A DNA stretch of 63,793 bases, counting the filler, from Intoshia linei (lineage: Eukaryota > Animalia > Orthonectida), in assembly GCA_001642005.1 (NCBI GenBank). It is 4 parts of 4 records of this genome, joined end to end, with 100 filler letters (N's around TTAATTAATTAA, not from the genome) between each part and the next. Parts side by side here need not be neighbours in the genome. Positions count along the whole stretch, not along the records: positions 1 to 20,329 come from LWCA01000689.1; 3 more parts are not named here. The stretch is one strand, 5' to 3'. Below, one piece after another: positions 1 through 63,793 of the stretch (its first letter is position 1; every line of letters begins with the position of its first letter). Under the pieces are notes generated by a model. It had not been told where the DNA came from, made no database searches, and saw only the letters and a program-made list of their open reading frames with translations. The position numbers and the translations under genes are program-made.

Positions 1-237
1 TTTTTCAACAATCTAAAATAAATCAATTTTTTTCTAATTAAATTTGTAAATTTCAATCTAGATTCGTGATATTTTATTAATTAAATTTTTTTTTGTTTCT
101 AAAATTTTTTATTTTTACCTGGAAATTAAAAATCCCGGTACTCGACTTTTGTCATTTCCCGGGAAATCACAATCACTAATTGTTTCACAATGTCACCTAA
201 TTAATTCTTACTGTCTGTTATATTTTTAATAAATTAC

Positions 238-1645
238 CGCCATAAACTCAGCATTAATTGGCATACAAGGATTGGAATAAATATATTCGGACGTGCTTCT
301 TTCGACTATATTCATATCGTTGTCATTGCAAGGAGTCAAATCTATCGTGCCAACAATATCCGACGTATCCAGCATTTGTTTCTTTATAACCTACAAAACA
401 ATTGCATTAAAAATTATAAAATATCCAATTTATTCAAAAACCACTATCAAAAAATAAATTTCCTTTTTTTGGGTTCAGACATTTCGAAACACAGAAGGTC
501 CTCTTCAGAGTGTTCACAAAACGTTTGTAAAATGGTGGTCCCATTTTAAAAACACTTTTTTCATGTCAACTATTTTGTGTCACATTTAAACTAAAAGAAC
601 TAAACTCGTAAAGAACTGGTATTATACATCGTTTGCAAATGTTGATATTTGGGTTCGGGTCATATAATTCGAATATACACGGAAACGGTCAGATGAATAG
701 GTTGGTGATTATTTTAATTTCAAAAAAATTACTTGACTTTCAATGGAAATAAACTCGTCAATAATGTTTCTCTTTCTTTTGTTTCTAACTTTATCTAAAC
801 AATTTTGAAAATTAACATTGAACAAAACAGTACCATTCTTAATAATAAAATATTCATTTTCTAGAGGTTCCAACTCGAAATTATCACCAGCAACCAATAA
901 TTTATCATCAATAATAGAATCAAAGTGTTTTTCGAGTTCAATCTCTTCCATTTTTATATCTTCAAGTTTACTTTCATCTTCATCTTCAGATTGCTTCATC
1001 AAATCGCCATATGCATCAGGTATGGTTGGATCATCAAAAAGATGAGCGTCTTCGCTAATATTGGACGTACCAAAAATATCTAATGTTAAATCTCTCGACA
1101 TATTTACATCTGATTTTTTTCCTTGGAAAAATGGATTAATTGATGTATTTGACAAGGTAATGTCTTTATCTTGGGCTAAATGCTTGTCCAATGATTTTTT
1201 TATTTCTTCATTGCTATGATAAACTTTAATTTTCTTTTATCAAATCAATTACCTCATCATTTCGACCTTTACTACTGGCTTGGGTTTTTTAATCTTTTTA
1301 ACTTTTTTTGCTTTCTGAGTGCGTGATTTTATATTGTTGTAAATGTTGATTCTATATGAAGCTTCATCGCACTCGTTGAGTAAGTATTTAGTTTTTCGTG
1401 AATAAATTCGGACGACACCCAGCAATAAATGACCTGATGTTCTAAGTGCTATTTTTGCCTATAGTGAAATTATTTTAAAAAAATCAATTTAAAATTGTTA
1501 CTGTAGGTTCTAAAATGGCCATAACACTTTCTTCTATATTACAATTTAAAACATGTGATTTTGTTAATTTTCTCTCCCAGTGTGCTGCCAGCCATGCTAT
1601 TCCTAATGGTCCTTTTTTAGATAAAAAGCAATCGGTGTAAAACAT
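238..1645 (-). CDS. RAD21: Rad21/Rec8-family cohesin kleisin, multi-exon, 3' end runs off the window start
   Basis: ATG at 1645 gives [32 protein letters not shown]..., then after a short intron [26 protein letters not shown] (Rad21_Rec8_N). Later exons [10 protein letters not shown] and [17 protein letters not shown] resemble the STAG-binding region. RAD21 versus a meiotic paralog is not resolved. Confidence 0.9.
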
Positions 1646-1720
1646 GAATTTTAAAACAATTAAAAATTACAAATGGATAAAATAAATTCTAGCGAAATTA
1701 TTAAAATTCTAGCAAATTTT

Positions 1721-1728
1721 GCGCCAAA
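1721..1728 (-). promoter_or_regulatory. Consensus E2F site (TTTGGCGC) upstream of RAD21
   Basis: Exact TTTSSCGC match about 75 bp upstream of the ATG, in otherwise very AT-rich DNA. Confidence 0.35.
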
Positions 1729-2252
1729 GAAGAATGTATCATAGTAGCTAAAATTTACATGTACAAATGTATGAATATTTTGTGTGTATAAAACCAAATT
1801 GAAATTACTTTAGTAATAACTTCTTGTTACTAAGATGATGACATTACAAAATTTTATGTCAAATTACGTCAATTATGAATTCATTATTTAGAAATTATTA
1901 ATTTGTATAGCTTATTAAATTCACATGGGACCTCTAGGAACGTGTGCATGTCAATAAGATTACTTGTAAAAAATAAATTTTAGTCAAATTTGTAGAGGTT
2001 TATGCACCGTTTAAACTTTTATTGTTAGATTCTACTGTATTATGAATTTTAATATTAGATTAACAAAAATTTAACATTTGAATGAATTTCATAAGCTCAA
2101 CTGAATGAGAGATGAATGAAATGAGAGAAAGCCAGACTGAATCTGACTTTAAATTTCAATAGATTGATCCATTAGTTACTAAATATATAATAAAATAATA
2201 AAAGTTTATTTTAATGTGGCGCAATTTATTTTGAAAACATACTGATTGTAAA

Positions 2253-5200
2253 ATGAAAAACTCGTACGTTGAAGAAAGTTTTGAATCTTCAAAACCTTTT
2301 GCGGATACGAGAATAATTTTGGTTTGTAACAATATAGACGAATATGATGAAATAGTGAAAAATATCAAGTATAATAATATTTCATACACCCATCTCACAT
2401 ACACTGACGTAATGATATTGAAAAATTGGACAAATGAGACATTCTATAATAGAGATTTTTCTAGAAACATTATGGTACTGAATGAATTTGGAACTCCAAA
2501 ATTTTTACAAATCATCAAGTATAATTGTATAATTCAATCAAAATTCGATATTATTGGAATACCACTCTTAAAATATTACTTATTACACTGGATTCCAATG
2601 CCTAAATTCGTGAGACCAATTTACACGAATCACTTAGAAAATGTAAATATTTTATTCAATGGTTTCAAGGATAAAAAAGTCGTTTCTAATTATGTAAATC
2701 TTATACATTACATGTCAGGACAAGTCAGAACTTCCGTGTCTAATAGAATTACTCATTTAATTTCAAAATGTGCTTACGGTTATAAATATCATAAATTAGT
2801 CGATTTGGGTAAAAAAATTGTATCGGAAGATTTCATTGATTTCTTGTGGGACAAGAAAAACGAGTCAAATGTCAATTTTAATGAAATTGAAAGTCAATTC
2901 ACCCTTTCTACATTTTACAATTCAGTTTTAATGTTTATTGGGTTTAAGAATGAAAGAACTGCAGAGTTGGAAAAGATTGCTATTGAAAATGGTGCAGATA
3001 CTATTAATTCAGACCCTTTTATGGCGACGCATGTCATAATTAAGGATTCGGTTAATAATTCTTCCATTGCTCCTTCCAATTCTCATCAATTTGTGCTGAC
3101 TGAACAATGGTTTTGGGAAAGTGTTAAATGTAGACACTCGGTTGACGTAATTAACTACCAATATGTCGATAAAAATTCTAGCTTTGATATGCTTAAACTT
3201 TCCGATAATGGTTACATGAATTCTAGTTTAAATCGGTCCGTCCATGCCTACTCCCCGCAAAATTACAATAGGCGTAATAGTATAAAACAACAACTAGCAG
3301 ATCTTGTCAGTAATACAAATTATATCAGTTTACACCCTTTAAAAACACCTAGACTTTCACAAACAATGCTGGTAAATCAGGAGGGCAACGATCAAGTGGA
3401 CAACGTATTAAAAAAACCAAGTTCTCCTTTCATTATAAAACATATTAGCAGCAAATTTATGCCAATCAAACAACCTTCTAAACGTTATCACATTCTTTTA
3501 GAATTACAAAATACTGAAGGCAATTATGTTTCCATATTGGACAATCTTTTACGCGCTAAATCGGACCTTGAAGATAAAAATACAGATTCACCTAAAAAAA
3601 GAAACAGTGAACCCACCTATCACATTCCTATCGCAGACTCTCGCATTATATTTTCCAATTTACCTCACATTTATAATTTACACGCTCAATTATACTCTCA
3701 AATTACTGAATCCATGCTAAAATACCAAGACCAAGCTTGCATATCCGATATTATTCTTAAACATATTGACGAAATGAACAAAATATACCCCACATATGTA
3801 AGGTTCATGGACAATGCTAGACAAGTATATAAACACCATGAAAAAAACAATCTATGTTTTCAAGCCCATATAATGACTCTTATGAACAAACCGGAATTCG
3901 GTAGACAAACCATTATTGAATTACTTGTCAGACCCGTGCAAAGATTACCAAGTTTAAATTTACTTTTAAAAACACTCTTTAAGAATACTGATTCTAATTT
4001 TTCTGATTACAAAAAATTGGGCCCCGTCATTACAAAATTGGAATCTGTTATATCAAAGATTAATGAATGTAATCGCCAAGCTGATAAATACAAGCAAATG
4101 TTTGAATTGATGAATCAAATTGAAAATTGTCCACCTATACTTCTTTCAGCTTGCCGGGAATTTATTCACAGGTGTGACTTTATTGAAGTTAGTGATATAA
4201 TTTTGGGAGGTAGTCATCATGGAACTTTGTTTGTTTATTCCGATTTATTGCTTTTGACTAAACGTAAAACTAAACCTAATAAATCTCCAAATAGACAAGG
4301 GTTGTCTCGAAATGGATCTGCTTGCAAACGATATAAATTTGTTAAAATGATCTATCTTAATGAATTGAGAGTTATTGTCGACGTGGTGGATACGAAGGAA
4401 TGCCACAATGTAGTTGCTATTATTTGTAAAAAAACTGCTGCTTCAGTTGAAAAAATGATTGCTTTTTTGTTGTGCACGAAAACTACACATCCTGTAGAGG
4501 AGAAACGGGACTTTCTAGAAATGCTAGCCAAGACAGTCACTAATGCTGTTTCACATGTTGATTATCGTCAAATTCTTACCGGTAAATTAATTTTTTTTTA
4601 ATTAGTCTATGGGTGATCTTTACTTTTTTTCGAATTACCTACCTGTGACAAGATTTTATTATTTTTTTAACATATTTTCCATTCATAGCTGTTGGTTTTC
4701 AATATATGAATGTTTAACTCTTTCAAAGTCGAATTAATTAAATAGGAATTAAAAAATAATTAACCACTTTTTTCCAGTATATATCATAAGGTAGATGAAA
4801 TTACATATTCATTAAAAAAATTTTATTTACATTTAATTTAATAAATCTAAAAATGATCATTTTGAAAGGGTTAATACTATTAATTATTATTATATTAAAT
4901 TACTATTAGAAATTAGTTAATACACGATTTTTCTAATTTTTGGTGGATATATTTATATTAAATTGCATATTATCACAAAATTGTCTTTATGTAAAAAAAT
5001 CTTTTTACTCTACACTTCTCTTTTTTTTTATAACTTAAGTTAAGAATGAGTTATTTTAGTCTTTTTGATGTCAGTGGTTCCCAACTTTGTTTGATTGTGG
5101 TACACTAAATTTATGAAGGTGTGCCGGGGTTAAAATTTTTAATATATCTTTGGAAGGGTTTGTAATTATATAATATAATTAAAAAATATTTAACTCTATT

Positions 5201-8200
5201 TTTCTCTTTATAACCCAAGTTAAGAATGACTGTATGGCTGTCATGTCAAACTCAAATACGTGGCGGGTCGCATTATTTTAAAAAAAATTTAGACGGGCCG
5301 TATCATAAAAATTTTCCGAGCATCACTTTTGAATCAAGATCATTGTGTATTGGAAAGTGACGTCAAATCAAAGTCGCATCGTCGGAAACGGCGTAAAATT
5401 TGTGAGTTTTTGCTTCGTCATTATTTTGTGTTCATTTCATCTTGGAAATATTAAGAAAAAAATTTTTTGTTTGGTTTTGTATCCATTGTGCAAGATTAAT
5501 TTTTTCAAAGTAATGTTCGACTGATAAGAATAGAATTTATAGCTTGCACGTATTTTTAAAATTTAAAAGTTTAAGACTTTTTAATTGTCATTATTTAGTA
5601 TATATGATTTTAACCCATTTAGACCGGAACCATTTTTTTTGATGAATCATAACGAAACTTTTTTGGGTCGATACATATTGTCTCAAACCCTCATATTTTG
5701 ATTTTTATGAAAATCGGAAACTAGGCAAAGAAGTTATGAGATGTGTATATGGTCACACTAGGCTAATATGACTACAAAATTTGTAAAATGTATATGAATA
5801 TATTTAATTATTATTGTCATGTATATGATAATATACAAAACATGGAATATATAGTCCAACGTTGCATTTTCGCATTTTGATCGTACCACAGATTTACAAT
5901 GATTGTATTGACATCTTCTACGCTTTCCATCATGTATCTGTGCCACAAAACGGTTTAACCCATCATAGCGACTACTGTTTGATTTCACAGATAAATTACT
6001 GTAATTTGAGGTCTGAATGTTATTCATAGCATATTTGTCTATGTAGGCCATTGTTACTGAACGTCTAAAGTGAAATTGCGTTACATCAGTGTGGTTTCGG
6101 TATAATATACAACTATTCTGAAGAGCCACGTCAATTGTCCAAGTAAATATACTCCACCACCATTTTATACCTCTAATTCCTATTCGGAAGATATTTACAT
6201 TTTGGTTCATCTGTCTGTCCCTCTCATGTTTTTGTTGTATTTTTTGATGCTGTATGGAATTTTAATGTTTATCTTTTTACCTTTTACTCTATCCCATCTC
6301 TTGACAGTAGCGTCCGTATTTTTTCCGTATAACGTAGATAACATAGAAACAACGGAATTGTCATTCCATTTCACTAATCATAAGTCTGTCGACTCGTAGG
6401 TACCCATAGCATGGTCAGAGTATCCACGTTTACACTTCTTAACATCACGGTTTGATTTTATGGTACAGTAACTTACTATTCTATTTTTTCTAATAGTTCC
6501 AGTGGCGTTATATCCCAATTGTTTTAGTCTACACATCAATTTAGTCGAGGTAAATAGATTGTCTAAATAATAATGATAGTTGAATTTTTTTTTTCTTCAC
6601 TGTATTGATCTATTAAATCTAGAACAGTGGCTGCCATTTTTCCATATTTTTTTGTTTTATATAACCATTTGTTGTATTTTTACATCAAACTTTGTACCCT
6701 ACTCGTATAGGCTTACATCAGATCGTTTGTTTGCATCCATGTTTTGCCAAAATATTCTATCATAGATTCTTCATGTGATATGTTTTCAGAGACCATAAAA
6801 TGTTCCATAAATTTACGACTCAAATGGTCTAATAATGGCCTAAGTTTGGTGTATTTGTCGTGTTTGTTTATAATTCACATGGTAAAAAATGGATGCAACG
6901 CATAATTTGCGAAAACCTATCTCGGTTCATTGCTTTGCGGACAGCGTCATTTTTCAAGTCAATATCATTAGACCAAAAGGATTTTCTACTTGATCTCTTA
7001 TTGTAACCAGAAATAATTAATATAGCAAAGAATAATCGCATTTCTGCAATTGATATATTAATCTTATTCTAATTTCTATAATTATTATATATAATAGATT
7101 GATCCCTTATATATGTTACTATTTTGTCATCAAAAAACAATTCAAATATCTCACTTGGTTTCATATTTGAATAGTCCGTAGAGATTGGTTTCTCGAAAAT
7201 TCTGAGGTTTTTTTTTGATAAATCTTGTTTAGTCCACTTGATTTTATCACTACCTTGTTCGATTTTGTAAAATTCTGATTCTGTAAATATTGAAGTTCTC
7301 AATTGATTCCCGGTCAGTTTTTCATAATTGACAGTGTCTTCGTCGCCCGAGTCTTTATCAGTAAAATCCATTATTTTTGGAGGTTCGATGTACACGCCTA
7401 TGACCTTCAAATTCTTCATCGTCGAGTATATCGTTGAAACTATTAATATTTATAACTAAAATATTACCTTTTGGACATCTAGTGTTGTTTATCTACAGTT
7501 TTTCAATAGATTCAAATAATTGTAAAAATTTTATATTTATCGTAATATCTTTTGTATTTTATAAACTAAATATAGTGTTTTATCTAAATAAGTACAACCG
7601 ATAAGTATTAGATCAATTAGAAAGCGTTAATTATTATCATTATTGTCATGTTTTCAGAATTAAAGTACACGTAGTAAGGATGAATTTAAGTTTATACGCG
7701 AAAAATTGCGTATTTAAAAAATATGTATCATAGTGAAGAAAGATAATAATACGATGTATTGATCTACGCGTGTACAAATTCTTAAAATCGTTATCTTCCT
7801 AAAATTTTATTTTAAATGAACTAATTATTAGCTCGTGCAATTAATAATTATCACAGAACACATAAACAATTTTTGCATACATACACAATAAACAAAAAAG
7901 TACATTTACAAATTTTGTACATGTTTAGACCTGATGTGACATATAAGTCACGTCTAATTAAAATTACTATTACTATTAATTAATGTACTAGAATCATTAG
8001 ATATTTTGCACACATATACATGGATGTACTAATTATCATAAATTACATTTACTACACTTTAAACTACACTAAAATTAAAGTTATTGATGAAAATAAACTC
8101 TCATAAAAAGAAAATAAAATTCATCTTATTAAAATTAAAATTTTAATAATATTAATGTAATTTAAATTAATAATGATGACCATAATTATAATCAGCGAAG

Positions 8201-8956
8201 ACTATCCAATGTTACATCAATAGTTTCATTTACTTTACAACTTTTAAAGTTATTAGACAATTAAATAATATTTTTTACCGTGACATATATGTCACAGCAG
8301 GGCTAAATGAGTTAATAGTATGATTGATATCAGTTAATGTTAAAATATACATATACAAAGTCGCCACGGGCCGCACTTAAATTTTAAAAGGGTCGCAAGT
8401 TTGACTTAGCTGCTGTCTGAGTTATTTCTATTTTGATTAAAGAAATGATGAGAATAAAAATATATTTGAGATTTCGTTCATTAATTTAAATTTTGAAAAT
8501 TTTATAAAATATATCTGAATATTTTTAGTGTGTGATGCAAAACAACTCAATATTGACATGTCAAATATCAACTACCACCTTTCTCAAACAAAAAAATTTA
8601 CTCGACGAGTTTCGCGAATGTTTTCATTTAGTAGGACACCAAGACTAAATAAGCATTTTTCAAGGTCTTTCCTTATGGGTCACAAAAAACGCCATATTAC
8701 CACATCATCCACAAATGGACAAGCAGATGGATTCGATTCAATGTCTAGCTGTAGTAACCAAGATAAAATTAGCATTGCTAGTACCAGTAAAGCAGAACAT
8801 TTGGGTTATCACAAATGCGATTTTAAAAAACCAGATGACAAATTTAATGTAAATGAAAATGAAACTTTTGTTCAAGAAAATGATTCTGTTAAATCTTTTA
8901 ATATCATTCCTATTTTTAATGATGATATTGATATCCCTAATAAAGAACATTTGTAA
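2253..8956 (+). CDS. ECT2: ECT2/pebble RhoGEF (BRCT repeats, DH, PH); exons 2253-4581 and 8529-8956
   Basis: BRCT motifs (LIHYMSGQV..ITHLIS, THVII, EQWFWES), DH motifs (RYHILLELQNTEGNYV, LLVRPVQRLPSLNLLL), PH (GTLFVYSDLL) and a basic tail KKFTRRVSRMFSFSRTPR. A phase-1 intron 4582-8528 joins the two exons in frame. Confidence 0.93.
5614..8311 (-). mobile_element. piggyBac (PGBD3-like) transposon with decayed transposase
   Basis: TTAA TSDs at 5610-5613 and 8312-8315. TIRs are cccatttagacc / gggctaaatgag. Minus-strand transposase fragments lie inside. Confidence 0.88.
5800..7478 (-). pseudogene. piggyBac transposase pseudogene
   Basis: Fragments VYIEPP, EIFELFFDD, YLDNLFTSTKLMCRLKQLGYNATGTIRKNR, KWWWSIFTWTIDVALQNS and a Cys-rich tail, broken by frameshifts and stops. 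Confidence 0.88.
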
Positions 8957-9011
8957 ATTTTACCGAATTTTAATATTTATTATACATTAGTAATATAACG
9001 AAATTTATAAA

Positions 9012-12000
9012 TTATTCAAAATTTAAACTTTTAGTTTCAATTTTATCTAATACTGTTCGTGTTTTTTTAAATGAAAAAAGTTTATCATTTTCGTTCATTA
9101 TATTTTCAAGTTTTTCTTTTTTATCATTATGTAAACTTATTTCCTGGTCGCTGCTGGCTTCACTTTTTGATTTTGCTTGAGTAGCCAGTTTTATTGCGGT
9201 GTATCGAGATATTAAATCCATTTTTGAGTTTTCAAATTTTTCACGTTCTATTTCTTTTCCATCCAGCTATTAATAAATTTTTACAAGTTATTTATTAATA
9301 TCCAAAATTTATTTAGGAAAGAGTTGTCAGGTCATACCAGTTCCGTACAGACCAATGCTAGTATAATATAATAATACTAGGTTGACTGTTATGTTATACG
9401 TACAAACATCACCTAGCTCTGCCGAGGGCACATTTTTATTATACCGAAAAAATAAATTCACGTTGAAAATCTAACGTAAAAAAAACGTATTTATTTATGG
9501 ATTAGGATTTATTAGGTTAAATTTTATCAAGTTTAGAATTTGGAAAATGACCAACTGAGGGTGAAGCAATATAATCTTAGCTGAACTTGTTTGATTCTCA
9601 ACTTGATGTAAATATCGTTTACATTTTTTGGGATTTGAATCTTCTCACTTTACGAAATGCTCATTTCATTTTAATGGGTATGGTTTAATAATTTAAGCTT
9701 AATGTCTAAAATAATGAACATTAAACTACCCAATAAGATTCTGGTCGACTGGAACTGTTGGTTCGGTATTTGATTGTAAATCTTTTTTTAACGTTTTGAT
9801 TTATTTTGTGGACTAATAATGTTTTTCTGTTGGCATCAAAATTAAAAAAACGCATCATGGAATCCATCATTCCTGTATTTTTGGGTAACTGTGTTGCTAA
9901 TTTCTGAGCGTTTAATTTGATCATGGTACATACCTATTTTTAAATTATTATGATTTTTTTTATTAAAATTAGACCAATTAAATTAAAATAATTTTTTAAT
10001 AATTAAATACATGTATGACATCGCATCGAGAGATAAAATATTAATAAAATACCGTGTTTGTTAGTGATCTCCTGTTTTGAATTGATTTGTACATAGTTAA
10101 CATTATTCTTGCTTTCAGTTTTTTAGCGTCGATATCGTTGGGGTGTATTGAATCTAGGTAAAATGCTACGACATTTTCTTGTCGTACGTTCCATTTTCGA
10201 TACATTATAACAATGATTGTATCTAATAATTTAATTTAAAAAAGATTAAAACTGTTAATCCTACGGTTTAAGTTGGGTACCCCTCCAATTGTGAACAATT
10301 AACTGAAACCTTTCATTGGCCTTGATGTTCACCTTTTTTATTGTTGGATACGATTAAATCAATATTATTTACCTTTAGTATTAATTACATCAACAATTGT
10401 AATTATATCATCCAATTCTATTGATTCTATACACTTGTGTATTTTTGAATCATTTGATGAGTTATTTGCATTTGTTGTCATAATAGAGTCGCTTTTATGT
10501 ACTCCCTTTTCTTTTCCTTTTCTTTTTGTTATCTATAACTTTAAGTTACTATTACATAAAAACTTTATATTTATTTATATACAAGAATTAAATCGGAGAA
10601 TATGAACAACGTTCCACGTTTCCCATTGGTATCAATAGAATCAGAGTATATATCAACAAAGTCGAATTGATCAACGTAGTCACGATTGGAAGACACGAGC
10701 TGAGGCTAAATTATTAAATGTAACTAAACTACTACGACTGCATAAGGGTTTTACTCAATTTTATCTGCAATAAGTTTAAATTTTGTTGGGTCGCTTTCAA
10801 TTTTATATTTGTTATTTTAACAATTGTAAATTGATATTAATTGGTATAAAATCTTGAATAAATAAATAAATTAAAATTAGACCACTAAATATGAAAAAGT
10901 ATCTTTTAAATTTCAATTTTTTTGTAAGAATTGCCAATGTATTGATTTGAGGTAAACAGTCTACACTTAAATAAAGAATTTACATTGAACATACATTACT
11001 AATTAATGTAATTAAAATTTAGACACATCCGCTATTTCAGGAAGAGTCCATGCGGATCCTTTTGATAAGTGCTACAATTAAGCTTAGTAGTGCGGAATTT
11101 GGGTTATAAATTATAACAAATGGGTAATGATGAAATTGACAAAGTTGTTTAAGGGAATGAGTAATTTAAGTAAAAATTACTGGACAGTCTTCCATCAGTT
11201 GACCTATCTTAAATATTTTTTTGAAATTTTCTCCTTTCTTTTGATTATCTTCAATGCTCCTAAACGATGTATCATGATAAAAAATTTTACGTTCAATACA
11301 TATTACCTTCAACCCTCATATTTTGATTTTTATATACTTATAGTAAATCAATAATTTGGCAAATTAAATTATGGTAAAGTTTAGTCTCAAAAAAATCCCA
11401 TATTACTAATCCTTATCCATGCTTATATAATATGCTTTGTTTATCTATGTGTGTGTTATCGTTTATTTCAATAACTACCAGTCTTAGAATTTTATAAAGT
11501 CCACATTTCTATTACAGCTTTTTCTGGCGTGTTAGTAAGATAAATTCAACCTATAAACTCACATTTTACGGGTCAAAAAGTCCAATTATCCTTTTTTTTT
11601 GAAAATCAAACGAGTTCGAAAATTTAAAAAAATATACAGTCTGATAGGGATTTTAAAATCATAAATATTATCATGAATTTAAATTTAAAAAAAATATATC
11701 TTCAGGGCCAAAACCACAAATTACCTTTTTTTTTTTAAATGAATACAGCCCTAGAATTTAAAAAAAATTACAGGTGGTACAGTTGTATCCTGTTAACACA
11801 CACAAAAAATTTCAATCTGAATAAATGTTGCCCTAACGGTCAAAACAGCACTTTAGTATTCATATTTTTTTTTTACGAAACATTTTATTAAAACAAAAAA
11901 TGTGAAATAATTAACGTCCGAAAATTAAAAAAATAATAATAATTTTATAGAGCTTATTCCAGTTGATATCAATACAAAATTTCAATCCCACAAATTTACG

Positions 12001-15000
12001 CATTCCCGGTGAAAATATTTTTAATATAGGACTTGTTATTTATCGACCAATATTTTTCAAATATTTCGATTAAAATAAATATTGATCCTATAATTTCAAA
12101 AAAATGTGCATTGAATGTCCACACATTTCCAATATAGAAATATGGGTAAAAATCTATATAATTCATTTCTTCGCAATTTTTAAATCTCAAATTATCATTT
12201 TCAAAACATTTTGTTTAAAATTTAAATTAAAACTACAACAACGAATTATTAAAAGTAATACAACTTTTTTATTATTATTTTTATATTAATTACAATTCTT
12301 TGCAATATTGGTAAAATTCACCTGAAATATGTTTATAAAGACCTGATTCCGTTAATTATTGATACATAATTGGTATTTTTAAGTATTTATTCAATTAGTA
12401 CTGAATATATATTATCACATTGAAAATGACAAAATAATTTATAATTTAATTAATTTAATTTAACAGGTTTTTATAATTTTATTTTTTCTGGAATTTATGC
12501 TATTTATGATAATTTTTAAATGAGTGTTTTTACTTTATTGTTAAGATTATACAACTCATTCTGTCTAATAAATTAAACCGTTTTTACTTTATTTTGTACT
12601 ATTTGTACAAGTACATAGCAGACAGGCTAGTATTATGATATAAATACCTAATTATAATCGAAAGTTGTTTAATCAGTTTCGTGAGGTTGTTGTGATCTTG
12701 GTGAATGGTTGGTGTATTTTTTTGTAAATCTAATATTACCGTATACAATATAATATGTAAATAGAAAAATTAATACCTATTAACAATAATTTCATTTGTG
12801 GTAATCGTACAATGGGACGATGCATAAGAGTAAGAATGGACAATTTTTTAAAATCTGGATGACGTTTTACATTCTAAGTATAAATTATCTAAAAAAATAA
12901 TAAATATACTTGCATATAATTATTAAAATCTGGTTCAGTCTTTTCCAATACACTAAATCTTTCTTGAGCCACATCAATGTAAAAAACATAAAATGGGTAT
13001 ATTTTTAACATTTCAGGAAGCTAATTATATTGCCATTAATATAATAGTTTGCAATTACAAATTTTAATATTATTGGGGTTATTGTGGAACGTTCATTATT
13101 AGTTTCTACTTCAAAATTCATTTCTTTATGCAATTCACAATGCAAAGTATACAGACTATCAATTTTGGCAAAAATTAAACGAGAATCTGTTGGGGAAAGT
13201 TTGTAATTTGTTGATAGGGGAGGTTGAAAATTTAAAGGTTTTTTGGATTTTTTTACATTTATTTCAAGTGATTCATTTTGGTTTAAACATAAAGATGGAA
13301 CTAGTAGATCTGTAACTACATATTCTAAATCTTCTTTAACCTAAATATGAATGTATAAATCAAAGGTTAGAAGCCAGTGCCGAACATACCTTACACCGAT
13401 ACTCTCTTCTAAAATAGACATTGAAAATGACAATGCCATTATTTACCATATTATTTTTTCTGGAATTTAAGCTTTTTAGGATTGTACTGTTTTTAATTTA
13501 TTTTTAAGATTAAGGTGGAGTAATTTAATTTACTTTAAAAGGTAATGTGATATGACGGGTCTGCGTGAAAAACGTTTGGGAACCACTCCTTTAAAGGATT
13601 GATAATAATGAATAGTATCATTTTTAAGTTAGATTTTATTATTGAATTAATTTTTTTGGTAGAATGAAAATGTCCGCCCTCGGCAGAGCTAGTTGCTGTT
13701 TGTATGTAGTACAAAGCAGTCAACATAGTATATAATATTTTAATTTAAAAAAAAAAATTAAATTATGTATTTTGATAAATAATTATTTGCGATTAGCCCA
13801 CCGTTGAAAACCACTGAATTAGTATGTAGAATGAATGATATATAAATCGTACCATCACTTGCATTTCCCCTACTGCTAAGGGTTAATAATATTTCTAAGG
13901 ATTACAAAAAAAAAGTTTTCCTTGGATGATTAATACATGCTTAAGTTTGTAACGTAGTGCGTCAATTTGTATCTAGTTGCTTTTTTAAAAGATTTTGTTA
14001 AAATTATTTTATACAGTCAGACTTCTCCATATCGTTAACCCTATGATCTATTCGCTACAACGTTATACTCTCAATAACGCCAAACCCTCAATACCGCCAT
14101 AAATATAGAAAAACCAAAATGGCGGCATTGAGAGGTCTGACTTTTTTTTAACCAAATTGTAATGTTGTCTTTAAACTTTAACTGAAGCGATAAAACTCAA
14201 AAATCTTAATATTGGTTATTCTAAAAAATGTTTTAGAAACCGTTTTAAAGTTTGGTTTAAAAAAATCTTAAAAGCGCCCTTGAACGTTGGATTAAAAAAA
14301 TTTTAAAAACATTATTGAATATTTGATTTAAAATGATTCTTAAAAACTCTTTTTTAAAGTTAGGTTAAAAAAATCTTAAAAACTACCTTTTAAAGTTTGG
14401 TTAAAAATAAATCTTAAAAACCCTTTTTTAAAGTTTGGTTAAAAAAATCTTAAAAACCACCTTTTAAAGTTTGGTTAAAAATACATTTTAAAACTATTTT
14501 TTAAAGTTTGATCAAAAAAATGTTAAAAACCACCTTGAACGTTTCGTCAAAAAAAATCTTAATAATATTAATATAAAATCTTTAAGATTGGTTATAAAAA
14601 ATATTTTACAAAAGCGACTATTTACAAATTGACGTATACTCATTAACAAATATTTTTTGTAATATCAATAATTAGTGATGTAAAGGTTTATTTGGTGGTT
14701 GATATATAATTAAAAAAATACTTTAATTAAGAGGAGTAATACTTTAACATATGATAATTCTGTGGAAATTAACTCGTTTAAAATATATATTCTTTTCTTC
14801 GGAAAAATACTCTCTGTGGTTTCTTTTTGATGGATAGAACTCGATCGAACATGTACACCATAATTATAAAAAAGTCTGTTGACTTTTTTCTTCAAACTAC
14901 CGAAAATTATTGATTCACGACCTCGAGAACCTACAAAAAATGTATACATATAAATTACGTGAAAAACCAGAAATATTAGTTGAAGTTACAGAGGTAGTTT

Positions 15001-15911
15001 TGTTTTTTATTTCAGATTCTTCGTTTATTTTTTTGGTTAAAGGTCCTATGGTGTTATCCTTTTGTAATGTATGCTATATAAAATAATATATAAATCATTC
15101 TCATCTATTCAAAAAAATCGTCTACTAATTCAATAAATTGGTTTATAATGATTAATAAATGAAACTTCCAAAATTAGTAACAAATATCAAGAAAATTAGT
15201 AAAAATCGTCAGGCAGTAAACTCGTATGTTATACTACATGGAATACGGATTAAGGGTACGAAGATAATTTTAATGTATTATCAATTTATTACCGTGAATT
15301 TTAATTTTATGTTTTTTTCTATTGGTAAAACGTATAAATTTAAATGTAAATTAAAAATCCTTATTGATTGTTAAAAAATTATCATTGATTTCAGATAAAT
15401 TTTAAGACTTAACCAAGTTAATATATCAATTATGAATGTCATTTTAGTACCTGTCTTTTTATACGGTACATAATATTTGTTAATGTTCATAATTCTAAAC
15501 TATGAACTTTGTAACATAAGTACGTTGTTACATTAGATATATTCTACCTTGCTATAATTTTTTTCAGGATTAATATGACTTGAATCTACAGAATATTTCA
15601 ATAAATATAAATTAAAAAATACTTAAACTCGTCGTTGGATTATCATTTGTTTTAATTTGTGTCGAATTTGAATTTCCACCCTTTTTAGAAATCTTACTCA
15701 TTTCTAATTTAATCTAAATGGTTTTTTTCAAAATTTGTAAAAATATTATCATAATACATTTAAGTTTGACTTGTCAATATTTATATTTGTTTGATAGTCT
15801 TTATTTTCTAAAACAATTTTTACAAGAAATTTTAATATGGGAAATAAATCATTTCTAAATCATCCATATACCTGGATTCTGTTTTAAACATTTTATACAT
15901 ATAGTACCCAT
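9012..15911 (-). CDS. ECT2-like DH-PH RhoGEF paralog without BRCT domains, about 16 exons, N-terminus MGTICIKC
   Basis: Spliced exons align with the neighbouring ECT2: KRIYILNELISTELSYV, YKLSPTDSRLIFAKI, EMLKIYPFYV, LMHRPIVRLPQMKLLL, QLMEDCP|PQLVSSNR, GTLFIFSDLIL, IVDVINTK. Intron phases are consistent from ATG 15911 to TAA 9012. Confidence 0.85.
9376..9480 (-). repeat. Family A 3' end fragment
   Basis: actaggttgactgttatg...gagggcacattttt is nearly identical to the 24717 end and the reverse complement of 42590-42667. Confidence 0.75.
11424..12630 (+). mobile_element. Helitron-like non-autonomous repeat (family A)
   Basis: Starts atataatatgct followed by a gt-rich microsatellite-like tract and ends ...ggCTAG|t. 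The body matches 41789-42667 and, inverted, 24717-25930 and 33590-34730. Confidence 0.6.
13420..13729 (+). repeat. Family A 3' fragment
   Basis: gggaaccactcctttaaaggat...cagagctagttgctgtttgtatgtagtac matches 42520-42667. Confidence 0.7.
14190..14600. repeat. Minisatellite, about 35-36 bp unit, roughly 10 degenerate copies
   Basis: Repeated ttttaaagtttggttaaaaaaatcttaaaaac units. Confidence 0.85.
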
Positions 15912-16598
15912 ATTATAATCTAATGTTTGCCATTTTCCAATTTTCTTTGAATTATATTGATTCAGCTGTATAATTTAAATAAAATTATAAACTAAAATCT
16001 AGTTTAACCTTGATCAGTCAGGTATATGTTATTTTATTTCTAAATAATTTGTTGGTAATCTTACGATCGTAATTAATTTTTATTTTATTTGAACGTTTTA
16101 GTGTCAAATTAATAAATTAGGTTGGAGGAAAGTAAAAGGATGACTCGGATAATTAGAAATCCGATTATTCGAAATATATTCCGATTATTGTAAGCGATTA
16201 ACCGGATCTCAGTCTCTATACCATTCTACGTGAAATTCAAATTGTATATATTATAAAGCATATTCTTGATTAAACGCAATAAAATAATTACAAAATATTT
16301 ATAGCGTAAGTAATTACAAGGAAGGCATTGGAATTAATTGGTTTTTTGAAATATAAAAAAATTTGAATTAATTGAAGATTCATAACAATATCATAATCAT
16401 TTTTAAAAAACTCTCATGTGGTTATAATGAATATACTAGGATGCTGTTTGTCCGAAGTACATAACAGTCAAGCTAGTAGGTTAAATAAATCATTTTTCTG
16501 GTGACAAACACATTTCTATTTTTCTAAAATGGTATAGAATAATGAAAAGTTAATAATATTATATCAAAATATTATACTATTTAGAAAATATTTTCATA

Positions 16599-19500
16599 TT
16601 ATTTTTTTCTGCCTTCCAATTTGGTAATAAATAAAGCATGGTGGGATTGCGATTCGCTAAAACTAGTGTTGACAGTGTCAACTTGACACCTTAATATTTT
16701 ATTATTATAACTTATAGTGTATAATGATTAAATTTAATTTTTGAACTACGTAAAAAAATTACAATTAAATTAATTTTTTCATCCAACCATTCGTCAATAA
16801 AAGGATTCAATTTATATTTTTTCAGTTATATGAAAAAACCAATTAATTGAAAATTATCTTTTCATTTTTCAATTAATTGGTTTATACAAAATAATTGATT
16901 GCAATCAATTATTTCCAATCCCTGGTTATGAGCATTTTTAAGTGATGTATCATTTGATACATAGGCTTTGAAAGGGTTAACGAAAATTAAAATTTATTTA
17001 ATTTAAAATTTTTTAACAGAGACGTCGTTCTTGGTCTTCCACGTTTTCTAGATAAAATTTATAATTTATTCATTTTTAGATATTAAATTCATTAATACAG
17101 TCAAACCTCACAATATTGAACGAAAATAGTTAATTGTAGTTATTAATTATTTTATTTTAAATTATGTTCACTTTTGTACGAATTTATATGAAAAACTATT
17201 ATATATAGCAGACGTTCCCATACTTTTTTCATGGCGGACCAGTAATAAATTATAAAATTTATCGCGGACTACTAAATCGATATTACTAGGCAAGATTAAA
17301 AAATTTTCATAAAAAACTTAATAAATTGACTTTTAATTAGTAAATTAATTTTTTCAAAATTTTTCACGGACCGACATTTGGCAAACGCTGATATATACAA
17401 TAATAATTCTCTTGTGGCAAGACACGTCACAACGTAATTGGATTGTGCATTTAAATATAAGTATGGACTATTCGACCCACTTAGACAAAAACGACCAACA
17501 AATCAGTGACATGTAAATTGTAGACATATAGAACAAACTTAAAAAGTAAAATTTATCTAAATTATGTTATTAAATTTTAAATTGGTAACCGTGACTTAGT
17601 TCAAGTATTGGAACAATGACTAAGCCAAATATGATATAAAAAATGGGTAAAGTAGCACCTAGTACTTATAAAAATTATAATGTTGGCAATGCCATTTCAA
17701 TGCAATAATTTAATTTTAAATTAAATGCCAACTTGGCATACACAATCATGTCAGTTGACACATTAGCGTGTTACAATATAATAGAAATAATAATGATAAT
17801 ATACATTTTATTTTATTGAAATAAATAAAAGTATACCTGCCAGTTTTAATCTTTTTATTTTCATTAGTAGAATTTTCAACATTTGATTCAGATTTTATAG
17901 AAAAATCAATAAAAGGTTTTTCTTCTTTAAATACTTTAGATTCATCGGCATCATCAGGTATTATATCAATAGGACTAAGTAAGGAATTATATATGATAAA
18001 AGATACAGTACGTTTCCTTTAAAGTTGTAGACTCAATTTCTGTGTCATACTTGTTGACCATTCTTTTTAGAATGGAAACAATGGTATTTCTAAATTAACT
18101 TTAGCCAAATCGGAAATAATGGAAATCTAACTGACACATTTTGAGGATATCGACTATTAAATTTTATACACACAGTAATTTATATTTTACGTAATTGTGC
18201 ATTAAAAATTAAAGATTTTAATTTAAATCCCACATTAAAATACTTTTGATAAAATTGAATTTGTTACAATGCCCAATAATTATTTAACACCCTCAAATCA
18301 GAAAAAGTATTATTTTTATATACATGTATAAAATCATACTTTTCATTGGATTCTCTTTTAAATGACTCAAATTTAGATTTTAAATATGTCATTTTGGAAA
18401 TAATATCACTGTTAAACTGTTTAAACTCCTTCATAAGGTTAGATCTTGAATCTGATAGCATAGCTTCGTATTTGAACATGTAGTTTATATAGGTATCACG
18501 TGTGTTTTTCTGTTTGAAGTTGAGATAATCGTCCAATTCTTTTTTAAAGTATTTCAACTAAAAGCATTAAAGTAATGTTATATCAAATAATCTAAATATT
18601 TCAATAAACTATACATTTTTATCGACCGATGCAAACAATGAAAAAAAATTTAAAAAGGAAAAAAATAAATATCAAATTGAATTGCACGAATTATATATTT
18701 TTCAAAATACTGACCCTCGAATATAATTCGATACCGATTAAATTCCATGTTGCTAAAAGTGGATTTTTCCTTCACATATCTGTTAAATTTAAAATTAGAC
18801 GAAATTCTACAGAATGACTGATTCTTTAAACGAACAATAAGATATACAATGTATTATACATTATGATATAGTAAATGAATATTTACTTAAAATTAAATTA
18901 CATCTATTTTTAATTTTTCGTAAACTAAGAATTGTTTTTCAAATAATTCATTATTTTTTTTCGATTATACAAATTTCGTCAAATTGATTTTTTTGTAAAT
19001 CATTAGATTCGAATATAGTTTTAGCAGGGGTTGCAACATGAATTTCTATATATTTATTTTTCTAAAAAATAAAATAAAATACGTATTTGTATGTCGAATA
19101 GGTTCAATAATTTTTAATTGTTAAACATTACTTTGATATTAATATCTTCATCACTCATAATGCAGGTATTATTACAAATTGAATTGTTGATCTTGTTCCT
19201 AAATATATTACAATATTAATAATTAAATTATAAATACGTAATATGATTTGACGGTGTTTCATCTAAATTTAAAAAATTATTTTATAATTAATTCTAGGAT
19301 TTTTAAATTTTTATTTTCTGGCACTTAACTCAAAATACTCTACATGGAGTTGGATTATAAAAATTCTGTTAAATAGGACCTTTACTACATCATAAATTAT
19401 TATATATTAGATAATGCCCAAAATTAGATTAAAAAATTTTTGCTTATTTTTTATTATAATTAATACTTATTAAAGAGCCGTAATATATGTTTTAGTGGAT

Positions 19501-19694
19501 ATAATTTTGCTAAATTTAACTTTTTTTAATCTAGAAGAGATGGTTCAAAAAAGGTAGAGAATTCGTCGTAAACATTACTATAAATTTTGATGAGTTGTGG
19601 TATACTACAAAAGGTATTTGAAAAGTTTTCATAGTTATTATTTATATGCCAATATACCTGTAACTGTTGTGTTTGCTCTATTATTTTTTTCCAT
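16599..19694 (-). CDS. Uncharacterised multi-exon protein, probably helical or coiled-coil
   Basis: ATG 19694 (MEKNNRANTTVT) is followed by small GT-AG-bounded exons, the 18264-18557 ORF, and exons NTIVSILKRMVNKYDTE and PIDIIPDDADESKVF. There is one apparent homopolymer frameshift near 18955. No family recognised. Confidence 0.5.
17209..17390. mobile_element. hAT-type MITE
   Basis: TIRs cagacgttccc / ggcaaacgctg with 8-bp TSD atatatag/atatatac. An inverted relative lies at 47035-47373. Confidence 0.75.
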
Positions 19695-20329
19695 AATTAA
19701 ATAATAATATAAAAAGGAGTTTTCAAAGTTGACTAAAATAACTTTATTATCTTATACTTAGGTAAAACAATATTTATTTACTGAATAGCGTTATTCTACA
19801 TCTTTAATCGATATATTTATACATACGTGTAGCTTACTAAGCTTAGATTAGTAACATACAGGCTCAACTTTTCAGTTTGTTGGCAAAATTGTGTAGCAAA
19901 AAATTAGTTGAGAAATATCAAGATTTTATCTACATCAGAAGCGATTATGACATTGTGATAATTGTAACGCTTTGTTAGCGATACACATAATTGCGGAAAA
20001 TCGGGTATTTTACATTTATTAATTAAGTAAATGTATATAACAAGCATCTTAACTTCCATTAACTTAAAATTTTCTAATACAGGTTAATTCCTCGTTAACA
20101 GAATTTTTGGTCCTGAAAAAAATCCCATTCTCATTAATGGATTTTTTTATAAATAATGTGCTATACGTTCAAATAATAAATTTTTTGATTTTCATTCCAT
20201 TTAACATATCATTTTTTTAACTGGTCATTTATTTAATGATTTTATATCATATAATTAATCGTCAATTACTTAACAATGTTAAAATAACAAATATAAACAA
20301 AAATTTATTATTTTTTATACAGAACTATA

Positions 20330-20429
20330 NNNNNNNNNNNNNNNNNNNNNNNNNNNNNNNNNNNNNNNNNNNNTTAATTAATTAANNNNNNNNNNNNNNN
20401 NNNNNNNNNNNNNNNNNNNNNNNNNNNNN
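20330..20429. other. Assembly gap with TTAATTAATTAA linker
   Basis: N-run, six-frame-stop linker, N-run. Confidence 0.97.
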
Positions 20430-21589
20430 CAAGTATGTATTAACTTCCCAAATTTTTGGAAAAATCAAAGCCAAAAAATTGGAAAAATTTGTCTGGGAGT
20501 ATATGGGTTAATATACTATTATTTATTTCACATTTTTGGATCATTTATATAACAATTGTGGCATATTGTCAAAATATGAATATTTTACATTTATTCGATT
20601 GATTAAGTTTGTCAATTCTACATTTTGTGTAATGATCTGGTTTTAGTATAAACATTTGACAAACGTGCATTAATTATGCTTAATCAGTTGTTTGCATACT
20701 TGTTTAAATATACATTTGTTATGCAAACTGACTTTATAAAATATTTGACTTGAATAAATATGGTCACAATATTTTTTGAGTAAACTATTTCATTTAGAAA
20801 TGTGAAAAAACAAGTTGTACTAATTAACGAGACAATGTATTTTCAATTTTTTTTACTTTATGGTACCCGTTATATTCGAAAATTTAAATTATGATGCATA
20901 TTTAGATTTTAAGCATTAAATATCATGCTATACAAAACTAAAAAAAATTGATAAATTTTAATTCAAATCGAAAAATAAATGTGTATTTTTTAGTAATTTT
21001 AACAAACATTCTGAAAAATCAATACAAAAATAATTATTATCGCGAGAATTGTATTGGTTAATTAATAAAATTAAACAAATGTATTAAATTTTTACATCTG
21101 ATTAAAATTTCAAATCAATGAGATTCTTATGCCAGTGTTTGATTTTTGAAAATAAATTAAAAATGGCTTAATAAATTTAAAAATGATTACAAAATATCGA
21201 TATTATCAACCCGAAATTACATCAATTGTCATTGTCTATAAGAAATATAATTATACAACTAATCACCAGTTGGGAATGTGCACAATCCAGAATGATTTGA
21301 GTATATTGGTAATGAGGGCCAAAAATTGAAAATCATTTTTAAACATTCATGAATCATGACTAACCGAAAATTGTTGCGATATCAAATCCTGATGTGAATA
21401 GTAAATTATACATTTCATCATGAAATGTAATTTATGTCATTCTTCGATTTCAGGGATTTTTATTTCAATATTCTCTTTATAATTCGCCAATCCCCACGTC
21501 GCCATGTATGCAAAATTAATGATATTATAGGTGATATTATAGGTTTCCGTTCAAGTTTGAATTAGAGAATACTCTACATCAGAGCGGGA

Positions 21590-21935
21590 CAGTGCGACAT
21601 AAAGGCCGTATGCGGCCTTCTGAACAATTTGAATTATTTTTCATTTAAAATGTTAATTTTTGAGAAAATATTGGTAAAGCAGGTTTTTTTCCTTAAGGAT
21701 TGTTAAACTTAAGTTTTTTTATAGATCAGATTTTTTAAAAAAATATTTGTAAAAAAGGATTTGTTCATTAAGGGTTGGTAAAATTTTGGTTTTTTCTCAT
21801 AAGATTTTACTAAAATGTACTAAAAATTTATCATTCACCCCATGAAAATCACTGCTGTATATGATTAAATTTTATTTAGAAAGTTACTGCCTTATTAATT
21901 TTTTTGGGACGCTAGTGCGACCTTCGAACAGCAAA
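21590..21935. repeat. hAT-like dispersed repeat; inverted partial copy at about 26000-26240
   Basis: gtgcgaccttcgaacagcaaat at about 21915 is the reverse complement of atttactgttcgaaggccgcac at about 26004, and internal segments are shared. Confidence 0.55.
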
Positions 21936-22509
21936 TAGTCTGACTCTGACTAAATGTAAACGAAACTGCTCATCTTGCAAAGATTTACCTAAATTGTTAG
22001 AAAAAATCAATAAAAATTGACTATTTTGAATTATTTTATGTGGCAGGTCAGATTTCACTACCCTGATACATACAAAACATGTTTATACTTATACGGTTAA
22101 TTTGTAATCAATTTTACAAAAGAAAAGTCAACCTTTTAAACACTTTATTATTTATAGCGCAATGGTGTTCCATTTACTGTACATTTTACATGTTATTTAT
22201 TATGATAAATTTTATATAACAGTGGAATCTCGATCATACGATTTAATCGAACATTCGATTATACATACATCAAAATTGTAAATTTAACTTTAAAGTTTAG
22301 TTCATATAGGATAATAATTATCATAGTCTATGACATAGATAATCAAAACTTCATTTACATTTGAGTCTTAACTTTAGATAATTCTGTTGATATAATAATT
22401 AGTGTTTTTAATTGATTCGTTTATACTAAATAATGATGAAATTTTTTATTTCATTTTATTTAATGAACTAGAATTGAAAATTGATTAGTCTATGCCGTAG
22501 ATTCAATAT

Positions 22510-22717
22510 ACAGTCGATTCTGTTCTATATCAACATGAAAGGACCAGGTTTTGATCATGTTCATACTATACTGTAATATGAACATATATGAATGGCGATA
22601 ATAATATAATTATTTGTTTCGAAATGTCCAATCAATGTTTGTTCAAACAAAATTCTTGTGTTCATATTGAGATGAGTTCATATTCTAGTATGTTCATATA
22701 GAACAGAATTGAGTGTA
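22510..22717. mobile_element. Tc1/mariner-type MITE
   Basis: TIRs tacagtcgattctgttctatat / atatagaacagaattgagtgta with TA ends. Confidence 0.75.
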
Positions 22718-23296
22718 ATAACAGATTTAAAAATCATACCCTTTAAATATTACATTGTACAATTTTTATTAATTTATAATCAAATTGTGTCAATTTTGTC
22801 ATTCACAAAAATAAGGGACATTAAACATTAGGATTAATATAACGAGTATTTGCAGAAACAATTTGTAAGTAATAGTATTGTACAATAAATGTATTTAATC
22901 AATATTAAAAAGTGCTCTATATTCAAAATAATTTTGCAGCAATAATATAACCTAATACAAGTATTTTCGCTTTTAATTTGCTAAATATGCAATGAGCTAT
23001 TAGTAAATCCAAGTCCAACGTAGCTGATTTCGTTTCCAGGATATATATTCAATGGAGATACAAAAAGGAATATTTAGCTTTAAATAATTATACTGTACAT
23101 AATTGCAAAGCATGAGCAACGAGAATAACAGAGCCATATTCTAATAATATTTGTTACTCAAATTTTAACATTAGCTTTGTTTATTCATATGATACAATTT
23201 TTTTTCTTTTATCATTAAAAGTAAGTTTAGCACAGAAAAATTTAAACATTTGTAATACAAGAATTAAAACTATCGCACAAATGCGAATGTGAACGG

Positions 23297-26200
23297 ATGA
23301 ACTCTATGCATAACATTTATCAACAAATCACAAGTTTAGAAAAACCTATAAATGGAAATTTAAATAAAAACTTTGTAAAGGATGATTTGTTTGAATTGGA
23401 ATTGGAAAATAGCCATGCAGAGAGACGTGTTTTAAAAATTATTAATGATTCAAATGTACCTAGCACCAAAAAAAACACTAATAAAGATAAAGGCAAAGAA
23501 AAAAACTGTGATACAAAATTTGACAGCAATATCAAAAGTATGGTCACTTCTCCACACTTTAGACCAAAAAAATCAAAATCTCCCATTTTGACCAAAAACT
23601 TTTATACTAGTTTCGGTAAGTTCGATAAAACAGAACCTTCTAGAAATAATAAAAACTCTTCTCATTACATTTGGAATAATGACGTAGACTATACTTGCAA
23701 AAATCGATTTTTTGAACACTCTTTCAATTGGAATACAAATTATATTGAACCACCCTTTCGTCGAGTCGTTCCACCTGTAGCAGTATTATTTTAATTTAAA
23801 TATAAATTAACACATTTAAATTTTAAATTAAAAAATAAATTTAGACACATTGTTCCATGGACGATTCAATTTCAATTGATTCATATTCAAATTCTTACAA
23901 AGATGTTTACAGCGACTCTTCAGTATACAATCAAAACCAGTTTTCTGAAAATGGATCAATATGTACTCTTGACAACGAAAAAAAGCCTGACAACGAAACC
24001 CCTAAAACTAACGAAAAAAATCAGCTATGTAACGAAAATAAATTAAAAAATATACAGATAAATATGAGCAAAGAAAGTTTTATCAACTTTTCACAAATAA
24101 ATACTCTAAGTAGCAATTTTTCTGTACCACAATATCAACAGGACAGAAGTAATTCTAATGTTTCTTATTCATGTAATTCTACAGATTCATACAGTATTAT
24201 TTCACAAGAATATTTTAATAAGTCAGAATTTGACGTCAACTCTTTACCTCAAAGACCATGCGTATCTGTGGACACTGGAATTTCCAGTCGAATGGAGAAA
24301 TTAAATATTAGAGATAAACATAAAGCCATTTCAAAATCACTTTTTAAACACCCACCAAGTTTTTCATTTAATCCTAGAAATATGACAAGTTCTAATCATA
24401 TTGCTTCACATTATCAATATTTTCGAAATAGCTTGAATGCTCCTTCAGCTAGGGATGAAAGATATTCTCGTAAAGTTTTTGTTGGAGGTCTTCCTCCAGA
24501 TATTGCGGAAAATGAGATATCTGATAGTTTTGAACTTTTTGGGCATTTGTCTGTCGATTGGCCGCATAAAGCTGAAAGCAAGTCGTATTTTCCTCCAAAA
24601 GGTTTGTTTTTATTTTACAATTTAACAATTTATTTATAAAAATATACACATGTATTTGATATTTTTTAATTATAATATCGAAATTTTGCATTGAGAGAAT
24701 CGTATTTTATAAAGTTACTAGGTTGACTGTTATGTACTACGTACAAACAGCATCTAGATCTGCCGAGGGCATATTTTTATTATACCAAAAAAATAATATT
24801 CACGTTGAAAATCTAACTTAAAAATCCTATTATTCACTATTATCAATCCTTATTGAAAATCTAACTTAAAAATCCTACTATTCACTATTATCAATTCTTT
24901 AAAGGAGGGTTCTCAAACTTGTTTCAGGTGGAATCGTCATATCACATTACTTTTTACTTTAAAGTGAATTATCCGTCTTAATTTTGTCTTGTTAACATTT
25001 GGGTAAAAGATTTTAAAAACAATTGTTATCTCATTTTTTTCATTTATTAGACAGAATGTGTGTATAATATTAAAAATAAAGTAAAAACAGTCAAATACTA
25101 AAAATTGTCATAAAGGTGTGAGTTTTGGAAATTGAAATTTATATTATTATATGTAAAAATTGTAATAAATAGCATAAATTCCAGAAAAAAATAAAATTAT
25201 AGAAACCTATTTTGTCATTTTCACTGTGATGATATATATTCAGCACCAATTTAATAAATACTTAAAAATACCAATTATGTATCAATAATTAACGTAATCT
25301 TCACTTTATAAACATATTTCAGTTAAATTTTACTAAACTTGCAAAGGATTGTAATAAATATAAAAATGATATTAATAAAGTTGTATTACTTTTAGTTTCG
25401 TTGTTGTGGTTTATATATAAATTTAATTAAAAATGTTTTGAAAATGAGAATTTGAAATTTAAAAATTGCGTAGCAATGAAAAAAATTCTGAAGAAATGAA
25501 TTATATAAATTTTCACCCATATTTCTGTATTGGAAATGTGTATACGTTCAATGCACATTTTTTTGAAATTGTAGGATCATTATTTACATTTTCAATTTTT
25601 ATTTTAATGGATATATTTGAAAAATATTGGTTGATAATATATTAAAAATTATTTTTCACCGGGAATGCGTAGATTTCTCGGGTTGAACTTTTGTATTTAT
25701 ATCCACTCGAATAAGCTCTATCCGAATAATTTTTTTTTTTAAATTTTCGGACCGTTAATTATTTCACATTTTTTGTGTTAATAAAATATTTCGAAAAATA
25801 TATATAAATACTAAAATGTTTTTTTGACCGTGAAGGCGTCACTCATTCCGATTGAAATTTTTTGTGTGAGTTAACAGGATACAACTGTACCACCTGTAAA
25901 TTGTTTTAAATTCTAGGGCTGTTTTCACTAAAAAAAACGTAAAATATATAAATATTTATATTTTAAAAGAAATAGAGGGTTATACTCTAAGGAGATGGGA
26001 AGCATTTACTGTTCGAAGGCCGCACTATCGTTCCAAAAAAATTTATAAGGCCGTACCTTTCCAAATAAAAATTATCAAATACAGCAGTGCTGCTCATGGG
26101 GGGACTGATAACCCCCAGGGGTGAATGATGAATTATAGCATATTTATTTTAATTTGAAATCTAAATGTAATATATTATGAAAAAATACCATTTTACCAAC

Positions 26201-28387
26201 GCTTAAGGAAAAAAGCCGCTTTTACCAATATTTTTCTGAATAATCATATTTTACTAAAAATGAATATTTTAAAAATAATATCCTTACTTATATATACAAT
26301 ATGTAAAGTAAAATGGTTAAAACTGTCTGTCTCTGTGTTTATTTGTTTGTTCTAGTTTATTTAAGAAAGTAAGGATAGTCCAGTAATACAAATTCCATAT
26401 TCTTATAACAGTTTTTCCAGATAATTTTTATCGCAAATTTCAATTTCAGAAATTTAGTCATTCAAGGTTAAAAACCTCAATTATCCTTTGTTTTTAAATT
26501 AAAATTCGTCCTAGAATTATAAAAAATACACATTCTAATACATAGTTGTAAATTTATCAATATTATGATAATTTTCAATTTTAAAATCTTATATCTTCAC
26601 GGTAAAGCCCCAAATTACCCTTTTTTGTATAAATTAGGAAAGCCCTAGAATTGTATACAACATAAAATCTGGGATGGATTTTAAAAACATAAGCATTATC
26701 ATAAATAGTAACGTCAAAAAAAAAGTAATTTTCACAGTCAAAAACCTAGATTTTTAAAAATGAAAATAGCCCTATAATTTAAAAAAATTACGGATGATAC
26801 AGTTATATCCAATTAACATACACAAAATTTTTCAATCTGATTAAGTGATGCCGTCATAGTCAAAAGAGCATTTTAGTATTTATTTTTTTATTGTATTATT
26901 TTATTTTATTAAAACAAAAAATTTGAAATAATTTGAAATTTGAAGTCCTACAATTAAAAAATATGATTATTATGATACAGCTTATTCCAGTTGATATAAA
27001 TATTAAATTTAAACTCCATAAATCTATCAATTCCGGTGAAAAATAATTTTTAATACATTATCATTGATATTATTTATCAATCTATCTATTTATCTATCGA
27101 TTTATCAATCAATATTTTTCAAATGTTTCTATTAAAATAAAAATGTAATCAATCATCCTCCAATTTCAAAAAAATGCGTATTGAATGTTTATACATTTCC
27201 CATAAAGAAATATGGGTGGAAATCATATTTTGTTTCAGTTCATTTTTGCGAATTTAGGAATTTTTTAAACAAAATTTAAATAAAGGAAAAAGGGGTTAAA
27301 TAATTTTAATAACTTATTATGATGATGTATATAAATAATTTTAAGTTCGGTTCTATCCGTTTATCTTTATGGTACAAAAAACTTTACAATATTATCTGAT
27401 TTTATTTAAAGTAATTGACAATTTAGGTTACTGTTTTTTGTTGTTTGATCAAGAATTATCAGTGCAGACTTTAATCAGTGCATGTCTCGTTGAAGACGAA
27501 AAATTCTATTGGTGTGTTTCAAGTCCCACAATCAAAGATAAACCGGTAATTTCAATTTTATTCAATCTAGAATCATACGGGCTAACGGTTGATGACATTT
27601 TGAATATGAAAAATAATTGATTACGATATTCATTGTTCAATTCAAGTAAATGAACGGATACTATTGATATTTAACAAATTTTTCCAACTTTAGCAATGTT
27701 AGAACTTTTTAAATTCGGTATTACCTTCCATCGTGAAACAGCTTACCACCTTAAATTAAGGTTCTTCATAACCCTCTTTGTAAAAATTATTAAGTTTTTC
27801 ATTTACTAATACATCGCTTATTGTAGGTACAGATACGACCATGGAATTTAAATGATACAGATTTTGTTTTAAATGCATCAGAAGCACTTGATCCGAGAAA
27901 AACCATATTCGTTGGTGGAGTTCCACGTCCATTACGCGCTGTTGAATTAGCTTTAATAATGGACAGATTATATGGTTCAGTCTGTTATGCTGGAATAGAT
28001 ACAGACCCTGAACTAAGATACCCAAAAGGTGCGGGAAGAGTAGCTTTCTCAAAACAAGAAAGTTATATCGGTGCCATCAACGCCAGATACGTACAATTAA
28101 ACCACACCGACATTGATAAAAGAGTATACTATTATCGAATTTTTTAATTCAATTTTTTTTAGGTTGAAATTAAACCATACGTACTTGACGATCAAATGTG
28201 CGACGAATGTAAAGGAGTCAATAGCCCGGGGCAATATGCACCTTTTTTCTGTTCCAGTGTATCATGCCTACAATATTATTGCGAAATTTGTTGGAGTGTT
28301 GTTCATTCTCGTATTGGAAATGATTTTCATAAACCGTTAGTTAAAGAAGGTTCGGATAAACAAAGATATTTACCCATTAATTGGTAA
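23297..28387 (+). CDS. CPEB2: Cytoplasmic polyadenylation element-binding protein, CPEB2/3/4 (Orb2) subfamily; about 5 exons
   Basis: RRM1 RYSRKVFVGGLPPDI...VDWPHKAESKSYFPPKG|YCFLLF, RRM2 KTIFVGGVPRPLRAVELA...AGIDTDPELRYPKGAGRVAF, and ZZ finger CDECKG...APFFC...CLQYYCEICWSVVHS. Confidence 0.95.
24717..25930 (-). mobile_element. Family A Helitron-like copy in CPEB intron 2
   Basis: Reverse complement of the 11424-12630 and 41789-42667 copies. Confidence 0.65.
26281..27240 (+). mobile_element. Family A variant copy in CPEB intron 2
   Basis: 5' tatatatacaatatg...ctgtctgtctctgtg start and an internal core shared with family A. Inverted match to 28880-29575. Confidence 0.6.
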
Positions 28388-28879
28388 ACTGCATACATTC
28401 TAGTCATCTCATTGTGATATTCGTATCATCAATATAAACTGCTTTTTGTTAATTTATCGGAATGTTTATACGAAAATTTTTTAGTTTTATATTTTTCTAC
28501 AATTCTATTTAAAAATGGTGGACCCTAAACAAATTTATCTGAAACGAAAACTATTTATTGTCTCGTTAATCAAATGTTGTTATTTATATTCATTATTTTG
28601 TAAACACATTTTGTTATTATTTCAAATATTTTATAAACTATCTCATTACATTTTTATATTTATAATAAGGGTTTCATAAAGATTTGTATATACTTTTATT
28701 TTGTCTCGATAACATTTTTCAAGGATTTGACGTTATTCATGATATGAAAAGTTGCATTCGAATAACCGCGATACATTAATAGAAAAAACACCATTTGCAT
28801 ACCCAATTGGGTTCCTAAATTATTTTTTCGATAAAATATCATTCATATCTAAAACACGATTATCAAAATTATTATTTGA

Positions 28880-29575
28880 TATTATGTATTTATTAAATAG
28901 AATAAGCTGTATCAGAATAATCTTTTTTTAGTTGTACCACCATTAATTATTTCAAATTGTTTGTTTTAATAAAATAGTTTCGAAATTAAAAAAAATGAAT
29001 ATTAAAGTGTTTTTTTGACTATGAAGGCGTCACTTAATCAGATTTAAATTTTTTCTGTGTGTTAATTAAATATAACTATCATCGGTAATTTTTTAAAAAT
29101 TCTAGGGCTGTTTTCATTTTTAAAAAAAAGGGTTATCTGGGTTTTTGACCGTGAAAATTACCTTTTTTGAGGTTATCATTTATTATAATGCTGATAAATT
29201 TAAAAACAATTTCAGAATTTATGTTGTATACAATTATAAGACTTTCTTAATATTTATAAAAAAGGTAATTTGTGGTTTTGCCGTGAATATATAAGATTTT
29301 GAAATTGAAAATTATCATAATATTAATAAATTTAAAACTATGTAATATAATGTGTATTTTTTATAATTTTAGGACGGGTTTGAATTTAAAAACATAGGAT
29401 AAATGGTGTTTTTAACCTTGAAGAACTCAATTTCTGAAATTAACATTTGCAATAAAACGTTACTCTGGAAAAACTGTTATAAGAATATGGAATTGGTAAA
29501 ACTCGACTTCACTTACTTTTTTAAATAAACTGTAACAAACAAATTAACAAACATACATTTTTAACCATTTTACAA
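28880..29575 (-). mobile_element. Family A variant copy downstream of CPEB
   Basis: Reverse complement of about 26310-26990. Confidence 0.6.
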
Positions 29576-29879
29576 AAAGTTCGATGCGCCCTTACCCGGA
29601 AGGAGGCTAGGTACTGTATATTCGGCAATTTTCGACGAATTGGGTAAAATTGGATTTTTCTAATAAATATAGATAAAATGTGATTGTTCACTTAAGGACT
29701 TATAAATTTTATTTTTTATTGTGGGGGTGAAACAAGGTTTTTATCATAAGATTTGGTAAAATTGGACATTTGCTTTAACCCTTTTTACTGTTAAAAACTA
29801 TGCAAATTTGCATTCAAAAAAAAATACGCGTACCATGAAAACAATGTTTTAATTTTAAATATAATTTTTATTAATTAAG

Positions 29880-30000
29880 ATTCCAGTTCCACAAGGAAAA
29901 ATTCCAGTTTTACCAACCATTAAAAGGAAAAATTCCCGTTTTACTAACCCTAAAAGGAAAATTCTATTTTTACCAACCTTTAAGGGAAAAATCCAGTTTT
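29880..30000. repeat. Tandem repeat, about 30 bp unit, about 4 copies
   Basis: Repeated ttttaccaacc..aaggaaaattcca units. Confidence 0.65.
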
Positions 30001-30901
30001 ACAGAATTTCGGAGTATCCCATAAAAACTCAATATCACAAACAAAATAAAATGAAGTTCTCAAATAAAAAGATTATCGATAAACAAGTTATAAACGCTTT
30101 AATACTTACTTAAACTGAATATGAAACATAAAACTTTAAAACAAAATAAAATTTTTGTATTAAAAATGGCTAGAATTTATCGCGTCAGTATTTTAATCCG
30201 TAAAATGTCAGTATTTTAGATATTTTGTCAGTAGAAATATTGAATTTTCAGTTGATATAATGAATTGTCAGTATTTAAATTGAAAGGACAGTAAAAAATT
30301 TTTTTTTGACAGTACTTTAAATATACTGTCAGTATTTAAATTGAAACTGACCAAAAATTCTTTTGTAAAATATATTACAATACTCTACTATTGCCATAAT
30401 TACATTCTATTTGATCTCATATAAAAATATTCTATGGTGTTCACACCAGAAAATATTTCTAATTTTTTTGTAATATGGTTTGTAGGTATAATATGGTATC
30501 TTAATAGTTCAGTTTTAATTTGGACTGTTGTTAAGTCTGTAGTGGATGATATAACTCAAAAACATAAACTCGATTTTTCCATTAAAGGTTGGTAAAATTA
30601 GGATTTTTCACTTAAAGGTTGATAAATTTTGATTTTTAGTAAAAATGGTTGGGGTTAAGAATATTCTCATTAATTATAATCGTCCCACTACATGGTCGTT
30701 TGAATGGATATATTTTATATTCATTTATTTTATAAATCAAGCACAGTCTGGGACATTTTGTCCACACCTTTTTTCATTATTTTTTATAAGAATATTCAAA
30801 ATTTTTAATAAATAAAATTAAAGTCAATGGTTAAGGGTTGATAAAATTGGATTTTTCAAAAAAACATCGGTAAAAGTAGATTTTAAATATTTAATTAAAT
30901 A

Positions 30902-31056
30902 AAGTGGCCAGAAAAAATACGTACTATCAAATTTTAGTTTATTTGGTGATAAATGTAAAGCCAAAACTACTTATCTATGATAACAAATAAAAATTTTCTG
31001 CTTAAAATTTATTCCAAATAAACTAAAAGTGATAGTACGTATTTTTTTTGCCACTT
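30902..31056. mobile_element. About 155 bp MITE with long TIRs and TA TSD
   Basis: aagtggccagaaaaaatacgtactatca ... tgatagtacgtatttttttt gccactt. A second copy lies at 47149-47303. Confidence 0.85.
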
Positions 31057-31336
31057 TAGATAAATTTTATGATAAAAGTGTGATTTTTGACTAAGGATAA
31101 TCTACAATGTTAGTTACTAATAATAATAAATATAGGTTTTTTCAATTTAAAATATTAAATTTTTGATGAAACATTATATTACAGGCTAATTACTAATTAA
31201 TTAACCTCATTGTTTTCAATCTAAAAATTTTAAATTTCTACCAAAGAATTGAATTAACAAAATATACAAAATTCAAAAAAATGAAAACAATTACTCATTG
31301 ACGAATATTTTATGAGTGTTAATAAATTTTTTGAAA

Positions 31337-31737
31337 ATGGATACCGTAAAAACTTAATAATAAAAGTAAAATGATTAAAATTAGGAATTGGAATGTATTC
31401 TTAAGAATTGTACCGAAATTTGTCACAAAATGTTACAAAAACATAAAAAGAAAGCAACTCCGGATTATTTAAATTTTTTGGACCAAATTATCAAAACACA
31501 ATTGGAAATGATGTGTTATGACTTGAAAGCTTTTTCTGGGTTTTATTACACATTGATTCAAATATATACGTTTTCAGACATGCTAAAAGGTCTACAATTG
31601 GTATTGAGGACATTAAACTATTATTGAGGCGCAATGATGATATCGTAAGTTTAATTTAACGGCGCATGTACATTTAAATCTAGTGTAAACTCGTGATGGC
31701 GAATTGCAACATTTGCGAAAGAAAAAAGAAAAACTAG
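31337..31737 (+). CDS. CENPS: Centromere protein S (MHF1) histone-fold protein, 4 exons
   Basis: Spliced product contains DLKAFSG|HAKRSTIGIEDIKLLLRRN, the CENP-S signature. Confidence 0.88.
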
Positions 31738-31739
31738 TG

Positions 31740-33089
31740 TTAATTAAATTTATTAATTGATTTGGTGGTTTCGTTGATTCGAGATAAAATGGACTGTACA
31801 TTGTTTGTAAATCTGAGAGCATCCAAAAACGGTAACAATTCCAAAAGTGCAACGTCTCTGAGTCCAGTTGTCCAAGTAGATATTGGCAAACCATTATCTA
31901 CAAGATCAGTTAAATCAAGTTAACACTTTCACTGTCTGTGTATTCTATAGTATAAAATCTATACTATAGACAGCATAATTTTGAAAAACTTTTCTTTTAT
32001 TTTCATACATTTTTATATAAGTAATTTAAAAATTATACAAGTTTAAATTAAAACGTAAATTCCAGTTAAAGGGTTAAATAATGTAAATTTACTTGGATAT
32101 TCTATATAGGCTTCGGGGCTATTATCGATGATTAGAATGTTGGATAAATCTTTAGAAATGATGGTCAAGTCTTTTACAAAAGTTCCATCTAACCATTTAC
32201 AATCCTAAAAGATAGTTTTAAAAATATCAATCAAAACTTACTTTGCGGTAGTGGCATTTTTTAAATAAATGATAACCATTTTCCAACCAACGTACAACAC
32301 TGCAACCGTAAACCTCAACACTTGCTGTATAGACAACAAGATCATACCATTGAGAAACCTAACAAGAATATCAAAAAATATAATAAACAAGTCTAAAAAT
32401 TACAGTTTTCAGAAAATGGTCGACATGAGGTCGCTTATACACGTTAACTGTATTAAATATTTTTTTCATGATTATCTAGAAATGTAAAAATTAAGATAAA
32501 GTAAAAAAATAAATGTATAAAGTAAATGCAGTGTCATCAACATTTTAAAGGCGACCTACGTAAATTTTCAATTTTTGCAGTGACTGACAATCACACACCC
32601 ATTAGTAAAAATTTAGAAAAAATAAACCAAAACTTTCTTATCGCAGATAGTGAAATTTTTTAAATTTCAAAAATTTACCTTTTCTCGAGATTCATTGACA
32701 ATGTATATATCGTTTAAAGTAAATTTAAAATCAGGAATTTCTACTTTTTGGTTAACTCGAAAAATTTTGGAATGTATCAAGGTTTCGTCTAAATCAAGCA
32801 CCAAGTATTTTTTTTTGGTAAATGCTAAATTTTGTTATCAGTGTATAATAAAAAACAAACACAATCGACATCTCATTATATTTGACATTTTATATTGTTG
32901 GTAATTGATGACCTGACTCGAGTAAAGCTAAATGTAATGTAAACATGTTTCAATCATTCAGATAAAATATACCTTTCTGCAACGAGGATGATAGATATAG
33001 TCACCTGCCCATTCAATGAAAATTTGTCGATAATAATAAAATACCGTCACTATCCAGTACCAAGTCAATTTAATGTGTCTAAAAATCAT
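31740..33089 (-). CDS. CTDNEP1: CTD nuclear envelope phosphatase 1 (Dullard), FCP/SCP family HAD phosphatase
   Basis: Hydrophobic N-terminus, [45 protein letters not shown] and [18 protein letters not shown]. Confidence 0.9.
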
Positions 33090-33346
33090 CCTTGTTTTTT
33101 AATTTAAAATTTTTCATTCCTTTATAATCAATTTTTTTAAATTAAAAATATATCTTTATATGGTTACGTTATGCAAACTAAAATATGTTCAATTTACTTT
33201 CAATTAAATTTAGCAAATGTATTGTCCAACTCAACCCTAGAATCTAGTATTTCTCAAAATCTTTCGCTAACAATGAATACATTAAAAATGTCGAGGATAA
33301 CGAAAAAAATAAAAATTTACAGCAGTATTCAGCATTTGTGATATTG

Positions 33347-33490
33347 ACCCTCTCCACATATTGAAATTAGAAAGTTCCCACCCGGGGCGTGGAGACAGGG
33401 TATGATGGATCTATTTTAAATAAATAGTGATGACAGGAAATTTTTGTTATTTCAGCAGGGTAATGCTGAAAAAGATTGATTCCTGAAGTA
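33347..33490 (+). ncRNA. Candidate structured small RNA (Sm-site or box C/D type)
   Basis: Three predicted hairpins, AATTTTTG at 33439, GTGATGA at 33427 and CTGA at 33483. No match to a known snRNA recognised. Confidence 0.25.
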
Positions 33491-33589
33491 AAAAATTGAT
33501 ATAAATCGAAAAAATATCTAGTGTAACTTGTTATAACAATTCAATTGTACGTTCCACTGTAGACAAGTTTCACTGTATTAGTAAAAAAC

Positions 33590-34730
33590 GTATAAAAATT
33601 GCGTAGCAATGAAAATCATTCCGAAGGAATGAATTATATAGATTTTCACCCATATTTCATTCGTTCACGATCATAACAGCGACTATTGCAAAAAGCATCA
33701 TAACAGCGAATATTGTTGTAACGTTGATAAATTTTATTCATTTTCGTCGTTAACATTTTCAAATTTTGGCTTGTAATAATTAACTAATTTCACTGCATAA
33801 CATTAGATTCATTCTTATTATTAGATTTTATAAAATCTTATAAAATAAATTGTTTTTTGATTATTTTTATTAATTATTATAAATTATTTATATGATTAGG
33901 GTTTTTGAGATTTGGTTTTTTAAAATATAATGGGAATCTTTAATGTTTATTTATAAAGATAATTCATTTTCCTTAATGTATTACTATAATGTAATATAAA
34001 TCTATAATATATTGTAATGTAATAGAGTTACGCTGTGAAAAATGTTAATTATTACAAGCCGAAAATCTTAACAATAAGAATGAATTAAATTTATCAACAT
34101 TACAACAATAGTCGCTATTATTAACGTCACTATTTCGAACGTCTTTCATTTTATTATTGGAAATGTGTAGACGTTCAATGCACATTTTTTTTGGAATTGT
34201 AGGATCAATATTTACATTTTAAATTCTTTGAAGAAATATTGGTTTGATAATATAATAAAAATTTTTTTTCATCGAGAATGCGTAGATTTCTAGGATTGAA
34301 ATTTTGTATTTATACTAACTGAAATAAGCTCTATCAGATTAATCTTTTTTTTTTAATTTTCGGACTGTTAATTATTTCACATTTTTTGTTTCAATAAAAT
34401 ATTTCGGAAAAAAATATATGAATACTAAAATGCTTTTTTGACCGTGAAGTCGTTACTTATTCGGATTGAAATTTTCTGTGTGTGTTAACAGGATACAACT
34501 GTACAACCTGTAAACTTTTTGAAATTCTAGGGCTGTTTTCATTAAAAAAAGAAGGGTAATTTGTGGTTTTGGCCCTGAAAATATAATTTTTTTAATTTAA
34601 ATTTATAATAATGTTTATGATTTTCAAAAAGAGAAACAACTGGGGTTTTTGATCTGTAAGATGTGAAATTGGGAGGTTGAAATTTATCTTATTAAACGTC
34701 CCGGAAAAAACTGTAATTGAAATGTGGTCT
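33590..34730 (-). mobile_element. Family A copy with an internal insertion, cut by the gap
   Basis: Matches 25460-25930. It is interrupted at about 33660-34140 by an insert with inverted ends. Confidence 0.6.
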
Positions 34731-34830
34731 NNNNNNNNNNNNNNNNNNNNNNNNNNNNNNNNNNNNNNNNNNNNTTAATTAATTAANNNNNNNNNNNNNN
34801 NNNNNNNNNNNNNNNNNNNNNNNNNNNNNN
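34731..34830. other. Assembly gap with TTAATTAATTAA linker
   Basis: N-run with linker. Confidence 0.97.
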
Positions 34831-35462
34831 TTGACACCTCTTGAATGAATGTTTATGATTCGAATCTATTCTGAATGAATTTAACACAAGTAATGACAGC
34901 CAATTTTTTAAAATTAATTTAAGTAAAAGTTTTAAAATTTTACAATTTACATTTTATTAGAATTTAAACTTTAAATTAAAGGTTTATGTGTTGTTTCTAT
35001 AGTTTTAAATTTTCTATCTCGCCAACTTTTTCTAAATCTCAAGAATGGCGAGTTATAGAGAGAATACTGTACAAACATTATATTGTTAAATTTTTAATGA
35101 AAATTATTATTAAAATTAAAAATTTTTGTATTAATGAATATGCATGAATTGTGAGTAAAACTAATATGAAGATTTTGTAAAATAACAGTTAATTTCGATT
35201 TTTACCGTGTTTAAATACGAAAGTCGTTATAATCTAATTATTTATGATTGTCTGATATACTAACTTATCCATCTATAACTTACTTTTAATGTTATATTTG
35301 TTTCATTGACTCATATGTAGAAGGGTTTAAATTTTTAATATGTTTAAAATATATCGACTATGGTTTATACAACATTGCCTATTTTTTTTTTAAGTGTTAA
35401 CATTATAATGGTTTAATACATATATATTACATTCCTGTATTTGTAATTTTTAAATCATATAG

Positions 35463-35663
35463 CTTGTGTAATTAAAAGAAACCCAAAGAACACAAAGTTT
35501 AAATTGCGAACAAGTCGACATTTATTGACTCTTATCTTGAAAGAGGCAGACAAAGTGAGTAAATTGAAACAAGCTTTACCACCAAGTAATTTTAATTTTA
35601 TAAAAAATTCAATTTGATATTTTAGCATTAAAAGTTGAAGATGCACACAAAAAAAGAAAATAA
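35463..35663 (+). CDS. RPL38: 60S ribosomal protein L38, last two exons; 5' exon(s) not found, possibly in the gap
   Basis: CVIKRNPKNTKFKLRTSRHLLTLILKEADKVSKLKQALPP|TLKVEDAHKKRK*. Confidence 0.88.
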
Positions 35664-35704
35664 AAGTTTAATTTGGTGGGTAAATAAATATTGACAAATA
35701 TTTG

Positions 35705-37591
35705 TTATTGTACAATTTGAGAATCTAATTTTTCTTGAAAAATTTCCATTCGTATAAGCGTTGTGAAGGGTTCGCGGCATATTGGACAAGTTATTGATTG
35801 GTATCGTATAGCTTCAGCACATTCTTCGCATAAACATAAATGTCTGCAAGGTAAAATTATAGTGTCACGTTTTTCTGTCATACAAATGACACATTCTTGA
35901 CTTGTATCATCGTCCTAGAATATTACAATTATAATATTGCTGCATTACCCAGAATTGGTTTAAAATGTCAACTAATTTGAAATGATACACCTATACTTCC
36001 GGGTCTTCAAAATTCAATCGAAAAAATGTTTTCACTCAATCCAGAATGTACCAATTACATTGTATAATTAAAATTTTTTCACTTTATTTACGATTTTTAT
36101 CGTTTCAAGCCTAAGATGAACTGAATTCTGCACAATGAGTATACAAAAAATTTTTGACATCAGGTATTGCATAAATCAACAATTTTATTGTCATCGTTCA
36201 TGAACCTGAAATTAACACCTATAACCCCAAATAACTTACCGAGTTTTTTTCTGTCCCGTATATATCGCTAAGAAAATACACAAATTTTCCAATAACTTGT
36301 TTTTGTCGGACACAATGTATCATGAAGGTATTGCGTATAAAATTAACTGTAATGAGGGCTAAATGGTGTTGAACATTGTCTAAATATTACATTTATTTTT
36401 TATAAAAATAAAAAATATACCTTTTTGGTCTTTATTGGATATTTCAACAATGATGGGATACACTATTTTTCTGGAAAAATTGTTCTAAATTTATTTTTAC
36501 TGGTACATATAAAAAGTTCCAATCAAATTAACAAAATATTTTCATAATAAACTAACGATTTGCATTGAAAATGTCAAACTAAAAATACCGATCAGATAAA
36601 TAATTGTATTATTATTTTCAGCAATATAACCACACTATTTAGTTTATCCAATACATTTTATTATAAAGTAAAAATTTACTTATTTTCTTTAGATCGATAA
36701 AATTTTATCAATAAATTCCCTATGAAATTAAACATAATTTGACTGACAAAAAATATATTAAAATCGAATTGAGTTGCACGGTTAAATATCTAAGGTTAAA
36801 ATTGAATTTAAATCCAAATATCGAAAATGGTACAGTGGGTAGTTCATCCGTACCATAAAACGTGGTACACGACGTTTCTGAGAAATAAAAGTACGTAATG
36901 TAATGTTACATGTAAAACACAAAAGTCTATATTACTGAAGGTTTTTTGATATGATTAGAATCAAAAGTAATTGGTTCAGATTCATAGGTTAAGCAATTTC
37001 CCACTTCGTAGTTTTTCTTTTCCAGTAATATTCCATAATTTGTACATTTCACTCTAAAGTAAAAGTATATAATTTTACCTTGTCAAACATTACTTTAATT
37101 CTCCATTAGTAACACTCTCTGTAGCGTGCTTGTGTACATTGACAAGGGTGGGTACATCGGAGTCAAAATTAAAAATTAATTTGTACATTTCACCTTCACT
37201 AACCAATTTAACAGTATCTTTGCGAATGTGTATCAAACTCTGGATTATTTTGATGGGTTTTTCTAGTTTGGTAAGAGCTTTGTCATTGAGGTGTATAGTA
37301 GTCAGATTTTTGAGATTTACCAACAATGACAATTCTCCAAACAGAAATAAATTTTTATTATTGTACTTAGCTTCGTATTTTTCATTGGCAATGTAGTAAA
37401 TATCTAAAATACATATGAAAAAATTCCAATGACTGCGGGAAAGTACTTGAAGGATTTTCATTCGAATGCCTCCGTAAATTTCTTTGGGCGTGTAAAATTT
37501 GTCGCCTCAATATTTGTTCCCTTCTTCGTTGATTATGGAAGGTAGTTCTTGTTGATGGTCTTCCTGTAATTGGTAGGAATATATTTCCCAT
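35705..37591 (-). CDS. MGRN1: Mahogunin/RNF157-type RING E3 ligase
   Basis: MGN N-terminus, FLFGEL, IQSLIHIRKDTVKLV, LIFNFDSD and C3HC5-type RING CVICMTEKRDTIILPCRHLCLCEECAEAIRYQSITCPICREPF. Confidence 0.88.
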
Positions 37592-38414
37592 TTACTTAGT
37601 TTTCAAAACATGAGTAAATTTGCTTAAAATTAGACCTATTTTTTTAATTGGGTCAAGTTAAATAAGTATATCTAATATCTACATACGATACACAATTTTA
37701 AGAGATTTGGAATAGTAGCACACTTGCTTTGATACATTGTGTAATATGTATCCAATTGATGAATTTATTTATATTCGTAAATTAACGCAGGTTTACCACT
37801 AGTTAGAATACTAACAACGCAAATAAAAAATAATTTCATTTATTTACATTTGTAAATTGGGTCATAATTTTCATATTAACTCAAATCGAACATTAGCATT
37901 TCAATCATTAAATACTAATGTATCCTGCCAACAGACATACAATCGCTGTTTTTCTTTGACCGACAAAAGTATATTGGTTAAGTTGGAATGGTTAATTTTA
38001 ACGGTTTAATATTGTTTTTATAACAGAATGTGTGAATCTAGGTCTAAATGTGACTTAATGAATCAAAATGCACTAATCAATAAATGGATCAATTGAAACA
38101 CAATGCTGCACAATACCTTTTATTAAGGAATGACAAATGAATTGAGTAAAATTTCAAATAACAATATCAAATTGTAATGCAATCATTAATTTTTAATTTA
38201 TTTTATCAAATTAAAATTGAATTGATATGACGACTTAATGTTGGTATAGTGACAAATAAATATTCACATTGAACGTATTCATGGAAACTATTACATAAAA
38301 ATTATAAATAAATATAAATTGATAATTTTTTCGCATATCTTGACTACAAATTAATACAAAAATAATTTGATAAAGTTTATTCGCTGAATTTTTTTTAAAT
38401 CTACAGTCTTGAAA

Positions 38415-40599
38415 ATGTACAATGGAATTGGATTACCTACACCACGCGGAGTAATATTTATTGTTTAAATTTAAGTGGCTTCTTGATTTAATTTTAAAGT
38501 TTTTGAATTGTACAGTTTCTTTGAATTCAAATTATTTAAAATATAAGATGATTTTTAGTCTGGAACATCTGGACATATTACGCGCAATCTTTCTAGTGTG
38601 AGCGACAAACTTAAAGAATTTCGCATGTATGACAATGTTTTGCCTTTAGACAGCCACGTTCAGTATAAAGTACCGAATAAGGACATTTTAATTCATGAAA
38701 AAAAACGAAAAATTGAATCAAAGTGTTTAGAATATGAAGAACAGATGGAGGAACAGGGGTACTTGTCATTATTTTATATTTGATTTTATTTGTTAGATAT
38801 TCTGAGGATCACATTCAAACCAAATTAGTTAGTTTTAGAAAATTATTAGAGGAAGATGATTCACTGTACAGTAAAATACATGGTCAACAAAGACACGTTA
38901 AATCGTAATATTTAATTTTATTATTTTTTCAAAAATCTATTGGCATAGTCTTAATTCACTAGTAATTTGGTTGATTTCTTTTAATTTTCTTAAAAACGTT
39001 GTATTAGGGAGGGTTATATCAAAATTAGCTGTTTCATTTAACTTGCCAGATTTTTTATCTCAAACCTTAAATGCGAATTTATTGAAGTTTTCCTTTAAAA
39101 ATATTCACTCTGATTTAAAATTTGTTTGTGATAAAATCTGTTTGTGATTTTTTTATTTTAATAATAATTACTTTGCATCTATTAATTTATTATTAGATAA
39201 AATTAAATTTAGACATGATACTCGGACGGTAAGTGATAAATTAACCAAAAATGATTTATTGAAACGAGCCTTGAACATTAAAGAAAATTTTGTTGATGGA
39301 AGTTCTTTGAATATTATTGCTGGTAATAAGGAAGCAGCAGCTCAAATTAACAAACAAATAGAACCGTAAGATTCAAAATTATGTCTTAAATCTTAATTTC
39401 TGAATGTCAGTGTACCTCTACGTCATCGGTTCTTAATTTGGTGGTGCCAAATTATTTTTTCAGGTTCCATAAATTTTTTTATATTAATATCACAAAATTT
39501 ATAAATATTTCTTGTATTATCATATTTGTTATGTTTTATGAATTGATATTATATTAACGGCAGATGCCTAATTGACATTCAGATTATATTATTAATAATT
39601 ACACAACTGAATTTTAATTTAATTTAATTTAGAAAAATTAACAGAGATAACACCAATTATGCCAAAGATCAAATGTACTTTTACTTATATTTTGTATTTT
39701 ACATTTTTAGACGCAGAATAGAAAAAAACAAACAAAAACTTCACGACAAAGAAAAAATAAAACGGTAATTTATATTACAATTTTATTTTTTTAAATGTAT
39801 TTATAGAAAACGCTCTACATCTTCTGAAGAATCAAGCGAATCTACAGCAAGATTTGTTAATAACTCTAAAAAGAAATCAAATATTGTTATCAATGTACGC
39901 CCTGAAAACAGCGATCCCATGCCACCTCGATATGATCAAGTTTGTATAAAGGAAAAGCACCGTAAGAATGTTGAGAAGTCAGATATAATCAGTCCTCCCA
40001 GTAAAAGCAAAATTACATATTCGGAATATCAGAGCCCCAAACGACGTCGGCTTCCTAGTTTACCAAAGAAATTAAACGTGGAATATTCTGAAGAATCTAG
40101 TGATTCTTCAGAATATCAAGAAGACAGACACAGAAAGGATAAAAATCTACACAGAAGAGATCGAAATATTCGAAAATACAAAGAATCATCTAATCGAAGA
40201 GACCGAAAACGGTATCGACAGAAACATAGACATTGTTCTTCAGACTCTTCTAGTAATGATTCCATTTCATCGGGGGAAGTGCATTCTAGAAAAAAGCGAT
40301 CAATCACTCCGAGAAAAAAATCTTACCGTTATAATGAATCTTCCAAATATGACAGAGAAAGAGTTCAGCGAAATTACTCGAGACACAGTAAGTATGACAA
40401 AAGACAAAGATATTATTCACCTCATGACAGAAAGAGAAGAGACTCTATAAAAAAACACAAATATTCAAGCGAGTCAGATTCGTGTATTGATTCACCAAAA
40501 TCACATAAAAAACTAAAAACTCGACATTATGACAAATATTTACGTAGTGGTTCACGAGAAAAACGTCACAGGCATAATACAAAGAGTTCAAAGTATTAA
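38415..40599 (+). CDS. SRRM2: SRRM2/CWC21 splicing factor with an RS-rich C-terminus
   Basis: MYNGIGLPTPRG|SGTSGHITRNLS, cwf21 motif ILIHEKKRKIESKCLEYEEQMEEQG and an R/S/D/K-rich final exon. Confidence 0.9.
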
Positions 40600-41788
40600 G
40601 TGTTTGATATCGTGGTTTAAACATTAATATATTAAATATTTGTAGTTATTTTTTCAATACAACATAATTTGTAGACTTGTTTCTTAAGTATTTTGATCAT
40701 TTAAAATTTTCTTAACTGCCATCCGCCTAATTTTCAGGGTCAGCGAAATATCGACCCGAAGTTATATATGATAGAAACGCACAATTATAAAAATATTTAT
40801 TTGGCTGTAAAATTTTAACGCACTTTTGTATACTGTTATATACTGTCCACTATAAGCGGATTTTTGTCCCTTATCTGTCCCATCCATCTGTGATTTATAT
40901 ACAAAACAAGCGTTTGATTCCGTTCCTAGCTTTTTGTCCCTTATGTCCGGACGTCTCTTATAAGCGGATTCCACTGTATTATAATTTACTTATAATCTTA
41001 AAACTCATTAAATTACTGTTATAACTATGGCAGTTGTTTATGGCAAAATGCCATTTTTTATATGATAATCAGCAGAAAATTACAAGCATCATAATATCAA
41101 TATTATTTTTATTAAAAATAGTTTTTGAAAATGAGAACTAATGCCGGCAGATGAATCTGATTTATTTTAACGATCTATCATTTAAAATTTCTGAAGTGCA
41201 TATATTTTCCTGTAATTATAATTATCTTTCAAATTTTGATTATAATAAAAATTATTAATTATTGCATTCGACGGAACCTTTATTAAAAAACTTTGAGAAC
41301 GATTGTGATACTACACATTTTGAAAAATATACATATATTAAATGTATATACTATACCATGTGCCTCTATTTTGATATTTATTTTTTAGTGCACCGCGAAC
41401 ATAAAAAGTTTGAGAAGAACTGCTCTAGAACATTCTTCATTTAAAAAAGGGTATTTTAGGGTTTTGACCATGAATATGTAAGTTTCTTATGTAGACATTT
41501 GCGATAATGTTAATGATCGTAAAATTGGTCCCAAGATTTTTTAATTAAACGGTAACTGACAGACACGTAAATCCTTTAATTTTTTTATGAAGTTATGATT
41601 TTAAATGAGAAAAGATTGAATGGATAGGACAAGTACTGTATAAAAGCTCCAACAATTTGTGCTATCATGACCAATTTTTTTCTATTCACATTGTATTATG
41701 TATAATATTAAAAACATAGTAATTATTAATCTTCTAATGTGACTGGAATACAATTATTTTTTGAGGATAATAAATACATTTTAACTTA

Positions 41789-42667
41789 TATAATATGCTA
41801 CGCGATTTTTGTTTGTGTGTGTCCGTGTTACGCTTTATTTACATAACTAACCGTATAAGAATTTTATAAAGACCACAATTCAATTACAGTTTTTTCCGGG
41901 ACGTATAATAAGATAAATTTCAACCTCCCAATTTTACATCTTACGGGTCAAAAACCCCAGTTATCCTTCTTTTTGAAAATCAAACGAGTTGGAGAGTTTA
42001 AAAAAATATATACGCTGATGCAGATTTTAAAATCATAAATTTAAATTTAAAAAAATTATATCCTTAGGGCCAAAACCCCAAATTACCTTTCTTTTTTTAA
42101 TGAAAACAGCCCTAGAATTTCAAAAAATTTACAGGTGGTACAGTTGTATCTTGTTAACACACACAAAAAATTTCAATCTGAATAAGTGAGGCCTTCACGG
42201 TCAAAAAAGTATTTTAGTTTTCATACATTTTTTTTACGAAATATTTTATTAAAATAAAATGGCCAGAAATATAATTATTGATACATAATTGGTTTTTAAG
42301 TATTTATTTAATTGGTACTGAATATATATCATCACATTAAAAATGACAAAATAGGTTTTTATAATTTTATTTTTTTTAAAATTTATGCTATTTATGACAA
42401 TTTTTAGGATTGGCTGTTTTTACTTTATTTTTAAATGTTAACAAAAAAATTAAGATGGAATAATTCACTTTAAAGTAAAAAGTAATTGATATGAAGTGGT
42501 TTATCCTGAAACAAATTTGGGAACCACTCCTTTAAAGGATTTATAACAGTGAATAGAATGATTTTTAAGTTAGATTTTCACCATGAATTTATTTTTTTGG
42601 TAGAATAAAAATGTGCCCTCAGCAGAGCTAGGTGCTGTTTGTACATAGTACATAACAGTCAACCTAG
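41789..42667 (+). mobile_element. Family A Helitron-like copy with both ends and an internal deletion
   Basis: 5' atataatatgct plus a gtgt tract. 3' hairpin ctgtttgtac-ata-gtacataacag, then aacCTAG|t. No TSD or TIR seen. Confidence 0.65.
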
Positions 42668-44839
42668 TGGTTTTATATAATTCTCAGATATTTTATTCTT
42701 GTAAAAATGCATAAAGTTAATTAAATGTTCAATTTCACATCGCAGATTTTATTTGAATTTATACCAAACAATTTACTTTTAAAATTTAGTTTACTTATCT
42801 ATCCCCTTCAAGTAACCCTTATTCAGTGTTCACTGGTAATCATGATAATCTTTAATAAGTTAAAGAAATTATTTAAATATAGTTTATCATTAATTTAAAC
42901 ATTTATTAACCTGTGTTATTGTGTTAATTCAATTAAACTAGAAATCATACCAAGCATTAAACAGACCAAGGAAAATAAAAAAATTAAGTAATTTCAAAAT
43001 ATATCGTAGAATCACAATTTAAAAACGAATAATTGCAGCTGAGGTATAATTATTTTCATCGATAACGGTTGTTTAATTATAAACTTGATTTAAATGACAT
43101 TGAGTGATAAGTCAAATATGAATGTGGTAATTAAGTGTACAAGTGTTGAGTGTGATGAACGTAACAGAAAAATGTCAAGCATGTACTGAATGGAGAATTC
43201 CAAATTAGTTACAAAAATCTTCAATGGATTCATAGGCTACAATGAAATAAGCAAACGCATAATTCAATTAAATATCACTCGAGAGGAATTGAATTTATTA
43301 TAATTACAATAATTTATATAAATTTACATTTATTATTTGCAAATTATAGTAAATCAATTTGGACATTTTTTAAATCTAATTATTACAAATCAAATTATAC
43401 AAATCCAATACTAGTTCAGTTTAATTACAGGGATATCCTTAATTTATCAATACATTACAAACTTATTAACATTTCATTCAATAAATACATTGACGTAAAA
43501 ATTATCAAATGAGTATAAATTATAGAAAATTATTATATAATCGATAAATTGTAATTGATTTACTAAACCAACATTTAATCTATATTTAATTTTATTTATT
43601 TTATATTGAAAAGAGGTATTTTTTAATGTTTTATTTTTACATTTGGTTTGTTAAGTTTATAAATTGTTACTTTATTAATGTTTTAAGATTCATGATTCAG
43701 GTTAATTTTTTTGTTTGTAGATTTTGGCTTTCAGCTTTCAGCGCATTGTTAATGTTATTGTTATAAAAGCCAGTCGCGAGATATTTTAATTAGTGCGACC
43801 AAAATTAAATTTTAATTTTAAATTAATCAGAATTCAATCCTATGATGGGTGGAACCAGAGTAAAAATATAATTACAATCTACATAAAACAAATGTTAATT
43901 AAAATATGTAGAACTAAATTATTTAGTTGATTAATAGATTAGAAGTAGTGAGTAGTAACAGTCTCCCTGCTAAACGCCCCACTAAATAATGTAAGGGTAC
44001 ATTCTATAGCAACGTTTCAAACGTTATTTTAATATGATGCGTAAAGAGACAACGTTAATAAGAATCTATTATTTAAATAAGTAAGTTAATGTTTTTATTA
44101 TTGCAAATATCAGAGCAAGGATTCTTAACTGGTGTTCCGCAAAGAAATTTGACATTATTTTATAAATTTAAAAAAAATTTGTGTCAAACTTTTACTTTGA
44201 AAATTCTTTGATGAACATTTTGGGATATACTATTTAATATAATTGCTCGCTAATTTTTAATCACGGAATTTTTTATAATTAATGTATACATTAAAACAGT
44301 GGTTCCCGATTGAGAAAAATTTTGATCAACTTTTGTTTATCTTTATAGGAGAATTTACCAACCCTTAAGATAAAAATACCGTTTTTCCTTAAATATTTAT
44401 TCGAAAAACACAATTTAACCAAATTTTATGAGCAAAACTTTTTATTCCAACCACAAGATAAAACTACAATATTACCAACGCTTAATGGAAATATTTTTTT
44501 TTTCCAATATTATTTTGAAAAACACGATTTTACTAAATATTATGATGAAAAAAATTTTTTTTTTTAATCAACGTTTTATATTTCATGTTTCCATTGGGGT
44601 CCAACAAAATAAATATTCTGAAATGGGATTCTATTTGTTCAATGGACATTTAGACGAAATAGTTTAATGATTTTGAAACATTTACGTTAGATTTTACTGT
44701 ATGAGTATCTTAAGGGTATTTGTGGAGTGGAGTGGTAGCTACCGAAAATATATGTGCTGTGTACAATAAGAATCTTTTAAACTTTACAAAAAGTAAAAAA
44801 TGGTTTAAAAGATTTCGATATTAAAACTAGGCCCTAATG

Positions 44840-45134
44840 CAGTGATGAGCAAAGTGTCCCACTCAGTGAGACTATACCAGGGGTGTACAACCTTTCCACC
44901 AATTCAGCCACAATGCTACTTTTCTCATTGGTGCCTCGGCCGCTAAGTTGAAAACGTATCACTGAAACGTCTCTGCACCTTTATCTTCACATTGCCTAAC
45001 ACCTCAGGCCGTTTTCAGACGGAATTTAATTATTTCAAATTGTAAATATATAAAATTTCAACTTTTCAAAGATACCGAATAAACTTGGTTACCCGTAACA
45101 GCAACACTATTTTTTTAAAGTTTGCTTATCACTG
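44840..45134. mobile_element. hAT MITE
   Basis: TIRs cagtgatgagcaaa / tttgcttatcactg with a perfect 8-bp TSD ccctaatg. Confidence 0.88.
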
Positions 45135-45399
45135 CCCTAATGGATCTCCAACGTTCTTGTTGACCTTCAACTGTTGTTATTGAACAAAAAATGTCAATTG
45201 AAGAAATCTCCAATTCTAATATAAATATCTAGCCAATATTGCCAGCTATTCAAACACCAGTGCCTTTAATTGATTAAAACGTTTACAAAAAATTAATAAA
45301 TCTAGGATATGGGTTCCTCACTTATTACCTAACCAGAAAAAATTAAATACAATTTATATGTGTTTATCTTTATTAAATCATCTCAAGAAAGAATAATTT

Positions 45400-45875
45400 T
45401 TGAAATATACTATCACTAAAGATGAAGTGTGAAATAATAAACTAAAAAATAATGCTTATCACCTGAACAAACACCCGCATATACCGATAACCCTGTCATA
45501 CATGGAAAAGAGGTAATCTTTAATATATGGTGGGATATGAAGCAAGTGTTATCTTAAGGGTAAAATAATTTTGTAACATGACAATTCCAGATCATATATA
45601 TACTTCCAAAAAGACTCGTCAGTTGCTTAAGGACTTAAATCATTAAATATTACAGCACCCATTATATTCACCAGTTCTTGATTCATCAGACGACCACCTT
45701 TTCAAATACATGACTAATCGTTACCACGACAAAAACAAGTTGAATTGAAGAATTATAAATGATAGATTACTTTTTGGCAAATAAAACCCTGACTTTTTTT
45801 TAAAATGGAATTAATAATTAAGCTACCGGAATGTTGGAGAAAATAATTCAATGTAATGGAGAATATTTTATAGAA
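45400..45875 (+). pseudogene. mariner transposase remnant
   Basis: Fragments HGKEVIFNIWWDMK, HDNSR, LQHPLYSPVLDSSDDHLF and KLPECWRKIIQCNGEYF with stops and frameshifts. Confidence 0.8.
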
Positions 45876-46289
45876 ACATAATTATTTTGTGCGTCAAATT
45901 TAAACTGCCAATTCAGACCTGTGGGAGGAGTGTTTATTGTTATATGGTATTATGTATGGTCGCGAAATTTTTTTAGAGGTCATCGAGCATGATATGTTCG
46001 GCTCGTGTCGATATATCCTTAATTATATAAAAATATTAAAATTCATTAGGTTAATTCGTATGGGGTTTTAACTTTTATTGATGTGGTATAACTAAATGAT
46101 TCATGAACCGAATTAACCAAGGCTTACTTGTATAATTTATATTTAATATATTTACAAATTATTTCTTTTTCGGATTCCTGGGATGACATATTGCAAATGA
46201 TGTCAACGACGAGAAGTGTCGCGACCTTGTCCTAGATAAATTGTAATTGTAAAGTAAAAATTTGACTAGTCGTTACAATTTATATAAAG

Positions 46290-46512
46290 AGCGGTTCTCA
46301 AATGGGGGTACCAGTTCGTCTCATCATATGACTCACACTTTATGATTTATAAATTATAAATATTTTTAAAATTTTATAATACATTTTATTTGATTTTTTT
46401 TAATTCACATGGTATCACAGTTACAATAAATAGAAACTATTATGGGGTATTAAATTATTTTTTTTTAGTTTAGGGGTACCAACTGTTTGTTTAAGTTTGT
46501 TGAGAACCGCTG
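46290..46512. mobile_element. hAT MITE
   Basis: agcggttctcaa / ttgagaaccgctg, with atataaag on both flanks. Confidence 0.75.
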
Positions 46513-47034
46513 ATATAAAGGTTATAATACACGTACAATAAAATATATACACAATAACACAAACACAACACAAATATATATATATATATATACAATACAA
46601 TAAACACGATACGTGTGTAAAATATAATTTATATTTTTGGGCGGTATGACAAGACAGTTTTGTTACTTTTGAATTGATTAAAATGATTAAATTATAGGTA
46701 AATGTCTTTGCGCCCTTTTATGGTCCTTTTCTATAATAGTACACACAAAAAAATTTTGAAAATTATAAAAAATCAAATTTTGAGATTAATTTTTTACTAA
46801 ACCCTAAAGGGGAGAAATTTTAAGATATTCTTTAAAGTGACACCAGTGGAAACGAAAATATTTAAAATATAATTTTGAGACGGAATTATGAATAGTCGGT
46901 ACAGTAGGTTTATTATCATTAATATTAAATAATAACAATATCCAAAAACTCTTTTAAATAAAGGGTTAATAATAATCTAACATTTTCCCTTGAAGCGTTT
47001 GATTAAAAAAATAACCTAAAAATTCACTTTAGAT

Positions 47035-47373
47035 CAGCGTTTCCCAAATGCCGAAATCCAAATAAAAATTTTTTACGAATTAGAAGTCAAGTTATTACTT
47101 TTTTATCAAAGTTTTTTTAACGTTGCCTAGTAATTTCGCTTTAATGTAAAGTGGCCAGAAAAAATACGTACTATCAATTTTAATTTATTTGGTGATAAAT
47201 GTAAAGCCAAAACTACTTATTGTTGAAGAAGAATAAAAATTTTCGGCTTAAAATTTATTCGATATTAAACTAAAAGTGATAGTAGGTATTTTTCTGGTCA
47301 CTTTATTTAATGGTCCGCGGTTACTTTTATAATTTATTACCCGTCCACCGTGAATAAAGTGTGGGAATTCCTG
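47035..47373. mobile_element. hAT MITE carrying a nested TA-MITE (47149-47303)
   Basis: TSD ctttagat/ctttagac. Inverted relative of 17209-17390. The nested element matches 30902-31056. Confidence 0.8.
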
Positions 47374-49474
47374 CTTTAGACAGTTTGGTAAAAATATGTT
47401 CATAAAATGAAATTTTAATTATTATGACAATTTAAATATATATATAAATCGAAATAAATATAGCTAAAATCATATTTTAACCAGTTAATAAATAAATATT
47501 GTTATTTTTTTCACATTCATTATAGACAGATTAGACCAATGGTTTCCAACCTGTGGGTAATTTGATATTTTTCATGAGTCATAGCGAAATTTGTAGTAAA
47601 ACAAATAGAAAATATTTTAAATTATAATTATATAGTGAATTAAATAAATTATGTTAAAATTTCATAATACAGTAAATTCTCCAAAGATGAACACCAAAAT
47701 ATCACTTTTGAACAAAATGTTCAATATAGAAAGAGATGAACAAATTATTTTTAATTTTAATTTATTTTTCTTATTTTTACTTAGTTTAAGATGTTCATTG
47801 ATTTTTTAAATTTTTTTACGAACTTTTAGAATTTTATTAACCGTACCAACGGTTATTTTATACTTTTCTTTGTGATATTTTAAAATTTTTATTGATTTCA
47901 CTATCATAATATTCTAATATTGTGTATTTTTCTTCATATGATAATTGAAATTAAAATTTGGCCCATTTCCTTTGAACTGAATAAATTAATTAAATGAATA
48001 TTGGATATAATAAATAAATAATTAATTAGGCGTTAGTTTAAATGCGTATGTAAAATATATATTAACGCAAAAAAATAACAAACCTTATACCATGCATAAT
48101 AAAACGAAAAATATAATAGTTTAATAGTCTAAATAGAACAATAGATAATGTGTATAACATTAAATACATATTTAGAGGGCTCAATTTACGTCGATATAAT
48201 TGTATGCATTTATACAATTTTAATTATGTTAAAATTTTACATTATAATTATATCTACGCTAATAGAGCATTTAAGCATGAATATTAAAGCTCCAAAATTA
48301 ATTATATTGAAAATTAGTTTAATTAGATTGGCGTCTAATATTCTCGTCAATCATTTGGATCATTGTAATGTATTTGATATACTAGATTTTTTAATTATGA
48401 TTAAATTATTGATTTTTATTATTAAAAATAAATTAGGTTTTATAATTTGTCAATTACATTTGTCTAATATATATATTTTCAATTTGTTTGCAATTTATTT
48501 TAAACTTTTACAATCTTGGATAAAAATTTCTAAATATTCAATATTGAAGATATATACATAAGAGGTAATTACATTTAAATTTTAAAATCAATAAAAAATC
48601 AATTAAATTTTTCAAAATCGTAGTTGTTTCATTTTTTAGTGTATTAAATTTCAAAATTTTAAAATTGTTTCAAATTTATATGAAAATTGTTTTATTTGAC
48701 AGTATGAGAAAAAAATTTGATTGAAATTTAACATTAAATTCACGGTTTAATTAGATGTACCAAATCGATATATATGTAGTAACGATAATTTAATAAAAAT
48801 AAAGCCACGCCCGTATCAATAATTTATTTATATCGATTTTAACTCAAAATTTACATCAAACTTGATGTTGGTACAGCATTTTAAATTAATTTTGTATAAT
48901 GTAATTATAAATACAATAAAAAATATTAGGCAACCATTTACTATACAAAATGTTAATGCATTTTAAATTAAATGGCTCATTTTCCATTAATTTTAATTAA
49001 GTTGAAATTAATTTATAATTAAATTTGCAATTAGTCTCTTGAGCTATACAGAACCATGTATTGTCGTAAACAAAAGTTTAGAGTATGAGAACATTTAGCA
49101 CAGTGTTGATTAAAAATAGTTATGCATAAATATTCACATTTCATTTCTACATTGTCCACAACTGTTTAATTTTTACAAATTATATATTTTATCAAAACAT
49201 GAAAATTGATAACAATTATGGTAATTGATTAAAATGCGTGCTACTAATGTCTAATTGTGTTGATTTAGATTTTCATTCGATAATTTTGTCTGTGCTAATT
49301 GTTTTATAATTTTATGTAATTCTTTTTTTTAAATATCGTTCAGTTATTATATTAACTTGTTGTACCTTGAAATTGGAAAAAGATTAATGTGCGAAAATCA
49401 TTTATAACAAATTGTTTAATATTTTTTAGATTATAATTTATTATCATTGTAATTTAGAACATAAAATCTCCAAA

Positions 49475-52400
49475 ATGTCTATACCAATTTCTCAAGATGC
49501 TAATATAACACACATTCAAAGGGATATACCAAAAATTGAAGATTCAATCAATAGCATGTCTCCAGTTATTAGCCAATTTGACAATAATCCGAAGAAATTT
49601 TCAATTCATAACATTCTTTGTTCTAAAAATCAAGGTAAATATATTTACATAAAATATGTTAATTACCATATATTTTAAATTCTAATTCCTTCAACGAAAT
49701 CTGGGACTAATTTGAGTCTGGTACAAAATTTGACAAAGTTTCAGAATTTCTTTGCAAATAAATATTCACTAATGGTATTTTAAATATAACAATGAAACAT
49801 CGGCGTCATTAAAAGGATAATTCGTTTTTGAGTAAAAAAAATTAACGCACTTTGAAATTTGACTAATACTCATGACATCCATTTAGTCTCGAGCCATTTT
49901 AATCTGAAATATTAAATGTAAAAGTTTTGTTAGTAAAGTGCAAAAATTTACAGACGCACACTGAATTTATATTATTTTTGAGTCATTGTGGTCTGCAATT
50001 TTTATTTTTAACGCATTATATTATCGATATGGATAGATAAGGATATTTTTGAGTAGAAAAATGGAATTTTAATAACATTTAATTGATCCGTGATTTTCAA
50101 ATTTTTTGCCTGTCGATAGACTGGAAACAAATAATGAACGAGAAGTACATGTAGAATTCTCTTACTCGAATATAGTGTATATGAAATGTATTGTTTTTGT
50201 CTTTAAAGTGACATTTTCGGATGTTTCTTGCAAAAATCAATCCAGATTGGTACTGAAAAAATGTGAAAATAGGTAGTTATAATATTGTCTTAATCTTTTA
50301 ATCACACCATGGTCTAACTTTTTTAGAACCATTTACTAACTTCATAGTTTAGTTACCAACTCCAATTAATATGGTTTTCATTAATATTTTTAGAAAATAA
50401 GTGCAAAGAATCAAAAAATAATAGAAAATTAGATGTTAATAAACGAGCTCACGGCATGTCTGACATGGAAATACCACTGAAAAAAGTAAAATCAAATCAA
50501 AATGCCAATGACTTAAAAACGGAGAAATACAATAAATTATCGGATCCTCAATTTTTTTCTAATTTACTTTCCAAACAATTGTACGAAAAAATGTTGCAAA
50601 ATAAGTCTCAATTACCAACTCATATTAACTCTAATCATGGTCAAAATTTCTCTTTTCCTTCATCAAATTCTGTAAACCAAACTAATTTTGAGCCATCAAT
50701 AGACGATCGAATGTTATTTTTAAGATCAATGGAAATTTATCAAAAACAAGAACTAATGAAAAAATTACTCCACTTTAACCAAAATGGTATTTTTTTAAAT
50801 AATCAACTTAGAATGAACTCTTCAAATTTTTTATCAAATTTTACTCCACGTTTAAATGAATCCATTCCTTCTGATTCTGGGCTAATGCAAATGCCTGTAC
50901 CACAATTTGATTGGTTAAATGATGAAAAACAGAAATTGATGGAAAAATTTCAAAAGGATTTTCAATTTAATAAACTTTTGTCAAAACACAATAACACTGA
51001 ATTGGAATCTGGACATTTGAATTCAGACGTTTTACTTGATGACAATGGACGTAAAGTACGTAGAGCTAGAACAACATTTTCAACTATACAGCTGCATTCC
51101 CTTGAAAATGCTTTCAAGCAGTCTCCCTATCCGGATGTTTCCTGCCGGGAAAGATTATCCAACGACTTGAATCTCAGTGAAGCACGAATTCAAGTAAATT
51201 TAATTATTAAAGCTATTTATTTTATTAATTGTGTCACATTCATTGTTTTTTTAATGAACTATTAATTGTGTGGTGTGAATAGATATATCAGTATAATTAA
51301 TGAGTAAGCTTTAATTTATGAATTAATTATTTTAATTAAACATGACAATACAATTAATGTCTTGTTATGGTTTATTCATTGTTAATGAGGCCGTGTTTTG
51401 TTTGTTTTTAATATGTTGCCGTTATTAATTGTATTTTTTTCTATTGTGTCTAATTATAATTCAATTTTTGTAGTTGATTTATTGAAATTATCAACATTTT
51501 ATATATCTATTATAATGTGTCATAAAGTTTTGATTACAAATTTATATGCATGAATAGAGTAAATTTTTTTAACGGAATTACCAATGATTTATGGCAGACA
51601 ATTTTTATTTTATATAAGAATACAAGAATTTACTAGAGAATATAAGTGATTAATTATTTTGTTTGTTTAATTGACAGTATTCGACTAATCCTCCGGAAGC
51701 ATTAGCTTTTGGTGTGTCATGTATTAATTATTAATTGTATTATCCAACAATAATCCGATTGTGATTTGTTTACGAAGGTATGAAATTTTTTATAATCATT
51801 ATGGCAAGTTTTTTAATAACCTAATGTCTAATTTTTTTTATATACCCTGCAGAAAAAAGTTTTCATATTAACAAATTAATATTTTAACGTAAAAAAAAGC
51901 TTTAAAAATTAGAATTTTGTTAGCCTGTTAAAATAGTTATTTCATAGAAAATAAGTTAATAAATACGAATAAATAACTAAATTTAAATTAATTTTATTTA
52001 ATCCAATATGAATTTATATAAATACACCAACACTAAAACGAGTTAATGGTGAATTTATTGTAATAAAAAAAATTACCAGGTAAATGATATATAAGTTTTT
52101 AGTTTTTTTAACGGCCTTTGTTCAGTTACATTTTTTAGAGGTTAAATCTTCTTTCTACATTTATTGAAATAGAAAGATCGAGTCTTGGTGTATGTAAAAG
52201 TGGAAATTTGTTTTATTCTGAATTTTTTATAGTGGAATACTTTTCATTTTCTCTTAGATGTTTTAATTTTACATGCATCTGAATTAAAAAGATGATTTTT
52301 GATTCCAGAGCTGAATAATGAAAAATACATCCTAAAAATTCCCACAAATAGTGAATAGTGGCACATAGCCACCTGATTACATTTTATTTCAGTACCTTTT

Positions 52401-53975
52401 TTTTAAACGTAGTAGAGTAACTTTTTTTATTTTCATACACCAATTAATTAAAATCTAGTGGCATAGTATACAAGTGACATAATATACATTTCGATACAGC
52501 ATTTCTCAATTTTTGTTCTATCAATCCGTTTACAATCCCCTTAATTATCATAATATCATTTTATATATACCCCACTCATTTTCTATGTTAAGGCTAACTG
52601 ATCAGTTTTGAAAATTTATCAAATTTACTTAGTCGTTATTAATTCACTCGTGTACCTTACATTTTCAATAAAAAACAACTTCTAACTTCTACGAAAAAAT
52701 GACTTAACCCATAAGCATAATATTGGTATCATCATGCTTGAAATTGCATGCTAATTAACATTTGAAAAATTAAATTTATTAACGTTTACTTGCCCTAATA
52801 ATCATATTCAAAAAAATAATTTGAAATTTTCCATATGTAAGTTAGATATATCAAATATAAAATATGTTCATAATATGTAATTTTTATATTATGAAAATTA
52901 AGACTTATTTATTAAAATTGATTTATTACCATTAAATGTAATTATATTTTTACCAGTAAAATAACCGACACGGGTAAGCGCCCGAACTACTTTCGTTACA
53001 AGAATTTTACGGTCTGGTTCATGAATTTAATAAAGTTGCTCCCAGGAGGAGTACAGAGTTGTTTGCCGATGCTGTAATTACAAAACATTTTGCCTTGATT
53101 TAAAAAATTTAAATTGGAGACAATTGAACGTGAGCCCTCATGCATCGTTATTAACCTTATTTTTTAATTAAAATTAAATAATAATAATTTTTATCTTGAT
53201 TTTATATTAATTGATGAACAATAATATTTAACGTGTAGTATTTCTACAATAATTTAATAATTTGTACAATAATTTGTATTTTGACATTAAAAATAACTAA
53301 CGGCAAGGTTTGGAAACAAAATATCCTTTATTTTTATTAATATTGATAAATGCAAAATTTCTAATGAACAAGTAACTAATTTGTGTATTTGTTAATTTAA
53401 TCCTTCTAATTATGAGATTAGTATTGTATTATAATTATCTAACGTTTAATGACAATTATTTGTAAAATTTTCTGTTCTTTGAACGTTCAGTGTTTTGATA
53501 TAATCAAATAATCCAACTGTAACATTACCCTCAGGCAATAATTTATATCTTCATTGTTAAGTTAGGCATTTTTTATCTTTTCAAACCAAATTGGAAATAA
53601 AATTATTTTAAAATGATAAATGTGTAATTGTAAACAATGTATTTATTATAATATTTATTTTTAAATATACATCTTGTTTAGGTATGGTTTCAAAATAGAC
53701 GAGCCAAATCTAGAAAATGTGGTAAAAGAGGATTTGTAGATGAAGAATTACGATCAAAAGACAAAAAAGAATTTGACAATAAATGGTACCGTTATGAAAA
53801 AACAAATCAATCTATACAACCAGAAATTCCCAATCATTTTCCAAACGAAATTCAAAATGGAAATTCGAAAACTTTGGAAAAAAATCTATATCTGTTATTT
53901 AATTCTAAAAATTATTTTCCCAATGGAAACAAATTATTCTCTCAATCGGAATTGGACATGTCAAATGGAAAATAA
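49475..53975 (+). CDS. hbn: PRD-class Q50 homeobox protein, homeobrain-like; 3 exons
   Basis: eh1/octapeptide KFSIHNIL in exon 1. Homeodomain [47 protein letters not shown]|[12 protein letters not shown] with the typical Q|V intron (51194-53681). KVRR and LSEAR are Hbn-like rather than Rx-like. Confidence 0.8.
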
Positions 53976-54149
53976 ATATAAATTGTATCTTTAATCCCAT
54001 ATGTTGTGTTTGTATTTCAATTGTAATTTTGTAATTTGTAAAATACAAATTGTATATTATTTTAATTTGCTATATATTTTTTCTGAACGCAATATCATTT
54101 GACTTTACGTACATTTATACAAAAATTATTAGACAGCGTTAATTTATCA

Positions 54150-57100
54150 ATGATTTCACAAATTTTAGTACAATTTTTTTTCATTGTCTTGCGTGCAACT
54201 GACCCAACTACTTGGAACCCTGTAATAATGGAGAACTACGTTAATAGAAAATACAACATATTCGCTTATGGATTTCCAAAATATTTGGATGTTACATATC
54301 TAACAAACTCACTTGGTGATCGAGAATTATCTCTTGTATTTGGAAGGCCTGTTGTTTTTACTGAGTGGAATTTAATTATTTATAGGATGATAAAATTTTT
54401 TATCACGACAAATAATGAGGATTTGGTTGAATTTACAAAACAATCCATTAAATTTGTTTTTAGTCCATTATATATTCATATACTGGCTGTTTAATCAAAA
54501 AATTGAATGGAGAACTTTGCCCAAGTATTTTTTTCAAATTTTAATGTAATTTTTTATAATCAGATCCTTGTAAAAGAAATCCGTGTAATTTTATTTATCA
54601 ATCCATGGGAAATGTGTGCAGAATTATCAATGGAGGATTCTACAATTATGATTATACATGTGACTGTAAATTTGGCTATAAATGGAATTCACAAAGTGAA
54701 GAATGTTCACGAATCGATGTGTGTAAAGACCAAAATTCGTGTATTAAAAACAATTCCATCAGCTGCCAAGTAATCTTACTTTTTATTATCTTTTTGTATG
54801 TTATCTATCTTACTAAAACAATAATGCAAAACCAGTTTTAATCAAGCCACAATAGTGAACCTTTCAATATAGTTTAACATTATATTCATAATATTCAAAT
54901 AATATATTTATATATTGCTTAAGGTTATAAAACCAGAAGAGGGTAACTTTAAATGTATTTGTCAACCCCAATTTATGGGGTTACAATGTAAACTACCTCG
55001 AGACCCGTGCATATGGCCCAATGCCAATCAAATTGTTGGAGCAGAAAAGTGTGGCTATAATGGAAAATGTATAGGATCGATTGGAACAGATTCATATTAT
55101 TGCATGTGTCACAGCGGTTATACCGGTAAGTGGGTGTTTAGTCATAAAAACTTGAAATATTCAAAATTAATTATAATTAGATAACCCGTCAAATTCTTAC
55201 TCAGATTGTCAAGTCTATGAGGCATTGTGCGAAGGAATTTTATGTGTAAATGGTGTTTGCGTGTAATTTATTTATAAAGATTTTCAATTGACGTACGCAT
55301 GTTTTCGCCATAGTAAATGAGTATTCTATTTACCATTATTTTAGGTTATTCATGGTAATATGTTTGATAAAATTACCCTAAATAACCAAAAATGGCTCGC
55401 AATTGAAAATGTCTGTTTACATAATTGATTCATTCATTTGTATTTTTAGAGCATCTACTAAAAATGCAATATGTGTGTGCAATGAGGGCTATTCAGACAG
55501 TCAATGTGCTACAAGTATATAAAATACATTTGCATGCTAAATATTTAATCAGAACTTCCATATTGGTTAAACTGGGAAACTTGGGGTGATTGTTACCCGA
55601 GATGTGGTACAAATAGAAAACAAAATAGAACTCGCTCATGCAGCGAAAAGGGTAATTATTGTGTTGGAACACGTTATGAATGGAAAACATGTAACGATAC
55701 TATCTGTCTAGTTAATGGTATTTTATTAACTAATTATGAATTAAAATTTACAATGAAAAAGTCATTATAATGTATTATTGTTCAATTAATCATTATGTGT
55801 ATTATATTATTAATTACTCTTGTAATCATAATTTACATGTACTAAAATGTATTATAATTTATAATTTATAATATATTAGTATATATCAATAATTCCTAAC
55901 GTGGGTGGTAGCGAGCACCTAGGGGCGCTGGAGCTTTTTTTGGAGGGGAGATAGAAAAAATTTTAATTTTTGGGCCCTGGACTAAATTTGATATTTTATT
56001 ATTATTAATTTGATTATTTTTTATTTTTACTTACATTTTAATAATAACGATGAATTATATGTTGACTGAAAACTGGCCACGTTGAATACATAATGTAGGC
56101 AGTTAATTTGTTTTAAAGTTTAAATTAAACATTGAATACAATTTTACTATTTTATTTGATTTTATTGGCAATATTATATATTGTTATAACTTATAACATA
56201 CACAATGTGGTGTATAATCCAAAAATAGTGGTAGGATTAGCAGTAGAATATTTTTATGACGCAGAGGTCAATTATGTAATTACGCAATTTTTGCATTTAT
56301 TTTTGATGCATGAATCAAAATAATTATATCTTTGGATTTAAAATAATCAAAATAAACATATGGTAGGTATATTTGAAAATTGGAACGACTGGCTTCCTTG
56401 TGATCATAATTGTGGAACGGGAGAACAAGTTTCTACGAGAAGTTGTATTTATAATACTGATGTAATATATATTTTTTTCAAAAAATTACACCAAAATTGT
56501 CACTAACAATATTCGTCATATCATATAATATTTTCAAAAGCCGTTAAGTCGGATAAGTTTGACAATAATCAATAATTATAATTAGTGAATGTATTATTTA
56601 GTTAGGCGAAGAAGGTTGGGGGAAACCATGTCCTGTCAAAAAATCTACTAGAAAGAGATGTAATATTAATTAATACATTTTAAATAAAGATATACTAAAA
56701 ATGACGATTTGAACTTAAAATTAAGGGGCTAAAGTGAAGGTTAACGGGTTAATAGCATTTGAGGACTTTTAAAGTTTTAATTGGAATTTTAATAAATCAG
56801 TGTTTAAATAATATATTATATTGTCGGTTTAATAAATTTTCAATAATATATTCTTAGATTGTAATGTACACACCTGTGTGAATAGTATACGCCAACGTTT
56901 ATTTGAACTTGCTGCCGAAACAATACGTAGATTTGAAGGAAAATTAAACGTTAAATCCACAGGTATTGTCTACTTGGGCCGAGCCAGATATGTTTGTTTT
57001 TGTAGAAAACTACATAACAGATAAGCCATCATATTTAATAATAATTGTCGTATACGAAGAGCGAGCAAAATGAAATATCATTTTAAAAACTATCAACTTC

Positions 57101-57471
57101 AATTTGAAAAATTCGTTTTTTAAAATAAAAGTATCCTACTATCTCCTCTCCCTACCGTTCTCTACCTTTTCTTTGACCATTTATATTGGACGGTATCTTT
57201 TATATGTCCATCTTCTTGAATATCCATATTTCATTTCTCTAAAAATTTGACAGGTAAGGATCACACTTACCTTTTGATACATTGTACAATGTACATATAA
57301 TTATTAATAAAATTATATATACAGGTTGGAGGCCATGGAATGATTGGAGTAACTGTGATGTTGAATGTGGTTTTGGAGACAAATACAAAGTGCGAAGTTG
57401 TGGATATGGGACTAATAAATGCATTGGAACATATTTTAAATCTCAGAGATGCTTTGTGGAATGTTTTCCAC
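54150..57471 (+). CDS. Secreted or surface protein with several EGF-like repeats and three TSP type-1 repeats; 3' end uncertain
   Basis: Signal-like MISQILVQFFFIVLRA, EGF motifs (YTCDCKFGY, CICQPQFMGLQC, YYCMCHSGYTG, CVCNEGY) and TSP1 motifs (WLNWETWGDCYPRCG, ENWNDWLPCDHNCG, WRPWNDWSNCDVECG). Confidence 0.85.
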
Positions 57472-58399
57472 GTAATAATTTTAAATTACAGTATTATATT
57501 AGTATGTTATGGATAATTTTCCATATTAAGCTTATATCATGGCAAATCTGCAATATACCAATTAAGTATAATTTAGTCAAAATATATATATCGAAATACT
57601 AAAATGGCGGTATTAAGCGGTCTGACTGTATTTTTGGTGTATGAAACTTGTATAATATACACACATATACAATTTATATGTAGGGTTGAATTACTTTTTA
57701 TTAATAGAAGGACTGGAGAGTTGAAATGTTGAGAAACTCTGTTATAATAGATTGTTGTATCTTAATAATTTAGAAGTAAATTCTACTAAAATTAACACCT
57801 TAGATAATTTAATGAAAAAGGTATTTCAAGGTATATTAAATTCATATTTTATTATATTATATTATTTACTGATTCAGTGTCTCTCAACTTAACACGGCTC
57901 CCTTATGTCAAGCAAACTTTTTTTACGGGCCCCTTAAAGAAAGTATAAACCATTTCATCGACTAATGATTTAATGATGGTGAAAAGCAAAGACGCTAATT
58001 TCTGAGATTGTAGTGATATCTTAGTATCACTATGAAGATTTAAAGAAGAAACCGATAATAAAATAATTAAAGTAGACTAAAAAGAGCACTTTTGAAATGA
58101 TAAAACGAGTAGAAAAATAATAAAATGTATCATACTCATTTTTTTTGGAGAAATTGCAAGCACTAGCTGCGACCCCCCGGTTAAGTATATACTACACACT
58201 GTCTCAATTTATTAGGCAAATCTAAAAAATTAAAAAATTCGTTCCAAGGAGTGGACTAAATTCTTAAATTTTTTTTGGGGAGTGTGCACAATAGTTTACG
58301 ACAATATTTAAAATGCAAACAAAAAAAATCTAATACAATTAAAATTGAAATAATTGAATATATATAAATATTAGTTAATACAAGTTTCAAAATATTAGG

Positions 58400-59200
58400 C
58401 AAATGTAATGAACATAGGTGAATAAAGTGGAATTTATATTAAAAATTAGTTCTAATATTTAATATAGTTGCCATGAACTTGTAACACCTTAATNTATATA
58501 AATATTAGTTAATACAAGTGTGTCAAAATATTAGGCAAATGTAATGAAAATAGGTGAATGAAGTGGAATTTATCTTTAAAAATTAGTTCTAATATATAAT
58601 ATAGTTGCCATGAACGTGTAACACCTTAATGAGCCTAGCATCGACAGAATCGGTCAATCTCTTGACTCGTTCTGGTATAATTGATTTAGACACTTCTTTA
58701 ATAGCATTCCAAAGGTCATCAANATTAAAAATTAGTTCTAATATTTAATATAGTTGCCATGAACTTGTAACACCTTAATGAGCCTAGCATCGACAGAATC
58801 GGTCAATCTCTTGACACGTTCTGGTATAATTGATTTAGACACTTTTTTAATAGCATTCCAAAGTTCATCAAGGGAGTTATATTGAGTCCCAGCCAAATAT
58901 AATTTTCTAAATGATTAATATGAATAATTATTAAAGTAATTTCAATATATTACATTTTTATCATGCTCCAGTAATTTTCTATTGGGTTTAAATCGGGACT
59001 GTTAGGGGGCCAATTCATCAATTTTTATCCGCTAATGCAATTTTCTAAAAGAAAGGTTCTAGTAAATAACGATGCATGTGAAGGTGCATTGTCATGCATA
59101 AATATGCACTTATTTCTAAAAATGTCGGTCTTCGAATTTATCCATGGACAGTAATTTTCCTCCAGAAATTCTGAGTAACTAAATATAAAAATTGAAACAT
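58400..59200 (-). pseudogene. Tc1-like transposase remnant; its 3' part is repeated in tandem
   Basis: FMHDNAPSHAS, LMNWPPNSPDLNPIENYW and SVDARLIKV on the minus strand. Confidence 0.85.
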
Positions 59201-59238
59201 GCTAAAATAATAAGTATTACAATTTAGAATTCATTTTC

Positions 59239-59338
59239 NNNNNNNNNNNNNNNNNNNNNNNNNNNNNNNNNNNNNNNNNNNNTTAATTAATTAANNNNNN
59301 NNNNNNNNNNNNNNNNNNNNNNNNNNNNNNNNNNNNNN
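59239..59338. other. Assembly gap with TTAATTAATTAA linker
   Basis: N-run with linker. Confidence 0.97.
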
Positions 59339-59913
59339 AATAAAAATTATAAAAATAATATACGATGTAGTATTATTCAGAGTCGAATCTACCAAACTCA
59401 AAGCCCCGAAAATAAAAAATAAGTCCCTAAAAAAATTATTGCATCGATGGATAATTCCGTTTACAATAATTCTAATCCCAACACCTACATGGACTAGAAC
59501 GTGAAATTTTAAATTTGAGATAAAACATTTTCAGAGTTTTGACATTGAAAAATATAATTTTTAATGGTGACTTTGGAAAACTCGGTGCCATTTTACAAAA
59601 ATTGGAGGGTCTCGACACAGTCGGTTCGGATCAGGTATGATTAGTATTGTTTGTTGTTTTTTTAATGAAAAGATTATGATTTTTCTCAAAAAAAATTAAA
59701 AAAATTAAAAAATTAAAATTATTGTAAAGTTAAAATTTTATTTTACGGCGTATGGCTTATTTAACCTCATTAACACAATTTATTCATAATTAAAAATTTA
59801 GAATAAATTTAAAAATTTGTCAAAAAATACCTCAAAAACAGAAAAAAATGCAAAAAAGTAAAAAAAATGTACATGCATTTGTATTACATTATTATATTTT
59901 TCATAAATAATAC

Positions 59914-61655
59914 TTTATAATATCTGCTACACAAGTCGGAATGGTACATTATCAAATGACTTGTATTTAACTTCCAATAATGTTTTTTAATCTAAATTAA
60001 TAATAATGATTAGTTAATTCAATTAATGAACACTTGAATAGGGAGTCCCTATTAAGCACATAATAATTAATAAAATCATTTCATAAAACTTGTACACTTT
60101 TGTATATTTTGACCAACTTAAGTTGAGGTTAGAAATTAAATATCGACCAAGGAAATACCTAGATTTAGTAATCTAAATGAATATACATTGTACGAAATAC
60201 CGTTGAATCATCTTCTGAATGATGATACATCCATCCCGCGTGAATAGTTTCACCTTGGTTTTGTTTTTTCTTTTTAATAGATTGAGTCACCCGCATAAGT
60301 GGTATATTTGACAAATTTTCTGCAATAGTCCTAAATCACAAAGATACACTCCAAGATAATAGTTAGATTAGTAAAATCCCATTTTTACACTTTCTTTTTC
60401 TTTAAATATTTTAATATGTATACTCTTTATATAATTCAAAACAAACCGGAACAATTTTATCGTATCAAATGAGTTTCTCAAAATTCAAAATAAAATGCAA
60501 TACAATACGAACGAAATAAATTTAAAAAATAAACTAAAAAATTCAAATATTAAATTACGTCAAAGGTAAATATTAAATATTTTTAAAAATTTGTAATATT
60601 TACATCATGTTAACGTCATCACTCATTTTATCCGTAACTATTTTTTCTTCGCTATCTGATTCAGATTTTAGCTGATATTCTTCATCATCTTCCATTAGAG
60701 AATATTGAGTAGTTTCTACAAATTATTAAATTAGTATTTCTGCTATTAAAATATACAAAACATTAATTATATATACATTTAAACATAAAAATTATTTACA
60801 TTTTATACTGATTTATTTATTTATATAAAATACGTGTATAATTTGTATATTTGTATAAACTATGATAGTTGAATTATACAAATTTCTGTATTTACGTTAA
60901 TTAATTTAAAAATCATATGATACCTGGTTTAACTTGACAGTTCTTTTTTGCTGATTGAACACACTTTTTATGGTAAACGAAATTACAATCTAAGATGGTT
61001 CAATTATCATAATTTTCATTTAATTGTTAAAAATACCTGTGCACATCATGACTTTTCGAAAGAGACCTTTAAAATGTTTTTTACAGTAGCTGCATGAAGT
61101 AGCTTTTTTGAAAATCGTTAATACGAATGTATGTGGTAACTAAATTGTAAATTAAATTTTTATTAATTTTATGTTGACTGATACTAAAAATTGTTGATTT
61201 AGTCAAAAAACGATGTATTTATCTTTACTCTTTAAATACATAAGATATCACCCTCATTGTCTCTTCTAGATTCAAATTTATAGCCTCACAAAAAGTTTTT
61301 TAAATTCTTTATACGAATGTTAACAAAATAACATAATAATACTGATCGGTCCATAGTAAAACACGTTTGGTTGGTAGCACCACCCCTTTAAGGGATTGTT
61401 AATAATGAATAGTAGTATGATTGGTAATTGTGATATTTTTATTTATTTGATTATAATATTGAATTGAATTCGTATCAGCAGATTTAAATACGGTTTATAT
61501 GATATACATTGTACAATGTAGAGATATTTCTAAATTTTAGATTGTAAAACATACTCCTGTAATATGGTCATCCTGTGGTTCATTGTGTAATTTTTTCCCA
61601 AAACATTGGCAAGTATCGTTAATAATGCATCTCTTGTGGTAATTTTTTTGACATA
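59914..61655 (-). CDS. PRKD: Protein kinase D, partial (end of C1a, C1b, start of PH)
   Basis: CQKNYHKRC, LPHTF...CSYCKKHFKGLFRKVMMCT|DCNFVYHKKC, SNIPLMRVTQSIK...GWMYHHS and IKKHYWKLN...SRYYK. Confidence 0.88.
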
Positions 61656-63793
61656 CTAAAATTTAAATTAAAAATAATACAATATAATGAAATATTAACT
61701 CACTTTTTCTTAGTACGACGATATGGTCACCAAAACATAAATATAACAAAAATATTGAAAGATAAATAGTATAATTATATAAATATGTAAGAATTATATA
61801 TGAAACTGTAATTTAGATATCATAACGTACATTACTCAATTGTACTATTCACTCTGAAAAAAGTTACCGTTTGTCAAATTCACTCCAGAGACAAAAATTT
61901 TTTTATAAAAATAAATAAATAAAACTTAGACATTTATCCGTTATATAAAAATTAGTTAAATTATAAAACTTTTTGCAATTAATTCATTGTATAATTTTAG
62001 CGTAGCATTAAAAAATTTTTATCAAAAAATTCACCGCTAGACGACATTTAGCTCATATAATGATATTGTTACATTATAACCCCATATGAGGAATGATCAA
62101 AAATAAATAATCAATAATCAATTAATAATTATTGAAATTCATACCTTTGAGGGAGATAAATATTAACTAATTTCAATTTTTTGGGATAAATGCTTAAAAT
62201 CAAAGACATCCACGTGCAAAATCAGTTTTAATAATAAAAAAAATATAATAAAAAGAAAATAGACATCCTACAGTATAATATAGTATATTGAATATAATAA
62301 TACTAATAATAATAATTTGTAGATTTGTACTTTGTTTAAAAAAATCATACGATAATAATTTTTATTTTCGGGCTTTTTAAAATGTCTTATTAAAAATGTC
62401 ATATAACATTATATTATGATGTATAAATATACTATTAATTGCATCACAACTTTAACACGTAATTAGGAATTGATAAAATAAACATCCTGCAATATAATAT
62501 ATTATATCAATATTGACACGATAACACGATGCAACACTGAAAAGTGTAATATCAAAATTTGTTAAAATAAATATCATTATAATCCTTTCAGTTCAGAGAG
62601 CAGGTAGTTTTTTTCAGATTTTTTTTCGAAATCGTCTTCAAAAGTTATACCATTTTTGAAGTCTAGATATTTATATGATGATTTTAACTCAAATGAACTT
62701 TATTTATTTATTTATTAAATTGATAGATTTATATATTCAGTGAATATATATCATCACATTGAGAATGACTAAATAGGTTTTTATAATTTTATTCTTTCTG
62801 GAATTTATGCTATTTATGACATCTTTTAGAATTGGACTGTTTTTATTTTATTTTTAATATTTTATACACATATTCTGTCTAATAAATTAAAAAAATGGGA
62901 TAACAATTGTTTTTATTATTCAAACTCATTTTATAATTGACACTGAATTTGCGATAAAAAATTAATTCATTTATTTACTAATTATTATTATTTATTAAAT
63001 TTAATTCTTAATTTTTGAATTAAAATGTAGCATACATATGTTATGTATGTTATGTACAACACAAATGTACATATATTCATTTTTATACAGTACATACATA
63101 TTTAGTTTTATGTTAGTATAAGAAAAGATATTTAAAGAATATTATTTAATTTTTATGTACACTCACGTAATTTAATATTAAATTTAATTTCATAATTGTC
63201 ATATACCATTGATGGAACAGTCCAAATAATGTATATTATCGGCCAGCATAGTAAAATCTGGTGAAGTTCATAGTGCAGTCAGAAATTCTGACTCAGAATT
63301 AGATCATAACATTGTCACTAGAGTTGTTTCTAATCAAATTAAAAAAATGAACATTTTAAAAAACGTAAAAATTGTGTTAATTAATTTCAAAGAAAGTACT
63401 GTTAAAATATAGAAAACACTGTAAAACTTAATTAGACACCTGGTTGACACTTGGTAATTTAAATCAGCCATTCTCAATGGGGTCCACAGCTTTTTTTTGG
63501 GGGTCCATGAAAATTATATACATTTATTACATATTATAGACATTTTCAGTAACATAAAGTCGTTTTTAAAACATAAAGGCTCAGAAATACTAATATAAAA
63601 CGTGAAAATCATGTAAAAGTAAATTATTTGGTATTAAATTAAATTACTTACAAGTGTAAAAACTTATTGAGAAACCTCCATTGTTTTATTTTAGGAGCAG
63701 CGTTTTTATTTAATTATTTTATTAAAATTTATGACCGACCCAAGTTTCTAGTCATAAAAAAAAGCTTTAAATTTCAAATTGAAAATGGGACAA

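Follow-up and report, generated by a model that had tools for sequence, protein, structure and literature searches.

A BRCT-less probable duplicate of ECT2 with substituted DH residues in Intoshia linei

Gene structure at the ECT2 locus

The window analyzed here is a stretch of 63,793 nucleotides from Intoshia linei (assembly GCA_001642005.1), of which positions 1 to 20,329 come from LWCA01000689.1 and contain two ECT2-type genes. ECT2 is the central switch of animal cytokinesis and is normally present as a single copy. The canonical gene lies on the plus strand, with a first exon (2253 to 4581) that encodes BRCT repeats, DH, and ECT2_PH by Pfam and ends at a donor at 4582, and a probable last exon (8529 to 8956) that follows a frame-compatible acceptor at 8528, carries the tail motif RRVSRMFSFSRTPR, and matches residues 783 to 799 of an ECT2 ortholog. 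Two ORFs (5758 to 6210 and 7069 to 7419) are transposase-like to the eye and have no Pfam match. On the minus strand, positions 9012 to 15911 hold a 16-exon model of a second gene, hereafter the paralog, running from an ATG at 15911 to a stop codon at 9012 to 9014. The two stop codons are 55 nt apart, and the genes stand tail to tail, as originally predicted, once the last exon of ECT2 is recognized.

All 15 introns of the model are GT-AG, and its 688 codons form an unbroken frame; the joined model was used for length and stop count only, and all searches queried single exons or the public protein. The exons are collinear with residues 408 to 715 of the adjacent ECT2 ORF, with 30 to 46% identity per exon, and the core of the original prediction, a DH-PH protein collinear with ECT2, is upheld. 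Public databases already hold the gene as the hypothetical protein A3Q56_04939 (904 amino acids). The accepted exons score 0.08 to 0.38 bits per codon, with E2, E3, and E5 to E16 above the null, and the exon/intron GC contrast is normal. Several introns carry inserted repeats.

E1 (15872 to 15911; MGTICIKCLKQNP), the first exon of the original prediction, is doubtful, although its ATG and its GT donor at 15871 are frame compatible. E2 (15623 to 15703; coding score, 0.27) has its own ATG (MSKISKK) and matches A3Q56_04939 at 100%, where the equivalent exon begins at 15713. E3 (15548 to 15585; 0.36) is also present in A3Q56_04939. E4 (15470 to 15499) is an optional, frame-neutral exon of 10 codons and is doubtful, with a score of -0.15 and a GC content of 0.13, and it is absent from A3Q56_04939. 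E5 (14968 to 15073; 0.28), shared with A3Q56_04939, encodes a linker rich in Ser, Thr, Asn, and Lys. The DH and PH domains are encoded by E6 to E14. E6 (14722 to 14930) carries the rest of the linker and the DH start, with the CR1 motif ELISTELSYV. E7 (13059 to 13340) gives a Pfam RhoGEF match and a tblastn match to ECT2 (E value, 2.5e-7), and E8 (12910 to 13020) continues the DH domain. E9 (12777 to 12873; tblastn to ECT2, 2e-5) contains DH CR3, with PIVR where PVQR is expected, and is followed by E10 (12648 to 12729), also DH. E11 (11181 to 11259) encodes DH helix 6, reading SIEDN, and ends at a conserved CP. The ECT2-type PH starts in E12 (10583 to 10705), which alone scores 27.5 bits against Pfam ECT2_PH and is 41% identical to ECT2, continues in E13 (10373 to 10532), and ends in E14 (10053 to 10222). 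E15 (9730 to 9933) encodes the C-terminal tail, in which a degenerate ECT2 tail motif, SMMRFFNFDANRK, and a candidate polybasic cluster, KKRFTIKYR, are recognized by eye; BLAST finds no match to the ECT2 tail. E16 (9012 to 9266; 0.38) is the last exon.

The DH domain of A3Q56_04939 contains two errors. It skips E10 by reading through the E9 donor, and adding E10 brings the conserved ECT2 columns K, T, D, and L back into the alignment. In addition, it uses a donor at 14743 in E6 and loses seven residues, where the donor at 14721 gives a gap-free alignment to ECT2. The model is thus not transcript based within the DH domain.

Upstream of the paralog, eight coding exons, U1 to U8 (17836 to 19694, minus strand; 0.23 to 0.52 per codon), were mapped from A3Q56_04939, which fuses them to the DH-PH gene. 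Pfam, PDB, and Atlas searches found no relatives of this region. The bridging exon of A3Q56_04939, B1 (15758 to 15853, minus strand), falls within intron 1 of the model that starts at E1. The interval between the U exons and the paralog contains an interspersed repeat (16327 to 16929), about 600 bp long and with its ends inverted, present in more than 40 copies in the genome at 72 to 92% identity. The gene previously placed at 16.6 to 19.7 kb therefore consists in part of this repeat, and its real exons lie at 17836 to 19694.

Family assignment and DH residues

In Pfam, A3Q56_04939 matches RhoGEF (PF00621) above the gathering threshold (61 bits; E value, 2.2e-16) and, directly after the DH, ECT2_PH (PF21242) with 52.1 bits against a cutoff of 27.6 (E value, 9.5e-14). 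Across the 41.6-Mb genome, ECT2_PH matches are confined to ECT2 and the adjacent paralog. Pfam detected no BRCT in A3Q56_04939, and none was found on the contig's minus strand or as relics upstream of the paralog, where BRCT-coding exons would argue against the original prediction; the BRCT matches of the contig belong to ECT2 only (2634 to 3122, plus strand). The RhoGEF and ECT2_PH matches and the empty BRCT search bear out a BRCT-less gene of the ECT2 type. A PDB search among all solved Dbl GEFs returned human ECT2 6l30 (2.7e-18) and one weak match only, and the single-exon PDB searches gave matches too weak for classification. In the Atlas, the closest structures belong to ECT2 clusters, with a TM score of 0.73. 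By phmmer, the best match of the paralog is Intoshia ECT2 at 135 bits, with no other ECT2 exceeding 93 bits, a margin of 42 bits, and the other RhoGEF loci of the Intoshia genome have no match to its exons. A word search with ECT2 returned three fish ECT2 proteins only, and one with A3Q56_04939 returned only itself.

In the maximum-likelihood tree, which was built without an ECT2L sequence, the paralog is sister to Intoshia ECT2 with an SH-aLRT of 99. This favors the proposed relationship, but the AU test allows a placement outside the ECT2 clade (P value, 0.32), so the age of the duplication is not fixed. The branch lengths are 2.23 for the paralog and 0.53 for Intoshia ECT2, and the sister signal could be inflated by a shared AT-driven amino acid bias or by long-branch attraction. 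The paralog is most likely a local duplicate of ECT2, judging from these comparisons, and the duplicate is lineage restricted.

The DH domain keeps the CR1 Glu, and about 36 of the 62 ECT2-conserved columns are kept. Its PVQR motif carries Val in place of the invariant Gln, and its helix 6 carries Glu in place of the invariant Asn; both replacements are unique among about 55 aligned sequences. All 39 ECT2 orthologs retain both the Gln and the Asn, as do the BRCT-less paralogs from other phyla and the protist and fungal outgroups. We take the replaced helix-6 Asn to occupy the same column as the DH Asn mutated in P-Rex1. Replacement of PVQR with AAAA serves as an Ect2 GEF mutant (PMC4263448), and P-Rex1 was made GEF-dead by mutating the DH Asn along with the CR1 Glu (PMC4601503). 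The activation of RhoA that was attributed to the paralog is doubtful, because the two replaced residues, which are invariant in all other sequences compared, are those targeted in GEF-dead mutants. Most likely, the paralog has little or no exchange activity, as far as residue conservation can indicate. The frame that stays open over 16 exons implies some selected function, which could still be exchange, and the activity may persist or have shifted to another target.

The 5' end and the interpretation of the paralog

Three frame-compatible 5' structures are candidates for the paralog: E1, with its MGTICIKC start; the ATG of E2; and fusion to the upstream exons. The original prediction favored E1 and saw in its N terminus a signature of myristoylation and palmitoylation. 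The ATG at 15911 is flanked by A at -3 and G at +4, the GT donor of E1 joins it to E2 in frame, and the N terminus reads M-G-T-I-C-I-K-C, with Gly2 and two Cys residues close by. With the BRCT repeats gone, autoinhibition would be lifted, and ECT2 truncated at the N terminus is known to be hyperactive; a separate gene starting at 15911 could in that case encode a constitutively membrane-tethered RhoA activator that is independent of centralspindlin. However, E1 comprises 13 codons with a score of -0.10 per codon, like noncoding DNA, and is not used by A3Q56_04939, and a further ATG lies within E2, two codons past the acceptor of that exon. The PROSITE N-myristoylation pattern PS00008 is G-{EDRKHPFYW}-x(2)-[STAGCN]-{P}. 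The peptide fails this pattern by having Ile at position 6, where S, T, A, G, C, or N is required. Neither the first exon nor the lipid anchor is upheld by these results, and the substitutions in the DH domain also speak against an activator, so that we consider this reading improbable.

The public annotation may instead be right, with an orphan helix-rich N terminus (17836 to 19694 plus 15758 to 15853) replacing the BRCT repeats and targeting the linker, DH, and PH through a new partner; we regard this as a real possibility, albeit one with clearly less than an even chance. A3Q56_04939 has exactly this structure with canonical splice sites, the U exons are clearly coding and lie on the same strand as the paralog, and the 2-kb intron required contains a repeat, as do the other long introns of the paralog. 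An extension into the upstream gene, the finding expected to contradict a start at 15911, is thus part of the annotation, but A3Q56_04939 is an ab initio model with errors and is not decisive on the 5' end, given that two sites in its DH domain are wrong. Moreover, B1 is weak (score, 0.10; GC, 0.18), the U exons may form a separate orphan gene that terminates at a stop at 17749, word and Atlas searches found no relative of such an architecture, and same-strand neighbors are often merged by ab initio predictors. Decay of the duplicate, as an unprocessed pseudogene in the course of being lost, appears still more improbable than the lipid-anchored product. The long terminal branch, the modest share of ECT2-conserved columns kept, the loss of catalytic residues, and the repeats inserted into several introns are consistent with decay. 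However, the 16 exons contain neither a stop nor a frameshift in a genome with 26% GC, where chance frames run to about a dozen codons, every intron keeps GT-AG, and coding scores and GC contrast are normal.

Somewhat better than even, in our estimate, is the reading that the paralog is a real protein-coding duplicate of ECT2, local and inverted, without BRCT repeats and most likely with little or no exchange activity. Under this reading, a local inverted duplication of ECT2 would have given rise to a copy that retained the linker, DH, ECT2-type PH, and C-terminal tail, is missing the BRCT repeats, and has evolved at about four times the rate of its neighbor. From established ECT2 biology, BRCT autoinhibition would be absent and ECT2-style recruitment by phosphorylated Cyk4 would be impossible. 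With little or no exchange activity, the protein would use its DH-PH and tail to bind Rho or membranes, with weak catalysis or none; divergent specificity is also possible. More tentatively, and with the odds against it, the paralog may be a GEF-dead "pseudo-GEF" derived from ECT2 and selected to regulate cortical contractility by binding Rho or membranes without catalysis, possibly with a new N-terminal targeting domain. If so, it would have been maintained by selection in a drastically reduced parasite. Natural BRCT-less copies can reveal how the DH-PH module behaves outside centralspindlin control, and the paralog, in which two residues present in all other Dbl GEFs compared are missing, would offer a natural test of whether the ECT2 scaffold functions apart from nucleotide exchange. 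In practical terms, the DH domain of A3Q56_04939 is misannotated, and the model may wrongly merge two genes.

Comparison with known systems

The nearest relative of the paralog by trees and pairwise scores is ECT2 (Pebble, ECT-2), with 6l30 as the best solved relative, and both have a Ser/Thr-rich linker before the DH, a DH followed by the PF21242 PH, and a C-terminal tail. The paralog differs from ECT2 in having no BRCT repeats, in the Gln-to-Val change in PVQR and the Asn-to-Glu change in helix 6, and in a tail motif that is only degenerate. In addition, it has 15 introns, whereas the body of the neighboring ECT2 is a single exon, and its branch is about fourfold longer.

BRCT-less models with RhoGEF and ECT2_PH are also found in Ramazzottius (GAU87318.1), Hypsibius (OWA52154.1), Schistosoma bovis (CAH8660428.1), and Neoechinorhynchus (KAL7670037.1), and so the pairing of two such GEFs is less unusual than was proposed. 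These models span tardigrades, schistosomes, and acanthocephalans; some of them may be partial models, and that of Hypsibius shares a contig with a canonical ECT2. In the tree, they nest within or beside ECT2, apart from the Intoshia paralog, and hence appear to be independent duplications. Unlike the Intoshia paralog, all of them keep the invariant Gln and Asn.

Orthology of the paralog to ECT2L was considered and rejected on domain content. An Atlas cluster with DUF4347 and F-box-like domains, which we take to be ECT2L, does not have ECT2_PH among its three listed families. By Pfam, A3Q56_04939 has ECT2_PH and neither DUF4347 nor an F-box; a genome search for DUF4347 gave no match, with the control equally silent. 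ECT2L (ARHGEF32) is a metazoan, DH-containing relative of ECT2 without BRCT repeats, and its PH does not group with that of ECT2 (PMC5499878).

The paralog likewise resembles oncogenic ECT2 truncated at the N terminus in missing the BRCT repeats, but it differs in the replacement of two catalytic positions. The oncogenic form consists of the DH, PH, and tail without BRCT autoinhibition and is catalytically hyperactive.

Exon structure of the paralog and the adjacent ECT2 gene

The BRCT-less ECT2-type DH-PH gene (hereafter the paralog) lies at positions 9012 to 15911 on the minus strand. The minus strand was read in three frames, and all frame-preserving GT...AG pairs between adjacent open segments were listed, giving 16 exons (E1, at the 15911 end, to E16) with GT-AG at all junctions and a frame that is open over 688 codons. 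Seven of its introns are only 36 to 50 nt, and the long ones contain tandem or interspersed repeats; Intoshia linei introns are reported to have a median of 57 bp, with about 5 per gene (PMC6543705). Homology searches used the exons one by one or a public protein, A3Q56_04939 (P0062), as a stand-in. In tblastn with the ECT2 ORF as the query, the paralog gave collinear matches to ECT2 residues 408 to 715. When single exons were compared with every RhoGEF locus found in the genome, E7 (13059-13340), E9 (12777-12873), and E12 matched ECT2 at E values of 2.5e-7, 2e-5, and 1.5e-7, and the loci other than ECT2 gave essentially no match. The original prediction of a DH-PH protein of about 16 exons, collinear with the adjacent ECT2, is thus largely borne out.

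A codon log-likelihood score, trained on four long ORFs from the I. linei genome versus the paralog's own long introns, reaches 0.08 to 0.38 bits per codon for E2, E3, and E5 to E16. Null ORFs have a mean of -0.04 (SD, 0.16), and those of at least 25 codons never exceed 0.14. E1 (-0.10) and E4 (-0.15) resemble noncoding DNA; as both are very short, their low scores are an absence of support and not a disproof. The introns at 13535-13726 (minus strand) and 9330-9474 each carry a copy of a short element, apparently in the same orientation; one copy translates as ...TATSSAEGGHF... and the other as ...NVPSAELGDV.... This element is probably a further small interspersed repeat. A tandem array (14180-14560) with units of about 40 to 50 nt lies in the 1.4-kb intron that separates E6 (14722-14930) from E7 and yields repeated "FKxxFLxQTLK"-like pseudo-ORFs.

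Both genes are on a 20,329-bp contig of an assembly of 41.6 Mb in 3,520 contigs whose GC content is about 26%. On the plus strand, the 782-amino-acid ORF spanning 2253-4598 contains BRCT repeats, RhoGEF (1e-29), and ECT2_PH (1.6e-32) in Pfam and is therefore ECT2. A donor at 4582 and an acceptor at 8528 are frame compatible and link this body to an ORF ending at 8956, in which RRVSRMFSFSRTPR corresponds to the tail that follows the PH domain in an ECT2 orthologue; repeats make up most of the 3.9 kb that separate the two exons. The end of ECT2 is 55 nt from the paralog stop, and the genes are therefore arranged tail to tail, as had been proposed. The probable 3.9-kb intron includes a low-copy repeat (5610-6494 and 7014-8092), with a second copy on another contig (C3149) at 92 to 95% identity; its minus-strand ORFs (5758-6210 and 7069-7419) look transposase-like by eye and have no Pfam match. 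The ECT2 body is a single 2.3-kb exon, versus 15 introns in the paralog, which reflects either loss from ECT2 or gain in the paralog. Upstream of ECT2, an acidic ORF of 160 amino acids (709-1191, minus strand) belongs to no Pfam family.

The public model and the 5' end

A full-library search with the ECT2 DH-PH region recovered P0062 ("hypothetical protein A3Q56_04939 [Intoshia linei]"; 904 amino acids), which is 100% identical to E2, E3, E5 to E9, and E11 to E16. Mapped to the minus strand, it starts at 19694, runs through eight upstream exons (U1 to U8) to 17836 and a bridging exon (15853-15758), and enters E2 at 15713; E1 and E4 are absent. This model is clearly imperfect within the DH domain. 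It uses a donor at 14743, losing seven residues that align gap-free to ECT2, and it continues past the E9 donor, leaving out E10 (12648-12729), an exon that brings back four columns (K, T, D, and L) conserved in 87 to 100% of ECT2 orthologues. For this part of the gene at least, P0062 is therefore an ab initio model, and the 16-exon model improves on it inside the DH domain.

The start of the gene can be read in three ways. We tentatively favor initiation at or near the E2 ATG. Fusion to the upstream exons, as in P0062, is nearly as likely: U1 to U8 score strongly as coding (0.23 to 0.52 per codon), the bridging exon scores weakly (0.10; GC, 0.18), and a stop at 17749 could end U1 to U8 independently. 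The orphan coding region at 17749-19694 (minus strand) has no relative in Pfam, PDB, or the Atlas and, if translation continues past its last donor, finishes with a hydrophobic stretch ahead of this stop. It may be a small gene in its own right that the public annotation merged. The original prediction had named extension into the upstream gene as an outcome that would refute it, and the imperfect P0062 does so extend, skipping E1. The segment at 16327-16929, which had been counted in that upstream gene, is a copy of a MITE-like interspersed repeat (about 600 bp, with inverted ends) that occurs in the genome in more than 40 copies at 72 to 92% identity.

A start in E1 is the least likely of the three. 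It had been proposed to give a lipid-anchored protein, and the E1 model does begin M-G-T-I-C-I-K-C, with Gly2 present and Ile at residue 6. At position 6, the N-myristoylation pattern of PROSITE, G-{EDRKHPFYW}-x(2)-[STAGCN]-{P}, calls for a small residue. The predicted signature is therefore weak, since Ile6 fails the pattern and Gly2 occurs only in E1, an exon without coding support.

Family assignment and origin

P0062 has RhoGEF (61 bits) and ECT2_PH (52 bits) domains, both above the Pfam gathering thresholds, and no BRCT, F-box, or DUF4347 was found in it by Pfam. In the whole genome, ECT2_PH matches only two places, the adjacent ECT2 and paralog loci, which upholds the proposal of a BRCT-less ECT2 duplicate. 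The solved structures matched were only human ECT2 (6l30; 2.7e-18) and one weak match, though many Dbl GEFs have been solved, and the closest Atlas structures are ECT2 clusters (TM, 0.73). The Atlas cluster carrying DUF4347 and F-box-like domains, which we take to be ECT2L, is set apart by domain content, as P0062 lacks both. ECT2L forms a metazoan subfamily of its own, and its PH domain does not group with that of ECT2 (PMC5499878).

A tree of 67 DH-PH regions (IQ-TREE, LG+C20+F+G4, quick search), with P0062 standing in for the paralog, included 39 BRCT-bearing ECT2 proteins, BRCT-less matches, protist and fungal DH proteins, and two other Intoshia GEFs. In this tree, Intoshia ECT2 and the paralog are sisters (SH-aLRT, 99), with end branches of 2.23 for the paralog and 0.53 for ECT2, and the best phmmer match of the paralog is Intoshia ECT2 (135 bits; any other ECT2, at most 93). 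An AU test did not reject holding the paralog with non-ECT2 outgroups (delta lnL, 12; p, 0.32), and both Intoshia rows share an AT-driven amino acid composition; the sister relation is accordingly favored as the best estimate but is not proven. That the two ECT2_PH genes, the only ones in 41.6 Mb, lie side by side is independent evidence for local duplication.

Catalytic residues and comparison with other BRCT-less proteins

Of the 62 columns conserved in at least 85% of 39 ECT2 orthologues, 46 are retained in Intoshia ECT2 and about 36 in the paralog. The paralog retains the CR1 Glu (TELSY), has Val for the Gln of P-V-Q-R (PIVR), and has Glu (SIEDN) for the helix 6 Asn (I-N-E). Each substitution is internal to an exon and requires two base changes, which means that no choice of splice sites could restore the residues; both residues are kept in every other aligned sequence, including the ichthyosporean, filasterean, fungal, and amoebozoan outgroups. 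The Asn of P-Rex1 is presumably in the same column as the replaced helix 6 Asn. PVQR>AAAA is a standard Ect2 GEF mutant (PMC4263448), and mutation of the DH Asn together with the CR1 Glu yields GEF-dead P-Rex1 (PMC4601503). These precedents make the proposed role as a RhoA activator doubtful, and judging from the residues, the paralog is more likely to be a weak, retargeted, or noncatalytic protein.

The two-GEF arrangement had also been regarded as unusual, but annotated BRCT-less proteins with RhoGEF and ECT2_PH occur in the tardigrades Ramazzottius varieornatus (GAU87318.1) and Hypsibius exemplaris (OWA52154.1, sharing a contig with the canonical ECT2 OWA52139.1), Schistosoma bovis (CAH8660428.1), and the acanthocephalan Neoechinorhynchus agilis (KAL7670037.1). 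In the tree, the proteins of these four species arise apart from the Intoshia copy, and these separate origins indicate that BRCT-less ECT2 duplicates are recurrent. Whereas the BRCT-less proteins of these other phyla keep both the Gln and the Asn, the Intoshia paralog does not.
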